Below, one piece after another: positions 1-64,000 of a DNA stretch of 64,000 nucleotides. Within the stretch, counting starts at the first letter, position 1; the number at the start of each line of letters is the position of its first letter. The notes beneath the pieces are model-generated. The model saw only the letters and a program-made list of their open reading frames with translations. It was not told the origin of the DNA and ran no database searches. Location of the stretch: the NCBI GenBank assembly GCA_963804995.1, contig CAWDSK010000005.1:608001-672000 (forward strand), read 5' to 3'. The position numbers and the translations under genes are program-made. The stretch comes from an uncultured Acidobacteriota bacterium (GTDB lineage Bacteria; Acidobacteriota; Terriglobia; UBA7540).

Positions 1-58
1 TTTGAGAATTGTAAACATATGTCTCATAATGCTGGCGTCTTGCCGCCCCGAGGTGTGT

Positions 59-730
59 ATGCAGCTTTCAGAATGGCAGAAGATCCTTATCACATCTCTT
101 GCAAGTTTTTCTGTAGGTGTACTCGCTGAACCGATCAAACTGTGGCTCTCTGAGAATTACAAGAAACGTAAGCTGCGCAGGCTGTGCTACGAACGAGTGC
201 TTATAGTTCGGGATGCTCTAAGCACCGTCCTTAAAGCCCTCAAAGAGCCTGACAAGAAGTTTGGGTACACGAGAACTGGCAAAGAATTCGCGCTTCTGAT
301 GGTTCCCAACCTGGATATAGCAATACTCAAGAATGCAGTCGAGAAGGAAAGCTCAATCTTATGTCAGCTTGATATTGCCCGAACCGTTCGTAACATTGTC
401 AGCTCTCTAGAAGAGATCAAGAGCGATACGTCACTTGAAGAAATGCAGAGGGTAGCCCAAGCAATCATTGCCAACATCGACATGGAGGTCGATTGGAATC
501 GTATCAGCGGAGAATACCTCACCGATATAGCATTCGGGATGGACTGGGAGCAACATAAACTGTTCGACTGGAGGATGCCCCGAGACTTGGATTTACGCAA
601 ATGGGGTTATAAAGACGAATCCCTTCGCCACAAGGTTTTCGTCCTCCGCCCACTTTTCGCGCGCATTGTTTCGCGGATCAGGCATATACGGAATTACACG
701 CGGGTCAGGCCGAGATCCTTAAATCCATAG
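59..730 (+). CDS. Hypothetical protein with N-terminal hydrophobic helix, AT-richer than flanks
   Basis: ORF 2..730; likely ATG at 59 (MQLSEWQKILITSLASFSVGVLA) followed by basic patch KKRKLRR; no recognisable domain. Confidence 0.6.
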   Translation: MQLSEWQKILITSLASFSVGVLAEPIKLWLSENYKKRKLRRLCYERVLIVRDALSTVLKALKEPDKKFGYTRTGKEFALLMVPNLDIAILKNAVEKESSILCQLDIARTVRNIVSSLEEIKSDTSLEEMQRVAQAIIANIDMEVDWNRISGEYLTDIAFGMDWEQHKLFDWRMPRDLDLRKWGYKDESLRHKVFVLRPLFARIVSRIRHIRNYTRVRPRSLNP

Positions 731-783
731 ACTTATCCCCACTCTTGCGCTTCCCCGCGAATCGCTTACTCTGAAATTAACGC

Positions 784-981
784 ATGGCTCAGTCCATCAC
801 GATAGACATCATTCACAAGCATCTTGAATCCGACCGCCGGTGGCGGGAGCGGTGGCACGTCCAATGGGCGCAGAATTACGACCTCTACTGGGACACCGTC
901 ATCATCAACCGGCATACGCAGCGGCGGGGTGGCACAAAGCGAGCGCAGCACTGGGATTTAGTCAAGCCAGGCGGTACCTAG
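784..981 (+). CDS. Small hypothetical protein (65 aa, Trp-rich)
   Basis: ATG-initiated ORF directly after the preceding gene; no family recognised. Confidence 0.35.
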   Translation: MAQSITIDIIHKHLESDRRWRERWHVQWAQNYDLYWDTVIINRHTQRRGGTKRAQHWDLVKPGGT

Positions 982-991
982 TCGAGACGGA

Positions 992-1332
992 CGAATCGTT
1001 CCGATAATAGAAACGGATGCCTGTTCCATAGATCGGTATCATAGAGATATCGGCGGGCATGGCCAGGGTGAAGCGCAGAGCTGGGCTCGCTCTGCGCCAG
1101 CCAAGTGGCCGCTCAAGTGAGCCTTCGAAATGCATCACTTAGCAGAGTGGCTCAGATCACTGAAAAGAGAAACTGTACCAGCGCTTCTTCTTTTCTTCGG
1201 CATTGGCAGGCTGGCGCAGGGCGAGCGCAGCCCTGCGATTTAGTGCGAAGCAAGCCGGCCGGTCCCTGGTCAAGCTGGATGAATCGTCCCGATAATAGAT
1301 TCGGAAGCCTGTTCCGCAGATCGGCATCATAG
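992..1332. repeat. Composite repeat: ~55-bp diverged direct repeats (about 992-1043 and 1281-1332) around an inverted pair (1074-1102 / 1209-1237)
   Basis: gaatcgt(t/c)ccgataataga...gcctgttcc...agatcgg(t/c)atcatag occurs twice; cgcagagctgggctcgctctgcgccagcc is a near-inverse of ggctggcgcagggcgagcgcagccctgcg, which recurs at 11521-11554. Confidence 0.75.
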
Positions 1333-1363
1333 GGAAATTGGGGGGCAGGGTCCGACATGAGCA

Positions 1364-1530
1364 AGTAGCCACGGTCACTGCTTTTGTGACCGTGGGCTTT
1401 CCCCTCGATGACGCAGGGATTGACCCGAGCTTATCAAAGCCTATCGCGGCACGGTCGTGTTGCCCTTTGAACCGGGCAAGTACAGCCGCGTTGCTGTTAA
1501 GATAGTAGGCGACAAGGGTTTTGAAAGCCG
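1364..1530 (+). pseudogene. GTAG-type hairpin fused to a degenerate C-terminal relic of a Mod-like DNA methyltransferase (copy 1)
   Basis: gtagccacggtca...tgaccgtggg hairpin, then sequence reading ...AYRGTVVLPFEPGKYSRVAVKIVGDKGFES; a diverged copy lies at 2294-2470. Confidence 0.6.
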
Positions 1531-1670
1531 CAAGCGCGGACCTTTTCCTCAAGCTCGGCGGCTCTTCTTGCGGACCGTGCCCAAGTGCCGCGGACTCGCA
1601 GACGCGCTACGCCCGCTGACCCACTAGCAGCTTACCGGCTGAAGGGCGCAAGAAGCAAACCGGCGTTAGG

Positions 1671-1706
1671 ATCGTGGTAGTAACGGTTTACATATTTTAT
1701 TTCTGA
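1671..1706 (+). pseudogene. C-terminal stub of a DUF4258-like toxin
   Basis: Reads IVVVTVYIFYF-stop immediately before the RBS of a DUF2283 gene, the usual position and tail of its DUF4258 partner. Confidence 0.5.
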
Positions 1707-1718
1707 AGGAGGAGGGAG

Positions 1719-1943
1719 ATGCGCATCAGTTATGACGGCGAAGTGGACGCGCTCTATATTCGCTTGCTGGAGGGCAAATACCAGTGCCGCACGCTGCGGA
1801 TGACGGACGAAGTGAGTTTGAACATCGGCCCCGGCGAAGAACTGGTGGGCATCGAGGTCCTGGACGCCACGGACGTATTGGGCAAGGGCTCGCTTCCGAC
1901 CGTCGTCCTGGATAACGTTCTCGCTGTGGAGGGCGGAACTTAA
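1719..1943 (+). CDS. DUF2283 domain protein (putative antitoxin)
   Basis: MRISYDGEVDALYIRL...GELVGIEVLDA-type signature; RBS aaggaggag. Confidence 0.85.
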   Translation: MRISYDGEVDALYIRLLEGKYQCRTLRMTDEVSLNIGPGEELVGIEVLDATDVLGKGSLPTVVLDNVLAVEGGT

Positions 1944-2037
1944 CCAAAATTTTGGCAACCCTTACCGGCGCCAGCAAAACCGGAATCCCACCTTCCTGCG
2001 CGCAACCCACGCTGTAATAAAAATACCTGCGCCGTAG

Positions 2038-2151
2038 GCGCTTTGGAGTGCGGTCGCAGCAGCTACCGCCTTCCGTCTTTGCTCCATAGGGGAATCACCC
2101 TATGGCCAGAAGGAGAAAAGCGGTAGCTGCTGCGACCGCACTCCAAAGCGC
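2038..2151. repeat. REP-like perfect 32-bp inverted repeat pair
   Basis: gcgctttggagtgcggtcgcagcagctaccgc (2038-2069) and its exact reverse complement (2120-2151). Confidence 0.9.
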
Positions 2152-2293
2152 TGCGCGCATTTTCATCAGCAGTGCCGTGGCGAAGGCTCATGGGCGTCTG
2201 TGCGGTGCTGCATTTCAACCCCCGCCGCGCCGGGACTTGCCAAAAGCGCTCGCTGCTCACTGCCTACTGTTTTCCGAAGCGGATTCCAGCAGC

Positions 2294-2470
2294 CACTGCT
2301 TTTGCGACCGTGGGTTTTTCCCTCGATGACGCGGAGATTGACCCGGAGCTTGCCAAAGCCTATCGCGGCACAGTCTTGTTGCCCTTTAAACCGGGCAAGC
2401 ACAGGCGCGTTGCTGTTAAAATACTAGGCGACAGGGGTCTTGAGAGCCTAAAGGTTGTGGAGGTGATTTG
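2294..2470 (+). pseudogene. C-terminal relic of a Mod-like (type III-type) DNA methyltransferase (copy 2)
   Basis: AEIDPELAKAYRGTVLLPFKPGKHRRVAVKILGDRGLESLKVVEV resembles the conserved end of site-specific DNA methyltransferases; no upstream catalytic part present. Confidence 0.65.
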
Positions 2471-2894
2471 GTGGGCGGAAACGGGACCAAGTTACTTGAC
2501 ATAACGGGGGAAGTCCTGGAAGCGGACGTCAAGGAGAGGCAATTTCAGCTCTGGACTGACGAATCCAATCATGTTTCAGTGAGCTTCCGGGAATCCGAGG
2601 AAGCGGATGTTACCACCGCGCTCAAGGACCACAAGGTCGTGCGCATCCGTGTAAAAGGGTGGGGTGAGATCGCGCCGAACGGCAAGCTGTTAAGAATCAC
2701 GCAAAGTGGAAGAGTTGAGCCTACAACCGGTGAGCGAGATCCCCATTGATCGCGCCGCGCGACCGATTGAGGAGATCATTCGAGAGTTGGCGGCGGAGGT
2801 TCCGCAAGCCGAATGGGACAGGCTGCCGCATGACCTGACGGATAACCTCGATCACTATCTGTACGGAACACTTCCCCGTATCGGTTATCGGTAG
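2468..2894 (+). pseudogene. Frameshifted hypothetical protein with antitoxin-like C-terminus
   Basis: ORFs 2468..2749 and 2706..2894 join at about 2704 (one extra A in gcaaagtg); tail LPHDLTDNLDHYLYG is typical of antitoxins preceding PIN toxins; no PIN gene follows. Confidence 0.55.
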
Positions 2895-3700
2895 GCTCGA
2901 ACGCCGAGGATGAGTCAAATTGATTGGCCCGTTACAAGCAGCGTAACCCCTCACCCGTCCCGCGCCGGCTGGTGAAAACACCGGCCGCGGTCCACCCTCT
3001 CCCCTCGGAGAGGGCTGTGAACTCTCGCCTTGCGCTGATGAACCGGTAGCCCAATTCCCCAACCGACCCCGCAGCCCGCCGTGACACACTGCACAAGCAG
3101 TGACCAGTGACGAGTGACAAGTGACGAGAAAGACCCAATATCCAAGCCGGGCAGGGGGATAGCGCCGACGGCCAAACTCCGCCAGGACACACTCCCCCAT
3201 ATCGATTATCGGCAGTGTCGGGTCAGAAGAGGAATCCAATGCTGACTTCGAAAATCGCAAATCACGCATCGCAATTCGCAAATGAGCCCCTCACCCGATC
3301 ACCGGATCACTCGATTGCCCACCCCCGCCGGGACACACTCCCCCGTATCGGTTATCGGCAGGCTCGAACGCCGAGGATGAGTCAAATTGAGTGGCCAGTC
3401 ACAAACACCTTGACCCCTCACCCGCCTGCGGGCCGAAGCCGACCCCATTTACGGTTCCCATGGGACCCTTCGGTGGGCGTAGGCCCGTCCCGCACCGGCT
3501 GGTGAAAACGCCGACCGCGGTCCACCCTCTTCCGCCGCGGCGGATTCTGCCGACCCCTCAGAGGGCTAGGTTAACGCTTAGGGGCCTTTGGCCGGGGCTG
3601 TGGCAGGTAGGCTCATGCGGAACCCTTCGAGCCACTGATTAACACTGGTCAGCACGGATAATTCCTCTATTTTGATCCGCGCGAATCGGCGTTAATCTGC
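2868..3700. repeat. Repeat cluster: ~60-bp direct repeats, CCCCTCACCC...CCCTCTCCC hairpin elements and 7-8-mer tandem tracts
   Basis: ccccgtatcggttatcgg(t/c)aggctcgaacgccgaggatgagtcaaattga at about 2868-2929 and 3335-3396, partial at 3186-3215; (AGTGACN)x4 at 3099-3128; AAATCGC-like tract 3252-3281; TCACCCGA-like tract 3291-3315. Confidence 0.8.
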
Positions 3701-3704
3701 GGCC

Positions 3705-4436
3705 TTGCCTTTCGGCAAAAACGCGCGCATTCAATTGGAACACGGAGGGGAGAACGAATCTTCTGAACATTATGAGACCGTGGCCTATTGGTACGGATTG
3801 CCCAGTCCTTCCCTGATTAAGACGGACACGTTGAGCGTGGGTGACCCTGTCAGTGAGAGGGCTCATGCGTATTCATCGCCCGAGGCGAGTGAGCCTGTTG
3901 AGATAACCTCGCGCTATGAATGGGGAGTCGATCATTTGGAGGGGAAGGAAATTTATCCGGCGCACACCGAGGTGGGCCGCTCGACGACAGGCACCTCCGA
4001 ATTCACGCTGAAACTCGCGGCAGATAATCTTGGCGTTATGTTGCGCCGGACGCTCAACTACTCTTTTCCCAATCAACGGGCAGAGGTTTTTGTGGCGAGA
4101 GCCGCGGGAACCTCGCACCCTGGGGCCCCCGATCAGTGGAAGCTCGCGGGCATCTGGTATCTCGCCGGATCAAATTCCTGGATTCACTCCGATCCGAATC
4201 CGTAGTTGGCACCGACCGGGCATAAGATCGAAACTTCCAATCGGCGCTTCCGGGATGATGAGTTTCTTATGGGGCGCGACCTCACCCAAGGACGGTCGGC
4301 GATCCGAGTGAGAGTTCACTTCACGCCGGTTAACATCCCGCTGTTTCCCGGCGCACCGACTCAGAAGCACGCTTGGAGCGAAATCCGCTACTCGGCTTAC
4401 TGCATCGTGATGCCTTTATTCCAAGCGCCTGGTTAG
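3705..4436 (+). pseudogene. 5'-truncated DUF2961 (GH172-like) protein with an internal TAG
   Basis: PFGKNARIQLEHGG...YETVAYWYG is the DUF2961 C-terminal motif; TAG at 4203-4205 followed by in-frame continuation to 4436. Confidence 0.7.
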
Positions 4437-4956
4437 ACTGGATACTTCGCCGTACGGGGACGTTCGCAGGGGCAGCCGGAAGGGCGGGGCGGAATCTGTC
4501 CCGACTCGTCGGGCACCCCAGCTTGATCGTAGTCCCCCACTCTTCGTTTGACCCACGTCCCGCCCTCACAGAGCCGCGGGGAGAAATCAAGACTAAATGT
4601 CTGGAACCTCGGCGGTGAGGATGTGGACAGAATTACCGAGTTCGAAGCCCCCGGGTGTCCCACTTGTTGCTCTCCCAGCGTCTAAGCGCGCGTCGTCCCA
4701 CTAAAAACGACGAACGGGGGAATTTCGGAAATATTCGGAAATATCTGGAGTAGTCACTACTGTAGCGGAATGTGCTGTCTTCCGGGGGTATTGTAAAGAT
4801 TACCTCCCACCTCATTGACCCGCATCGCTTCATGAACTCGTACTATTTTGTGCACTGGATGCAGGTGATACAGTATATTGTTGACCCGCGATGGTGGCCG
4901 TTAGCTTGGCCATTCATCCGCGAGATAGTGCGAAAGCGGCGCGAGGGACGCCACAT

Positions 4957-6447
4957 ATGAACCTGGATCCGAAATGGGTCCCGCTGAAGTGGCCATGCGG
5001 GCCCTTGGAATGGGCACGGCGAAACAAGTCGAAGAGCCTGGGCGCTGACCTCAGGGAAACTCTTGGCGCTTGGGCTCAGCCAGCCACCTTGGACTTGCTC
5101 AAGGGGACGCCGGTCAACTGCCTGGTGGTGCAATGGGCGGATGGCGCGCCCGAAGATTCCGCTCAACAAATGGCGTTGAAGCCACTGCTCGAAGCCGGCC
5201 GCCGGCGGGGAATGAATTTTGTCGGGAAGGTTGCGGCGGGGGAGGGTGTAGGGGCGGCGGTCGCGTCTGCACGTGAAGCGGGGCTCTCTGCCGTTATGCT
5301 CGCGGAACCATCCGCCCCCACCTTCGACCTGCCGGTCATTTCACAATTCCCGCGAGATAAGGTTACGTGGAAATCGGCGACTCCCATTTTCAGTTCGACC
5401 GACAACGAATGGCCGGGACTAAAGCTCGAAACGATGAAGGGAGACACCGCCATCGCCGGTCCGACCGGCGTCCCCTGGGTGAATTCGAACGCATGGTTTT
5501 CACTGTTGTCGGATGAATTAGCTCCCGGAAAAACCCTATGGCTGGATTTTGACCCTCCAGACGCATCAAACATTGCGCACCCTGCGAACTATCCTCTGGC
5601 TGTCGCAGACAGCCAAGCGTATGGCAGCCGGTGGATCATCTCATTGGATGACGACCTTCGGGCCGGCCTCCTCAAAGGGAATCCTCAGGCGACAAGCGTC
5701 TGGAGCAAGACTTGCGAAACGCTCACCTACTTTGAAGATCATCGAGAATGGGAGGGATTCCAATCGCAAGGCATCCTCGCAGTCATATCTGATTTCCTTG
5801 GCGACAATGCCTTCCTCGGCGGAGAGGTGCTAAACCTTCTCACCCGCCGCCAGGTCCACTTCAAGGTCATAGAAAGGTCCAGAGCGCTGTCTACACTCCC
5901 ACCCGGTTTACAGGCGGTACTCTGGCTCGACAAAGACGCCCCCCGCGCCGACCAGCTTGCGAAGTTGCTCGCCTTTGTCCGCCAAGGAGGACTGGTGATT
6001 GCCGCCGCCTACTGGGGCCCTTCAGGAGTAATGCCCACAAAAAAGGATCCGTCCCTTGACTACGAGATGCATGAGATTGGGCATGGGCAAATCGCAGTGT
6101 CAAAAGAAGGGTTTCAGGATCCATACCAGGTGGCCCTGGATGCTCATCTCCTGGTCAGCCGGCGCAATGATCTGGTGCGCCTTTACAACCCGGAGACGAC
6201 AAACTGCCATTCAAGTTTTGATCCGGCCCACAAGCGGCAGCTCGTTCAAATTCTTAATTATTCCTCTAACCCAGCCAGTTTTGTCACACTCTGGGTAAAC
6301 ACTCACGCCCGGTCGGCGCGGCTCTGGAGCCCGGGGGAGAGAGATTCTTTTTCTATTCCGGCCGTGCCTGCCGCACCGGGGACAGAATTCAACCTTCCCA
6401 CCATCTCGGTGAATTGCGCCTTAGAAGTTGAGGGAGTAAATCTATGA
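4957..6447 (+). CDS. Hypothetical protein, coupled to the DUF362 gene
   Basis: Long ORF 4891..6447, likely ATG 4957; ATGA overlap with next gene; the late FVRQGGLVIA segment resembles a class I GATase-like fold. Confidence 0.8.
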   Translation: MNLDPKWVPLKWPCGPLEWARRNKSKSLGADLRETLGAWAQPATLDLLKGTPVNCLVVQWADGAPEDSAQQMALKPLLEAGRRRGMNFVGKVAAGEGVGAAVASAREAGLSAVMLAEPSAPTFDLPVISQFPRDKVTWKSATPIFSSTDNEWPGLKLETMKGDTAIAGPTGVPWVNSNAWFSLLSDELAPGKTLWLDFDPPDASNIAHPANYPLAVADSQAYGSRWIISLDDDLRAGLLKGNPQATSVWSKTCETLTYFEDHREWEGFQSQGILAVISDFLGDNAFLGGEVLNLLTRRQVHFKVIERSRALSTLPPGLQAVLWLDKDAPRADQLAKLLAFVRQGGLVIAAAYWGPSGVMPTKKDPSLDYEMHEIGHGQIAVSKEGFQDPYQVALDAHLLVSRRNDLVRLYNPETTNCHSSFDPAHKRQLVQILNYSSNPASFVTLWVNTHARSARLWSPGERDSFSIPAVPAAPGTEFNLPTISVNCALEVEGVNL

Positions 6448-7598
6448 TGACAAGTCCTTGTTCTCGCAGAAAGTTCCTGGGTGCAGTCGGTGCGACGGCC
6501 GGTGTATGGCTGGCTCGCCCGGCGATGTTCTTGGCCCGTCCTGCTCCGGCAGGGCGTGTGGCGGTGGGAAGGTGTAAGGAGTATGGCCCGGACGTGGTTA
6601 CCACGATGGAGACTATGTTCGATCAGCTGGGTGGGTTGGAGGGACTGGTCCGAGGGAAAACCGTTGCCATAAAACTCAACCTCACCGGAGGAGCCTTTGA
6701 CCGGTTGGGCTACTTTCCCGCAGGCATGACTCATTGGGTTCACCCCGAGGTTGTGGGAGCCACGGTCCATCTGCTTGCCAAGGCCGGAGCTTATCGGATT
6801 CGGCTGCTGGAAAGCCCCTGGTCGACGGCGGAGCCGCTGGAAGAATTTATGCTCCAGGCCAACTGGGAACCCCGAGACTTCCTCAGTGCCGCGCCGCGGG
6901 TGGAGTTTGAGAACACGAACTACCTGGGATTCGGGAAGAAGTATTCTCGCTTTATGGTTCCGGGCGGTGGCTTGATGTTCCAAGGCTACGATCTTAATCA
7001 CTCCTACGAAGACTGCGACGTTTTTGTATCCCTGGCGAAACTGAAAGAGCATCTGACTGCCGGCGTGACCCTGTCGATGAAGAACTGCTTCGGCATTACT
7101 CCCTGCACGATTTACGGGGAAGGATCTCCCGTGGATGAGCCGGGCCGTGTTCCCAAGGGTGGCCGCGACCCGTTCCATTCAGGGAATCGATTGCCTTGCA
7201 AGAGCGCACCCCCGGCGGTTGACCCGAGCGGCTCAAAGGAGGAAGGCTACCGCGTGCCGCGCGTGGTGGCGGACCTGGTGGCATCCCGGCCCATCCATCT
7301 CGCCATCATCGATGGAATCCATACGATGACAAAATGCGAAGGCCCCTGGGCCCCCGGCGCCCACCACGTTAACCCCGGCTTGCTGGTGGCAGGGACAAAC
7401 TGCGTTAACACCGATGCGGTCGGAATGGCGCTCATGGGATTTGATCCTATGGCGGACCGCGGCACGCCTCCCTTTGAGACTTGCGACAGCACGTTGCGGC
7501 TGGCGGAACATTTGGGCGTGGGAACTCGGGACTTGCGGCAAATTGAGGTCGTGGGGACTCCGATTTCTAAAGGGCGCTTCGACTTTCGAAGCGCGTAA
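6444..7598 (+). CDS. DUF362 domain protein with Tat signal
   Basis: SRRKFLG; VAIKLNL, LAKLKEH, GVTLSMKNCFG and AIIDGI motifs. Confidence 0.88.
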   Translation: MMTSPCSRRKFLGAVGATAGVWLARPAMFLARPAPAGRVAVGRCKEYGPDVVTTMETMFDQLGGLEGLVRGKTVAIKLNLTGGAFDRLGYFPAGMTHWVHPEVVGATVHLLAKAGAYRIRLLESPWSTAEPLEEFMLQANWEPRDFLSAAPRVEFENTNYLGFGKKYSRFMVPGGGLMFQGYDLNHSYEDCDVFVSLAKLKEHLTAGVTLSMKNCFGITPCTIYGEGSPVDEPGRVPKGGRDPFHSGNRLPCKSAPPAVDPSGSKEEGYRVPRVVADLVASRPIHLAIIDGIHTMTKCEGPWAPGAHHVNPGLLVAGTNCVNTDAVGMALMGFDPMADRGTPPFETCDSTLRLAEHLGVGTRDLRQIEVVGTPISKGRFDFRSA

Positions 7599-7786
7599 TC
7601 GTTAAGAATTTAGTTGCCCGCCGCCCTTTAATCCGGGTTATTGGAATAAGCTGGCAAATCCGTCATTCTGCACCGACGTGCTCCGCCTGCACCGGGCGGC
7701 ACGGGTGCAAGTTATCGGTCGGCCGGAAGAAAAAATAGAAATTCGTGCGCCGGGATAAACCGCATGAACATTGGGGTACAAAAGCG

Positions 7787-9061
7787 ATGAAACTCAACAG
7801 AAGATCGTTCTTGCAAAATACCGGCATTGGCTCCTTGGCCGCTCTAGGCAGCGGCAGCCTGCCGACCGCGACGGCGGCCGCGCTGGACAACACCGAACCC
7901 ATGAAGATCACCCAGGTTGACGCCATTACGTTCCGAAAGGATCTGCATATCGGCGGCGGCTCTGGCGCGCGGGTAGACGGCGCTGAGTTCTGGTGGGTGC
8001 GACTGCATACCGATAAAGGCATTGTGGGGACGGGCGAAACCTATCCCTTTCAGCAGGGTGAAATCGGCGCTCTCAAGGACCACGCCAGGCTGATTCTGGG
8101 CCGCGATCCTCGTGATATCGACGGGATCTGGCGCGAGTTGCACTTCGAAGGTGCCATGCGGACGACCGGCGGCGCCGACATGCGCATGTTGAGCGCTGTG
8201 AACATGGCGCAACTCGATATTCTCGGCCAGGCTTCCGGGCTTCCCCTCTACCGGCTGCTCGGGGGAAGGACCCGCTCCCGGGTGCGAGTCTATAACACGA
8301 CCACTGACTATTGGGCGATCAACGACATGAAGATGGGCCCGGACACCATGAAGATCGTGAGATTTCTACTCGATCGCGGGATCACCGGGATGAAGATCTA
8401 CCCGTTTGACGCGGAGGACCATTACCTCTCGAACCAAGCCCTGGAAGAAGGTTTGGGTTGGATCCGAGAGATTCGGGACGGTGTCGGAAACAAGATGGAC
8501 ATCTGCGTCGACTGCTGGGCGCGATTTGACTTTACCAGCGCCACGCGTATAGCCAAGGCTCTGGAGCCGTACAACATCATGTATCTGGAAGACGCGATGA
8601 TGAGCGGGAACGCCAAGTCCTACGCGCGGCTTGCGGCGGAGACCAGCGTGCCCATCTGCATTAGCGAGACGCTGGCGACCCGCTACGAGTACCGCGAGTT
8701 CCTGGAACTGAAATCGTGCGATGTGATCATGTATGACGTTACCTGGTGCGGCGGTCCGTCAGAAGCGAAACGCATCTCCGACATGGCGGAAACCTACCTA
8801 ATCCCCACATCTCCCCATACATGCGGAGGCCCACTCCTCTATATGTGTTCCGTCCACCTCGCCACCGCGCTGCCCGATCTCCTTATCATGGAGAGTAACT
8901 ACTGGAAGTACGCTCACCAGTATCCTTACTTCGTAAACAACGTACCCGTCCCGAAGGAGGGGCACGTAACGCCACCAGAGCTGCCAGGTATCGGAGCAGA
9001 AATCAAGCCCGAACTCTTTCACAACGGCGACGCCAATGTGGAAATCGTGGCCAAGATCTAA
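7787..9061 (+). CDS. Mandelate racemase/enolase-superfamily dehydratase with Tat signal
   Basis: LNRRSFLQ; GTGET, LDILGQASGLPLYRLLGG, metal ligands VD..LED..SET, PELPGIG. Confidence 0.9.
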   Translation: MKLNRRSFLQNTGIGSLAALGSGSLPTATAAALDNTEPMKITQVDAITFRKDLHIGGGSGARVDGAEFWWVRLHTDKGIVGTGETYPFQQGEIGALKDHARLILGRDPRDIDGIWRELHFEGAMRTTGGADMRMLSAVNMAQLDILGQASGLPLYRLLGGRTRSRVRVYNTTTDYWAINDMKMGPDTMKIVRFLLDRGITGMKIYPFDAEDHYLSNQALEEGLGWIREIRDGVGNKMDICVDCWARFDFTSATRIAKALEPYNIMYLEDAMMSGNAKSYARLAAETSVPICISETLATRYEYREFLELKSCDVIMYDVTWCGGPSEAKRISDMAETYLIPTSPHTCGGPLLYMCSVHLATALPDLLIMESNYWKYAHQYPYFVNNVPVPKEGHVTPPELPGIGAEIKPELFHNGDANVEIVAKI

Positions 9062-9137
9062 CTTAGGGTGGTGGGGTCGAGGGCTGGCGCCATTGCTCCT
9101 GTGGTTCGCCAGAATCTCATCCACGGGCCGCCGGCGT

Positions 9138-9860
9138 TCAGCGCCCGCCCGGGTCGGCGCCGGTTCGGGTAGTATCCGCCGTGCCCACGGGGACATCGAC
9201 GTCGAGATACCATGCGATGGGGAGGCTGCCCCAATACGCGGGGCGGAATGTCCAGCCCTTGAGGCTTTTCTCGGCGGCTTCAAGATTGGTTCCGGCGCCG
9301 GGACCTGCCTCAACGTCAATCACCTGACCCTGGTCATTCAGTAGCACCCGCATATGCACTACCGTGGTCGGAAACAGATTTGCAGGTCGCCCGATGACTT
9401 CAGGCGGTTTGACCTGGCGGCTAAGGTCGCGTTCCGGCTCGCGGGGTACCGTCTCCGCTTTGTGAGTGTGCAGAGAGAATTTCACTTCCACTGTCGTGAG
9501 GAAACCCGAGGGCCCGGAGGGCGTCTGCAAGGGGCGATAGATCCAACCGCGCGCCGCCTTCAGGGCTGACGCCGCCAGAATGGGATGCCCGCGCACGACG
9601 TGGGCCTTGGCCACTTTGCCATCGCGGGTGATTTCGACTCGCATCTGCACGTGCCCTTGAATGTAGTTGACCTTAGCCACGGGCGGATACTCCGGCCGGG
9701 CTTGATCCAAAACCAAGCGCGTGACCTGCTCTCTGTTGAGGCTAACTGGGTCTTGGGCAGGCAGGAGGGGTTGGGCCTGCGGGAGCGCGATCTCCAGCGC
9801 GCACCCCCAGGCGAGTACCCAGAGGAAGAGGCTGTGTCGATGCCACCCGAACTCAGTCAT
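9138..9860 (-). CDS. TonB C-terminal domain protein (two TonB_C-like repeats)
   Basis: PEYPPVAKVNYIQGHV...DGKV...GHPILAASALKAARGWIYRP plus a second degenerate repeat ending WTFRPA; start uncertain. Confidence 0.8.
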   Translation of the reverse strand: MTEFGWHRHSLFLWVLAWGCALEIALPQAQPLLPAQDPVSLNREQVTRLVLDQARPEYPPVAKVNYIQGHVQMRVEITRDGKVAKAHVVRGHPILAASALKAARGWIYRPLQTPSGPSGFLTTVEVKFSLHTHKAETVPREPERDLSRQVKPPEVIGRPANLFPTTVVHMRVLLNDQGQVIDVEAGPGAGTNLEAAEKSLKGWTFRPAYWGSLPIAWYLDVDVPVGTADTTRTGADPGGR

Positions 9861-10064
9861 GTTCCACACGGTAAGCCACGCACGAAAATGTCGCGACCAT
9901 AAAGAAGCGTACACCACAATCTGGACATGCCACCAATCTACGCCGGTTGCCCTATGGAGGCAATAGTGAAAGGGGCGGGAGAACGCTGGCGGGCGAGAAA
10001 AGCCGAGGACCTCAGACGGTGAAGGTCCACGCTACTCGGAACAAGGGTCTGGGATTCCTGGGCC

Positions 10065-10103
10065 AAAAACGAGAGCGGGGAACCGCTTCCGGCTCCCCGT
10101 CTC
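10065..10103 (-). terminator. Intrinsic terminator candidate
   Basis: Minus strand GAGACGGGGAGCCG-GAAG-CGGTTCCCCGCTCTC followed by GTTTTT. Confidence 0.65.
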
Positions 10104-10173
10104 ATGTGTTCGTCGTTTTTGCCTTAGCAGCGCCCGTGGGGTGTTGCCAAGGTGCGCACCGCAAGAGCGGTGT

Positions 10174-10189
10174 GTAGTCATATGACTAC
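10174..10189. promoter_or_regulatory. Perfect 16-bp palindrome, operator candidate
   Basis: GTAGTCATATGACTAC is its own reverse complement, in an intergenic position. Confidence 0.5.
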
Positions 10190-10311
10190 TGTATTCATGC
10201 CCGGCGGAGTCAAAACTCCTCCCGTTAGCATACTTCCTTCATACTCCTCCCCGCGACAAATTGCAAGCCTCGGTGGGGGTACAGTTTCGATTTTACAATT
10301 GGCAATCTGCC

Positions 10312-10339
10312 TTGACTGGGTTTTGCGTCCTGCCATAAT
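10312..10339 (+). promoter_or_regulatory. Sigma70-like promoter for a probably leaderless micro-ORF
   Basis: TTGACT-N16-CATAAT with extended TG; ATG follows 6 nt after the -10 box. Confidence 0.55.
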
Positions 10340-10345
10340 GGGGGC

Positions 10346-10468
10346 ATGCCAAAGAAACCCCCTACCAAACCGCCGAAGCGCGAGCCGGTAAAAACCCACC
10401 CAAAGGAAGACTTCAATCAGGCCGCTTTCCGAGCCGTCCAAGAGACTATTAAGCGCAGTGAATCATAG
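10346..10468 (+). CDS. 40-aa basic micro-protein
   Basis: Hand translation MPKKPPTKPPKREPVKTHPKEDFNQAAFRAVQETIKRSES; below the ORF-track cutoff. Confidence 0.6.
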   Translation: MPKKPPTKPPKREPVKTHPKEDFNQAAFRAVQETIKRSES

Positions 10469-10655
10469 ATTGGGAAGGTCTAGCATAGCGTCTTGTCATA
10501 GCACTGCTCCATTCTTTCAAGTTATGTTAACCGGCGAACGTACAATCAATGACTTACGGGTAATTTACTGACACTTTTCGGCTGGCAGTATTTCACCTTT
10601 ATTTCATTGACTAGCCCTACAAAATCCATTATCATCCATTGCAGTGGAGGGTAGC

Positions 10656-11102
10656 ATGATAGATTTTCTGAAGTTCTTGGATTCCGAGATCGAAAAGACT
10701 GGGCAGGCAATTGATGAGGCAAACATCAAATTCAATACACTTCAAGAATTACGTAGAAAGTTTTTGGAGTCGCAGCGAGCAAACGGCAGTCGCGCTCCCA
10801 TCCAAAGTAATTTGGCGCAAAAGGCTGCCAGTCTGGATCCGGCAACCTTCACGCAAGACACCGACAACAAAACTCATTTGGTCCTAGATATCATTCTGGG
10901 ACATCAAGACGAGGGCGTAAAAGCGGGGCGCGTTTATGAGGATATTATATCTCGCGGTATAAATATCAATAGAAATTACGTTTACTCCATACTGAATAGG
11001 CAGAAAAAGCGTGGGGCGATTCAATTCAAAAGAGGCAAATATTATCCGACGATCAGTATTTTTGCCCAGGCTTCGACAGGGGGAACAAGTTCTGCCGCAT
11101 AA
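10656..11102 (+). CDS. Coiled-coil + winged-helix DNA-binding protein (putative)
   Basis: RBS ggagg; heptad N-terminus; C-terminal YVYSILNRQKKRGAIQFKRGKYY wing pattern; AT-rich. Confidence 0.7.
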   Translation: MIDFLKFLDSEIEKTGQAIDEANIKFNTLQELRRKFLESQRANGSRAPIQSNLAQKAASLDPATFTQDTDNKTHLVLDIILGHQDEGVKAGRVYEDIISRGININRNYVYSILNRQKKRGAIQFKRGKYYPTISIFAQASTGGTSSAA

Positions 11103-11168
11103 GGCAGAAACCCCCGGCAAGTGCTCGTAACACCTGCCGGGGGCAATCCAAAGAAAGGAGGAACGGCG

Positions 11169-11258
11169 ATGCGCTACCAAATCACCCGTTCCGCTAGGGG
11201 ATACGTGCTAACGATTCGATTTCGGCGAATCGTCATCACTATCGAACTACCACCTTAG
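11169..11258 (+). CDS. 29-aa micro-ORF with strong RBS
   Basis: aaaggagg then MRYQITRSARGYVLTIRFRRIVITIELPP; hairpins on both sides. Confidence 0.55.
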   Translation: MRYQITRSARGYVLTIRFRRIVITIELPP

Positions 11259-11352
11259 CTGGGGTCGGCCCAGCTAAATAGCCAAGTTGCGTGACAGGCA
11301 GAGGAGGGGTCTTCTCTCACAAGGGGTTGGCCCCTTTCCTGCCGCACGCCTA

Positions 11353-11574
11353 TTATACCCCAATTTCCGACTTCTTGGCCTTTTCCTTTGCCCAGCGAGC
11401 CTGTACAGCCTTGCGTGCGCTGACGCTACGCTCTTCTGGGGTCATGTTAGCGGCTCTTTTGGCTCCGCCGACCTTACCGCCTTTGCTGCCTATTTTGGCC
11501 AGATAAGCTCGGAATTCCGGCAGGCTGGCGCAGGGCGAGCGCAGCCCTGCGATTCTGGTGCGAGTGGATGACAT
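11353..11574 (-). CDS. Small basic KGG-motif protein; N-terminus overwritten by a repeat
   Basis: YLAKIGSKGGKVGGAKRAANMTPEERSVSARKAVQARW; the first ~18 codons derive from the repeat at 11521-11554. Confidence 0.65.
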   Translation of the reverse strand: MSSTRTRIAGLRSPCASLPEFRAYLAKIGSKGGKVGGAKRAANMTPEERSVSARKAVQARWAKEKAKKSEIGV

Positions 11575-11664
11575 TAATCGCAGAATCTCGGCTCGCTCTG
11601 CGCCAACCTGCCTAAAGGTTGTTGAATTCCTGGAATACTCAAATGCCAACGTAACGCCCAAGTG

Positions 11665-11860
11665 ACCCCTCACCCGTCCCGCCCCGGCTGATGAGGACGC
11701 CGGTTGCGGTCCACCCTCTCCCCTCGGAGAGGGCGGTTGCTCAAGGTAAGGTGCGGCGCCGTCGCCACCCTGAGATCATAGCCTTCTCCCTAGGGGTCGC
11801 AGATCCGCCGTGGCGGAAGAAGGTGGCTGACGTAGGAGGCCGGATGAGGGGTTACTTACA
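11665..11860. repeat. CCCCTCACCC/CCCTCTCCC hairpin repeat element
   Basis: Near copy of 2947-3016, with inverse arm ccggatgagggg at about 11841-11852. Confidence 0.7.
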
Positions 11861-12128
11861 CCCGCAGGGCTTCGAAACAATTTGCAGCTTATAAATCCAA
11901 AAACCATTAGCCCGGCGCTACGTCAAACTAGGACACCACCCAACCCTCTAAAGTGGGAATTGCGAAGCTGGCATTCTACGCTGTGCGAGATTTCTTCAAG
12001 CCGGATGGTTCCCCCCGCGGCAATCCAGTGGGTTTCAAATCCCGCACTCCCAAAAGAGAATTGGGCAGGCTTCACACCTTGCCGAACTGAACCCCGTGGG
12101 TGAAGCGCATGGGGCAGGGGACACGAAA

Positions 12129-12340
12129 CTAGTGTGGTGTCCCGTGTTAGAGTTGACAATGGGTAGAACCCCCTCACCCGTCTGGCATCGGCTGATGAGA
12201 ACGCCTCGGCCAGCCACCCTCTCCCCCAAAGGGGCGAGGGCAAGAAAAATTAACTCTCCCCTCGCCCCTTTGGGGGAGAGGGGCTGGGGGGTGAGGGGGT
12301 CGGACAGCCTTGTCAAATATTAACCGGGACACGAAACTAG
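12129..12340. mobile_element. MITE bounded by CTAG with IS630-like ends (empty-site copy)
   Basis: ctagtgtggtgtcccg...cgggacacgaaactag; near-identical to 39177-39338 + 40741-40789; another right end gggacacgaaactag abuts at 12118-12132. Confidence 0.8.
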
Positions 12341-12342
12341 AT

Positions 12343-13638
12343 TCACGCGGAAGCCTGCGGCGCTTTCTTATTGCGAATGGTTTGGTTCACGATTAGAGGT
12401 TTTGCCCAAAAGGAGACACACAAGACCCAGCCAAACGTGAAGTACAAAAACGTCATCCCCGTGCGAAGCCCAAAAGAATCGCCGAGACGCCCGATAATCA
12501 ACGGCACCACGGCTCCGCCCATGATGGCGGTACAAAGGATACCCGCAAAAGGACCATGGTGCTCCGCCACGGAGTTTAGCCCCAGAGAAATAATGATCGG
12601 CCACATGACCGATGCGAAAAGACCTGTGAGGGGGAACGCCAGTTTCGCTGCGGTTCCGGTGCCGAACAGGGCGACCGTCAGGCTTGCGAGTGCCCCGAGA
12701 CTAAATCCCAGCAAGACCTTGCGGCTATCCAAAAGCTTCAGCAATACCATGCCAAGCCCGCAGCCTGCCGTGAGTAATCCCCAGAACCACGCCACCACAG
12801 TCGCGCCGGTGGTGTGAGGATCGTACCCGTGATACTGCGCGAGGAACTGGGAGATCCAGTCTGCCGTCCCCTGCTCTGAGCCGACATACATGAAGATACT
12901 GACAAAAAACATCAGCACGATCGGCTTCTTGAGGAGATGGCCATACATGCCGAAAGCGCCAGCCTGCTCCTCTTCGGTGCGCGCCACCGGCGGAAAGCGG
13001 GATGCCGACAACGCGACCAGCATCAGGATGATCGTCCCGCTGAAGATCCAGTACATGGACACCCACGGCAGACCGGCGGGAACGAGCCGTTTAAGGATAA
13101 GGAGCAGGAAATTCTGCTGGTTCGGTGGGTCTCCCAGGTGAAGAACTACGTAGGAGTAAAGTTGCGGACTAACAAATGATGCGGCCCCGAAGATTAACTG
13201 GGCGAAGGCAGCATTGAAAGCAAAATGTTCTTCCCCCCCGGCAACGCGCAGAAGCGGATTAATGGCGACCTGCAGCGCCGCCATGCTTCCGCCGATGAGG
13301 AACAGAGATACCAAGGAGACCTGATACACGGGGAACAACGCGAAAAACAGAGCGCCGGCCAACGCCACAGCAAAGGAAACCAGCATCACCCATTTCTCTC
13401 CCCGCAACTCCACGAGGAATCCAGCGGGGACAGAGAGCACTCCGTAAGCAATAAAGAAGGAAAACGGCAGCAGGGCGGCGGCTGCAAGACTCACATGAAA
13501 ACTTTGGATAATGTCGGGGATGATGGGCCCGAGGATGTTGGTGAGGAACGATATGACGAAGAATGTCGCAAAGAGCAACCCGACTATGAATTTGCTTCGC
13601 TTCATACGTGAATGCGGCCCCTCGCCCGCTTGGATCAC
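12343..13638 (-). CDS. MFS sugar:H+ symporter, FucP-like
   Basis: About 12 hydrophobic segments; ALQVAINPLL, MYVGSEQG, AIMGGAVVP motifs. Confidence 0.9.
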   Translation of the reverse strand: MIQAGEGPHSRMKRSKFIVGLLFATFFVISFLTNILGPIIPDIIQSFHVSLAAAALLPFSFFIAYGVLSVPAGFLVELRGEKWVMLVSFAVALAGALFFALFPVYQVSLVSLFLIGGSMAALQVAINPLLRVAGGEEHFAFNAAFAQLIFGAASFVSPQLYSYVVLHLGDPPNQQNFLLLILKRLVPAGLPWVSMYWIFSGTIILMLVALSASRFPPVARTEEEQAGAFGMYGHLLKKPIVLMFFVSIFMYVGSEQGTADWISQFLAQYHGYDPHTTGATVVAWFWGLLTAGCGLGMVLLKLLDSRKVLLGFSLGALASLTVALFGTGTAAKLAFPLTGLFASVMWPIIISLGLNSVAEHHGPFAGILCTAIMGGAVVPLIIGRLGDSFGLRTGMTFLYFTFGWVLCVSFWAKPLIVNQTIRNKKAPQASA

Positions 13639-14693
13639 TCGATAGTGGTCACCTTGGAGGCAAGACTGAACCGGCCTGCCTCCGTCCCGGTTTGCGCGGC
13701 CAACGCCAGCGTGATCATTTCCACGGGCAAGATCTCAAGGATGGGGATTAAACTATCCGGCACGGCGGGAATCCGCAGAGACGAATGTCGGGCCTCCGCT
13801 CCAATCAACTCAGCCCTCCCTCCCTTGCGCCGGATGTCCTCCACCAGTTTGACGTTAAGCACCCTTGTCGTCTCAACTCCGGCGAAAACGCCGACGAACG
13901 TTTTTTCACCGACCAACTCCATGGGTCCGTGCCGAAATGCGGCGCTGCTCATTCCCTCGGCGTGATAGTGGACAGACTCTTTCGTGATAAGCGCTCCCGT
14001 TCCGACGGCAGCGAGCGAGATTCCTCGTCCGACAAGAAAAAGTTGATGAACATTTTCCAGGCAGGCTGCCAATTCCAAGACGTGATCCCGCCAGGAATTC
14101 AGATACGCTGCAACCGCGGGTGCGGCTTGCGCCAGTTCGCTTCGTATGGGCCGAGGATCGGCGTACCCGAGGAGGGCGCTAAGCTGGCATAGGATCATCA
14201 GCGCCGTCACATAAGTTTTGCAGGAAACCGAGAATTCCTCACCCGCCTTCGTCAGCAATACAACATTGGAGCGCGTACCCAGGGGGCTATCAGCGGTGTT
14301 GGTGACGGCAATGATCTGGGCGCGGCCTTCATTTTTTTCGAGCAGGGTGACGATCTCCGCGCTCCGTCCGGATTGTGAGACCGCGATGATCAGGTTGGCA
14401 GGGTCGAGCAGATGGGGAAAGTAGTGGACCAATTCCGAAGTCTCAACGAACATGGTCATGCAGCCACGTGAAGAAAGTAATAAATGCAACGGGTAGAGGG
14501 CATGATAGGACGACCCCATGCCCGTCAGCACGACCCTCTTCAGAATTCCTTCTTTTAATTGCCGGGCAAGCGGGAGCAAGGCATCCGGGGCGGTGATCCC
14601 CTCCCTCGTGGCCTCGAGCGCGCGAGGCTGGTCCAGGATGTCCCGCAGATATTCGCCCTCGATAATGCGATATTTCTGATCCATGTTACTCAT
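13635..14693 (-). CDS. Double SIS-domain sugar-phosphate isomerase/deaminase (GlmS C-terminal/AgaS-like)
   Basis: ILDQP, LTGMGSSY, AVSQSGRS, FRHGPME and KVTTIE C-terminus. Confidence 0.9.
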   Translation of the reverse strand: MSNMDQKYRIIEGEYLRDILDQPRALEATREGITAPDALLPLARQLKEGILKRVVLTGMGSSYHALYPLHLLLSSRGCMTMFVETSELVHYFPHLLDPANLIIAVSQSGRSAEIVTLLEKNEGRAQIIAVTNTADSPLGTRSNVVLLTKAGEEFSVSCKTYVTALMILCQLSALLGYADPRPIRSELAQAAPAVAAYLNSWRDHVLELAACLENVHQLFLVGRGISLAAVGTGALITKESVHYHAEGMSSAAFRHGPMELVGEKTFVGVFAGVETTRVLNVKLVEDIRRKGGRAELIGAEARHSSLRIPAVPDSLIPILEILPVEMITLALAAQTGTEAGRFSLASKVTTIE

Positions 14694-14695
14694 GG

Positions 14696-15664
14696 CTAAT
14701 CCCCTGAAGACTGGAAGTGATTGCGCCAGACTTCGGCCGCGCCGATCAGGCCCACATCCGGGCCCAAGGATGCCAGCGAGATCTCAACGTTTTGATAGGG
14801 CACGAGACGGCAATTCTGGCGGATGATCTGGTGAATGCGGTCGAGGAACAGACTAGCACTTTTCATGACGCTGCCGGCGAGCACAATGGCCTCAGGAAGA
14901 AACATGGTGACAAGATTGGCGAGACCAACGCCCAGGTAATAGGCCTCGCGCTCGACAGCCTGCCGGGCCCATTCGTCCCCACGCTGGGCTCGCGCGCAGA
15001 TCTCCCGAGCAGTCAAATCCTGGATTGGGTAATCAGCCGGCACAATGGTTTTGATCCAATCCACCATGGAGGGGCCGCTCGCCAGTGCCTCCCAGCAGCC
15101 ACGCGCACCACACGTGCACAGCGGCCCCGACGTTTCAATAATGTGGTGCCCGAGTTCCGGATGCGATTGACCCGCCCCTCGATACACCTTCCCATCCAAC
15201 ACCACTCCAGCGCCGATGCCTGTGCCGATGGTTACGCAGATCATGCGGGCTTTGCCCTTTCCAGACCCCCACGCTACCTCGCCGAGGGCAACTGCATCCG
15301 CATCGTTTTCAACTGCGACGGAAACGTGGAATTCAGCCGATAGTTTCGCGACGAGATTGCCTCCTTGCCATCCCGGCAAAGTACTTACATCACCCAATAC
15401 GCCCGTCAGCGGATCCACCGGGCCGGTGCACCCGATCCCGATTCCTTCGAGCTTGACCCCGGCCTGGGCCGCGCATCGAGCCAGGACCTTGCTCCCGCGT
15501 TGCATGGCGTGATCGAACCCCAAAGGAACATCGGTAGGATATTCTTCCCTGGCCAGTACTCGCCCCTGCGCATCCACGACCCCCACGGCAATCTTCGTGC
15601 CTCCGATATCAAGGGCCCCAATCATGCCTTTATACCTCCGTTCCGATATGGGAAAGCGTTTCAT
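14696..15664 (-). CDS. ROK family sugar kinase
   Basis: LDIGGTK, ENDADA, GTGIGAG, ELGH and CTCGARGCWE zinc motif. Confidence 0.93.
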   Translation of the reverse strand: MKRFPISERRYKGMIGALDIGGTKIAVGVVDAQGRVLAREEYPTDVPLGFDHAMQRGSKVLARCAAQAGVKLEGIGIGCTGPVDPLTGVLGDVSTLPGWQGGNLVAKLSAEFHVSVAVENDADAVALGEVAWGSGKGKARMICVTIGTGIGAGVVLDGKVYRGAGQSHPELGHHIIETSGPLCTCGARGCWEALASGPSMVDWIKTIVPADYPIQDLTAREICARAQRGDEWARQAVEREAYYLGVGLANLVTMFLPEAIVLAGSVMKSASLFLDRIHQIIRQNCRLVPYQNVEISLASLGPDVGLIGAAEVWRNHFQSSGD

Positions 15665-17871
15665 CTCCAGTCAAAGACTGCCGCCGCGTAGGGTTCGAGG
15701 TCCAACGCCCACTTTGATCCATGAAGTGAAATGGGCTGTTCCCCCTTTGGCGTCACCTGTTGAACGGAGTGCAGGGAGAAAGTGGAACTCACCGTTGCCT
15801 GCTGTGAGTTTGCGCTATGATTCACGATCACGACATAACCGTGATCCCCAGCATCCAATGACACAGCTTCAACGGACGGCCGATCGCTCTGGAATCGTGG
15901 CCTGACCCCCGCCCAGTCACGGAAGGCCTGATAGATCCGGTGCGTATTCTCCTCCTGGTCGAAAACCGAGGGAACGCCGGCCAGATAGCTTTCGAGCGGG
16001 TACGCACAGAGCAACGTTTTACCTTTTCCCAGGGTGTTCGCGATCAACGCCGGGCGCCCGGCCTGGTCAATGGCAATCACCGTGCCGCCGCGAACCTCAA
16101 GCACCGCTGCCCACTTATGGGGATTATCCGGGGCGGAGTAGTGAAATTCGTCCCCTGGTTTCAAGCCCGCCCAGGCAGAGACGACCTTAAGAGTAACGCT
16201 ACTGACGGGCGAATGGTCAACCAGGCGTGCCCCGAACAATCTCTCCATCTCCGGAATCGCCGCGTCTCCGGCCACCGAGGCATACAGAGCGCCACCTTGC
16301 TCGACGTACTGGTGCGCCTTTTCCCAAAAGTCGGTGTGCACCTGTACCAGATAATTGTCTGTGCTGGTCAGCGGAGAAGGCAGCAGCATGAGGGGATGGC
16401 TTTGCCAATCGCTGTACTCTCGCGGGAAGTCTGCCTTCAAGCCTGCTTGGCGCGCCAGGATGAAGGAGGACAACCATGAGCCGGTCACGTCCTCATTTGC
16501 CTCACCGACGTTAGGCAGGCGCTCTCCGGCCACCGCTCCGCCCTCACGCGAGGAGGTATAGGGCACAATCCCCGGCCCCTCCAGGCCAAAGTGCGAGAAG
16601 TCGCCGTAGGGCTTCGACCACTCATGAGGAACTATGATGCCGGCATCGGCGGGGGCTGGCTCGATGCCGCTGAGATCCAGTCTGGCCACAATCTCTTCGA
16701 AATCCTGAAACATTCGGGCAGCGGGGCGTTCCTTCCCATCCCAGGTGGTCAACCCAAACTGTGTTTCATGCGGCGAGCGCAAATAAGGGACGCGGTGGAA
16801 CTGCTCCGGGGCGGCGTCGGTATAGCACCAGATCAAAAATCCATTTGCGCCCGCGCCCAACGCCGAGTAAAGATTCGCCCCCAGGTATTTCGCAATCTGC
16901 TCGGGCTCATACTGCGCCGAAGATGCTCCGATCTCCTGAACCATTACTGGGCGCCCCGCCCCTCCCGAAAGGGCCGTTTCAAGGGCTGCGCCATACGTCC
17001 CTCGCGCGGAGAGCATGGCGTCAGGGAAAAGCTTCGGGGCATAGATGGTGTAAGGATGCACGCTGAAAAAGTCCACATCGTCGCGAAGGATGTCGGGACG
17101 GAAGGGACCGCGCCCCACATCTTCCATGGCGACCCCAACTACCAGGGGATGCATGGAATCGCGACGGCGGATTGCACCGGTCATCAACCGCGTCCAATTG
17201 ATCGCCATGGAATCCGTGGTACTGTCGCGCGCGACCCAGAACGGAGGTTCATCGGTCAGATCCCAGGCCAGAATGGCGGGTTCCTTACCGTACCGGCGGG
17301 CAAGCTCGGCGGCAAAGTCGGTCTCCAACCGCAACATGTAAGGATCTGATTGAGGGTCGCGACCCTGGCGATAGGGTACATCCCAATAGGCTTCGCCCAC
17401 TTCTCCTCCAATCAAAAGCATAGGATGGAGATAAATGTGATAGCGGTGGGCCAGTGAAACCAGATAGTCGAGCCCGCGAAATGCTTCGGGATTGTAATCC
17501 TCCGGCCGGGGCTCAAACCACGCCCAGACCAGATCGAGTCGAATGGTGTTGAAGCCCAGTTCGTGCATGCGCGCGAAATCCGCTTCAATCGCCTTCGGGT
17601 CCCAATCGTAGGGCCACTCCATGGCGGCTTTGGCGGGAACCCAGTTGGCGCCCACAGGAATGAAGCGGCGCCCTTCGCGTGAGAAGTAGTTGCCATCTAA
17701 TCGGACGGCTGGTAACTGTGCTTCCTCCGCTGGCTGATGCGCTGAACCCTGCACCTTCGTTTGCGACTGGGCCGGGTCGCGGCCCTCAACCTTAACCGCC
17801 CAGCCGAGACCTAGCGCTGCCACCATCAAGAAACACCGCAGTGTGCGTTTGGAATCCCAGCGCATACTCAT
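15661..17871 (-). CDS. Exported clan GH-A glycoside hydrolase (GH5/GH42-like, trimerisation-type C-terminal domain)
   Basis: Signal peptide; GFNTIR, WDLTDEP acid/base, SVHPY, MVQEIG nucleophile; RBS ggagg. Confidence 0.85.
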   Translation of the reverse strand: MSMRWDSKRTLRCFLMVAALGLGWAVKVEGRDPAQSQTKVQGSAHQPAEEAQLPAVRLDGNYFSREGRRFIPVGANWVPAKAAMEWPYDWDPKAIEADFARMHELGFNTIRLDLVWAWFEPRPEDYNPEAFRGLDYLVSLAHRYHIYLHPMLLIGGEVGEAYWDVPYRQGRDPQSDPYMLRLETDFAAELARRYGKEPAILAWDLTDEPPFWVARDSTTDSMAINWTRLMTGAIRRRDSMHPLVVGVAMEDVGRGPFRPDILRDDVDFFSVHPYTIYAPKLFPDAMLSARGTYGAALETALSGGAGRPVMVQEIGASSAQYEPEQIAKYLGANLYSALGAGANGFLIWCYTDAAPEQFHRVPYLRSPHETQFGLTTWDGKERPAARMFQDFEEIVARLDLSGIEPAPADAGIIVPHEWSKPYGDFSHFGLEGPGIVPYTSSREGGAVAGERLPNVGEANEDVTGSWLSSFILARQAGLKADFPREYSDWQSHPLMLLPSPLTSTDNYLVQVHTDFWEKAHQYVEQGGALYASVAGDAAIPEMERLFGARLVDHSPVSSVTLKVVSAWAGLKPGDEFHYSAPDNPHKWAAVLEVRGGTVIAIDQAGRPALIANTLGKGKTLLCAYPLESYLAGVPSVFDQEENTHRIYQAFRDWAGVRPRFQSDRPSVEAVSLDAGDHGYVVIVNHSANSQQATVSSTFSLHSVQQVTPKGEQPISLHGSKWALDLEPYAAAVFDWR

Positions 17872-17977
17872 GGTCCTTACCTCCCATTGCAAATATCTTC
17901 GATATGAGAGCTAGCCCGCGCAGTTGACGTAAGCGGGGAACGCCGGCTTGTAAAAAACCGCACATGAAATCGCCGCA

Positions 17978-18006
17978 ACACTAAGTAAGTCCGCCGTGAA
18001 TGTCAA
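17978..18006 (-). promoter_or_regulatory. Sigma70-like promoter of the GH-ROK-SIS-MFS operon
   Basis: Minus strand TTGACA-N17-TAGTGT. Confidence 0.6.
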
Positions 18007-18132
18007 GGCGTGCTGTCGTCCGCCACAATCTGCGATTTCATCATTATGGTGTTGGGTGACTCTTGGGCTTGTCCAAATTCCGCTCAAATGGGAGGGTAGT
18101 GATCTGCGGCTCCGCCGCTTGTCATGAAAAAG

Positions 18133-18306
18133 CTCCCCGCCTCAGTTGAGGAGGGGTGGCGCACCGAGCCCCGATAGCGCGTTCTTTCCAAATTGATGAT
18201 CGGGGCCGAGCGCCGGGGTGGTGTTGAGGGTTGCCTCACGCCGCCCGGCGGATCGAATAACCACCCCGTCGCCTACGGCGCCACCCCTCCTAAATTAGGA
18301 GGGGAG
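18133..18306. repeat. MITE/REP-like element with ~30-bp imperfect terminal inverted repeats
   Basis: ctccccgcctcagttgaggaggggtggcgc ... gcgccacccctcctaaattaggaggggag. Confidence 0.75.
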
Positions 18307-18410
18307 TTACCCTAAAATTCCAGCAATCTGTTTGCCCCGGTTCCCTGTTGTGGTATGTTTGGCGGGATTTTGCAGTGATTACGTGTAGAACCTATATCTG
18401 GAGAGGCCAT

Positions 18411-19313
18411 ATGAGAGCTGTAGTTCGAATTACCTTCGCGACAATGGTGATATTCTTGTTTACGAACTTGGCGTTTGCTCAATTGGGAATGTTCTCGAAG
18501 GAGCAACGCCTGGCCCTGACACCCGAGTGGAAGGGCGAAAGATTCCCCGACGGACGGCCCAAGGTTCCTGATTCAGTGCTCCAAGGTTTGAAGGACGTGG
18601 ATGCTGAGGAAGCCTGGGATGTATTGCAGTCGCACGGTTACAAGTTCCAATTCGAAAGCGGCTGGCACGAGATCAATCATGGAGATCGGATGGTGGGACG
18701 CGTATTCACTGCAGTATTCATGCCCCAGCGGCCAGACGTGGACGCGGTGATCAACGCCAAAGGCAAAGAAGAGGGGCGCATCGGCAGCCAGAACTCCTGG
18801 CCCATTGATATGCTGTCGCCTGGCGACGTGCTGGTGGTGGACCTCTTTGGAAAGATCAAGGACGGCACTTACGCAGGTGACAACCTTTCCACCTCCATTT
18901 TCGCCAAAAGCCACAACGGCTTGGTGGTGGACGGCTCGGTTCGGGATGAAACGGGCATCTCTCAAATTACCGGCATGCATGTCTTCGTGCGCGGGGTTGA
19001 CCCTTCCTCATTGAAAGACACGACTTTGATGGGCATCAACGTGCCGATCCGGATCGGTCAAGTCATGGTGATGCCGGGGGACGTGGCCGTTAGCGATGCG
19101 GAAGGCATCACCTTCATCCCTCCCCAACTTGCCCAGCAGATCATTGACGAAGCGCAAATGACCCACCGGGTGGATGAATGGGGACACATGATGCTGCGTG
19201 AAGGCAAATACACGCCCGGCCAGATCGATGGCGAGTGGACGAAACCGATGATCAGGGAGTTCAATAAATGGCTTGAGCAGAAAGGCTCCAAGCTCCGCAT
19301 GCCCGAACAGTAG
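18411..19313 (+). CDS. RraA/HMG-CHA aldolase family protein with signal peptide
   Basis: GERFPDGRPKV, PGDVLVVD, VDGSVRD, VMPGDVAVSDAEG; signal ending AFA-Q. Confidence 0.88.
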   Translation: MRAVVRITFATMVIFLFTNLAFAQLGMFSKEQRLALTPEWKGERFPDGRPKVPDSVLQGLKDVDAEEAWDVLQSHGYKFQFESGWHEINHGDRMVGRVFTAVFMPQRPDVDAVINAKGKEEGRIGSQNSWPIDMLSPGDVLVVDLFGKIKDGTYAGDNLSTSIFAKSHNGLVVDGSVRDETGISQITGMHVFVRGVDPSSLKDTTLMGINVPIRIGQVMVMPGDVAVSDAEGITFIPPQLAQQIIDEAQMTHRVDEWGHMMLREGKYTPGQIDGEWTKPMIREFNKWLEQKGSKLRMPEQ

Positions 19314-19354
19314 AATTTTGGGAACTTAACTTTGCGACCGGAGGAAGGATCACC

Positions 19355-20716
19355 ATGAATAAACTCAACTCGTATTATTTAAACCGCCGCGGGATGCTGA
19401 AAGGCTCGGCGGCCGCACTGGGAAGCTCTCTGCTCAGCGGAGAGCCGATGGAAGCTTACCCCAAAGGCGTCAACACAAATTCCAGCCCGTCGGCGCTGAA
19501 AATCACCGACCTTCGCATCGCAGAGGTTATTGATGCTCCTGGTGACTCCCCTATCATCCGCATCGATACCAATCAGGGTGTCTACGGCCTGGGCGAAGTC
19601 CGCGATGAAGCCACTCCCATTTACGCTCTGATGTTGAAGAGCCGGATTCTCGGCGAAAACCCCCTGCAAGTGGACCGAATCTTCCGCAAGATCAAGCAAT
19701 TCGGCGGGCCAGCGCGTCTGGCGGGCGGCGTGTGCGGCATCGAGATGGCCCTGTGGGATATTGCGGGTAAAGTGTACAACGTCCCCGTCTACGTGATGAT
19801 GGGCGGCAAGCTTCGCGACAAGATTCGTATCTACGCGGACACCGAGGAATCCCAGGACCCGAAGACTTATGCGCAGAGAATGAAGGAGCGCAAAGAAGTC
19901 ATGGGCCTGACCTGGCTCAAAATGGACTTGGGAGTCGAATTGGTTTGGGACAAACCCGGTACCGTGACCAGGCGCTCCGGCCTGAGCGAATGGGAAATGA
20001 ATGAGGTCCCTCATCCCCTGCTCGCGATGGAGGTCACCGATAAGGGCATCGCTCTGCTCGAAGAGTATGTGGCGGCGGTGCGCGATGCCGTGGGCATGGA
20101 GATTCCGCTTTCCATGGACCACCTCGGCCACCTCGGCGTCAAGTCGATCATTCGCCTCGGCAAGGCGTACGAGAAGTACAACCTTTCCTGGATCGAAGAC
20201 GTGATTCCCTGGGAGTATACCGACCTGCTCAAACAAATCTCGGACCAGAGCCCCACCCCCATCCTGACGGGCGAGGACATTTACCTGAAGGAGGGTTTCC
20301 GCGTCCTCTGCGAGAATCGTGCCGTCAGCAAGATCCACCCTGACCTCGCGACCTCCGGCGGCATCTTTGAGACCAAGCGAATCGGTGACATGGCATGGGA
20401 TTACGGCGTGCCCATGGCCATGCACTTCGCCGGGACGCCCGTGAGCTGCATGGCAAGCGTCCACTGCGCCGCGGCCACCCTCAATGTCCTGGCGCTCGAA
20501 AACCACTCCCTGGATATTCCCTGGTGGGGCGATCTGGTGGAGGGCGTGGAGAAGCCGATCGTCAATCACGGTTGGATCACCGTACCGGATAAGCCGGGGC
20601 TCGGCATCACGCTCAATGAAGACGCCGTGAGACAACATCTGAAGCCTGGAACCAGTTACTTCGAACCGACCACGCAGTGGGACCACTCAACGGTTGATGA
20701 TCGGGAGTGGAGCTAG
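19355..20716 (+). CDS. Mandelate racemase/enolase-superfamily dehydratase with Tat signal
   Basis: LNRRGMLK; GLGEVRD, EMALWDIAGK, WLKMD, WIED, TGED, PDKPGLG. Confidence 0.92.
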   Translation: MNKLNSYYLNRRGMLKGSAAALGSSLLSGEPMEAYPKGVNTNSSPSALKITDLRIAEVIDAPGDSPIIRIDTNQGVYGLGEVRDEATPIYALMLKSRILGENPLQVDRIFRKIKQFGGPARLAGGVCGIEMALWDIAGKVYNVPVYVMMGGKLRDKIRIYADTEESQDPKTYAQRMKERKEVMGLTWLKMDLGVELVWDKPGTVTRRSGLSEWEMNEVPHPLLAMEVTDKGIALLEEYVAAVRDAVGMEIPLSMDHLGHLGVKSIIRLGKAYEKYNLSWIEDVIPWEYTDLLKQISDQSPTPILTGEDIYLKEGFRVLCENRAVSKIHPDLATSGGIFETKRIGDMAWDYGVPMAMHFAGTPVSCMASVHCAAATLNVLALENHSLDIPWWGDLVEGVEKPIVNHGWITVPDKPGLGITLNEDAVRQHLKPGTSYFEPTTQWDHSTVDDREWS

Positions 20717-20810
20717 TGCTGAGTCGCAGAAGTTAGCGGAATTATTTGTCGGGGGAGGGAAGGGGGGACAGGCGCCGCCCCGCCCTCCCCAGGGATATGA
20801 ATAATGTCGC

Positions 20811-23531
20811 TTATTGTTGAGGCGCCTGCACCGAGAAGAGCAGGCTGGCTGGCGACGAGGGAAGACCCTGATCCACCGTTCGGATCTGCTGCTTGATGCG
20901 CAGAACCTCCTTCAATTCGGCGGCGGACTTTTCCCCTTCCCCGAGCGCCCGGTAGGTGCGGCTAAGGGACTCATGGGCCTCGGCCATATCTGGCCAGATG
21001 CGCACCGCAGCATTAAGATGTCCCAAAGCCGCCTGGTAATCCTTCCTTTCGTAGTCGATCTTGCCGGCGAGTGACTGGATATAGGCGTCGTCGGGATTCA
21101 GCCGGAGAGCCTTATCGATCGCCTGGCGCGCGCCCTCCATATCGGCAGGGTTAATGTCGATATCGGCCATGGCGAGGTTATAGTAGGCCGCAACGTCGTT
21201 GGAGCCCAAGGCCACTGCGGTTTCCAGCAGTGGCTTTGCCTCGGCGAATTTGGCGTGTCCCGAGAGGACAATCCCATTAATTAGATAGGGCTGGCTCCAC
21301 TCCGGCCAACGCGATTCGATTTTGGCGAGCACTTTTCGGGACTCCTCCGGCCAATCCATCAATCCATAGGCAATGGCTTCAGTCAGGAGCAGCTTGGGCT
21401 CATCCGGAATAATGCGCAAGGCCTGTTGTAATAAATCCACCGCGCGTTGATATTGCTCGTGCTTGATGAGAAACAGCGCTGCCTGAAAATAAAGGTCAGG
21501 GCGGGTGGGTGCGGCGCGGAATCCTCGATTCAGGCTTTCCTGGGCTTCCTCCGCCTTGCCCTGTGCGTCCAACATCTGAGCTCGCAGCAGGAAATAATCC
21601 CCGCGCCGCTCACCCGCTGGCGCCTTTTCCAGCTCCGCCAGTCCCACTTCGGGGCCGGAAACATGAAAGACGGCGATGGCGAGGTTGAGGCGTGCGTCAC
21701 TCGCGGAGGCATCAGAAGAGACAGCACGTTCCAGAAACTCGCGGGCAGCATCGTACTGCTCTGCGCCGAGCAGCGCTTTGCCGCATTCGGAGAGAATCTT
21801 CGCGTCCGAGGTGAGCGGCAGGACGTCGCGGAAGACTTCGAGGGCCTCGGGCGTTTTACCTTCTGCCAGTAATTCCTTTGCCAATCGCACGCGAAGGCTC
21901 GCATCGCGCGGATTCGTACGAGTCCGTAATTCGAGGGCGGCCAAATATCGGGCCCTTTGCTGTGCGGGGGCCAGATTGAAGAAATCGAGCAGGCCACCTT
22001 GGGGTCTGCCGCTCAGCGGCTCCGGCCCTAGCTCCTTGATCTGCTGAAGGACGGCAGCAGATTCCTTTTCGCGGCCGGCCCTCGACAGCGCGCGGCCGTA
22101 ATGCATGAGGATCTTGGGATCTTTCGGGGCCAACTGAGCGGCTCGGCTCAGAATATCCAACGCATCCTGGCGGCGACCGAGCTGGAAATAGCACTCACCG
22201 AGCGTGTCCAGGGCGGCAAAATTCTCGGGCTCACGCGTCCGGACCAGCTCCAGATCTTCCACCGCCTGGGAAAATTTCCCTGCCCGGAAATTCAGCACGG
22301 CGCGTGCGTAGCGCGCTCCCTCAAAATTAGGGTCAATTTCGATTGCTCGGCTGAATTGCTGGAGGGCCCGATCGGGTTCGTGGGTCGTCTCAGCTATGCC
22401 CAGCTCGTACAGGCCGCGCGTGGCCTGGGGATGCTCTTGCACGTAGCGGCGGAGGTCGGGGACCGCCTCGTCCAGTTTGCCCGTGCACGCCAACGCGAAG
22501 GCGTGCTCCCGCCGGGCAACCTCGTCCCTCGGCTTGAGCTGCAAGTACTGTTCGAGCGCCGCGGCAGTGTCCGCGTAAAAGCCCAGCTTCTCAGCCGTTT
22601 GGGCAATCAAAAGTAAAATGTCCGGGCGCTCAGGGGCCAGGTGTTGAGCCTGCACCAGCAGGTCCATGGCCTGCTCGGCATGTCCTTGCTGGGAGCGAAG
22701 GCTCGCCAGGTTGTAGATGGTATCCACATCCTCAGGCCGTTGCTTGAGTGCTACCGCAAACACTTCTTGCGCGCGCTGTGGATGGCCGGCCCGCATCGCC
22801 GCCAACCCCAGGTTGTAAAGGATATCGAAATTCGCCGGCTCGGCCTCCAGGGCTTGTTTGAACACTCGTTCCGCATCCTCGTATCGCTTCCAACTCGCGT
22901 ACAGCATACCGATGGAGAATGCCACGCGGGCGTCGCCCGGAGTCTCTTTCGCCAGCGCCGCGAGCACGTTCACAGCCTCCGCGCGCTTTCCCTGAAGATC
23001 CAGCGCCTGGGCGCGCAAAAACCGGGCAGCGGGAGCAGCCTGCTCCTGGAGCGGAAGATGGCCCAGATAAGCCAGGGCCTGCGAGCCCTGCTTTTGCGCC
23101 ACGCTCATCCGCGCCAGTTGCAGGTTGGCGTTGGGATGGTCGGCCTTGAGGGCGACCACGCGCACGAAAGCGGCCCGAGCGCGTTCCACGTCCCCTCGCG
23201 CCAGATAGTGGTTGCCCAGATTATTGAGCGAAGATACCGAATGCGGGTCTATTTGCAGCGCTTGATTGTAATAACGCTCCGCCTCGTCGTAACGCTGCTG
23301 GGCGTCGAGGATCACCCCCATCAATCCCAGGGCGCGTACGTCATTAGGATGCGCGCGGAGAGCGGGCTGCAGCACCTTCTCGGCCTCTGCCGATTCGCCT
23401 TTTCCAAGAGAGTTCAGCGCTTGTTCAAATACGGAGGTGGGAATCTGGTCTTGAGCGATGACAGGCGGGCCGAGCGATATCCCCAGCGCGACTACCGGCA
23501 GAAGAATCAGCCTGAGAGCCATGACGGCCAT
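20811..23531 (-). CDS. Large exported TPR-repeat protein
   Basis: Many TPR units; signal-like MALRLILLPVVALGISLG; alternative start at 23720. Confidence 0.88.
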   Translation of the reverse strand: MAVMALRLILLPVVALGISLGPPVIAQDQIPTSVFEQALNSLGKGESAEAEKVLQPALRAHPNDVRALGLMGVILDAQQRYDEAERYYNQALQIDPHSVSSLNNLGNHYLARGDVERARAAFVRVVALKADHPNANLQLARMSVAQKQGSQALAYLGHLPLQEQAAPAARFLRAQALDLQGKRAEAVNVLAALAKETPGDARVAFSIGMLYASWKRYEDAERVFKQALEAEPANFDILYNLGLAAMRAGHPQRAQEVFAVALKQRPEDVDTIYNLASLRSQQGHAEQAMDLLVQAQHLAPERPDILLLIAQTAEKLGFYADTAAALEQYLQLKPRDEVARREHAFALACTGKLDEAVPDLRRYVQEHPQATRGLYELGIAETTHEPDRALQQFSRAIEIDPNFEGARYARAVLNFRAGKFSQAVEDLELVRTREPENFAALDTLGECYFQLGRRQDALDILSRAAQLAPKDPKILMHYGRALSRAGREKESAAVLQQIKELGPEPLSGRPQGGLLDFFNLAPAQQRARYLAALELRTRTNPRDASLRVRLAKELLAEGKTPEALEVFRDVLPLTSDAKILSECGKALLGAEQYDAAREFLERAVSSDASASDARLNLAIAVFHVSGPEVGLAELEKAPAGERRGDYFLLRAQMLDAQGKAEEAQESLNRGFRAAPTRPDLYFQAALFLIKHEQYQRAVDLLQQALRIIPDEPKLLLTEAIAYGLMDWPEESRKVLAKIESRWPEWSQPYLINGIVLSGHAKFAEAKPLLETAVALGSNDVAAYYNLAMADIDINPADMEGARQAIDKALRLNPDDAYIQSLAGKIDYERKDYQAALGHLNAAVRIWPDMAEAHESLSRTYRALGEGEKSAAELKEVLRIKQQIRTVDQGLPSSPASLLFSVQAPQQ

Positions 23532-23724
23532 GGGCGCAAGCGCTTTCTGCGGTGGGGATGGCAACAGAGCATCCGGGTAACGGTCACCCTGGTCCGTAAA
23601 CAACACCGCCGGGGCGCTACAGCATATCACGCTGGCGCCCCGGGTTGCGAGATCGACACAGCCTCTCTTTCTCCTCAGTAGTCCTCTCAGCACGGGCCTG
23701 CCGTTCGCCCGGGAGGCCATGGTC

Positions 23725-26700
23725 TTACCAATAGAACTTGAGTGCCAATTGCACCTCGCGCGGGCTGTTGGCCTGACTGCTGACCACGCCGAAATTCCCC
23801 GAATTGACTTGGGCGTTGGGCGCGGCAAACTGCGGATGATTGAGGGCGTTGAAGCTCTCCAGCCGAAACTCGGCCCTCATCCCCTCTCGTACCTTCGAGA
23901 GCGCTATTTCCTTGAACAAGGAGAGCGAACCGTTGCGAGTACCGGGAGCCCGGACGTTGGGAAGCGACGAGGGGGCTGTCCCAATCGTGAACGGAGGAGG
24001 CGTAACAGCGACCTCAGGGTTGGTGAAGTAGCCGCCTGTAAACCATGCAGACCGGTCGTTATTGCGTTTGAGCGGCGCGAGCAGGTTCGGCTGCTGACTG
24101 CCATAAGTGGGAAGCGAGGTCCCGCCAGAGAGTGTCATATAAATGGGTTGACCGTTGTCAAATCGCCAGACGCCGTTGGTCTGCCAGCCTCCCAGCACCC
24201 CATTCACCCACTTATTCCAATTCCCGCCCCAGCGTTTCCCGTGACCCACGGGTAGTTCATAGACGTAAATGACATTTAACACCTGCGGGATATCGAATTG
24301 GGAAAGTCCCCGCTCCAGCTTGAGGTTATTGGGATCCTGAAGGTGAGTGTGCCCACCCGTATAGGTGACGTTGCCGCCCTGCACGGAAGCGTTGTCGATG
24401 GACTTCGAAATGGTGTAATTAACCAGAAATTGCAGCCCATGAGAGAAACGTTTCTCGAATTTAAACTGCGCGGCGTGGTAGATGGAATTCGCCCAGGGTG
24501 GTTCTATGACGCTCGTGCCGCTGAACTGGGGGTGCGGGACTAAGAGAGACGACTGCTGGACATTGGGAGCCGATAGCGGACTGTTCGGATCAGTGATAAT
24601 CCCGTAGAACGGGTTGGGCACTGACGAATTCAGTGCCGAGATCTGGCCGGGGGTGGCACTCTCAACCGAGGGCCCGAGGTAATTGAGGTTGCCATACCCG
24701 CCGAAGAAAAGATGCGTGCCTTTCGTCCCTACGTAGTTGGCGTCGAAAAGGATGTTCCCAGGCAACTCGCGTTGGATTCCCAAGCTCCAGGTTTGCGTAT
24801 AGGGTACGGTATTCCAGGTTCGGATGGCGCCGGTTGCCGTCTCGCCGAGCTGCGTCAGCGGTCCGAGTGAACTTCCCGTCGGTAGATTCGGACCGCCACT
24901 GGGCCAGGGGTTGCTGATACGTCCATAGGGGGTAGCTTGGTCGTTTTGGTAGCTGGTAAACCAGTTGGTAAGGGCGATGAACCCATCAAATCCGTAATTC
25001 ACGTCGCCGGTAGGCCCGAAATCGAAGGTGTTGTAAAAGATGCCGTAGCCCGCGCGCAGTACAGTATTGGGCGCAAAGCGGTAGGCCAAGCCGAGACGCG
25101 GCCCAATCTCCTTGGTATAAAGGTTGGCAATCGAGCGGTTGCTGGGGGTTACAAACACTTCTCCGCCCTTCAGGTCGGGCATGCCGGGCACTTGGAGAGG
25201 CGATGATAGATTGGGATCAAAATACTCCTGCCGGTTATGCCGCTCCGTGCGCGGAAATTCCAGGTCGTAGCGGATCCCCAGGTTGAGGGTGAGCTTGGGG
25301 CTGACGTGCCAATTGTCCTGGACATAGGCGGCATAAGAGAAGCCCTGAGTGACGGGTCGTATGGGCACCTCATATTGACCCCAGGCGCCATAGGAGGTGC
25401 CGGTCAGGAAGGTGGCCATGGCGTCACCACCAATGGGACCGTTGTCCGTTTGCTGCCCCGTCTGGGGGAAGTCGAAGCCGAAAACACCCCCAGGGGTGCC
25501 GGGTTCGAAGTAGTAGTTGCGCTCCATGCGCATTTCGCCGCCAAACTTGAACTCATGGCGACCCTGCATGCAATCGAGGCTGCCCAGCAAGTCGTGGGTT
25601 TCGTGCCGGACGTGCGCAATCCCCCAACCTTGCTCACCAATGCTATTCCCGCCGGCCACAGCGTATCCGCCGTAGATGTTGATGTCCGGCAGGGCCTTTA
25701 TTCCGCTCAACTCCATGTACGCCGGCTCACCGAGGTCCTTGACCGGGTCGAAGTTAGGGTAATCTCCGAGGACGCCCGGGTTGGCAAAACCACCGCGCAC
25801 CCACCCGTAGGACAGAGTCAACACCGTGGTCGGACTGAAGGAATGACTCGCGTTCACGACAGCGGTGATCCCGATGCCAGTTCCCGCCCCGTCCGAGCAA
25901 GGGTCCAAGGCGTTGCCGAAGCAGTTGGGGGCGTGCCCTGACGAGGGGCTATCCGAAAATCGGGCGGTCAGTTGCGTCCGCTCGCTCAGGTGGTGGTCAA
26001 TGCGGATATCGAACTGGTCTCCTCTGCTCCGGCTCGCGCCGCTTCCTTGAAAGTTGAGGTAAGGGTTGTAGGCGGCAGTGCCGACATTGTAATTGGGCGT
26101 CGGGAAGTACTGCATAATCTTAAAGGCCACGGGATCGATCAAGTTGCCAGGCATCGCCGGGATTTGGAAAGGCGTCCCCGCCAGCTTGGGGCTCCCGCCG
26201 CTTTGATAAGCCGCCATGTTATTGAAAGGAACGTAGGCGGTCTTGACTGACCCGCCCAGGTTCGGGTCGTAAGTCCCGGTATAAGGGTCCCAGACCTGGC
26301 CGTTGGGATCGGAGCACATCCCATTGCCGTCGAAAGTTCCGCCCGCGGCGCCGCACAGCTCGCCAAAGTCACCCTGCCGCTCGGCAGCGCTGGGAACTCC
26401 TGCGCTGAACGCCTGCAATTTCCGCACGCGCGAGCCTTCGTAGTCCACGAAGAAAAACGTCTTGTCCTTCCGAATGGGCCCGCCCACCGTGAAGCCAAAA
26501 TCGTTGTACCGCAGCGGGGGAAGCTTGCCTCCGCTGGCGTTGCTAAACCAGTTGTTGGAGTCAAAAATCTGGTTGCGGACGAATTCGTATGCTGAACCAT
26601 GTAATTTATTGGTGCCCGAGCGCAGCACGACGTTCAGGACCGTCCCCCCGCTGAAGCCAATGTCGGCGCTGAAGTTGTTCTGCTGGACCTTAAACTCCTG

Positions 26701-27426
26701 CACGGCATCAATGGAGGGCGTATATTGCACTTCGCGGAGCTGGCTATCGTCGGAGTGGGTCGTTACGGTGACGCCATCCACCAACACATCGGCGGTCATG
26801 TTGCGGCTGCCGTTCGAGGTAAAGTTATTGTTGTTCACCTGATCTGCAAAGGCGCCCCCGGCGGTGGGGTTGATGCCCGGGGCAAGGAATGCCAGGTCAA
26901 ACACCCCGCGGCCGATCAAAGGCAGGTCGTTGATGAATTTCCTGTCCACCTCCTGCCCGGTGACCGCATCCTGTGTGGCCAGGAGCGGGGCGGCGCCCCT
27001 CACTTCCACCGTCTGGGTCGTGGTCCCTATTTCCAGATGCACATCCACGGTCCCGGCTTGCTTGACATCTAACGTAATCCCGCCCTGCTCGTAGGTCTTG
27101 AAGCCCCGCGCTTCGACCGCCAATCGGTAGGTGCTGGGGGGAAGGTTGCGAAGCAGATAGCGGCCCGTGGCGTCGGTCGTGGCATTGTAAACGAATCCCT
27201 TGTCCACGTCCGTCAAAGTCGCCTTGGCGCCTGGGACAGTCCCCCCGGAAGGGTCGGTGATAACGCCGGTAAGCGAGGCGTTATAAACCTGCGCCCAAGC
27301 GCACCCCCCACCCAGGGTTAAGATCAACATCATGGACAACATAAGAGCCGACCAAGTCGAATGAGCCTCATGCGCTGTCCACGCATCTCGGCGTCCCAGA
27401 CCAAATGAAGAAGATGATTGCCTCAT
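23725..27426 (-). CDS. TonB-dependent receptor, Oar-like, with N-terminal carboxypeptidase-regulatory-like domain
   Basis: LTGVITDPSGGTVPGA, AVQEFKV, SGTNKLHGSAYEF, LTLNLGIRYD and C-terminal PREVQLALKFYW. Confidence 0.95.
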   Translation of the reverse strand: MRQSSSSFGLGRRDAWTAHEAHSTWSALMLSMMLILTLGGGCAWAQVYNASLTGVITDPSGGTVPGAKATLTDVDKGFVYNATTDATGRYLLRNLPPSTYRLAVEARGFKTYEQGGITLDVKQAGTVDVHLEIGTTTQTVEVRGAAPLLATQDAVTGQEVDRKFINDLPLIGRGVFDLAFLAPGINPTAGGAFADQVNNNNFTSNGSRNMTADVLVDGVTVTTHSDDSQLREVQYTPSIDAVQEFKVQQNNFSADIGFSGGTVLNVVLRSGTNKLHGSAYEFVRNQIFDSNNWFSNASGGKLPPLRYNDFGFTVGGPIRKDKTFFFVDYEGSRVRKLQAFSAGVPSAAERQGDFGELCGAAGGTFDGNGMCSDPNGQVWDPYTGTYDPNLGGSVKTAYVPFNNMAAYQSGGSPKLAGTPFQIPAMPGNLIDPVAFKIMQYFPTPNYNVGTAAYNPYLNFQGSGASRSRGDQFDIRIDHHLSERTQLTARFSDSPSSGHAPNCFGNALDPCSDGAGTGIGITAVVNASHSFSPTTVLTLSYGWVRGGFANPGVLGDYPNFDPVKDLGEPAYMELSGIKALPDINIYGGYAVAGGNSIGEQGWGIAHVRHETHDLLGSLDCMQGRHEFKFGGEMRMERNYYFEPGTPGGVFGFDFPQTGQQTDNGPIGGDAMATFLTGTSYGAWGQYEVPIRPVTQGFSYAAYVQDNWHVSPKLTLNLGIRYDLEFPRTERHNRQEYFDPNLSSPLQVPGMPDLKGGEVFVTPSNRSIANLYTKEIGPRLGLAYRFAPNTVLRAGYGIFYNTFDFGPTGDVNYGFDGFIALTNWFTSYQNDQATPYGRISNPWPSGGPNLPTGSSLGPLTQLGETATGAIRTWNTVPYTQTWSLGIQRELPGNILFDANYVGTKGTHLFFGGYGNLNYLGPSVESATPGQISALNSSVPNPFYGIITDPNSPLSAPNVQQSSLLVPHPQFSGTSVIEPPWANSIYHAAQFKFEKRFSHGLQFLVNYTISKSIDNASVQGGNVTYTGGHTHLQDPNNLKLERGLSQFDIPQVLNVIYVYELPVGHGKRWGGNWNKWVNGVLGGWQTNGVWRFDNGQPIYMTLSGGTSLPTYGSQQPNLLAPLKRNNDRSAWFTGGYFTNPEVAVTPPPFTIGTAPSSLPNVRAPGTRNGSLSLFKEIALSKVREGMRAEFRLESFNALNHPQFAAPNAQVNSGNFGVVSSQANSPREVQLALKFYW

Positions 27427-27592
27427 GGGTTCCTCCAGGCGTGATATTCCGGCAGGCACACACTAATACTCCCACACTTGACCGCAGCAGTTACCAGATA
27501 AGAGTGATGTTGTCAAGCCGTATATTGCGTGGTGATAATTCGCGTCGTGAGTTTTGACCTTTCTCTTGGCGAAGGGCCTTCCAGCCGCCGTT

Positions 27593-29536
27593 CTACAGCG
27601 CTTTGGCGCGAGCAAACTCCTGCTGGGCTTTTTCATCTTGTCCCAAGGCTTCGTAGGCTCGACCCAAATGATAATGGGCTTTCGCCATCCTTGGATTGAT
27701 GGCCACGGCCCGTTCAAGTTCTTGCGTGGCATCCTGCGGACGGTTGAGGTAAAGATAAAGTTCTCCCAGGGCCTCGTGCGCTTCCGCATAGTCGGGAAGG
27801 ACCTTGATGGCTTGCTGAAAAGCCTGAAGGGCGGACTGCGGCTGCTTGCGGCGGGTATACACGACTCCCAGATTGAAGGCCGCCGCGAAGTTTGCCGGGT
27901 CAAGTTCAAGCACATGGTGAAAGGCCTGCTCAGCGCCTTCCAGGTCTCCGGTCTCCAATTGCGAAAGCCCCAGGTAGTAGGCGGCTACTGAGTTCTTGGG
28001 GTCGAGCTCGAGGACGGACTGGTAATACGCGGCGGCGTGGGGGAAGTCATTCAGGTGATAGTAATCACCCGCCATCAGAAAGCGTATGATGCGCGAATGG
28101 AGCTCTGTCTTTTCCGCCAGTTGGAGTTTCAGAAGCGACTCCGCGTAATGTCCTTCCTCCTCGTCGGTGAGGGCTGCGGATACCAGCTCATAAATCTGGA
28201 TGCGGTCCTTGGGGTCGGGCAGCGCGTTTCCGCCCGCGTCCGTGATGGTCCCCGCGGACACGGCCACGTATCCCAGAGAGCGGAGGCTCTCCAGAAGCGC
28301 GGGATCGGTGGGGGCATTGGCGGTTGCAGCAGCGCCGGCGGCTGGCGTGTAGGGGCTGAGCAGCGCGCGCAGGCGGTTGCTCATTTCCTGCGCCACCGTT
28401 TGCTGAGTGGGGAAGAGGTTTTTTAATTCCTTGGGGTCAGTGCGCGTGTCGTAGAGCTCCGGACGTGTGGTCTCGATATATTTCCACCCGCGCCACTCGA
28501 GGCTGCGCAGCAAGTTCCAGCCAAAATGCAGCAAGGGAGGATAGCTCTCCGCATAGAGGTTCGACGAGCTTTCCACCCTGCGGCCCTCAACCAAGCTCAG
28601 CAGGCTTCGTCCTTGTACGCTCGTGGGGATGGGAATTCTGAGTGCCTGCAAAACCGTGGGCATCACATCCACCAGCGAGACCTCGTCAGCAACCACCCGC
28701 GGAGCGGCGCCCGGGACTTTAATGATACAGGCTATATGCAGGGTGGCATTATAGACGAAGAAACCATGCGTTTTCTCGCCATGTTCCCCCAGACTCTCAC
28801 CATGATCGCTGACCAGCACCACCAGCGACTTCTCCAGGCGCCCCTGCTCGGTCAGCGCGGCCATAAGACGCCCGACCTGGGCGTCGGCAAAGGCGATTTC
28901 CCCGTCATAGGGACGGCCTCGATAACGCCCCGCATAAGGCTCGGGAGGGCGGTACGGAGCGTGCGGGTCGTAAAGGTGAACCCACAGAAACACGGGCTGG
29001 GGCGGACGGTGCATCAACCACTTCTGCGCCTCATCCACCACCTGGTCGCCGCGGCGCTTCAGGGCGTCCAGGTGCACTTCTTCCTTGCCCCCCAGCTCGA
29101 AATGATCGAAATAAGTATCAAAGCCCTGGTTCAGTCCGAAGCGTGAGTCCAGCACGGGCGCGCCAATGAAGGCTGCCGTCGAATAGCCGTGGTCGTGCAG
29201 AACTCTGGCCAGCGTGGCGGTCCCCGGGGGAACTCGATTGCCCGTGAAATCGTGGACGCCGGTCGCGAGCGGGAACGCGCCGGTCAGGAGCGAGGTGTGC
29301 GCCGGCAAGGTGATGGGAACCGGCGTAAAGGCTTGGGTAAATCGCGCGCCCGCCTCTGCCAGGTGGTCGATATGGGGAGTCTGGATTGAGGGGTAGCCGT
29401 AGCACCCCAGGTGATCGGGACGTAGCGTATCGATGGTAATCAGGACAACATCGTAGGCAGGCCGGTCCGCCGCTGCACAGGGAGAGCCCAGCAGGAGCAG
29501 AGCAAAGATCGCCCCTAGGTGCTTGCTCGGAAACAT
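27593..29536 (-). CDS. Sulfatase-like (alkaline phosphatase superfamily) hydrolase with C-terminal TPRs
   Basis: LITIDTLRPD, PITLPAHTS, LYDPH, SDHGE; TPR tail; signal peptide. Confidence 0.9.
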   Translation of the reverse strand: MFPSKHLGAIFALLLLGSPCAAADRPAYDVVLITIDTLRPDHLGCYGYPSIQTPHIDHLAEAGARFTQAFTPVPITLPAHTSLLTGAFPLATGVHDFTGNRVPPGTATLARVLHDHGYSTAAFIGAPVLDSRFGLNQGFDTYFDHFELGGKEEVHLDALKRRGDQVVDEAQKWLMHRPPQPVFLWVHLYDPHAPYRPPEPYAGRYRGRPYDGEIAFADAQVGRLMAALTEQGRLEKSLVVLVSDHGESLGEHGEKTHGFFVYNATLHIACIIKVPGAAPRVVADEVSLVDVMPTVLQALRIPIPTSVQGRSLLSLVEGRRVESSSNLYAESYPPLLHFGWNLLRSLEWRGWKYIETTRPELYDTRTDPKELKNLFPTQQTVAQEMSNRLRALLSPYTPAAGAAATANAPTDPALLESLRSLGYVAVSAGTITDAGGNALPDPKDRIQIYELVSAALTDEEEGHYAESLLKLQLAEKTELHSRIIRFLMAGDYYHLNDFPHAAAYYQSVLELDPKNSVAAYYLGLSQLETGDLEGAEQAFHHVLELDPANFAAAFNLGVVYTRRKQPQSALQAFQQAIKVLPDYAEAHEALGELYLYLNRPQDATQELERAVAINPRMAKAHYHLGRAYEALGQDEKAQQEFARAKAL

Positions 29537-29760
29537 TCCAGAAATTCTTGCGCTCCTCAATCCGCTACGAGCCGCAACCGCTTTGCGCCGCCTATTCCAG
29601 CAGAGAGAATAGTGCAGGACGATGCCCTGCCGCAACCCAACTTGATCCCTGCGTTGTGACACCCTCCCCGGCGTCCCCAATGTCGTCTGCCGGGAGGCGG
29701 TGTAGGTCCTGCCCCGGCGTATTGTGGTGGTAGGATACAACCCTCATAGGAGGTGAGCCC

Positions 29761-30789
29761 ATGTCGATTCTCGAAAGATACGCCGCCTGGGTAGGCTTGG
29801 TCTTAATTTCAATTACGTCTATGGTGTGGCACTCCAGCCCTGCGACCGCGATGGAGCCTATTGATCCGTATGAGCAGGTCAAGCGCCTGGGTCGAGGTGT
29901 GAACATTCTGGGCTATGACCCGATCTGGGATGACTTCTCCAAGGCACGCTTCAAGGAGCAGGATTTTAAACTGATTCACGATGCCGGCTTCCAGTCCGTG
30001 CGCATCAACCTGCACGCCCTTCAGCGCCTGAGCGCGGAGAACGGCTATAAGCTGGGAGAGGCGTGGCTGCACACCCTGGATTGGGCGGTCGAGAACGCCC
30101 TGGCGAATGATCTCATCGTCATCCTCAACCTCCACAATTACGAAGACATCGCCCAGGATGCCGCCGGATATAAGCCGCGACTGATGGCGTATTGGAAGCA
30201 GATTGCCAGGCATTTCCAGGACGCCCCGAATTCCGTGCTGTTTGAAATCCTGAACGAGCCGAATGGTCAACTGACTCCCCAACTCTGGAACGAGTTTCTG
30301 CTTGAGGCGTTGGCAATTATCCGCGAGACAAACCCGGCTCGGACGGTGGTCATCCCCCCACCCTTCTGGGACAACATCAACCACCTGAATGATCTGGAGT
30401 TGCCCGAGGGAGACCAGAACATCATCGTGACGGTGCATTACTATAGGCCGATGAAGTTTACGCACCAGGGAGCCTCTTGGGAAAAGGAGACGGCCCATCT
30501 TAGTGGAATAAGCTGGGGGACCGCCGAAGAGAAAAAGCGGGTGGTGGACGACTTCAACCGCGCGCAACAGTGGTCAGTCGCGCATCATCGTTCCCTTTTC
30601 CTCGGGGAATTCGGCTCCTACGATAAAGCCCCGATGAAATCGCGGGTGCGTTACACGTCGTGGGTTGCCCGTACCGCCGAATCCCTGGGCTGGGCGTGGA
30701 CTTACTGGCAGTTCGATTCTGATTTCATCGTCTACGACATCGACAAGGCGAGGTGGGTGGAACCGATTCGCAAGGCGCTAGTTCCCTAG
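29761..30789 (+). CDS. GH5 endoglucanase-type glycoside hydrolase
   Basis: GRGVN, FEILNEP, VHYYRPMKFTHQGA, FLGEFG, WTYWQF. Confidence 0.93.
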   Translation: MSILERYAAWVGLVLISITSMVWHSSPATAMEPIDPYEQVKRLGRGVNILGYDPIWDDFSKARFKEQDFKLIHDAGFQSVRINLHALQRLSAENGYKLGEAWLHTLDWAVENALANDLIVILNLHNYEDIAQDAAGYKPRLMAYWKQIARHFQDAPNSVLFEILNEPNGQLTPQLWNEFLLEALAIIRETNPARTVVIPPPFWDNINHLNDLELPEGDQNIIVTVHYYRPMKFTHQGASWEKETAHLSGISWGTAEEKKRVVDDFNRAQQWSVAHHRSLFLGEFGSYDKAPMKSRVRYTSWVARTAESLGWAWTYWQFDSDFIVYDIDKARWVEPIRKALVP

Positions 30790-31021
30790 CGTCCGGAGTC
30801 AGAAGTTCGTTGATGATTCGAGAACCCCCTCACCCCCGGCCCCTCTGTCGCCGCGGCGACCGAGGGGGGAGTTTGTTTGAATTTACTGCCCTCGCCCCCT
30901 TGGGGGAGAGGGTGGCCCGCCGCCGGCGTTTTCACCAGCCGGGGCGGGACGGGTGAGGGGGTCACCTTGGAACAAATTGAAGGGGAGACTTTGTTCGCGA
31001 ACTTCTAACTCAGGACCCTAG
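30786..31021. mobile_element. MITE bounded by CTAG with 24-bp imperfect IS630-like TIRs
   Basis: ctagcgtccggagtcagaagttcg ... cgaacttctaactcaggaccctag; internal CCCCTCACCC hairpins; left CTAG contains the GH5 stop codon. Confidence 0.8.
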
Positions 31022-31036
31022 GCCGCGCCGTCCGCG

Positions 31037-33217
31037 CTATTTATCCCCAATCCGACCGCGCAAGACTACGATCGATGCCTTGGGAAGCTGGTAGAGCGCT
31101 TCCGCCCCGCCGGTGACTGTGGATTTGGAAGGTGGGCCGTCGGGGTCCGCATGGCCGCCTGTGGCCTCGGCATGCCACTGGTATTCAGCAGCTCCAAAAG
31201 TAATCCGGTCGACCGGACCGGTGAAGAAACGACCGCGCCGGGATTCTTCGAAAACCACCTTCACCGCGTGGTCATTGTCGTGATCTTTGTTGATGAGCAT
31301 GATGGACCATTGCCCGTCCGGCCGCTCCAGCGCGTAGGCCGTGACCAGCAGGTTCCCGGAAGCATCCGTCACGTCACTCGAAACCCTGAAGAGCCGATGC
31401 GGTGCATCGACCGGTTGGACCCACTCCTTGGTAATCATCTGCGCGGCAAGGTACTGAGGCGGATAATCTATTACGTGGTAATCCTTGTCCAGCCTGAGGA
31501 ATCCGCCGTGCCCGCCCGGCATTGGCATGTAGTGGAAATAAAAAGTGCCGCTGGCCCCTCCCGTCATCATCGAGCCCACATAATCCGCCAACCAGAGGCC
31601 GCTCTTGACGTCAGATGGCCCGGAACCCCCACCCATGTTGCCCTCCGTCATATAGAAAGGCATGCCGGGTGACAAACCATTGTCTTTCCAAGCCTGAATA
31701 ACGTTGCTTACGAACCCCGGCTCCTGGTAGAGGTCAGCCCAGGAGCCCGGGGTCTTCCGGTCCTGGAAAGGATAGTGCTCAAACGAAAAGAACGTGAAGT
31801 CTTTCATCCCGCCGTGCGCTTTGAGGTAATCGATGAACCGGCCCAGCCAGGAGACTTTCCCCTGCGCGTCCGGCCAGACCTCGACGTCGCCGAACGTTCC
31901 CTCGAAAGCCGGCCCTCCCAGCTTCGCCTCGGGGACAAGCCGATGAATGGCCCGGGCGAATTGCAGGTATAAGGCGCCGTAGTCTTCGGGAAGCATGTGC
32001 TGCCCATCTGCCTCTTCCCCCATCTCGATGAGGGAAATCGGATAGTGGCGTTTGTAAAGATAGGCGATCTCGGCCGCGGCGTCATCCGGCGTTGCGTACA
32101 ACATGGCGATCGGCACCATGGTAGCGAGGCCGCGGGTAATCCCACTGGTGAAAAACAAATCGAATCCGATCTGGTCTCCCCGCGATTCGTCAAGATTGGA
32201 AGCCGCATGCCAGGGGTCAACTGACGACGGCCAAGTGACGGTCTGCTCGCGGCTGGGCAAATGTTTGACCACGTCGGTGAACTGGCCGTCGGCGGAGAGC
32301 GTCCCGGCATAGAGTTCGTTGATGGCGTAGCCCACGCAGTTGCGGCGGTCAGATGAGCCGTGCGTATCGCAGGTGTTGGAAGACTCCGTCATCCAGATGC
32401 GCAGGTAGCGCACCGGGATCATCCAGGAAACCAGCTTGAGCGTGACCGTCCCCCCCTGGCCTTCCTTGACCGTTCCCAACGGAAACGTCTGCCAGGTGCC
32501 CTTCGTGGTTCCGTCATAGAACGGCTCCAGATCACCCGTCCAGAACTGCACCGCGTAGCGTTGCGCGTAAGGGTTGGCCCACGCAATCCGCATGGCGTTG
32601 ATGTCCACCTTGCTGCCCAGATCCACCATCACCCACTGCGGGTGCAGCGAGTCTTCCTCCCCGGTGAAGGCCTTGGTCAAGTACGGATTGCTTTTCCAGT
32701 ACGATTGCAGGTCTCCATCTGTCAGGCGCGACCAGCCGTTTCCGTCGCCTCGGCTGAAGCCGCGATGCGGAAGCGGGTAAGCCCAGGAGTGGCGAATGGC
32801 CTCCGCCGGCTGCGGGCTGCCTGTAAAATAACCCTCCTGTTTTGCGGCATTGCTCCAGGTTCCGCGCGCGTTCCAGTGCCAAGCCTCGACCATCAGTTCC
32901 GTGTTCTGACGGTAGGTGACGGGCTGCCACCCCGCGCCCAGAATTTCCTTCAGAACCGGATCGCTGAGCAGCGTATCCGTGTTCCTTTCGATATCCTCTT
33001 TGGTGGGGCGACGGTTTCCGGAATCCGGAGCGCCTTCTCCCGCTCTCAGCCGATCGATGGCTCCACCCAGCGCGCGCAGCGGGCTGAAGGAATTCACCAG
33101 GTGCGATGGCGCTGCGTCGACTACGATTTTCTGCGCCATTGCCGCGTTCGCCATGCCCAGGAAGATGCCCACGGCAACGCAGATTCCTTTGACTAGGCTC
33201 TTGCTATTCCAATCCAT
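31037..33217 (-). CDS. Exported discoidin (F5/8 type C) domain protein, probable glycoside hydrolase
   Basis: Signal peptide AMA-Q; PQWVMVDLG, RYLRI discoidin motifs; MGEEADG, FSFEHYP, YMTEGN barrel motifs. Confidence 0.8.
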   Translation of the reverse strand: MDWNSKSLVKGICVAVGIFLGMANAAMAQKIVVDAAPSHLVNSFSPLRALGGAIDRLRAGEGAPDSGNRRPTKEDIERNTDTLLSDPVLKEILGAGWQPVTYRQNTELMVEAWHWNARGTWSNAAKQEGYFTGSPQPAEAIRHSWAYPLPHRGFSRGDGNGWSRLTDGDLQSYWKSNPYLTKAFTGEEDSLHPQWVMVDLGSKVDINAMRIAWANPYAQRYAVQFWTGDLEPFYDGTTKGTWQTFPLGTVKEGQGGTVTLKLVSWMIPVRYLRIWMTESSNTCDTHGSSDRRNCVGYAINELYAGTLSADGQFTDVVKHLPSREQTVTWPSSVDPWHAASNLDESRGDQIGFDLFFTSGITRGLATMVPIAMLYATPDDAAAEIAYLYKRHYPISLIEMGEEADGQHMLPEDYGALYLQFARAIHRLVPEAKLGGPAFEGTFGDVEVWPDAQGKVSWLGRFIDYLKAHGGMKDFTFFSFEHYPFQDRKTPGSWADLYQEPGFVSNVIQAWKDNGLSPGMPFYMTEGNMGGGSGPSDVKSGLWLADYVGSMMTGGASGTFYFHYMPMPGGHGGFLRLDKDYHVIDYPPQYLAAQMITKEWVQPVDAPHRLFRVSSDVTDASGNLLVTAYALERPDGQWSIMLINKDHDNDHAVKVVFEESRRGRFFTGPVDRITFGAAEYQWHAEATGGHADPDGPPSKSTVTGGAEALYQLPKASIVVLRGRIGDK

Positions 33218-33507
33218 GATTTGTCCCTCGCTAAGATTGCATCGCATGAGGTTCCAGAAATTCTTGTGACAATGTAGCACAGCGCGTTGTAGCCGCACGT
33301 GAAAAGTCATAGGAAGAAAACGCATGAGGGTGGGAAAGTAAGTGGGACCTCGCGCGCTATGCCCCGCGGAAAGCAACATGTGGGACATGTCTCAACCATG
33401 ACAAAATGTCGCTGACCTGCAACAACCGAGGAGGCTAGCACGCGATAACGAGCCTGACCTTCCCATCCCGCGTCGTGCCGGACGTGCCGATTTCCCACCT
33501 CCGTTTC

Positions 33508-33762
33508 TCACGCCAACTCTATCCAGTACCGGAGCGTCTCGAAGCAGGCAGCGCAGCGCGGCGGGCAGCGTATCTGCCCCTGTTCCGCCGGCGCGCCTCC
33601 GATAACCAAGCCGCGCGCCCGAATCGTGATGTCGCCCTCCCCGCGATACGAGACGGTTACACCCCTCATTTCCTTGACCCTTGAATTGCAGCCAAGCATT
33701 ACCGCCATGAGGATCACAACCAGAAGGGGATAAGTCCGATAGGAAGGAAACCTGCGCTGCAT
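33508..33762 (-). CDS. Possible small lipoprotein or relic
   Basis: Hydrophobic LLVVILMAVMLGC lipobox-like segment; short and without recognisable domain. Confidence 0.3.
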   Translation of the reverse strand: MQRRFPSYRTYPLLVVILMAVMLGCNSRVKEMRGVTVSYRGEGDITIRARGLVIGGAPAEQGQIRCPPRCAACFETLRYWIELA

Positions 33763-33905
33763 CCTTGCCACGAGAACCTCCAAGCCGGAATTGCGAGTCC
33801 GCACCGCGCGAGAAGATACACCTGAGCGCTGGTGAACGCAACTGTGGGTCGGGTTTGGTAGTGTTCTAGTTTGATTTTTCTGGAGCTTGCCCAGTTAACT
33901 GTGTT

Positions 33906-34157
33906 GGCCGGCAGGCGCCCCGAAGAGTCGGGGCGATTCACGTCTCTAACCCTGCCCGCCGATATTCCACTTCCGCCGCATACATCCCGACAAAGAGAAG
34001 GTGTGAAAAAATCGTCTAAAACCTTCTTACCGCAGAGACGCTGAGGCGCAGAGGAATGAAAATAAAGGTCCTTTTCTCTGCGCCTCAGCGCCTCCGCGGT
34101 AAGAATACTATTTCTTCACACCTTCAGAGCGCCGGGACGTATGCGCCACCCGCGAGC
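33906..34157. repeat. ~250-bp direct repeat, copy 1, containing a 129-bp MITE (33997-34125)
   Basis: Near-identical to 34775-35025; MITE ends gaaggtgtgaa...ttcacaccttc with internal cgcagag hairpin. Confidence 0.92.
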
Positions 34158-34184
34158 CGCTTTTAGGTTGTTGGTGGCAGCCCA

Positions 34185-34541
34185 TCAGACACGTGCGGGT
34201 TTTCGGTCGGCGAATTTGAGAGGCGGCGGGTCTTCGCCCAGGGCCGACAATACCACGGGCCGGCGGTCTGGAAACTCTGCAACCAGGGATAGGGTGCCGC
34301 CCATGGCTTCGACGGCTCTGCGCAGAGTTGAGAGCAAAAGGTCGCTGCGCTTCTCCAGCCTCGAGACGCTATCCTGATTGATTTTCAGCGTCTTGGCGAG
34401 GCGGACCTGGGTGAGTTTGCGAGCTTTGCGAAGCTCCCGCAAGGTCATCTCTTCCGCCATTAACTCGGCCGCGCGCGCCTCAACTTTCCTGCGCTGCGGG
34501 GCGGATAAGCCGCGGCTTTTGTCATTTACGTTCACCGGCAT
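34185..34541 (-). CDS. XRE-family HTH antitoxin (HigA-like)
   Basis: LRELRKARKLTQ...QDSVSRLEKRSDLLLSTLR...VAEFPDR; RBS ggagg. Confidence 0.9.
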   Translation of the reverse strand: MPVNVNDKSRGLSAPQRRKVEARAAELMAEEMTLRELRKARKLTQVRLAKTLKINQDSVSRLEKRSDLLLSTLRRAVEAMGGTLSLVAEFPDRRPVVLSALGEDPPPLKFADRKPARV

Positions 34542-34543
34542 GG

Positions 34544-34690
34544 TTACCTCCTCCCTTTTCTCAACCGCGCCAGATGCGCGTCGAGGCGGTCATCGGCTTT
34601 TCGAATGAGTTCGCGGTAGAATCGTTTTTCGCTGCCACCCGACTTATCCCCCGCCACCAGCAAGATGGCACGTCGTCTGGGATCAAAATG
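34544..34690 (-). pseudogene. 5'-truncated RelE/ParE-like (Gp49-type) toxin
   Basis: FDPRRRAILLVAGDKSGGSEKRFYRELIRKADDRLDAHL; N-terminal half replaced by unrelated sequence. Confidence 0.8.
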
Positions 34691-34774
34691 GCATGTAATC
34701 CATATTCTGTCAAATCCATATTTCGGAAGTCCCAGCGCGCAGGGCTTGAGCGCAAGCGTCGCCAACGGTTTCGC

Positions 34775-35025
34775 GGCCGGCTGGCGCCCCGAAGAGTCGG
34801 GGCGATTCACGTCTCTAACCCTGCCCGCCGTATTCCACTTCCGCCGCATACATCCCGACAAAGAGAAGGTGTGAAAAAATCGTCTAAAACCTTCTTACCG
34901 CAGAGGCGCTGAGGCGCAGAGGAATGAATATAAAGGTCCTTTTCTCTGCGCCTCAGTGCCTCCGCGGTAAGAATACTATTTCTTCACACCTTCAGACCGC
35001 CGGGACGTATGCGCCACCCGCGAGC
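34775..35025. repeat. ~250-bp direct repeat, copy 2 (MITE at 34865-34993)
   Basis: Differs from copy 1 by one indel and a few substitutions. Confidence 0.92.
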
Positions 35026-35029
35026 GTGG

Positions 35030-37253
35030 TCATTGACCTTCAACTTTCGGCGCCATGCTGCTGCGAGGCAGCATCATGGCTGGGAGCAACTTATCCAGGT
35101 GGCGTGCGATGCGGCTTTTCGCCGTCAAGTCCCATAAGGAAGTCTTTAGATGCCGCAGGGCGAGCACGGACGTGATCCAGGCTTGCGTCCAACCTGATTC
35201 GATTGACCAGGGGCCCCACCCCGAATCCGAATCGCTGGCCCAGTAATCCCACATCTTGAAGTCGAAAGCGCGGCACCAGGCGCCATGGAATTCGGGGTGC
35301 GTGGCGGACTCGATCTGGATGCGGCAAAGCAATTCCGCAAGTTTATCCTCCGCTTGAGAATAGAAAGGATCACCGGTGGCGGCAGCAGCCTCGTGCAAGC
35401 CGATAAAGGCAAAATTCGAGGTATAAAGAAGGTCGCAAACCGGGTCCCCGTTCTCCTGGATCAGGGGTGCTTCGCCGCTTCCATAGGCATCGTTTGAGTT
35501 CGGAGGAAGCAACTGGCCCTGGCTCGCAGCACCCATCTCTTCTCGAAGGGCGCCACATTCGTCCTGCAAGGCGAGCAGATCTTGCGCAATTTGCTTGAGC
35601 CACTGGCGATACTCAGGCTTATCTTCAACTCGAATCAGCCAGGCGAGTGCCAACAGCATGCGGGCTCGTTCCTGCTGAATGCCGTTTGTCCAACGCCACT
35701 GGTGGGGGTAAGCGGCAACGGTCATGCGCAGGCCACTCTTGGCCCGCTCGAGGAAGAGTTCATAATGCGTCTTGTCGTATGCCCACAAGAAGCAGGCCCA
35801 AACGTAGGCCTCGAAATGCGGGGCATAGTTGACCGTATCAGCATCATAAAAATACCGCCAGCCACGCTGTTGCAACCGCTCTTCGTGCAGCTTTTCCCCC
35901 CGGAATCCCAACCTCCCTGTGGTCCGCAAATTGCCCAAGAGGCAACGGAGGACCCGTTCGTCCCAGCGGTCGGTTTCCAGTACGGCCGCTGCGGTCATCG
36001 TTCCCAAGATGCTTCGGGCGTTGTCGTCACCATAGTAAAGGCCAGAAAAGCCGGGTAGCTCCCATCCGATCAGCCCGAAGGATGGACTTTTAGGGTCACC
36101 GCGGGGCCCCTTCGTAAAGGGAGAGGTAAAATATATGAAGTCATTCAGATTGGAAGCAATTCTGCCGTCTTCGGGTCTTTTGCTGATCAGCGATGAGAAG
36201 GCCATCGCCATGGACGTTTCCCCGGTACAGTCATTGCGCAGGTTCCAGCTCAGCAACTGTGAACCATCGGGCTCAATCATGCTGGAAAAGCCTTCCAGCA
36301 GCCCTTCCGTGCCGTCTCCGACGGGCCAGTCAGATTGCGGCCCCGGCGATGGAACATCGATTGATTGATGTTCAGCAGCCCTCTGTTTCCACGAGGGATT
36401 GACCAATAGTTTCGCATTCTTAAACCACTCCACTCCTCTCTCGAAGGCCTCCAATTCGGCAACGCTGGGCAAGGATTGATGGCGTCCGTAGAAAGGATGC
36501 ACGGCGGGAGTAAATTCCGGCACGACAACTTTACTTTCCGGGGAGAGCCAGTCGAGGATGGAGTTCCACACGAGCCTCCACGCCTCCGCGGGTGCGTACC
36601 GACCCGTTATGAATTGGCTCAGCTTCGTCGCTGCAACCAGGACGTTCCCCCCCGGAGCCTTAAAGAGGATGGGGCTGACGCCTTCTTTCGGCACCCCGAA
36701 GATCGCGGTGTCGAAGCCTGCGACGCGGGCCAGCACGAGTTCAGCATTTTGGGCCGCGACAGGCACATACCAGCAATCATGGGTGGCAAGAATCTGCAAT
36801 TGCTTGAGCGGGTATTTGAACCGCTCCGACACAATCACGGTTCTCGAGAACATTTCGGTCTCTTCCCCACTTCCCCTGGCGAGGTGTCCCTACGGTCAGC
36901 CCCGGAACAAAGGATGGGTACTCTACGAATAATCGCAGGTTTTTGTCCGCGGCCTCCTGGAACAGTCGACTATCAAGTTCGGTCACCCTGGCGGGATAGC
37001 CCTCCGCTAGTATCAACACACCAGAGCCGCGCGGCGCTCGTGTGACGGCCTCCCGAGGCTCGCCATAACGAGGGAAAGATGAACCCTGTAAAGCCAGCAG
37101 TTGATAAAGGTCGTTATTTGCAGAACAACTGAAGAAAAGCGGCTGAGCTGCCACCTGAGGTACGGCGAGTGGGACCAGAACCGCCGGTAGGGCGCCGAAG
37201 GCTTTCAGGATATCGCGTCGATGAAAAGAATTCCTCTTTACGTTACGTTCCAT
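35030..37253 (-). CDS. Tat-exported hypothetical protein, probable (alpha/alpha) barrel; frameshift near 36845
   Basis: HRRDILK signal in ORF 36777..37253; continues in ORF 35030..36853 if AG is restored in ctcgag(ag)aacc. Confidence 0.7.
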
Positions 37254-37391
37254 AGGGCCTCCTCAAAAGGTGACCAGGTTCATCAGGACCCCCTGTTTGA
37301 AGAGAGTCACGCGAACACTTTTAGCATCTGGCCTGCGGAACGGGTAAATTCCACGCACCTGATAATACCAGCCCACCTCGGCCCCAGGTTG

Positions 37392-38870
37392 CTACCGCAC
37401 CACCTGCAACTGAGTCCAGTTGCCGGTGAGGTTACCGTTGGGATTGAAGGTAGGGTCATCGCTCATGACGTACTCATTCGTCCCATTCAGCCAGGCGTGG
37501 TCGTACTGGTTGCTGAGCTCGAACGTTGCGCCACTCGCCGGATCGCGGAAGGTTTGCACGCCGCGGATGATCTGACCCTCGCCATAAGCAGCATGGTTGG
37601 CGCCGGCCTCCCGGTTCGCGACCACGCCGTTGATGGTCTGGGCGACGTGGAGCTGAAACTGCGCGATCATCGCCGACTGCTTCGCCAACTCCTCCTGCTT
37701 CTTCTGATACAGGGAGGCAATGACACCATTGCTCCACTTCTCCCATTCCGGCTCGGGGCGAATGGTGCTCGCAATCAGCTTGAAGAGCCTGTCGTTCGCA
37801 TCGAGCTGGCCTTTGGGCGTCCGGTAAAACATGACCATGACGGCGTGCCAATCGTAGGCTACCCCGCGGCCGCCGGTCTGGATGGGGCGCACCACGATGG
37901 CCGCCGTAATCCATTCCTCGACGGGCTGACCTTTGTCGTCGTCGTAGGCGAGCCGCGCGCGGGCGGTATCCGTCCGAACCCCACTTGCGCTGCCGCCCGC
38001 CGCCGTGGGGGGCAGTCCCATCCGGTACCGGACGATCTGGTCAAGTTCCGGAAAGGGGTCAATCGAAACCACCGTCTTGCCCTTGCGATACTTCGTGAGG
38101 AGGTCCTGGCGCAGGAACTCCGCCGCCCGGATCGGCGCCCGCACCGGGCAAGGCTTCATCCGCGACTGCGCATCCCGCTGGTTCTGTATTTGCATCTGGC
38201 GCTGCGCGGCAGGATCATCGATGTATTGCCACGTGTACTGGGGAAGCATCTGTAACTCAATCGAGTTGTCGGCGCTTTTTGCGTCTCCCACCACGGCGAA
38301 CCAATCGGCGAAACACCCGCCCTCGGCAGCGCCGACATTCACCCAGCCTTTGAATTGCCATGCCGTCGGGATCATCAGGTCGTAGGCCGGTCTTCCCTGG
38401 CCCAAACCCTGGTCGATGATCTTGACCTGCTTCATCACGAAGTAGCGCTGGGCCGGACCGGAAGCAGTGGGAGTGGAAGGATGGCTCTCGCGTGGCCCCC
38501 CGGCGGGACTGGAGGGGGCGCTTGCCGGAGAGCTGGGGGTGGGAGGTTCGACCGGCCCGGGCGCGGGGCTAGGGGTAGAAACAGCACCTCCCTTCGCTGG
38601 CTGCATGGCGTTAACGATAGCCTGCTTGCAGCGGTCCGAGACTTCCTCTTTGTGCTGCTTCAGGCAGGCGAGGATTCGTCCTCCGCCTGAGGGGACACCC
38701 GCGCAGAGCCTCTGCACGTCTTCTGTACACGCGGCGCGGACCTCGGCCTGGATTTGCGGCGACGCGGTCTGCGCAAACGACGACTGCGGTCGAAGCAGGT
38801 CGCCCAGCAGTGCGGAGTGCGCCGCGGCGACGACGCACAGTATGAACACCTTCGTTGACCTCGACATCAT
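37392..38870 (-). CDS. Exported hypothetical protein with N-terminal cysteine-rich (GLG1-like) repeat and Pro/Ser linker
   Basis: ACTEDVQRLCAGVPSGGGRILACLKQHKEEVSDRC; RBS gaggagg. Confidence 0.8.
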   Translation of the reverse strand: MMSRSTKVFILCVVAAAHSALLGDLLRPQSSFAQTASPQIQAEVRAACTEDVQRLCAGVPSGGGRILACLKQHKEEVSDRCKQAIVNAMQPAKGGAVSTPSPAPGPVEPPTPSSPASAPSSPAGGPRESHPSTPTASGPAQRYFVMKQVKIIDQGLGQGRPAYDLMIPTAWQFKGWVNVGAAEGGCFADWFAVVGDAKSADNSIELQMLPQYTWQYIDDPAAQRQMQIQNQRDAQSRMKPCPVRAPIRAAEFLRQDLLTKYRKGKTVVSIDPFPELDQIVRYRMGLPPTAAGGSASGVRTDTARARLAYDDDKGQPVEEWITAAIVVRPIQTGGRGVAYDWHAVMVMFYRTPKGQLDANDRLFKLIASTIRPEPEWEKWSNGVIASLYQKKQEELAKQSAMIAQFQLHVAQTINGVVANREAGANHAAYGEGQIIRGVQTFRDPASGATFELSNQYDHAWLNGTNEYVMSDDPTFNPNGNLTGNWTQLQVVR

Positions 38871-39338
38871 GGCCTCCTCAATGCGGTTGCGAAGTGTATG
38901 CGATGCCAACGATCCCCGGCTCATGGCGGATCAGACCCGATCGTAAACTCGTCTCACACCACCGCTGTCGCGTACCTCACCTGATGTTTGGTACTTTTCA
39001 AGCAGTAGTCTGAGCCGGAATTGGTCTCTTGGCCCCGTTGCTGTTCCAATTATACAGCCCCGCGCCTGCAACAGGGCCCAAATTTCCATTATCGAGTTCT
39101 CGCCGCTGCAGCAAACTGAGACACCGCGACAACTTGTTAGAAGTGGCGTCAATGGTTTTGCAGGATTTCTGGATGGCTAGTGTAGTGTCCCGTGCTAGAG
39201 TTGACAATGGGTAGAACCCCCTCACCCGTCTGGCCTCGGCTGATGAGAACGCCTCGGCCAGCCACCCTCTCCCCCAAAGGGGCGAGGGCAAGAGAATTAA
39301 CTCTCCCCTCGCCCCTTTGGGGGAGAGGGGCTGGGGGG

Positions 39339-40728
39339 CATATGCGCTAGAATAAGAAATTGACTTATTCTGCTGCTGATGTATGCTTCTGGCATGAACA
39401 AGAATCTAATGGATACCGACTGGAAGTATCTATGCCAGTATTTGCCAGCCAATATGAGTGAGTTGGCTAAGCGCAGTGGAGCCGTGGCGCGATGGCGCAA
39501 CCTTAAGAGCGGTGAGGAGTTATTGAGAGTTATTCTAGCATATGCCATCGAAGACCTCTCTTTGCGGAGCACGGCGGCTTGGTCCGCCCAGGCGGCTCTG
39601 GAGCTCAAGGACACCTCTATCCTGCATCGTTTGCGCAAGGCTCCTCCTCTGCTGGAGCGAGTCTTGGCGCATCTGCTGACGCAGCGACTGCGGGCCGAGC
39701 CTGCCCCGGGGCCAGCCTTTCGGATCCTCGACGCCACCGTGCTGAGCATCCCCGGCAGCCAAGGAACGGATTGGCGTTTGCATGCCGTCTATGATCCCGC
39801 CCAGTGTCGTCTCCGACGGGTGGAGATTACCGACCACCAGGGCGGCGAGCGCTTGGATCGCGACCGCCCGCAGCCGGGGGACATTGTCTGCGGGGACCGG
39901 GGATTGGCGCGCGCCCAAGGTATTCATGCGGTGAGCGAAGCCGGGGCCTATGTTCTGCTGCGCATGCATTGGCAGAATATTCGGCTGCACGACGCCCAGG
40001 GACAGCCTCTGAATCTGAACCAGACCTTGAAAAGGGCGGACGCTGGAGATACGGGGACCGTTGCATATGTCCCCCTTTCGGGTAAAGCCCCTGCTCCGGT
40101 GCGACTGCTGATTCGCCCTCTGCCCAGCGAAGCAGCCCACCGCAGCCGTCAGCGCTTGCGCCGCAATGCCGCCAAAAAAGGCCGCACCCCGCAGGCCACC
40201 GCCTTGCGTCTGGCCGGCTATTTCTGTGTGCTGACCACTTTGCCGGAAGCCCTCGCCAGTGACAACGTGGTCCTGGAACTCTACCGCATCCGCTGGCAGA
40301 TTGAGCTGTTCTTTAAACGCTGCAAAGGCCTCTTGCATTTTGATCAGCTCCGCGCCTTCGACCCCGGCTTGGTGCGCACCTACTGTCTGGCCAAGTTGAT
40401 TGAGGTGGCCCTGATTCAGTGTTTGCATGAGGAGGCCGTTTCTATTTCCCCCTGGGGAGTTCCCCGCTGCCGGAGCGTCGCGGCTTAGCCTGTGGCGATG
40501 GGTGCATCTGCACCATTTGGATTTGATCCTGGCCATTTACGGGACCTTCTCCTTGCGGGTTAAACAACATCGCTGGCCCCTGGCGCGTCAGGCTTTAACC
40601 GAGGCACCTCGAAAACGAATCTACGATCGAGAAAAATTCCGGCACCCGCTCTCGCTCCTTATGAACCGCCTCCTCCACGCGCAACAACTTCGCCTAGGAG
40701 CATCGAATGAGCTATTCTAGCGCCTATG
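39339..40728 (+). mobile_element. IS4-family insertion sequence, 1390 bp, 12-bp TSD
   Basis: IRL catatgcgctagaataag, IRR gctattctagcgcctatg; GGGGCTGGGGGG at 39327-39338 and 40729-40740. Confidence 0.93.
39379..40488 (+). CDS. IS4-family DDE transposase
   Basis: ILDAT, CGDRG and Y-R-E-K motif LYRIRWQIELFFKRCK. Confidence 0.93.
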   Translation: MYASGMNKNLMDTDWKYLCQYLPANMSELAKRSGAVARWRNLKSGEELLRVILAYAIEDLSLRSTAAWSAQAALELKDTSILHRLRKAPPLLERVLAHLLTQRLRAEPAPGPAFRILDATVLSIPGSQGTDWRLHAVYDPAQCRLRRVEITDHQGGERLDRDRPQPGDIVCGDRGLARAQGIHAVSEAGAYVLLRMHWQNIRLHDAQGQPLNLNQTLKRADAGDTGTVAYVPLSGKAPAPVRLLIRPLPSEAAHRSRQRLRRNAAKKGRTPQATALRLAGYFCVLTTLPEALASDNVVLELYRIRWQIELFFKRCKGLLHFDQLRAFDPGLVRTYCLAKLIEVALIQCLHEEAVSISPWGVPRCRSVAA

Positions 40729-40871
40729 GGGGCTGGGGGGTGAGGGGGTCGGACAGCCTTGTCAAATATTAACCGGGACACCACACTAGTTCGGAGCCGA
40801 CGCTGGTGATTCGAGAGCTGGTAGCGCGGAGGTAGGCGCAGTTTGCCTTCCCCCACGGCTCTGCTCCGAGC

Positions 40872-42170
40872 CTAGGATGACCCGAGGTGTGCCGCTTTTC
40901 TGGCGGTGCTGAGAACCTCGCGAAGCCGTCTGCCCACGATCATCTCTTCGCCGGGCCGCAGTGTCATTGAGACAATCTGTAATTGGTCATTGGTCTGGGG
41001 TTCTTTGCGATTCGGATTCCCCTCGACGACCACCGGGACCAGGCTGGGATTGCTTTTGGTCAGGACTTCGATGCGCGGACTGCCGTCGCTCAGCTTTTGC
41101 GCGCAGTCGGCGACCGTAAATCCCCAAGCTTTTTCGTCCCAGGTCACGATCAAGGTAGGATAACGGTTCCCTTCCTGGGGGATTTGAATCTCAGTCTTCA
41201 CCCCAGGGATGGTCCCGACCAACGTCGAGATCCGTTTGACGCGTTCCTCCCACTGACGATTGAGACTCCCCAAATCCATCTTCAGCCAGGTTTCTACAGC
41301 CGTCAGGCATCCAATCATCTCTTCTTTGCCGACTTTCATCGGCCGGCACACGGCGCCTTCGTAGGGGCTCGTGTTGGCGAGCGCTGCCTCGATCAGATCC
41401 TTGCGCCCCAGCAGCAGGCCGCTGCACTGCGGTCCCATCAGCCCCTTGCCGCCGCTGAAGGTGTAAAGGTCAGCGCCCATTTTCGCGTAAAGTTTTATGT
41501 TCTCGATGGGAGGAATGCCGGCCGCGTCGTCGAGCAGCAGCGGGACGTTGGCAGCCTTGGCGATGGCAATTTCCCTGGCTAACGGGTCGCCCAAATCGGT
41601 GGTATAAATCATGGCCGTACGTTCGTTGAGGGCGTTCTGCAATTCCTCCAGCCGGTAGACAAGGACCAGTTTTCCGCCTGCCAGCCGTATCGCACTGTCG
41701 AAGGCGCTGCGCCCGCCCACCATCACGACTTCGTGTTTGAGTCCGGTGGTATCCGGGAGTTGCCAGATCTTCGCCGGGTCAGTCCCCGCCATGCAGGCTG
41801 CGGTGGCCGACGCCATCGCTCCTGCCGCGCCCGAGGTGACCATGCCCGATTCCGCTCCGGTAATTTCATGGAGGCGCTTTCCTACCGCGTGCTGCAGCTC
41901 AATCACGTTGACAAAATACTTGGCGGCTTCGACCTGTGCATCACGAACCTCAGGCAGCTCCAGGGAGCCGCTGAGATAAGTCCACGTGCCGCGACAGTTG
42001 ATGAGCGTCCTTACGCCCAACCGCTCATAGACATTCCCCGTGGGCGCCCTGCCCATGGCCTCCTTCGCTTTGCCCAGGAGATCTTGAGCGGCGATTTGGC
42101 CGAGCAAGGGAAGCGCCGCCGCCCATTTCATGAACGCGCGCCGGTCAGTCGAAAGTGGATTTGTGTGCAC
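40872..42170 (-). CDS. SelA-like PLP enzyme (DgaE/D-glucosaminate ammonia-lyase-like) with Tat-like N-terminus
   Basis: TDRRAFMK; INCRGTWTYLSGS, VTSGAAG, LDDAA, FSGGKGLMGPQ, RPMKVGKEE; GTG start after ggagggg. Confidence 0.85.
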   Translation of the reverse strand: MHTNPLSTDRRAFMKWAAALPLLGQIAAQDLLGKAKEAMGRAPTGNVYERLGVRTLINCRGTWTYLSGSLELPEVRDAQVEAAKYFVNVIELQHAVGKRLHEITGAESGMVTSGAAGAMASATAACMAGTDPAKIWQLPDTTGLKHEVVMVGGRSAFDSAIRLAGGKLVLVYRLEELQNALNERTAMIYTTDLGDPLAREIAIAKAANVPLLLDDAAGIPPIENIKLYAKMGADLYTFSGGKGLMGPQCSGLLLGRKDLIEAALANTSPYEGAVCRPMKVGKEEMIGCLTAVETWLKMDLGSLNRQWEERVKRISTLVGTIPGVKTEIQIPQEGNRYPTLIVTWDEKAWGFTVADCAQKLSDGSPRIEVLTKSNPSLVPVVVEGNPNRKEPQTNDQLQIVSMTLRPGEEMIVGRRLREVLSTARKAAHLGSS

Positions 42171-42290
42171 GGTCCCCTCCCATCCATGATCTGGAACTCT
42201 ACGCAAGACTTATGCGCAATACGGAAATCCCGGCCAGACACCCGTTGGTTTCATGAGGCGCAGCGGAAAGTCTGGCGCTCAAATCAAACC

Positions 42291-43199
42291 TCAATCCGCT
42301 TCCTTCACAAAAGGAAAGCGCGATCGAACGGCCAGGATGTGGGCTTTCGTATCGCTGTTATAGAAGCCCACGGTGCAATTCAAGCGGAAGAAATACGCGT
42401 CCCCTGGCTGGGCAGGATGGAAGCCTTCGATGCCGTCCATCCCTCCGCCTGCGACCATCTTCCCCTGCCCATCCAGTACGAGATAGATTTCCTCGGCCGT
42501 CTCATGATGGTGCGGGAAGTTGGTGCCGCCCGGAGCGAAGTCCATGAGAAAGAGACTGGTCACCACGTAGCCCGCCGCAATCTTATCTCGCGTGCTGCTC
42601 CTGTCGCCCACCATCAGCTTGTAGAGCACCGAAGACGGGTGCCCTGCCACTGTCTCTTCCTTGACGTCTTCCAGATTCGCCAGCATGAGTTTTTGGGGCG
42701 GAGCGATGGCGATTTCGGCCGGGATCTTGAATCCCATCACGACCAGCCGGCAGTGCTTATCCGAAGATCCAGAAATCGTGTGCTTCACTCCCGGTGGAAG
42801 ATACATGAAATCGTTCTTGCGGACGGGGGCGCGCTCGTCCCCATATTGCAGAACTCCGCTGCCTTCAAGAATCACATAGATTTGTTCTTCTCTTTCGTAG
42901 GCGACGGCCGCGCAGGCACCCTGTGGGTCGACAGTGACCTCGCCAAAGCGGGCCACGCTTCTGATGATGTGGGTAGCGGAATCACCCTCGCCAAAAATCT
43001 GCTTGTAGTGGCAGGTGGGCGTGCTCAGGTCAGCGCTGCTCTCCCGGATGTCCGGGACATAACGGTGTAACCAGGTGGGGTCAACTTTTCGCTCGGCAGG
43101 GAACAACGAGGGCGCTATCAGCAGGATTATCGCGATCATGAGATTACTGGAAATTCGCGCCCCGCGATTGCGTCCAGATGATGGATGTTTACTTCCCAT
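42291..43199 (-). CDS. Exported bicupin protein
   Basis: EEQIYVILEGSG and FPHHHETAEEIYLVLDGQG; hydrophobic signal; start uncertain. Confidence 0.85.
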   Translation of the reverse strand: MGSKHPSSGRNRGARISSNLMIAIILLIAPSLFPAERKVDPTWLHRYVPDIRESSADLSTPTCHYKQIFGEGDSATHIIRSVARFGEVTVDPQGACAAVAYEREEQIYVILEGSGVLQYGDERAPVRKNDFMYLPPGVKHTISGSSDKHCRLVVMGFKIPAEIAIAPPQKLMLANLEDVKEETVAGHPSSVLYKLMVGDRSSTRDKIAAGYVVTSLFLMDFAPGGTNFPHHHETAEEIYLVLDGQGKMVAGGGMDGIEGFHPAQPGDAYFFRLNCTVGFYNSDTKAHILAVRSRFPFVKEAD

Positions 43200-43395
43200 T
43201 TTGGTCGCCTCCAGGTTCATGCCCTCAGAAGGGAAGGCTCGCTTCAAACTTCCCACGGCAGTATTTGCGGATGACTGCAACGCCTGAACCACGAGATATT
43301 GGCAGGAATCCTCCTCCCTTGGCAAGTGATCGGAATAAATAAAAGGCGCTCTTACGTTTTGACTTGACCGGGATGCTGAACTACCTCTAGGTGGA

Positions 43396-44967
43396 TTAAT
43401 CCAGTCCGAACAGGGGGCGACGAGCCCGCTTGAATGTGAACCGAGTGGGGTTGACTGCGGTCAACCCCGGGGTGTCGACCGCAATGATGCGAGCCGCAAT
43501 AGGCTCATAGGCCGCGCGCGGCGCAATGGCTCCTTTGGCCACCAGAATCTTCTGCCGCTCGGGGTAGACTCCAACGCTGATTATCTGCTGCAGGCTGTCG
43601 GGCGACGAACGAGTGGTGGTCAGCACCAGGAGATTGGCTAGATCCAGAGTCGAGCCCTCTGCTTCAATGACCGCAGTCAGCCCCAGATTGTGATAGCGCT
43701 CTCCTCCGTGCCGGACCTCGGTCTCAATATATGTACCTACGTGAAGGGACCTTACCAGCCCCCGAACGCGCGTCGCGACACCGTGCATTTGATCCGTCTT
43801 TCCACCTACCAGAAAATCAAACGGCTTCCCCACACCGGCTTGTATCGCAGCGCTAACCGCCTCGGGGTCAGCGATTACTACGACCCAACCTTCCGCTCTC
43901 TGGCGCAATAGCTCCTGTAATAGGAAGGTGCTGTCGCCGGCGGAACCCCCGCCAATGTTGTCTCCCAGATCCATCAGGGCGACGGGAAACTTATCGCTCG
44001 ATATGGCCAGACTCACTCCTGCCGCGGCATCTGGCAGGTTAAGGACAAGCTTGTCCCGTGTCGCCCACAGCATGTCCGAAAGCCGGTGTGCCTGCTGTTC
44101 AGCCAAGGCGGGATCGTTGTCTGTAACGACGACCACGCTCGGCCCGACTTGCGGCACATCCCCCCACTGGTAACCTCCCGCAACGCTCACCGCAAGGATC
44201 CTGGGATTCTGCTCCAGCCGTCGACTTTCTTCGACAATGGGAAGCAGCGGCGGCTGTTTCGTATACTGGTACACGATGTTGTAGAGCATGGGAGGTTTCA
44301 CCACCGCCTGCACCGGCTTAACCTTCCCTTGCACTATCTCCGCCATGATCCGGGCCGCATGGATGCCACACTGCTTTGTGTCAATGTGGGGACATTCTTT
44401 ATAGGTGAGCAGGGCATTGGATAGCTGCACGATTTCGGGAGTGATATTGGCGTGAAAATCGTGGGTGACAACGATCGGAATCTTGTTCCCCAAAGCCTCT
44501 CGCACCCTGCGTACCAGCTCCGCATCGCCGCTGGGATAGCTCTCGACAACCATCGCACCGTGAAGTGCCAGCAGCACGCCATCGAGCTGGGGTACCGCCT
44601 GGAGCTGGCGGATCATCTCGGCCGTTATCGTATTAAAGGCCTCGTCGGTCACTAGCCCCTTAGGATCTGCCGAAACCACCACGGTCGGGTACAAGTCGAG
44701 ACCAAAGAAGCGGGCACCTTCGATATATCCGCTCAGCTCGGTGCTGGATAGGGAGTTTTTGCGGAAGAATTCCTCGCGAGAAGTCCGCAAGGGCCATCCG
44801 AAATCGGCCAGCCCCGTCTTAGCCGGGTTGAAAGTATTCGTTTCGTGCATCATGCCGGCAACGGCGATGTGTGGCTGACGTGGCGGAGCACCCAGCAGAC
44901 CGGCATGGAAGAGAAGAACCAGGAATGCCGTGATGCAAATCCGTACCCTTACGGCAGTAGCCAGCAT
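43396..44967 (-). CDS. MlrC/M81 family metallopeptidase (amidohydrolase) with signal-like N-terminus
   Basis: HETNTF, LALHGAM, DFHAN, PHID, DNIGGGSAGD. Confidence 0.92.
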   Translation of the reverse strand: MLATAVRVRICITAFLVLLFHAGLLGAPPRQPHIAVAGMMHETNTFNPAKTGLADFGWPLRTSREEFFRKNSLSSTELSGYIEGARFFGLDLYPTVVVSADPKGLVTDEAFNTITAEMIRQLQAVPQLDGVLLALHGAMVVESYPSGDAELVRRVREALGNKIPIVVTHDFHANITPEIVQLSNALLTYKECPHIDTKQCGIHAARIMAEIVQGKVKPVQAVVKPPMLYNIVYQYTKQPPLLPIVEESRRLEQNPRILAVSVAGGYQWGDVPQVGPSVVVVTDNDPALAEQQAHRLSDMLWATRDKLVLNLPDAAAGVSLAISSDKFPVALMDLGDNIGGGSAGDSTFLLQELLRQRAEGWVVVIADPEAVSAAIQAGVGKPFDFLVGGKTDQMHGVATRVRGLVRSLHVGTYIETEVRHGGERYHNLGLTAVIEAEGSTLDLANLLVLTTTRSSPDSLQQIISVGVYPERQKILVAKGAIAPRAAYEPIAARIIAVDTPGLTAVNPTRFTFKRARRPLFGLD

Positions 44968-45140
44968 GATTCCGCAATCTCCGTTATGGATTTTTTGCCC
45001 TACCGATAGAATACACCTGACCACCGCTGAACGCATATGAACATTGATGACAAAGCCGATCCGAAGATTCGTAAGTGAGGTTCATAATGGAAATGCGGGC
45101 TAAGGCCTCCAACGACGATCACCGCGCGCCCGGTGGAGGG

Positions 45141-46487
45141 TTACGCCGCAAATGCCGGCTGCTTGGCCTGCCACTTCCCGCGTGTGAAGTCCGGGCAATC
45201 CACGGTCGCGCCGCCCTCGGCGATGGATTTTTCAGAAAGCGGATTAATCACGCTCATGATGACAGAGTCGTACACGTCCACGGGGGTTTGGGTCTTGTTG
45301 CGCACGGCTTTTAAGAACTGGTTCACCTCGTGGTAATCCGTTCCGCTGTGCCCTTTCGCAATCTCGTCGCCGCTGGCGTTCCTGGAGCCGGGCTTGGCGC
45401 TGGGTTTCTGCTCTTCGGGTTTCCACCAGGCGTGGTCGTATTTCTCCTGGTAGGCATCGAACGATTCCCATTCCTCGTACTTCGGGCTGCGACCGTGCAG
45501 GTAAACGGCCTTGCGCTGCTCGTTGTAAAGGCCTTCGGTTCCCTGGACCTCCCAACGGTTATCGTAGGGCCGGGGCAACTGCATGTCATAGTTAATGACG
45601 ATGGTATTGCCCTTCTTCGTCTTCACCAGAGTTGTAACAATGTCGCCCTGCGCGTACTGGCGCTTGGCGTTGGGGTGGTTGGGGCCAAACTTGGTCGAGA
45701 AGTAATGGTTAATTCCCAGCGACCGATTGGCGAAGGAAACGACCTTGTCAAAGTAATCGCCGCACCCGATATCCATCCAACTGATCACCGGGCCGAGGGC
45801 GTGGGTCGTGTACTGGCTGGCGTTGTGCTTCACCAGGTATTCACCGCTCCAGCGCATGTTGCCCTCCGCGTCGAAGAACCAGTGATCGATGCAGTTGTGG
45901 GAGTGCGCGCAGTGGCAGTGCACGACCTCACCCAAGAGCCCGGCGCGAATCATCTTGAGCACTGCCAGGTTATCGCGCCGGAAGCTCCAGTTCTCGAGCA
46001 TCATACAGGGCACCCCCGTCTCCTCATGCGTGTTCACCAAGTCCCAGCACTCCTGGACCGTGAGGGCCGCCGGCACCTCCACCGCCGCGTACTTGCCGGA
46101 TTTCATCGCGCATACTGCCATGGGCGTGTGCCACTCCCAGTAGGTCGCGATCAGCACAGCGTCCAAGTCGCCGCGATACACCAAGCGCTGGTAATCCTCC
46201 ACGTCGCGCCCATAGCCTTCGGGACGCTTTTGCCCCGCCTTCTCCACCAGGGCTTGCGCGCGCTCGAGGTGCTCCTGGTTGATGTCACAGATGGCAGGGA
46301 TCTCGACCCCACCCATAGCCAGCAGCAGTTTTAAATGAGCGGTGCCGCGATCTCCGACTCCGATCATGCCCAGGCGCAGCGGTTTCTCTTCCTGCGCTGT
46401 GCCGAAGTTGAAAGCGCTGGCGAGCGCGCCCACGCCCAGCGTCGTCGCCGAACCGAGGAAATCTCTCCGATCGAGTTTCGCGTCCAT
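45141..46487 (-). CDS. Gfo/Idh/MocA oxidoreductase, GH109-like, Tat signal
   Basis: DRRDFLG; IGVGDRG, AVEVPAA, MMLEN, YTTHALGP, PRPY, PDFTRGKW. Confidence 0.88.
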   Translation of the reverse strand: MDAKLDRRDFLGSATTLGVGALASAFNFGTAQEEKPLRLGMIGVGDRGTAHLKLLLAMGGVEIPAICDINQEHLERAQALVEKAGQKRPEGYGRDVEDYQRLVYRGDLDAVLIATYWEWHTPMAVCAMKSGKYAAVEVPAALTVQECWDLVNTHEETGVPCMMLENWSFRRDNLAVLKMIRAGLLGEVVHCHCAHSHNCIDHWFFDAEGNMRWSGEYLVKHNASQYTTHALGPVISWMDIGCGDYFDKVVSFANRSLGINHYFSTKFGPNHPNAKRQYAQGDIVTTLVKTKKGNTIVINYDMQLPRPYDNRWEVQGTEGLYNEQRKAVYLHGRSPKYEEWESFDAYQEKYDHAWWKPEEQKPSAKPGSRNASGDEIAKGHSGTDYHEVNQFLKAVRNKTQTPVDVYDSVIMSVINPLSEKSIAEGGATVDCPDFTRGKWQAKQPAFAA

Positions 46488-46581
46488 TTCCAATACCTCC
46501 TCCGACCTGAGTTTTGATCGCCCCCACGCCTCACAAGGTCAAGCGTTGCCCCTGCGGACCCCGCCAGGGTGCGGCAGCGGG

Positions 46582-46616
46582 GTAGCGCAGAGTCTCGTGC
46601 TTTTCGAGACTCTGCG
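46582..46616. repeat. GTAG-type REP hairpin
   Basis: gtag-cgcagagtctcg-tgctttt-cgagactctgcg. Confidence 0.7.
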
Positions 46617-46805
46617 GCTTTTCGTTTGTTGCGTGCGACTTCGGATCAGCGCCTGGGACCTCATCTGTTCCCTATTCCCTGTCCCCTGCATTACCGCGTT
46701 ACGTGTCAAAGCCCTGTGGTAATAAGGCAGTGCATGTTCATCATATTAAGAACCGCATCAGAGTCTGAAAGGCACAGACTCGGCGCTGCCTGCTATGGCT
46801 ACCCG

Positions 46806-47450
46806 CTAACAACACTCCTCGCCCTGCAACGCTTTCTTCCCTTCCAGGCAGATGATTGGAACCGCAACCAGCGCGGCGGCGGGGTCTATCCAGCGGATAT
46901 GAAATACAGCATTGAGCACCAAGCCGGCAAGGGTTATGCCGGCAAGGTAGGCGCAGGTTGCTGACTGCACCGCGTCGGCGGTTAATGCCGCGTTGCGGGA
47001 CGTTTTCCCGGCTCTTCGCTTCGCCGAACTCAGCGCGGGCATGACGGCGAGCGCGGCAAGGGTGACGCCCATACCGATCCAACTTGTGTCGGGCCGCACA
47101 TGCCGCCAAAACGCGAGGGCAGAGCTCATGGTAATGACCGCGGCGAGCAGGAAGAGAAGAATGCCTGCGAGCCTCGTGGCCCGAGCCGTGCTCAGAGCAA
47201 GGCTTGGGAGGAATTGTAGAAGCACCACAAGCGCCGACAAGAGTTCGATGAGACTATCGGCGCCGAAGGCCAAAAGCACGGGGCTGCGTGCGCGCCATGC
47301 GGAAAAGAGGGCAAGGGCGCACTCAACCACCATCCAGATCAGCGTGAACACCTGCAACCGCATAATCTGGCGCGATAATTCGCCGGAAGTTCCTGCGCAT
47401 CCACACCCGTGGGTCAACGTCGCGCGCCCTCTTTCTTCTTCATAGCTCAT
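46806..47450 (-). CDS. Cation-efflux (CDF-like) membrane protein
   Basis: WMVVE, LLAFGADSLIE, ALTADA, WIDP; six hydrophobic segments; Cys-rich termini. Confidence 0.85.
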   Translation of the reverse strand: MSYEEERGRATLTHGCGCAGTSGELSRQIMRLQVFTLIWMVVECALALFSAWRARSPVLLAFGADSLIELLSALVVLLQFLPSLALSTARATRLAGILLFLLAAVITMSSALAFWRHVRPDTSWIGMGVTLAALAVMPALSSAKRRAGKTSRNAALTADAVQSATCAYLAGITLAGLVLNAVFHIRWIDPAAALVAVPIICLEGKKALQGEECC

Positions 47451-47454
47451 AGTG

Positions 47455-47624
47455 CCTGTACCACCGCCCCCGACGGCTACTTTTTGCGCTTGAATCCGGC
47501 TTGGGATTCAACCCTCGGTTATACCCGCGACGAACTCAAGGCCAAGCGCTCCTTTGACCTCATCAACCCTGACGGCGTGGGGGCTACCCGGAAGGCCACG
47601 GTCACGAAGATGTCGCGGTCATGA
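47455..47624 (+). pseudogene. PAS-domain fragment
   Basis: DGYFLRLNPAWDSTLGYTRDEL...DLINPD. Confidence 0.6.
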
Positions 47625-47750
47625 AGGATCAGACGCCCCGACCTCGACATGCGATCAATCTACGCGCGATGCCGTGCGGAGGCAAGAGTGAACAAAGTCG
47701 GCGAACGCGGGCGGGTACGAAGAGCCGGGGACCTATGAGACTGGCCCTCG

Positions 47751-48530
47751 CTACTGGCTGTACTTGGGAATTATCTCATGCATGACTCTGTGCTGACCTC
47801 GTGGCGTTAACGCAAGGTCGCCATCGTGCACCGGCCGGACCTGTCGAGTATTAATGAGCTTAGTAATCGCCGCGTTTAACGTAGGAGTTTTCCTGAGCGG
47901 TGCGTACTGTCGAATCGCCGCTCTGCTGAGACGATTGCTGGCGGCGTGATTCAATAAGAGCAGAATTTCGTCAGATGCTGGAATATCGGATTCGAGGACC
48001 AGTGGCTGGCCGTCCAACTCGTGAATTAGAGTGTGCTGAAGTTGCACGATCTGAGCGATTGCTTCAGCAATAACCTGTTTGTCGGCAGTCCAAGCGAGCC
48101 GCAGAAACTCAGCGAACATCCATTTTCCAGCGTGCAAAACGAGCATGGAGTCCATGTAATTCGCGGTGTAAACGGGGGAGATGTGCACGGGTCCGCGATC
48201 GGAGCGAAGTTTGTATACCAGGCGGATGGCCCTGCAAAAATGGCGGCGGTCTCCTGCAGCGAGATTATGGGAATGCTTGTTATTAAAGTCTTCGAGGCGA
48301 TCACAGAGCGTGCCTGGCAAATCGCTGTGTGTGACCGCGCCTGAATCGAGTTGATAGAGAGCACGAGAAACCGCCTCACAGAGCCGACCTCCGTCGAGTT
48401 CTGCTGGTTTCCAATCGCCGGCAAGAAATCGTTGCTGCATTTCCACGTACCCATCCACGATTGCTTGGGCGAAGGCAGGGTCTACGACGGCTGCAAGCTC
48501 GATAGCGAGTTGATCCTTTGAAATGTTCAT
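47751..48530 (-). CDS. Putative HEPN-like RNase + C-terminal wHTH
   Basis: Helical N-domain with GRLCEAV and R-x6-H (RSDRGPVH); C-terminal LTPRG wing; start overlaps upstream stop (ATGA). Confidence 0.7.
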   Translation of the reverse strand: MNISKDQLAIELAAVVDPAFAQAIVDGYVEMQQRFLAGDWKPAELDGGRLCEAVSRALYQLDSGAVTHSDLPGTLCDRLEDFNNKHSHNLAAGDRRHFCRAIRLVYKLRSDRGPVHISPVYTANYMDSMLVLHAGKWMFAEFLRLAWTADKQVIAEAIAQIVQLQHTLIHELDGQPLVLESDIPASDEILLLLNHAASNRLSRAAIRQYAPLRKTPTLNAAITKLINTRQVRPVHDGDLALTPRGQHRVMHEIIPKYSQ

Positions 48531-49744
48531 TGTTTTGTCGCCTTGGACAACTGCTCGGCGCGCTTCGTTCCGCTCGGCGTCAACTTATAGCCATCTTCAG
48601 TCTTGATAACGAAATCCTTGGCAGTCTCGCGCTTCAAGGTAACCTTAATAGACCGCTCTTTTTCGTTAAGGGAAAAAGCTGCGACTATGAAACGTTGTAG
48701 GTAAAGACCCGACGCCGCTTTGCCGCCTACCTTGTGAATGGCCCAGAGTGCTAGGATGGCCTTGTCGAGGATCGTCTTATCCTTCAAAATGAAATGACCG
48801 TCAATGTGGTCGGTGTGCTTCTCCCATTTCCCCGCCCATTCCTCTGCCAGTTGCGACCGTTTTCTACCTACCCTGCCGGTTGGCCTTGTTTCTTTTGTAT
48901 CGCGGCCTGGCTTTACTGCTTTGGTTTTGGATTCAGGAGTCCAGCCAGGATCAGCATGGTTAATGTCTAGAATTTCATTCAGCACCTGAATTGCTCTTTC
49001 TCGGCCCGCCTTCTTAAGGCGGATGTTGTCTCCGTCTATCTCCACCGCCATCTTTTGCCTTAGTTCATGGCGCGTGTTGTTATCCCACACTTTTGATGCG
49101 TCGAGTATTTTCCTCAAGTTCGTGACCGGGATTGGCTTTCTTCCGTGCAGTTCGTGCGCGTAAAGGAACAAGTAACTCAAGCGGCGGGCGTATTCCAGGC
49201 TACTGTCCGCCTTCAACCGATTTTCTTCGAGTTTGAAATCCTCGCCGTCGGGTTCGAAGATATTGCCGAGCCGTTCGGCATCTCCCGCCAACTGTGCAAC
49301 GGGTTTCGCCTCCATCTGGTGCTGCAGATCAAGCGGTTGGCCAGTTGTTCCAGCGCCCTGCGCTGGCGGCAACATAGGTTGCACGTGCGTGTCGTCGCCT
49401 GTTTTGAGTGTTCGCCTGCCGTGCGAAGCCAGCTTGTCTGAGAGCAGTTGATTCACCGTATCCCCGACGCTGCCAATAGCTGTGTCAGTGAAGCTTATGC
49501 GAAGAGACCGACTTCGCGTATCCTCCTGGAGCTCTAGAGTGTTCATCCGAGGAGCATTGCCGTTTGTGCCATTCCCGGCCGCACCGGCGCCGACGGTGGC
49601 ACCGCACATTACGCATGCCCGCGCATCCTTTTCGAGCAACTCCCGACAGTCTTTGCAGCGCACTTGCATGGCACAGGAAGCACAAAAGAACCCACGTTCG
49701 GCTAGAAGCACCCCACATGATGGACAGTTTTGCATTTGAGACAT
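48527..49744 (-). CDS. Double zinc-ribbon protein with two putative wHTH domains
   Basis: CPSC, CASC, CKDC, CVMC; IRLKKAG and YKLTPSG wing motifs. Confidence 0.75.
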   Translation of the reverse strand: MSQMQNCPSCGVLLAERGFFCASCAMQVRCKDCRELLEKDARACVMCGATVGAGAAGNGTNGNAPRMNTLELQEDTRSRSLRISFTDTAIGSVGDTVNQLLSDKLASHGRRTLKTGDDTHVQPMLPPAQGAGTTGQPLDLQHQMEAKPVAQLAGDAERLGNIFEPDGEDFKLEENRLKADSSLEYARRLSYLFLYAHELHGRKPIPVTNLRKILDASKVWDNNTRHELRQKMAVEIDGDNIRLKKAGRERAIQVLNEILDINHADPGWTPESKTKAVKPGRDTKETRPTGRVGRKRSQLAEEWAGKWEKHTDHIDGHFILKDKTILDKAILALWAIHKVGGKAASGLYLQRFIVAAFSLNEKERSIKVTLKRETAKDFVIKTEDGYKLTPSGTKRAEQLSKATKQ

Positions 49745-49818
49745 TGTTTATATCCTTTTATGAATCTGGACCTGCGGATAACATACACCTTACTGCCCCT
49801 GAACGCAATCGCAGCCGG

Positions 49819-49904
49819 GTAGCCACGGTCAATCGTACTTTGATTGACCGTGGGCCTTTACCCATGACCACAAACCCACGGTCAGGAAGGCACTGGCCGT
49901 GGCT
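49819..49904. repeat. GTAG-type REP pair
   Basis: gtagccacggtcaatc...gattgaccgtggg then ccacggtca...tggccgtggc; same family as 1364-1396. Confidence 0.7.
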
Positions 49905-49916
49905 TGTATCTACCCG

Positions 49917-52900
49917 CTAGAGGGCGGGCAAGGATTTTACGAGCTTCACGGTTTCAAGGCTCACGCGGATGACCTGGCCCACGAGGCGCACGATGTATTC
50001 GGGGTCGTCGGATCGATTGGGGTCGGAGCGGATGCCGCTGTGCTTGTCTTCCGTCACCTGGTATTGGTCAATCACCCATTCGAGGGCGCTGCGATTGCCC
50101 AGGCGGTATTCAAAGGTTTCAGGGGGGATGCCGCTTAGCGTCAAGGACTCGTTTACCTTGAGTGAGTGGTGGTCTTTCGCGAGGCGCATTTTGTCCTCAA
50201 CACGATAGGAGAGTGGAATCGTAGCGCCGCCGTCCCGGCGGCCGGTAGTTTGCCGGCGGGACGCCGGCGCTACAGCGCTCGTCTCGATGAATTTCAGCGG
50301 GTACGGTTCGAGCGTTTCGTAATCAATGTGCAGGTGCGCCAGTTCCTTCCCGGCTTTCGAGAATCCCCAGAAATCCTTCGCGAGCGGGATGCGCGGCAAT
50401 TCGCGCTTCAGGTTCTCCGCGTATTTGGCGCGGTACACAGGATGATGCAAAACACCGTAGACGTAATAGAAGATGTCCCATTTGGTGATTTTCTTGTCGT
50501 TGTAATAGATGCGGAAATGGTCCAGCGCCCAGTCGGTGATGTTTTCGTGTCGCGTCACCCCGTCAGACTCGTAGACGTAGAAGGGGAAGCATTGATGGCC
50601 ATCAACGGATGCACAGAGATGTAAGTCCGCAGGATGGTTCACCGCCAGTATATTTATCGAAGGAGACCGATACGCAAGATCGCTCGTCACAAGCATGCGG
50701 TTGTCGATTGCAGCCGTATCGTTTGGGAAGAATGAACGGCAAAGGCCCGGCGTATCGTTCAGCAAATCCGCCAGGTACAAGTAGCGTTTGGTGAAGGGTC
50801 GGTACTCTGCGGTTTTAATCCTAGACTCGTTAAACTCGGCATATCTTCGACGCCGCAGATCTTGCTTTAGGTCGCGGCTCCATTTCACCTTGGAATAGTT
50901 GAGGAAGCGGTCGAAGGCTTGCCCTTGGAGTTCCTTCCTGCTGCGCTTATACCGGTCAACCTCTGCGTTGTAATCCTCACAGAATTCTCGCACTCTATCT
51001 GCCAATTCGCCGCGACTGAAATCGTAAACCACTTCATCCCGATTGGTTGAAACCCCTAGAGAATAAGTCTTGAATATGGTCTGGGGCTCCAGCTCTGCGG
51101 CGCGGCCCTCCTTCGTTGCTACAGGGGGGAAGGTTTCGAATTCCTCCGCACCAATTGTCAGCCATTTCCCCGGAGTCAATTTTCCCCAATCCACCTTGGC
51201 CACTGTGCCAGTGCGCGACAACCAATCTAGTTTTTGTTCCTTGCGCCAGTTCTCCGGCAGCCGGTAGTAATGAAGTCTGTGTTTTCCGTCGTCTCCGCGC
51301 CGCACTGCGACCGTTACCCCAACTCCGACTTGTATGCCAAACACATTATGCGTCGTTCCGCTTAACTTGGGATTCTTGCGAACATTCCCGTGAAGGTCCA
51401 CGTGGTAGACGTCCGTGAAATCCTTTAACAGGTGTTCCTGCATGCCATCAAAAGCCTGCTGGTCCACGAAGCTGTTGTTTGAAATGAAGCAAACAATGCC
51501 GTCCCGCCCTTGGAGGCGATCGGTGGCCCAACGGAAGAACTTGACGTAGGGGTCGTACAACTTTGTTTTAAGCGTTGCTTTTGAGGCTCTTGCATACGTT
51601 TCCTTAATCCTACCGTCAATTTCCTTGTACTGCCTGTTCTTGTTGTTATCGTTTTCGTTTTGCTGGCCCATGTTGTAGGGCGGGTTGCCAATAACCACCG
51701 TGATGGGTGTCTTTCTTTGCCTTTCGACGCGCTCTGCGTTCTTCTCCGTTAAATATAGGTGGGGCTGGCTGGACTTGCTAAGGTCGAGCGTATCCACAAA
51801 GCACAGCCCTTCAAAGGCCTCGTACTCGCCAGTGAGCTCGAAGTAGGCGTGTTCGATGTTGAGCGAGGCAATGTAATACGGCAGCAGCATCACTTCATTG
51901 GCAAATAGCTGCTCGCGGTACACGCGCGGCAAGTCGCGGCCGGACATGCGGCGCAGCAGGTTCACGATGAAGTTACCGGTGCCGGTGCAAGGGTCGATAA
52001 TGTATACATCGGGGCTGGAAAGGCTTTTGCCAAATTCCTTTTCCAAGACCTCAGCCACGCTCGCGCACATGAAGTTGACGATTTCCTGGGGTGTATAAAC
52101 AATGCCCATCGTGTCAGCCAGCTTCACCGAGTAGCCCTGGAAGAAGCGCTCGTAAACGGTGTTCAGGAAGTGCTGCTTTTCGCTGAAGTCGGGCAGGGTG
52201 CGCGCGGCGTTTTCGATGGCCAGATAGAAACGATCCAGGCTCTTCAGGTACTCGGTGCGGTCGAAGCTATGGCTCACCAGGGCCTCAATGACCCGTTCCA
52301 CTTCCGCCGCGATGGCGTTGCGCTTCACGAATTCTGGGTTGTTGAAGATGGTTCGGAACAGGCGCTCGGTGAGCAGGTGCTGCACCAGCATCTCATCCAC
52401 GGCCTCAACGCGGATGTTGGGGTTCAGCGCAGTGCGGCAAAGGTCAAAGAACTTTTCGAAGGCGGCTTGGAATCCCGCATTGTCCTTGTGCGCCCGCTGG
52501 ATCTTCTCCACCAGGCCACGCGCGAGGTCCGGGACTCGCTCCTTGAATTCTTCAATCGCTTCTTCGAATCCTTCGATGTCCGGCTCGGTGTAGGAGAAGA
52601 ACTGGTTGAGAAGGGCGACCAATTCCTTCGGGTTGCCGAGCGTATAAGGCCCGTTGACCTTCTGTTTGTTCTGAAACAGGACGCCGGTTTGGGTGTCCTC
52701 GAAGACAATGTTGGAGAGCGGGTAGCCGCGCGCGATCTTCTTTTTGATTTCGCTGTCGAGATCGTCCTGGGTGTCTTTGGCTTCCCAATAGCCACGCGGC
52801 AGGCTGTTGCGGTCGCGCAAAGTGCCGTCAGGACGAATCAGCGCGCCGCCGGATTTCCCGGAAAGCTCCGGAATCAGCGTCCAACCCTTGAGCTTGGCGG

Positions 52901-53030
52901 TCTCCTGAAGCAGGGACTCGAAGGGCGAGCGCACGCTCATTTCGTTCAGTACACCCTGGTCCCGCAAGGCCGCGACGTTTTCGTAATACTTGCGAATGGA
53001 GCGGTGGGTGGGAGCGATAAGTCCACTCAT
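49917..53030 (-). CDS. Fused restriction-modification enzyme (type IIG-like; N6-adenine MTase with type ISP-like C-terminal specificity region)
   Basis: RPDG...YWEAK nuclease motif, DPCTGTG (motif I), GNPPY (motif IV), YRPF, YYVYGVLH, RSALEWVIDQY; no helicase motifs. Confidence 0.9.
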   Translation of the reverse strand: MSGLIAPTHRSIRKYYENVAALRDQGVLNEMSVRSPFESLLQETAKLKGWTLIPELSGKSGGALIRPDGTLRDRNSLPRGYWEAKDTQDDLDSEIKKKIARGYPLSNIVFEDTQTGVLFQNKQKVNGPYTLGNPKELVALLNQFFSYTEPDIEGFEEAIEEFKERVPDLARGLVEKIQRAHKDNAGFQAAFEKFFDLCRTALNPNIRVEAVDEMLVQHLLTERLFRTIFNNPEFVKRNAIAAEVERVIEALVSHSFDRTEYLKSLDRFYLAIENAARTLPDFSEKQHFLNTVYERFFQGYSVKLADTMGIVYTPQEIVNFMCASVAEVLEKEFGKSLSSPDVYIIDPCTGTGNFIVNLLRRMSGRDLPRVYREQLFANEVMLLPYYIASLNIEHAYFELTGEYEAFEGLCFVDTLDLSKSSQPHLYLTEKNAERVERQRKTPITVVIGNPPYNMGQQNENDNNKNRQYKEIDGRIKETYARASKATLKTKLYDPYVKFFRWATDRLQGRDGIVCFISNNSFVDQQAFDGMQEHLLKDFTDVYHVDLHGNVRKNPKLSGTTHNVFGIQVGVGVTVAVRRGDDGKHRLHYYRLPENWRKEQKLDWLSRTGTVAKVDWGKLTPGKWLTIGAEEFETFPPVATKEGRAAELEPQTIFKTYSLGVSTNRDEVVYDFSRGELADRVREFCEDYNAEVDRYKRSRKELQGQAFDRFLNYSKVKWSRDLKQDLRRRRYAEFNESRIKTAEYRPFTKRYLYLADLLNDTPGLCRSFFPNDTAAIDNRMLVTSDLAYRSPSINILAVNHPADLHLCASVDGHQCFPFYVYESDGVTRHENITDWALDHFRIYYNDKKITKWDIFYYVYGVLHHPVYRAKYAENLKRELPRIPLAKDFWGFSKAGKELAHLHIDYETLEPYPLKFIETSAVAPASRRQTTGRRDGGATIPLSYRVEDKMRLAKDHHSLKVNESLTLSGIPPETFEYRLGNRSALEWVIDQYQVTEDKHSGIRSDPNRSDDPEYIVRLVGQVIRVSLETVKLVKSLPAL
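50221..50273. repeat. GTAG-type REP pair inserted in frame within the RM gene
   Basis: gtagcgccgccgtcccggcggc...gccggcgggacgccggcgctac encoding VAPASRRQTTGRRDGGAT. Confidence 0.85.
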
Positions 53031-53082
53031 AACGATGGAGGCAATACTAGCACTTTGAGGGGGGCGGACCAAGCGCCAATGG

Positions 53083-55064
53083 TTGTGTCGGATGGGGGGA
53101 CATTGTCGGTGGCGGACGTGAAAAGCCGCGGACCTCAGAGACGGAGGTCCGGTGCGCCGGGATAAACCGGCAGAAAGCAGAGAATGAAAATTTCTCACGA
53201 GGAAGGAGCAGCGATCCACTCGGCCCCGAGTTTTGCGCTGGGCGTCGTGAGGCGCACGGTGAAGCGTAAACAGGGGAATAGGTGGGCTGGGTATTGAGCT
53301 TCGAAAATGTCCAATCAGGACGCCGACGTTTTCAGACTAAACGGAAGGCAACATGAGGCCGGGACGCCAACGCGAGTTCCGGCACAGTCCTGCGTAGTCG
53401 TAGACCCCAGACACGCCTAGACACTTTCTGCACGAGAACCGGGAGACCTCGGAGGCGCCGGCCGCCGTAGATCGTGGCCGGACGGCGGGAAAAGGCGATG
53501 GCCGTACAGCCCGCCTGCACGCTTTCGAGGAGTCGGACAGCGGAACAGTACCGATGAATCATTTGAACAAAGACGGGAAGCCGTTGGCGGAGAATGAGGA
53601 GGGAAGGCCGCTGATCAAGGAGAACACCCGTTGGCCTAACACGCACCCGACACAGAGCGGGGCACGCGTGTCCCAGGGACTCGCGGGTGTGCGGAAAGCC
53701 GCGAAGGAACACAGGGAGATGAAGTTCACGGCCTTGCTCCACCACTTAACGGTCGATCTGCTGCGGGAAAGCTTTTACGCCTTGAAGCGAAAAGCTGCAC
53801 CGGGAGTAGACGGCATGACGTGGCAGGAGTATGAAAGCGGGCTGGAAGGTCGACTCGTCGATCTGCACAGCCGGGTCCACCGCGGAGCATTCCGAGCGAA
53901 GCCCTCGCGAAGGGCGTATATCCCGAAAGGCGACGGGCGGCAACGTCCGTTGGGGGTTGCGGCACTGGAGGACAAGATCGTCCAACAGGCCGTGGTCACC
54001 ATCCTCAAGGCGATTTACGAGGAAGACTTTCTGGGCTTCTCGTATGGCTTTCGACCGGGATGCAGCCAGCATCAAGCGCTGGACGCGCTCTCGTACGCGC
54101 TCACGGTGAAGCACGTGAACTACGTTCTTGACGCGGACATTCGTGGATTTTTCGATTCGATATCCCACGAATGGATGCTCAAGTTCGTGCAGCATCGCGT
54201 CGCCGACCCCCGGATTCTCCGGCTCATCCAGAAATGGCTGAAAGCCGGGGTGAGGGAGGAAGGCGAATGGTCGGAGACGGAGATGGGTACGCCACAAGGG
54301 GCGGTGGTCTCGCCCCTGCTGGCGAATATCTATCTGCACTACGTCTTTGACCTGTGGGTGCAGGCGTGGCGCAAGAAGCACGCCCGGGGAGACGTGGTCG
54401 TGGTGCGGTATGCCGACGATACGGTCCTTGGATTCCAATCGCAGACGGAAGCCGACCGCTTTCTGGAGGATTTCCGGGAGCGGGTGGGGAAGTTTGGATT
54501 GGAACTGCATCCTGACAAAACGCGCCGGATCGAGTTCGGGCCGTTTGCCGAACTTTACCGGAAACGGAGAGGAGAAGGTAAGCCGGAGACGTTCGACTTT
54601 CTGGGCTTCACGCATATCAGCGGGAAGAACCGGAGGGGGCAATTTACCGTGAAGCGGAAGACGATCAGCAAGCGCCTGCGGGGGAAGTTGCAGGAACTCA
54701 AGCAACAACTCCGGCAGCGTCGGCACGATCCCATCGCGGATACGGGTAAATGGCTCCGGTCGGTCGTGCAAGGCTACTTCAACTATCACGCGGTACCGGG
54801 AAACCTCAACCGCCTGCGAATCTTTCGGGAACGGTTGACCCGACTGTGGCGAACGCAACTGCGTCAACGCAGTCAACGCCACCGCCTCAACTGGGACCGA
54901 CTGGGGAAGCTTGCGGCCTGCTGGTTGCCTGCTCCGCACGTTGTGCATCCTTGGCCATCCCAACGGTTCGCCGCCACACATCCGAGATAAGAGCCGTATG
55001 CGCTAACCAGCGCACGTACGGATCCGTGCGGGGGGTACCGGGTAACCGGTATCCCTACCGCAAC
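53083..55064 (+). mobile_element. Group II intron (bacterial class E-like, no En domain)
   Basis: 5' TTGTG (variant of GUGYG; boundary inferred); DV gagccgtatgcgctaaccagcgcacgtacggatc; DVI ending ctaccgcaac; RT ORF inside. Confidence 0.88.
53554..54990 (+). CDS. ltrA: Group II intron reverse transcriptase/maturase
   Basis: APGVDG, RPLG, SYGFRPG, DIRGFFD, GTPQG, RYADD, FDFLGF; the real start may be later (e.g. MKFTALLHH). Confidence 0.95.
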   Translation: MNHLNKDGKPLAENEEGRPLIKENTRWPNTHPTQSGARVSQGLAGVRKAAKEHREMKFTALLHHLTVDLLRESFYALKRKAAPGVDGMTWQEYESGLEGRLVDLHSRVHRGAFRAKPSRRAYIPKGDGRQRPLGVAALEDKIVQQAVVTILKAIYEEDFLGFSYGFRPGCSQHQALDALSYALTVKHVNYVLDADIRGFFDSISHEWMLKFVQHRVADPRILRLIQKWLKAGVREEGEWSETEMGTPQGAVVSPLLANIYLHYVFDLWVQAWRKKHARGDVVVVRYADDTVLGFQSQTEADRFLEDFRERVGKFGLELHPDKTRRIEFGPFAELYRKRRGEGKPETFDFLGFTHISGKNRRGQFTVKRKTISKRLRGKLQELKQQLRQRRHDPIADTGKWLRSVVQGYFNYHAVPGNLNRLRIFRERLTRLWRTQLRQRSQRHRLNWDRLGKLAACWLPAPHVVHPWPSQRFAATHPR

Positions 55065-55135
55065 CGCTACACTTGCTTATCGGGAAGCTGCCATGGCGAG
55101 GTAAACTCGCCGCCACATAGAAACCACAGCCGACC

Positions 55136-55348
55136 TCAGGCAAAAACTTGTTGCAGTGTTTTCAGCGTCGAAGCCAAAACTGCCGGGCGAATCGTTCCCA
55201 GTCGTTTGACCAACCGGACCTTGTCCAACGTCCGGAGCTGGTCCAGAAGAATCAGTCCGCGCTTTCCGGAAAGAGTAACGGCAATGCGATAAGGGGCCGG
55301 TCTGGCGCCGGTAGTCATAGGAGCCACAATCACTATCCGAAGCTTATT
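55136..55348 (-). pseudogene. 5'-truncated PemK/MazF toxin
   Basis: VIVAPMTTG...GLILLDQLRTLDKVRLVKRLG; N-terminal catalytic RP motif absent; no antitoxin nearby. Confidence 0.8.
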
Positions 55349-56138
55349 GACGGCAGCGAGGCTGATGCGGCGATCCCACATCCTGTCCATCAGGTGCCGG
55401 GTCGGTTCTTGATCTTGTGGTTGAGTCCCCCGGCCCGACTCACCAGGTTGTTCATTCGGGTGGGGGGGGACTAAGGTCGGCAACGTCTCTTGCCGATATA
55501 TGATTATGGATGAGAGGGTGGCGTCCGTCTGGTCTGAGTTCGGTTTGTAGAGGGGAGGGAGAAAGCCGATGGGTGACGGTGGGCATTTGTAAAGATGGAG
55601 GGACATCAGGGGGGGATTCAGACTGGTTTCTGCACACAATTGGGCCGCGGAGATTTCAGGTGGACGTTTACTCCAAGTGGGTCGTGGCCTTGGGCTCAAA
55701 AATCCATTGTGGCGGGCAGAACCAGGGAAAGGAGTGTCCTGGAGGTGATGGAGATAAGTCGTAAACTGTCATTTGTACCCCTGGAGGGTGAAAGACCCGG
55801 TCGTGGCTGATGGCGATAGAGGTAATACTTCCTAGGGGACTTGAAGAATGCATTTATTCGTTGATAATTGGTTTCTCTCCGGTACGTCCCGCGCGGACAC
55901 CGCGCCGGAATGGAGAGTTCCCAGGAACGTTTAGGTTCCCAACGGTTGTTCGCGAGTGGATTTGCGAAGCCGACACAACTTGTTTGCGGTTTGTTATCGG
56001 GTGATTTCTTGCCGGGCCGAGGCATTGGCAGATTTCTGACACGGTGGCTTGTATAAGGCGAGCAAACGACCCTGGTCAGGTCGCAAAACGTGACTTTCTG
56101 GGAACTCCTGTGAGTCAGACGGCGGAGCTTTATTTTCT

Positions 56139-56729
56139 ATGACCGAACCCGTTCGATCCGTTGCGGACTCGATCCCTCACCATGGCTGGTACGCTCTTTA
56201 CACTCGCCATCAGCACGAAAAGATTGTGCATCGAATCCTGACGGGGAAGGGGTTTGAAGCTTTCCTGCCACTCTACACCGCCGCTCACCATTGGAAAGAC
56301 CGAATCAAGCGAGTCTCCCTCCCACTCTTCCCATGCTATGTTTTTCTCCGCGGGCCCCTGGACCATTGGCTTCCAGTCCTCACTACTCCCGGCGTTCACA
56401 CCGTGGTGGGATTCGGAGGGCACCCGGCGAGTATCGCCTGCACGGAGGTTGAGGCGATCCGGAGGGTAATCGAAAGCACTGTTAAGGTGGAGCCGCACCC
56501 ATTTCTTAAGTGCGGTGATCGCGTCAGAGTTATGGCCGGCGCGCTGCAAGGGCTGGAAGGGATTTTGGTCCGCAAGAAAAATTGGTGGAAGCTCCTCCTC
56601 TCGGTCGAGATGCTGCAGAGATCTGTGGCGGTGGAGATTGACGTTGCCCTCGTCCAGCGAGTCGGCGGGCGGAGTCAAGAACTTGTGCCGGGAATTATCA
56701 ACCCCGGTTGGTCGGGTGTTCCTGCCTAG
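56139..56729 (+). CDS. NusG paralog, UpxY/RfaH-like antiterminator
   Basis: WYALYT, PLFPCYVF NGN domain; GDRVRV..G.LQGLEG KOW; heads a polysaccharide locus. Confidence 0.9.
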   Translation: MTEPVRSVADSIPHHGWYALYTRHQHEKIVHRILTGKGFEAFLPLYTAAHHWKDRIKRVSLPLFPCYVFLRGPLDHWLPVLTTPGVHTVVGFGGHPASIACTEVEAIRRVIESTVKVEPHPFLKCGDRVRVMAGALQGLEGILVRKKNWWKLLLSVEMLQRSVAVEIDVALVQRVGGRSQELVPGIINPGWSGVPA

Positions 56730-57039
56730 GAGCCCGTCGGAGATAGATTTCGTTGTACGTAGAATTAATAACTTAGCGAGGTTCGAGTGTCTGTAAGTTG
56801 TTGATTCTTCGTTGACGAATTATTATTTCCGACACACTCCTAGCTTTTATTTCCCTGCAAAATCACCGGGCGGAAGGCGAGAATTTTTCCAACCTTTCTG
56901 AATCATCGGACAAAATTACCGAAGGAAATAGCGGTCGAAACTGATTGACCTGCTAAGGGCTGCGCTGATTCCCAGTCATGGTTGCGATTAAGTCTAGTTA
57001 TACAGCTCTGTACAGCTTTGTGAGGGTTTGTAAAGCTTC

Positions 57040-58471
57040 GTGGTCTCCCGGGGCCCGCTCGTTTTGAATCAGGAAAAAACACAACCTCAGTTGTGGACAG
57101 GCGCCGAGTCCGCTCCTAGCTTCGCTTCCCAATGGTTGCACTCCCGCAGCATCGAGCTGCCGTTACAGTCCCGGTCGCGGCGATGGGTCTTCTCCCTTGT
57201 CGTGATCTTGATTGCCGTGCTCCTCGGTGGAGCTGTCCTGCACACAGCAATTGTCTCGGTCCTGGGAGGGTCTGTAGAAGCGGGGAAACTCCAGCAGGCA
57301 GTGGCGATTGATCCTTCCAATCCTGAACTCCACCATCGACTGGGGATGGTTCTAAGCAGTTCTCTAGAAGAGGCTGACCGGGCCGAAGGTGTAAAGCACC
57401 TCCGCCGCGCCACCGAATTGAATCCCCACGCCGCACAGTACTGGTCTGACCTCGCCTGGGTTTGCGAGTTGGCCGGTGACACGGCCTGTGCCACCCACGG
57501 AGTTCGAGCAAGCGGTTAAGATCAACCCAATGACGCCACAATTGCATTGGGTTGCGGCAAACACCCTTCTGCGGATGGGTCAAACGGATGCGGCCATGGC
57601 GGAGTTTCGCCGCCTGTTGGAGCTGGACCCGATGTACGGGCCGGCGACTTTCCACGTTTGCATGGGGTCACTCGGGGATCCGCAACTTATCGAACAGAAG
57701 GTGCTACCTCTTGGCAAGGATCCCCGCGTGCTCCTATCCTATGTGAATTTCTTGACCTCAAGCGGGCTCGCGGATCTTGCCCGTCCGGTTTGGGTTAAGA
57801 CCGTGGAGCGGGGAACTCCCTTTCCGCTTGCATTGGCCAGACCTTACATCGAGCATTTACTTCAGCTCGGGCGGGTTGAGGAAGCTCAGAGCGCGTGGCA
57901 GGATCTTGAAAAGCTCGGAGTCATCCCTAAGCCTGCCACCGATGATGAGGGCAATCTTATTTACAACGGAGGCTTCGAGCAAGTACCGCTCAATACTGGC
58001 TTCGATTGGCGGACCGGAGCCAGCCGATACTTAGCGCTTGATTTTGCGGACAGTGCTCCCTATGCGGGAAAGTCTTGCTTACGAATTGATTTCACGGTCA
58101 GCCGAAACGAAGCGTACCTGCCCTTGTCTCAACTAGTTCTGGTGACTCCCGGCCAAGCTTACCTCCTGACCGCCTATGTGCGCTCGCAGGAAATCACTTC
58201 TGACAGTGGGCCGCGATTGCAAGTGCTTGACCCCCAATCCCCTGAGAGCCTGATTGGGGTGAGTGAAACAACGGTTGGGACGACACCCTGGCACCAGATT
58301 AGTTTCAAGTTTTGCACTAAGCCAACCACAAGACTCGTGCAGTTATCCGTAGCACGAATCCTAAGCCGAGCCTTTCCCACCGAGATCACTGGAAGCTTTT
58401 GGCTCGACGCTGTGGTTATGAAGTCGTTGGGGCCAGCAAGTGAGAGTGCGTGTGGATCTCCTGCCCACTAG
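57040..58471 (+). CDS. Membrane-anchored TPR protein with C-terminal carbohydrate-binding-like domain; frameshift near 57498
   Basis: TM + TPR in ORF 57040..57519, continuing EFEQAVKINP in ORF 57476..58471; NLIYNGGFE...FDW motif. Confidence 0.75.
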
Positions 58472-58500
58472 CCGGTGGGACGCTTCTTTTTTTGATTGAA

Positions 58501-59870
58501 ATGGCAAACCGATTACCCGAAATTCCAGGATTGAGGACTCGTCCAGCCCCCCGAGCATACACCGTGGCCCGGACGCTGCTCGGGTTGATGCTGTTCCTGG
58601 TGCCTCTCCCTTACGGCGCCGTCTATACGTGGGCTTGGGCGTCAATCAGCATCATGACACTCTTGATTCTGATTCTGTGGTTGCGGGGAAGTATGCAGGA
58701 AGGGCGGCTGAGAGTAGGTTGGTCCCCGCTTTACTTGCCCATTGGCCTTTTTTTCGCCCTCGGTCTCTTTCAGTTGGTTTTTCATTTCACCCTTACACCC
58801 ATCGCTACGCGAGAATCGCTTCTCAAACTCGCCACCTACTTTGTTTTGTTCTTTGTTGTCATCCAGCTTTTCGTTGCTTCTCCCGTCGAGACATGGCGCA
58901 GGGTGGGACTCGCCGTGCTGGTTTTCGGGTTTGCATTCAGCTTTCTTTCTATCCTTCAGTTTTTGTGGGACCCGGGCAGGATTTTCTGGGTCGATCACAA
59001 TCTTGGAGGTCCCTTCGGCCCTTACGTCGATCGCGACCACTATGCGGGTTTGATGGAGATGGTCATTCCAGTATCCGCTTCCTTTGTTCTCTCGCGGCCG
59101 AAACGTGATCCGCTGAATGCCATGTTCTGGTTTGGTGTGCTGGTCCCGATTGTCTCGCTGCTCCTTACCGGCTCTCGTGGAGGGCTTGTCTCTCTCTTGG
59201 TGGAGACGGCAATCCTGGGCGGGATCATGTTCTGGCGTGACCCTGTGCGCGGCCGACGAAGGAGAGTCGCAACCACGGGGTTGGTGCTTGCGGCCGTGGC
59301 GGTGCTTTTCTTCTGGCTTGTCCCGACCTATGTGCTTACCAAGCTCGGAACGGTTGAAAGCTATGCCTCGGAAACCAGTGCCGGCAACCGGCCGACCCTT
59401 TGGTGGAACTCTCTGGGATAGTTCGGGATCATCCCTTGCTAGGGGTCGGAATGGGGAGCTTTAAGACGGCATATCCACCTCATCAAACCCAGGCGAATGA
59501 TTTGGTGACTGAGCACGCTCACAATGACTACGTAGAAGCTTTGGCAGAAACTGGGCTACCTGGCGGAATTTTGGTTCTTGCTGCCCTGTTTTTGTTTTTC
59601 CCCATCGCGTTTAGAAACCTGGCTGTACAATTGGATGATGAGCCAGGGTGGAACAAACTGGGTGCAGCCGTCGCCTGTTGCGGGATGCTTGTCCACAGCT
59701 TCGTCGACTTCAACCTTCAAATCCCTGCCAATGCGGCATGGTTCGTATTCTGTTCCGGGCTGGCGAGCCTTTCTGGCTGGCCTAACCCTGGGCAAGTAGA
59801 ACATGCCCTAGCTGAGTTGCTCGAAGGCGGGAACGAGCCTCCTGGGTTGCGCGGCGTGGTGCGAATGTAG
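58501..59870 (+). CDS. O-antigen ligase/Wzy_C family protein; frameshift near 59416
   Basis: TGSRGG; HPLLGVGMGSF, HAHNDY..LAETG, VHSFVDFN; one G missing in ctg(g)ggata. Confidence 0.85.
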
Positions 59871-60222
59871 CCTCGACTCCCTCCGCGGATTGCGGTGGGT
59901 GCCGAGAATATATAGGATTCTGATAAGGGTTTGATGGACCCCCTATGACACAGAATCGGCGGGTGGGAGTTTTAGGCCCGGGGCACGTTGGGTTGCCCAC
60001 TGCCCTGGGCTTCGCTGAACTGGGATGGAATGTAGTCGGGATCCTCCTCTGAAACTGAGCCCATCAGAGGCGTCGTTGAGAAGCCATACATAGGGGCAGG
60101 GGGGTAGTTGTCTCGGTTCCAAAGTTCACTTTGAAGGAACCTCACGAAACGATGGTTATGGAAGGCTATCCTTTGAACCACCTCACCCGAGGAGCGGGCA
60201 GATTACCGATAGGAGTTACACC

Positions 60223-61299
60223 ATGAACACTGAAATCTCTCGAATCTCGGAAGCAACAAGAGGAAAGCCCGGACGCCATCTGTTAACGAACACGCTTCTG
60301 GGGCTCGCGATAGGATTAATCGCGATCAGTGGTTGCCCAATCCTACGGGCTCAGGACACTGCCCAAGGCTCAAAACCCAGCCCTGCGGCCTCGGAAAAGC
60401 AACCCGCCGCTGCAACTCCCGTGGCGCCTCAGGACGACCAGATTGAGATAAGTCCGAAAGATGTTTTGGATATCTACGTCTACGACGTTCCCGAGCTTTC
60501 CCGTTCGTATGACGTAAGCCCATCGGGGATGGTCACTATGCCGCTTTTGGAGCAGCCGGTCCATGCCGTGGGGTTGACGCCTGACCAGTTCGCGCGCGCA
60601 TTGGAAGAGGCTTTCCGCCAGTCCGGTCGCCTAAGACGCCCGGAAATCGCCGTCTCGATTAAGCAAACGCGAAATAGTTCTGTGGCGGTGGACGGTGGTA
60701 TAAAAACTCCTCAGGTTTTACAGGTCGTTGGGCGGACGAAGCTTGTCGACATTCTTTCTCAATGTGGCGGGCTGGCTGACGACGCAGGGTCTGAAGTCAC
60801 GGTAACGCATGGCCCCTTGGCTCTGCGGGACCTCCCCTCGGAGGGTGGGCAGGCGACTCAGACGCTGACCCTCGAGTTGAAGAAGGTGCTGGATGGCAAT
60901 GATCCAGCTTCGTCGACTTTAGTGTGGCCGGGTGATCGCGTATCAGTGACCCGTGCTGGCGTTTTTTACATCCTCGGGGATGTCAGGAGTCCTGGGGGCT
61001 ACACCCTTGGCGCTCCACACAGTGACTTAACCGTACTACGGGCCTTGGCCCTTGCCGGCGATGCGAATAGAACTGCTAAGAAGAACAAGGCAATGATCAT
61101 CCGAAAGGATCCGAAAGCGCCGAATGGACGTGAGGAGATTGCACTTAATCTGAAGGATATAATGAGTGGACGGAAACCAGATCCCAAATTGCAAGCGAAC
61201 GACATCCTCTATGTCCCGTCCAGTGGAGGCAAGCGTGCGCTCCAAACGTTAACTAACGTTCCCGCGACACTCGCGACGAGCGCCGTCATAGTTCACTAG
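60223..61299 (+). CDS. Polysaccharide export protein (Wza-like, Poly_export + SLBB)
   Basis: DVLDIYVYDVPELS, VSPSG.VTMP, GDVRSPG, LQANDILYVP. Confidence 0.9.
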   Translation: MNTEISRISEATRGKPGRHLLTNTLLGLAIGLIAISGCPILRAQDTAQGSKPSPAASEKQPAAATPVAPQDDQIEISPKDVLDIYVYDVPELSRSYDVSPSGMVTMPLLEQPVHAVGLTPDQFARALEEAFRQSGRLRRPEIAVSIKQTRNSSVAVDGGIKTPQVLQVVGRTKLVDILSQCGGLADDAGSEVTVTHGPLALRDLPSEGGQATQTLTLELKKVLDGNDPASSTLVWPGDRVSVTRAGVFYILGDVRSPGGYTLGAPHSDLTVLRALALAGDANRTAKKNKAMIIRKDPKAPNGREEIALNLKDIMSGRKPDPKLQANDILYVPSSGGKRALQTLTNVPATLATSAVIVH

Positions 61300-61457
61300 T
61301 GTTGCCTCATAAGGCCATTAAGTTGGGGAGCTTGCAGTGGGGTTCACTACACCACTCAACAGCATCGTGGCTGTATCCAATACTGGAGACTCCGTGGAAT
61401 CAGGGCCGACACCGAGTCTTTCCCGACAACCAATAGGCTCAGACGTGAGGAAATAAC

Positions 61458-63720
61458 ATGCCTGAAGACAATCATTTAACTCCCTTTAACCCAGTGCCTC
61501 TCGGTCCCAGCGACTTGCGCGACCGGCGCATCCCAGCGTCCAAGAACATTGAGATCGGTGAGATCGATGCCTTCGGCCAATTCCGCGCCGTCTGGGATCT
61601 TTTAGTGAAACATCAGTGGCTCATCTTGGCCGTCACGGTTGTGCTCACAGCCTTGGTAGCCTTCTACTCCTTCAAGATGCAGCCGGTTTACCAAGCCATG
61701 TCCCGCGTCGATGTGGAATCCGAAATACCCCTCCTGCAGTCCTTGAATGATCTCTTCAAGACCGGGGAAGCCGACGAAGCGTTTCTGGCCACTCAAGTCA
61801 GCATCCTGCAGAGCGATGAGCTGGCATGGGATACGATCCAGCGATTAGGGATGGGAGGGTCAGAGAAGTCCGGTGGTAAAGTTGTCGGCACTCCCACCAC
61901 GATGCAAACTTCAGCTATCCGGGCATTCCAAGGTCATCTGCGTGTGGAGCGGGCAAAGGACACCCGCATGATACTTGTGAAGTACGAGAGTACCGATCCC
62001 AAACAGGCGGCGGTTGTCGTGAACACGCTAGTCGACAACTTTATCGAATATAACTTTCGCACCAAATATGACGCCTCCCGGCAGGCAACCGGATGGATGG
62101 AGCAGCGGCTGGATGAGTTGAAAGTCAAAGTGGAAAAATCCGAGCAGGCGATGGTCGATTATGAGCGGCAAAATAACATCGTTAGTGTAGGCGACAGGCA
62201 GTCGATTGCGGAATCCAGGCTGGAGGACCTGAACAAAAGCTTCAACAATACGCAAACTGAGCGCTTGTCGAAGGAATCGATTTACAAAATGGTGTCCGAG
62301 AATGAGGCCCAAGTCGGATTCATCCAATCGGGCAGCCTCCTAAACGGCCTGGAAGCCAAGGAATTGGAGTTGAAGCAGCAGTACTCGGAAACTGTGTCGC
62401 ATTACGGGCCAACCTATCCCAAAGCGCTGGCGATTCAGGATCAACTGAAGGATCTGGAGTCGCTCATCGCGCGGGAAAGGAAGCGTGCGGTGGAGAACAT
62501 CCGCAGCGAATACCAGGCTGCCGTACAGCGTGAGAAGATTCTCTCAGATGCCGTGAACAGCCAGAAAGCAGAAGTTTCGAAGGTCAATCAACTGTTGATC
62601 GAGCACAATCTGCTTAAGCGGGAATTCGAATCCAATCAACAGCTTTACGATAGCTTGCTTGCGCACCTGAAGGACGCTAATGTTTCCGCCGGCTTGCGGG
62701 CAACAAACATCCATGTCATCGACCGGGCCGTGCCTCCGACTGCTCCCATCCGGCCGGACAGGGCCCGTAACATCTTGTTTGCCATGGCGGCAGGCTTGGG
62801 GCTGGGGGTGGCCTTAGCATTGACCCGGGAGGCGCTGGACAATTCCATCAAGAGCGCCCAAGAGATTGAGAAGCTTACGGATCTTCCCACCCTGGCGATT
62901 GTTCCCATCGCCCAAACAAATCCCGGGCTAGGTCCCCAAGCCCACACTGGCCCCAAGCGTATTACCACCGTGAGTCAAGATTCGAAATTCCCCCCGGCAT
63001 TGGCGGTTATTAAGAAACCCGGCGCACCCGTCTCCGAAGCGTATCGGGCGCTTCGCACTTCCGTCCTGCTCTCGACCGCCGATCGGCCGCCCCAGGTGTT
63101 GTTGGTTACCAGTTCTCAACCCAATGAAGGGAAGACGGTGACTGCGCTGAATCTCGCTCTTACCATGGCCCAAAAAGGGGGTCGCGTGCTCCTGATCGAT
63201 GCGGACATGCGTCGCCCCGGCATCGCGAAGGCCTTGAAGTTGTCTCTCACTAAGGGGCTTTCGGGGATTCTCACCGGCGCTTATGAGTATGGTCCACAAC
63301 TGCTGTTCAAAATCGAACGGGTGGACGGCCTTTCCCTCCTGCCCTGCGGCCCCATTCCCCCCAATCCGGCCGAACTGCTGTGCTCGATGAAGATGGAAGC
63401 CCTGCTCAAGCGGTTGCGGCAAGATTTTGATCACATCATCCTCGACTCGCCCCCCGTATTGCCGATCACTGACGCCACCATACTCTCCAGCATCGTGGAC
63501 GGCGTCATCATGGTCGTGGAATGCGAAATGACCACGCGCGCCGCACTGAGCCGGGCTTGCCGGGTCATTGAACACGCGGGCGGCAAGATCCTCGGGACGG
63601 TCCTGAACAAGGTGGATGCTAGACGGGACGGATACTATGGATATCGATATTACCACGGATACTATTCATATAATTATAAGTCGTACTATTCGGAAGCAAT
63701 CGCTCCTCCGGTTAGCCGTG
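61458..63720 (+). CDS. wzc: Polysaccharide co-polymerase tyrosine autokinase (3' end approximate; ORF reads through to 63899)
   Basis: Two TMs, coiled coil, Walker A SQPNEGKT, LIDAD, ILDSPP and Tyr cluster YYGYRYYHGYYSYNYKSYY. Confidence 0.9.
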
Positions 63721-63782
63721 AGCCGGTAAGAGTCGCGAGGCAGTTGAACGGTTGGCTTATCGTTCGGAAGGAGAACGGATTT

Positions 63783-64000
63783 ATGGTCTCATTGATTACA
63801 GGTGGTGCGGGATTCATCGGGTCGCACTTGGCGGAGGCCCTGCTTTCGAGGGGAGAGCAGCGTCATCATCCTGGACGACCTCAGTACTGGGTCGGTTGAT
63901 AACCTCCGGCATTTGCGTGCTAACGGGGCCTTGCAATGTTTCTTTGATAGCGTAATGGATCGTCACCTCCTGGCAGAGGTGGTTGATCGAGTCGGACGTC
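63783..64000 (+). CDS. NAD-dependent epimerase/dehydratase, N-terminal part (frameshifted; runs off window)
   Basis: RBS aaggag; LITGGAGFIGSHL, then VIILDDLSTG in another frame. Confidence 0.85.

Follow-up and report, generated by a model that had tools for sequence, protein, structure and literature searches.

HEPN domains with an Rx4-6H motif act as metal-independent RNases, and their coupling to restriction-modification (RM) systems is established, as set out in the passages of Anantharaman et al. (2013; PMC3710099) on which we draw. The HEPN active site is formed as a dimer, according to the relevant parts of 10.64898/2026.07.14.738597 and PMC13092281. The first of these two sources describes, in the sections used here, the Type IX retron Kva2, in which a winged-helix (WH) protein wraps and silences the HEPN protein; WH and msDNA together cage the latter, which a phage exonuclease probably sets free. 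HEC-08, as presented in main-text passages of Payne et al. (10.1101/2024.01.29.577857), is a validated defence gene that combines HEPN with zinc-ribbon-like domains.

The closest described class is poly-wHTH (PRA-wHTH), a computational prediction in section 37 of a bioRxiv preprint by Li, Burroughs, and Aravind (10.64898/2026.10.19.760177). That section describes a fast-evolving wHTH that was initially noticed in front of ParA and Tox-RelA and that elsewhere precedes an effector gene, most commonly HEPN and also cyclase, HKD, or TIR; the wHTH can be arrayed in tandem or over several genes, and no fewer than four N-terminal extensions are described for it. The class is so far a one-paragraph prediction, and in the literature searched it appears only in this preprint, with no published experiment found on any member of the family. 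Here we describe a pair of genes, A and B, that provides a compact 2-kb, two-gene test case for it.

Two overlapping genes downstream of a restriction gene

The pair lies in a window of 64,000 nucleotides, i.e. the whole stretch of DNA that was analysed, and all coordinates refer to this window. The genes and the adjacent features are as follows:

47751..48530, minus strand: ORF B, 259 aa, predicted RNase effector
48527..49744, minus strand: ORF A, 405 aa, predicted sensor/scaffold
49823..49902, no strand: two palindromes between the RM gene and A, with REP copies genome-wide
49917..53030, minus strand: single-chain REase-MTase, a neighbour outside the module, with likely start at 53030 (1037 aa)

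The two co-oriented ORFs overlap by ATGA (48530-48527), and the pair sits directly 3' of the RM gene, both as in the original prediction; from the end of that gene to A there are 172 bp. Both are real genes: 408 homologues of B turn up in a word-indexed search, A has 85, and the B family comprises 721 clusters at 50% identity in a profile search. The pair has a GC content of 0.535 vs 0.585 for the genome, which places it at the 2.7th percentile among 2-kb windows. Its GC3 (0.57–0.59) is below that of the five genes on the sugar-gene side (0.66–0.80), and the claim that the pair is richer in AT than the sugar genes therefore stands; the RM gene has a GC3 of 0.70.

The palindromes upstream of A were considered as an operator of the pair and rejected, because they are REPs found across the genome (73 exact-pattern copies, 64 of them with a GTAG flank). 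No conserved operator of the pair was found, and a scan for sigma-70 promoters gave 0 sites vs 1.4 expected. The REP-like family with the GTAG flank also occurs at 1370-1394, often as inverted pairs, and forms dense clusters (e.g. C1 653-661 kb); no transposase that might partner the family turned up in a brief search with one Y1 transposase as query.

Predicted domains of the two proteins

The domains assigned to B and A, all on the minus strand, are listed with the basis of each assignment:

48084..48494: HEPN domain of B, aa 13-149 (structure match and conservation)
48183-48206: R-S-x-R-x3-H of B, R109-H116, at the end of helix 3 (motif position)
47760..48038: beta-hairpin and MarR/PadR-shaped wHTH of B, aa 165-257 (AlphaFold model)
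49604..49726: double zinc ribbon of A, aa 7-47, four CxxC (pLDDT 92-94)
49430..49546: beta-hairpin and helix of A, aa 67-105 (DSSP E67-75, E79-86, H87-105)
48941..49291: wHTH1 of A with the preceding helix and beta-hairpin, aa 152-268 (model)
48542..48859: wHTH2 of A, aa 296-401 (model)

The AlphaFold model of B (pLDDT 91) contains a helical domain (13-149) followed by a MarR/PadR-shaped winged helix (179-259). The best match of the helical domain is the HEPN structure 2hsb (VIA-align Z 12.3, rmsd 2.9, 123 aligned); four more HEPN entries come next in the structure ranking, namely sacsin HEPN, TT1696, ST0689, and Csm6 (3o10, Z 11.7; 1ufb, 11.3; 1wol, 10.9; and 6tug, 9.9). Helical bundles can reach a VIA-align Z near 12 by chance and Foldseek with the B model gave no match at E 0.001, so the position of the motif is needed as support for the HEPN match. 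The Rx4-6H and the polar residue after its R fall on helix 92-111 and the loop that follows, and the Ex3R corresponds to E52/R56 in helix 2.

These residues are strongly conserved among 122 diverse B homologues (18–80% identity). E52 is present in all 122 and R/K56 in 105, i.e. the acidic Ex3[KR] of HEPN is there; R109 is kept in 120, S/N110 in 119, R112 in 118, and both H116 and D127 in every homologue, with a spacing of six residues between R109 and H116 throughout. The helical domain with an upstream E (GRLCEAV), an R-x6-H (RSDRGPVH), and a terminal wing, all foreseen in the original prediction from the letters alone, are thus present, the wing being a winged helix in the model, and the HEPN-like character proposed for this protein is upheld by fold and by an intact catalytic signature. 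As such, B is predicted with high confidence to be an active HEPN RNase. In its four-helix fold, Ex3R, Rx6H, and polar residue after R, it resembles the HEPN RNases treated in those parts of Anantharaman et al. (2013, PMC3710099) that concern HEPN-MNT toxins, PrrC/RloC, and ApeA. Unlike HEPN-MNT and PrrC/RloC, its partner is a wHTH protein rather than an MNT or ABC ATPase, and it matches no Pfam HEPN family.

B has no match in Pfam, PADLOC, or NCBIfam, and none of the 122 homologues matches a Pfam HEPN family at E 0.01. Only scattered weak PADLOC matches appear among them, and MarR_2 is matched by 6/122. The wHTH of B aligns with 4hqe (VIA-align Z 11.8) and 7wze (11.2), a PDB sequence search gave weak wHTH matches only, and the ESM Atlas returned unnamed clusters, with Hypoth_Ymh (score 0.79) as a lead only. 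This HEPN family is widespread and is missing from the versions of Pfam, NCBIfam, and PADLOC that were searched. No PADLOC-DB 2.0 family matched A or B at E 1, and a further 22 proteins from the family, either partners or effectors, gave no match at E 1e-5; a check against described systems in PADLOC accordingly gave no match to either protein. HEC-08 differs from the pair in being a single protein with a DUF3644 HEPN in the text of Payne et al., and the main-text passages of that study and of DefensePredictor (PMC13092281) contain no HEPN system with the layout seen here.

In the model of A, a double zinc ribbon is followed by a beta-hairpin-helix, a disordered linker, wHTH1, a second linker, and wHTH2. 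The four CxxC pairs (C7/10, C21/24, C30/33, and C44/47) and the two wing-like motifs claimed for this ORF are both found, each wing being a winged helix in the AlphaFold model. Pfam DZR matches A at E 2e-4, below the curated cut-off, and exceeds that cut-off in several homologues; of the 8 zinc-ribbon Cys, 6 are each conserved in 90% or more of 75 homologues. wHTH1 has a Z of 7.0 to 3l7w over 180-265, and wHTH2 has a Z of 9.6 to 1stz and 9.1 to 2qvo, while Foldseek searches of PDB and BFVD with the A and B models returned nothing at E 0.001. The beta-hairpin-helix is a possible oligomerisation element. Small partners of distant B homologues begin with a pattern that resembles it, and a profile comparison between the two found no link (probability 0.5%).

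A short form of A (∼290 aa) that lacks wHTH2 forms a well supported Acidobacteriota subclade in the tree. The wHTH domains diverge faster than the HEPN domain, with 28–44% vs 51–69% identity in 11 loci (L001 set apart), and 65–71% vs 83% in the closest locus.

Probable membership in the poly-wHTH class, and distribution

The pair shares with the poly-wHTH class, as the latter is worded in the preprint (10.64898/2026.10.19.760177), an upstream gene for a fast-evolving wHTH, tandem copies in one polypeptide, and a downstream HEPN. Relatives of the pair also have variable N-terminal extensions, and related wHTHs occur before ParA-RelA and beside TIR. Unlike the class as it stands in the preprint's main text, with which the comparison is one of text only, A carries a zinc ribbon and B has a wHTH fused to HEPN. 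The preprint text makes no mention of a zinc ribbon under three spellings, but its N-terminal extensions could include the zinc-ribbon form or not, and the wHTH-HEPN fusion may likewise be part of the class; no paper on a double zinc ribbon with HEPN in defence was found in the literature searched. From the wording of the preprint, we infer that the HEPN of the pair is the HEPN family it refers to.

A further connection comes from locus L147, where a small wHTH partner and a B homologue come after wHTH-ParA-RelA/SpoT. A seed profile made of the ParA-RelA wHTH of this locus and its 120 homologues matches the gene directly upstream of the B homologue in L066 (E 5e-27) and L065 (7e-6), as well as many small partners. 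Once iterated, it gathered small partners, and of 32,758 frames taken as decoys from the genome of the window it recruited none.

The wHTHs of A are distant from the ParA-RelA wHTH. Without extension, the profile gives no match to A (probability below 1%), and iterative HMM searches in either direction did not join A-wHTH1 and the ParA-RelA wHTH at E 1e-3. The extended PRA-wHTH profile, which is dereplicated and contains no A-type sequence, matches A-wHTH1 with 88% probability (E 3e-6, 73 columns) and A-wHTH2 with 93% (E 2.6e-7, 74 columns) in what is a profile–profile comparison of short wHTH folds. The same profile against small control families reaches 67% for PadR and 48% for HTH_34, over 43–44 columns, and the wHTHs of A against these two controls reach 1–18%. 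By contrast, the wHTH of B matches generic controls nearly as well (79–86%).

Multiple wHTH copies are seen within the pair (two in A, one in B) and around B homologues elsewhere, where L070, L174, L176, L177, L179, and L181 have arrays of at least two wHTH genes; the array in L070 includes a second HEPN-like gene and TIR, and that in L181 a TIR-like gene. Given L147, the L066 and L065 matches, the extended profile, and the arrays, the B family is very probably a HEPN effector of the poly-wHTH class. For the window pair itself, the extended profile supports a placement as a long-sensor member, and we regard its belonging to the class as quite likely. The original prediction that the pair has no match to a named system thus holds for Pfam, NCBIfam, and PADLOC models, but the pair does fit a class that has been named in the preprint.

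A second kind of effector, which starts with the wHTH and ends with an R-x4-H HEPN-like motif, is encoded at L070:10046-10885 and L155:4941-5687, and it also follows small wHTH partners.

Pairing of the two genes is conserved, with an A homologue upstream of B in 40/47 genome loci. The other seven comprise three at contig edges, one with a truncated A homologue, and three with a 190-aa partner instead. In genome samples and metagenomes, the more distant homologues of B follow a partner of 150–220 aa that ends in a wHTH. Over all fetched loci, a wHTH partner lies directly upstream of the B homologue in 129 of the 144 that could be evaluated (8 further loci were left out as contig edges), a count that is partly circular because the profiles were built from these partners; most of the remaining 15 show a similar upstream gene by eye. 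The N-termini of the partners vary, i.e. DZR plus hairpin, hairpin only, or helical.

The distribution is patchy and extends over several phyla. Full-length matches numbered 3 among 40 relatives and came from 9 of 400 genomes of the phylum; two samples, each of 350 genomes outside the phylum, added 1 and 10 genomes. Hosts of the zinc-ribbon form belong to Acidobacteriota, Cyanobacteriota, and Armatimonadota or are Chloroflexota-type, and the double zinc ribbon may have been joined to B lineages at least twice (main clade and L178 in the tree). No homologue was found in the phage records and viral contigs searched. Among plasmids, Natronomonas gave the sole match for B, and there was none for A or for one small partner.

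The Natronomonas plasmid gene (L074:5941-6813) is an archaeal solo HEPN-wHTH homologue of B for which no upstream partner was found, and its C-terminus resembles A-wHTH1 by eye. In 15 loci of Nostoc and Leptolyngbya (L013-L034), a divergent gene that weakly matches WYL flanks the pair, and two coiled-coil genes lie downstream of the pair in 18; these flanking genes possibly reflect either a larger fixed unit or mere shared synteny. B homologues are interrupted by insertions in L040 and L044, with IS21-type genes in L040.

Proposed mode of action and its alternatives

We consider it likely that the pair acts in defence, a role that would come as no surprise to a specialist for a wHTH-HEPN pair. 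With moderate confidence, we describe it as a two-gene module of the poly-wHTH kind with a HEPN effector, directed against selfish elements and most likely against phages. The two fast-diverging wHTHs of A, aided by the zinc ribbon and the hairpin-helix, would bind and coat invading DNA; B would join this A-DNA assembly through its own wHTH and be clustered into active dimers, which would cut host RNA (tRNA or rRNA) and so lead to dormancy or abortive infection. The reading of A as a DNA sensor that activates B, and not as a simple antitoxin, is tentative, and we place it a little short of an even chance. A broader version is doubtful: one conserved HEPN-wHTH RNase may serve as a modular platform switched on by exchangeable winged-helix sensors that co-assemble on foreign DNA, the double zinc ribbon being an added sensor for a phage protein. 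If true, this would be a DNA-sensing, RNA-cutting system without ATPase, nuclease, or second messenger. The compact pair, the named catalytic residues (E52, R109, R112, H116, and D127), and the natural variants in the family, which differ in wHTH number (one or two) and in the presence of a zinc ribbon, make both sensing or coating by wHTH arrays and gating of HEPN directly testable.

The main rival to the sensor model is a Type II-like toxin-antitoxin (TA) system, in which B would be active by default, A would keep it silent and also repress the operon, and B would be released by phage infection or when A is lost. The order of partner and then toxin, the ATGA coupling, and the near-obligate pairing are all consistent with it, as is the silencing of HEPN by a winged-helix protein in the Kva2 account (10.64898/2026.07.14.738597). 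However, three cyanobacterial loci have an intact B with its motif and a damaged A (L030 retains A profile positions 351-402 only, L032 lacks 150-354, and L028 is split near 320), which leans against an obligate antitoxin, even if loss of expression or silencing could explain these cases. The solo HEPN-wHTH of Natronomonas, the great differences in length and N-terminus among the partners, and the lack of a conserved operator among local palindromes that are REPs also argue against it, and we regard the TA system as unlikely.

Less probable still is a retron-like guard, in which A and B would sit inactive on host DNA until a phage nuclease degrades that DNA and releases B. The Kva2 precedent of a HEPN caged by WH and msDNA, as described in the parts of 10.64898/2026.07.14.738597 cited above, is a parallel, i.e. 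an HEPN RNase with a separate DNA-binding winged-helix protein as its controller, such control being what is proposed for the pair. A also has a weak fold match to the Retron-Eco1 effector (Foldseek E 0.09), and the PADLOC retron wHTH model WH_III-A is matched by 6/122 B homologues (best E 1.5e-4), but both matches are at the level of a generic wHTH. Unlike the pair, Kva2 has, in the same parts of that source, a HEPN without Rx4-6H and a WH with two HEPN-binding domains, and it needs an RT and msDNA. The pair is accompanied by neither a reverse transcriptase nor an ncRNA, and the RT of the window, which was considered as a retron component, was rejected as such: it belongs to a group II intron present in multiple copies in the genome.

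Genomic surroundings of the pair

Defence and TA genes, labelled post hoc by the analyst, are more frequent close to the pair (16/132 genes within 4 kb vs 5/115 at 5–10 kb, Fisher P = 0.04; by locus, 11/29 vs 4/29 have such a neighbour, P = 0.07). The 29 loci are of the zinc-ribbon type, with most Nostoc duplicates dropped. This sustains the defence context of the original prediction in so far as the pair resides in defence slots, but the enrichment is modest, with 18 of the 29 loci having no recognisable defence neighbour. Many loci lie among housekeeping genes and the wHTH folds resemble MarR/PadR regulators, as would suit a non-defensive stress regulator pair or a selfish addiction cassette. 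We hold this to be very unlikely in view of the invariant RNase residues, the sporadic spread over several phyla, the residence in defence slots, and a wHTH family common to ParA-RelA and TIR effector loci.

The adjacent RM gene is Type IIG/ISP-like: PADLOC assigns it to REase_MTase_IIG (E 7.5e-218), its reading frame (49917-53219) has the Type ISP coupler and specificity domains, and Pfam found no helicase domain in the protein. Across 13 genomes of the genus, 17 stretches with the 3' end of this RM gene were compared, and neither A nor B lies beside that gene in any of them; the slot 3' of it holds other cargo in all 17, with recognisable defence or TA genes in 9, and three loci that share the cation-efflux flank of the window have different genes in each. 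Conversely, a clear RM system within 4 kb of the pair is seen in 2 of the 29 zinc-ribbon-type loci (L005 and L040), both Type I. These counts, together with those of defence neighbours, point to the pair as mobile cargo that favours defence slots, and its link with the RM gene is positional. The back-up role of the original prediction, here taken as PrrC-like with B unleashed upon inhibition of the adjacent restriction enzyme, fits the co-oriented position just downstream, the HEPN-RM coupling described in the passages of PMC3710099 cited above, and the Type I RM upstream in L005 and L040, but it is highly improbable given the genus and pair-locus counts, neighbours that are never of this RM type, the difference in GC3 between the pair and the RM gene, and the REP copies between the RM gene and A.

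Two further features lie on the far side of the RM gene:

53120-55077, plus strand: group II intron, with RT at 53554-54990
55136-55699, minus strand: PemK/MazF-like toxin reading frame (Pfam E 3e-12)

The genome has at least nine further copies of this intron at 99–100% identity; the one in the window lies ∼90 bp 5' of the likely RM start and may thus have displaced the RM promoter. The PemK/MazF-like frame sits between the intron and a NusG-family gene that heads the polysaccharide cluster.

The slot 3' of the RM gene (47450-49917 in the window; L182-L198 in the genus) is a defence hotspot in the genus. Its cargo includes a GIY-YIG-RAMA nuclease in 5 of the 17 loci, as well as an AbiEii-type ATPase pair, HEPN_AbiV, Schlafen AlbA_2, and a nucleotidyltransferase TA. 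Unannotated cargoes in L182 (220 and 301 aa), L183 (366 aa), and L196 (179 and 185 aa) are candidate new defence genes.
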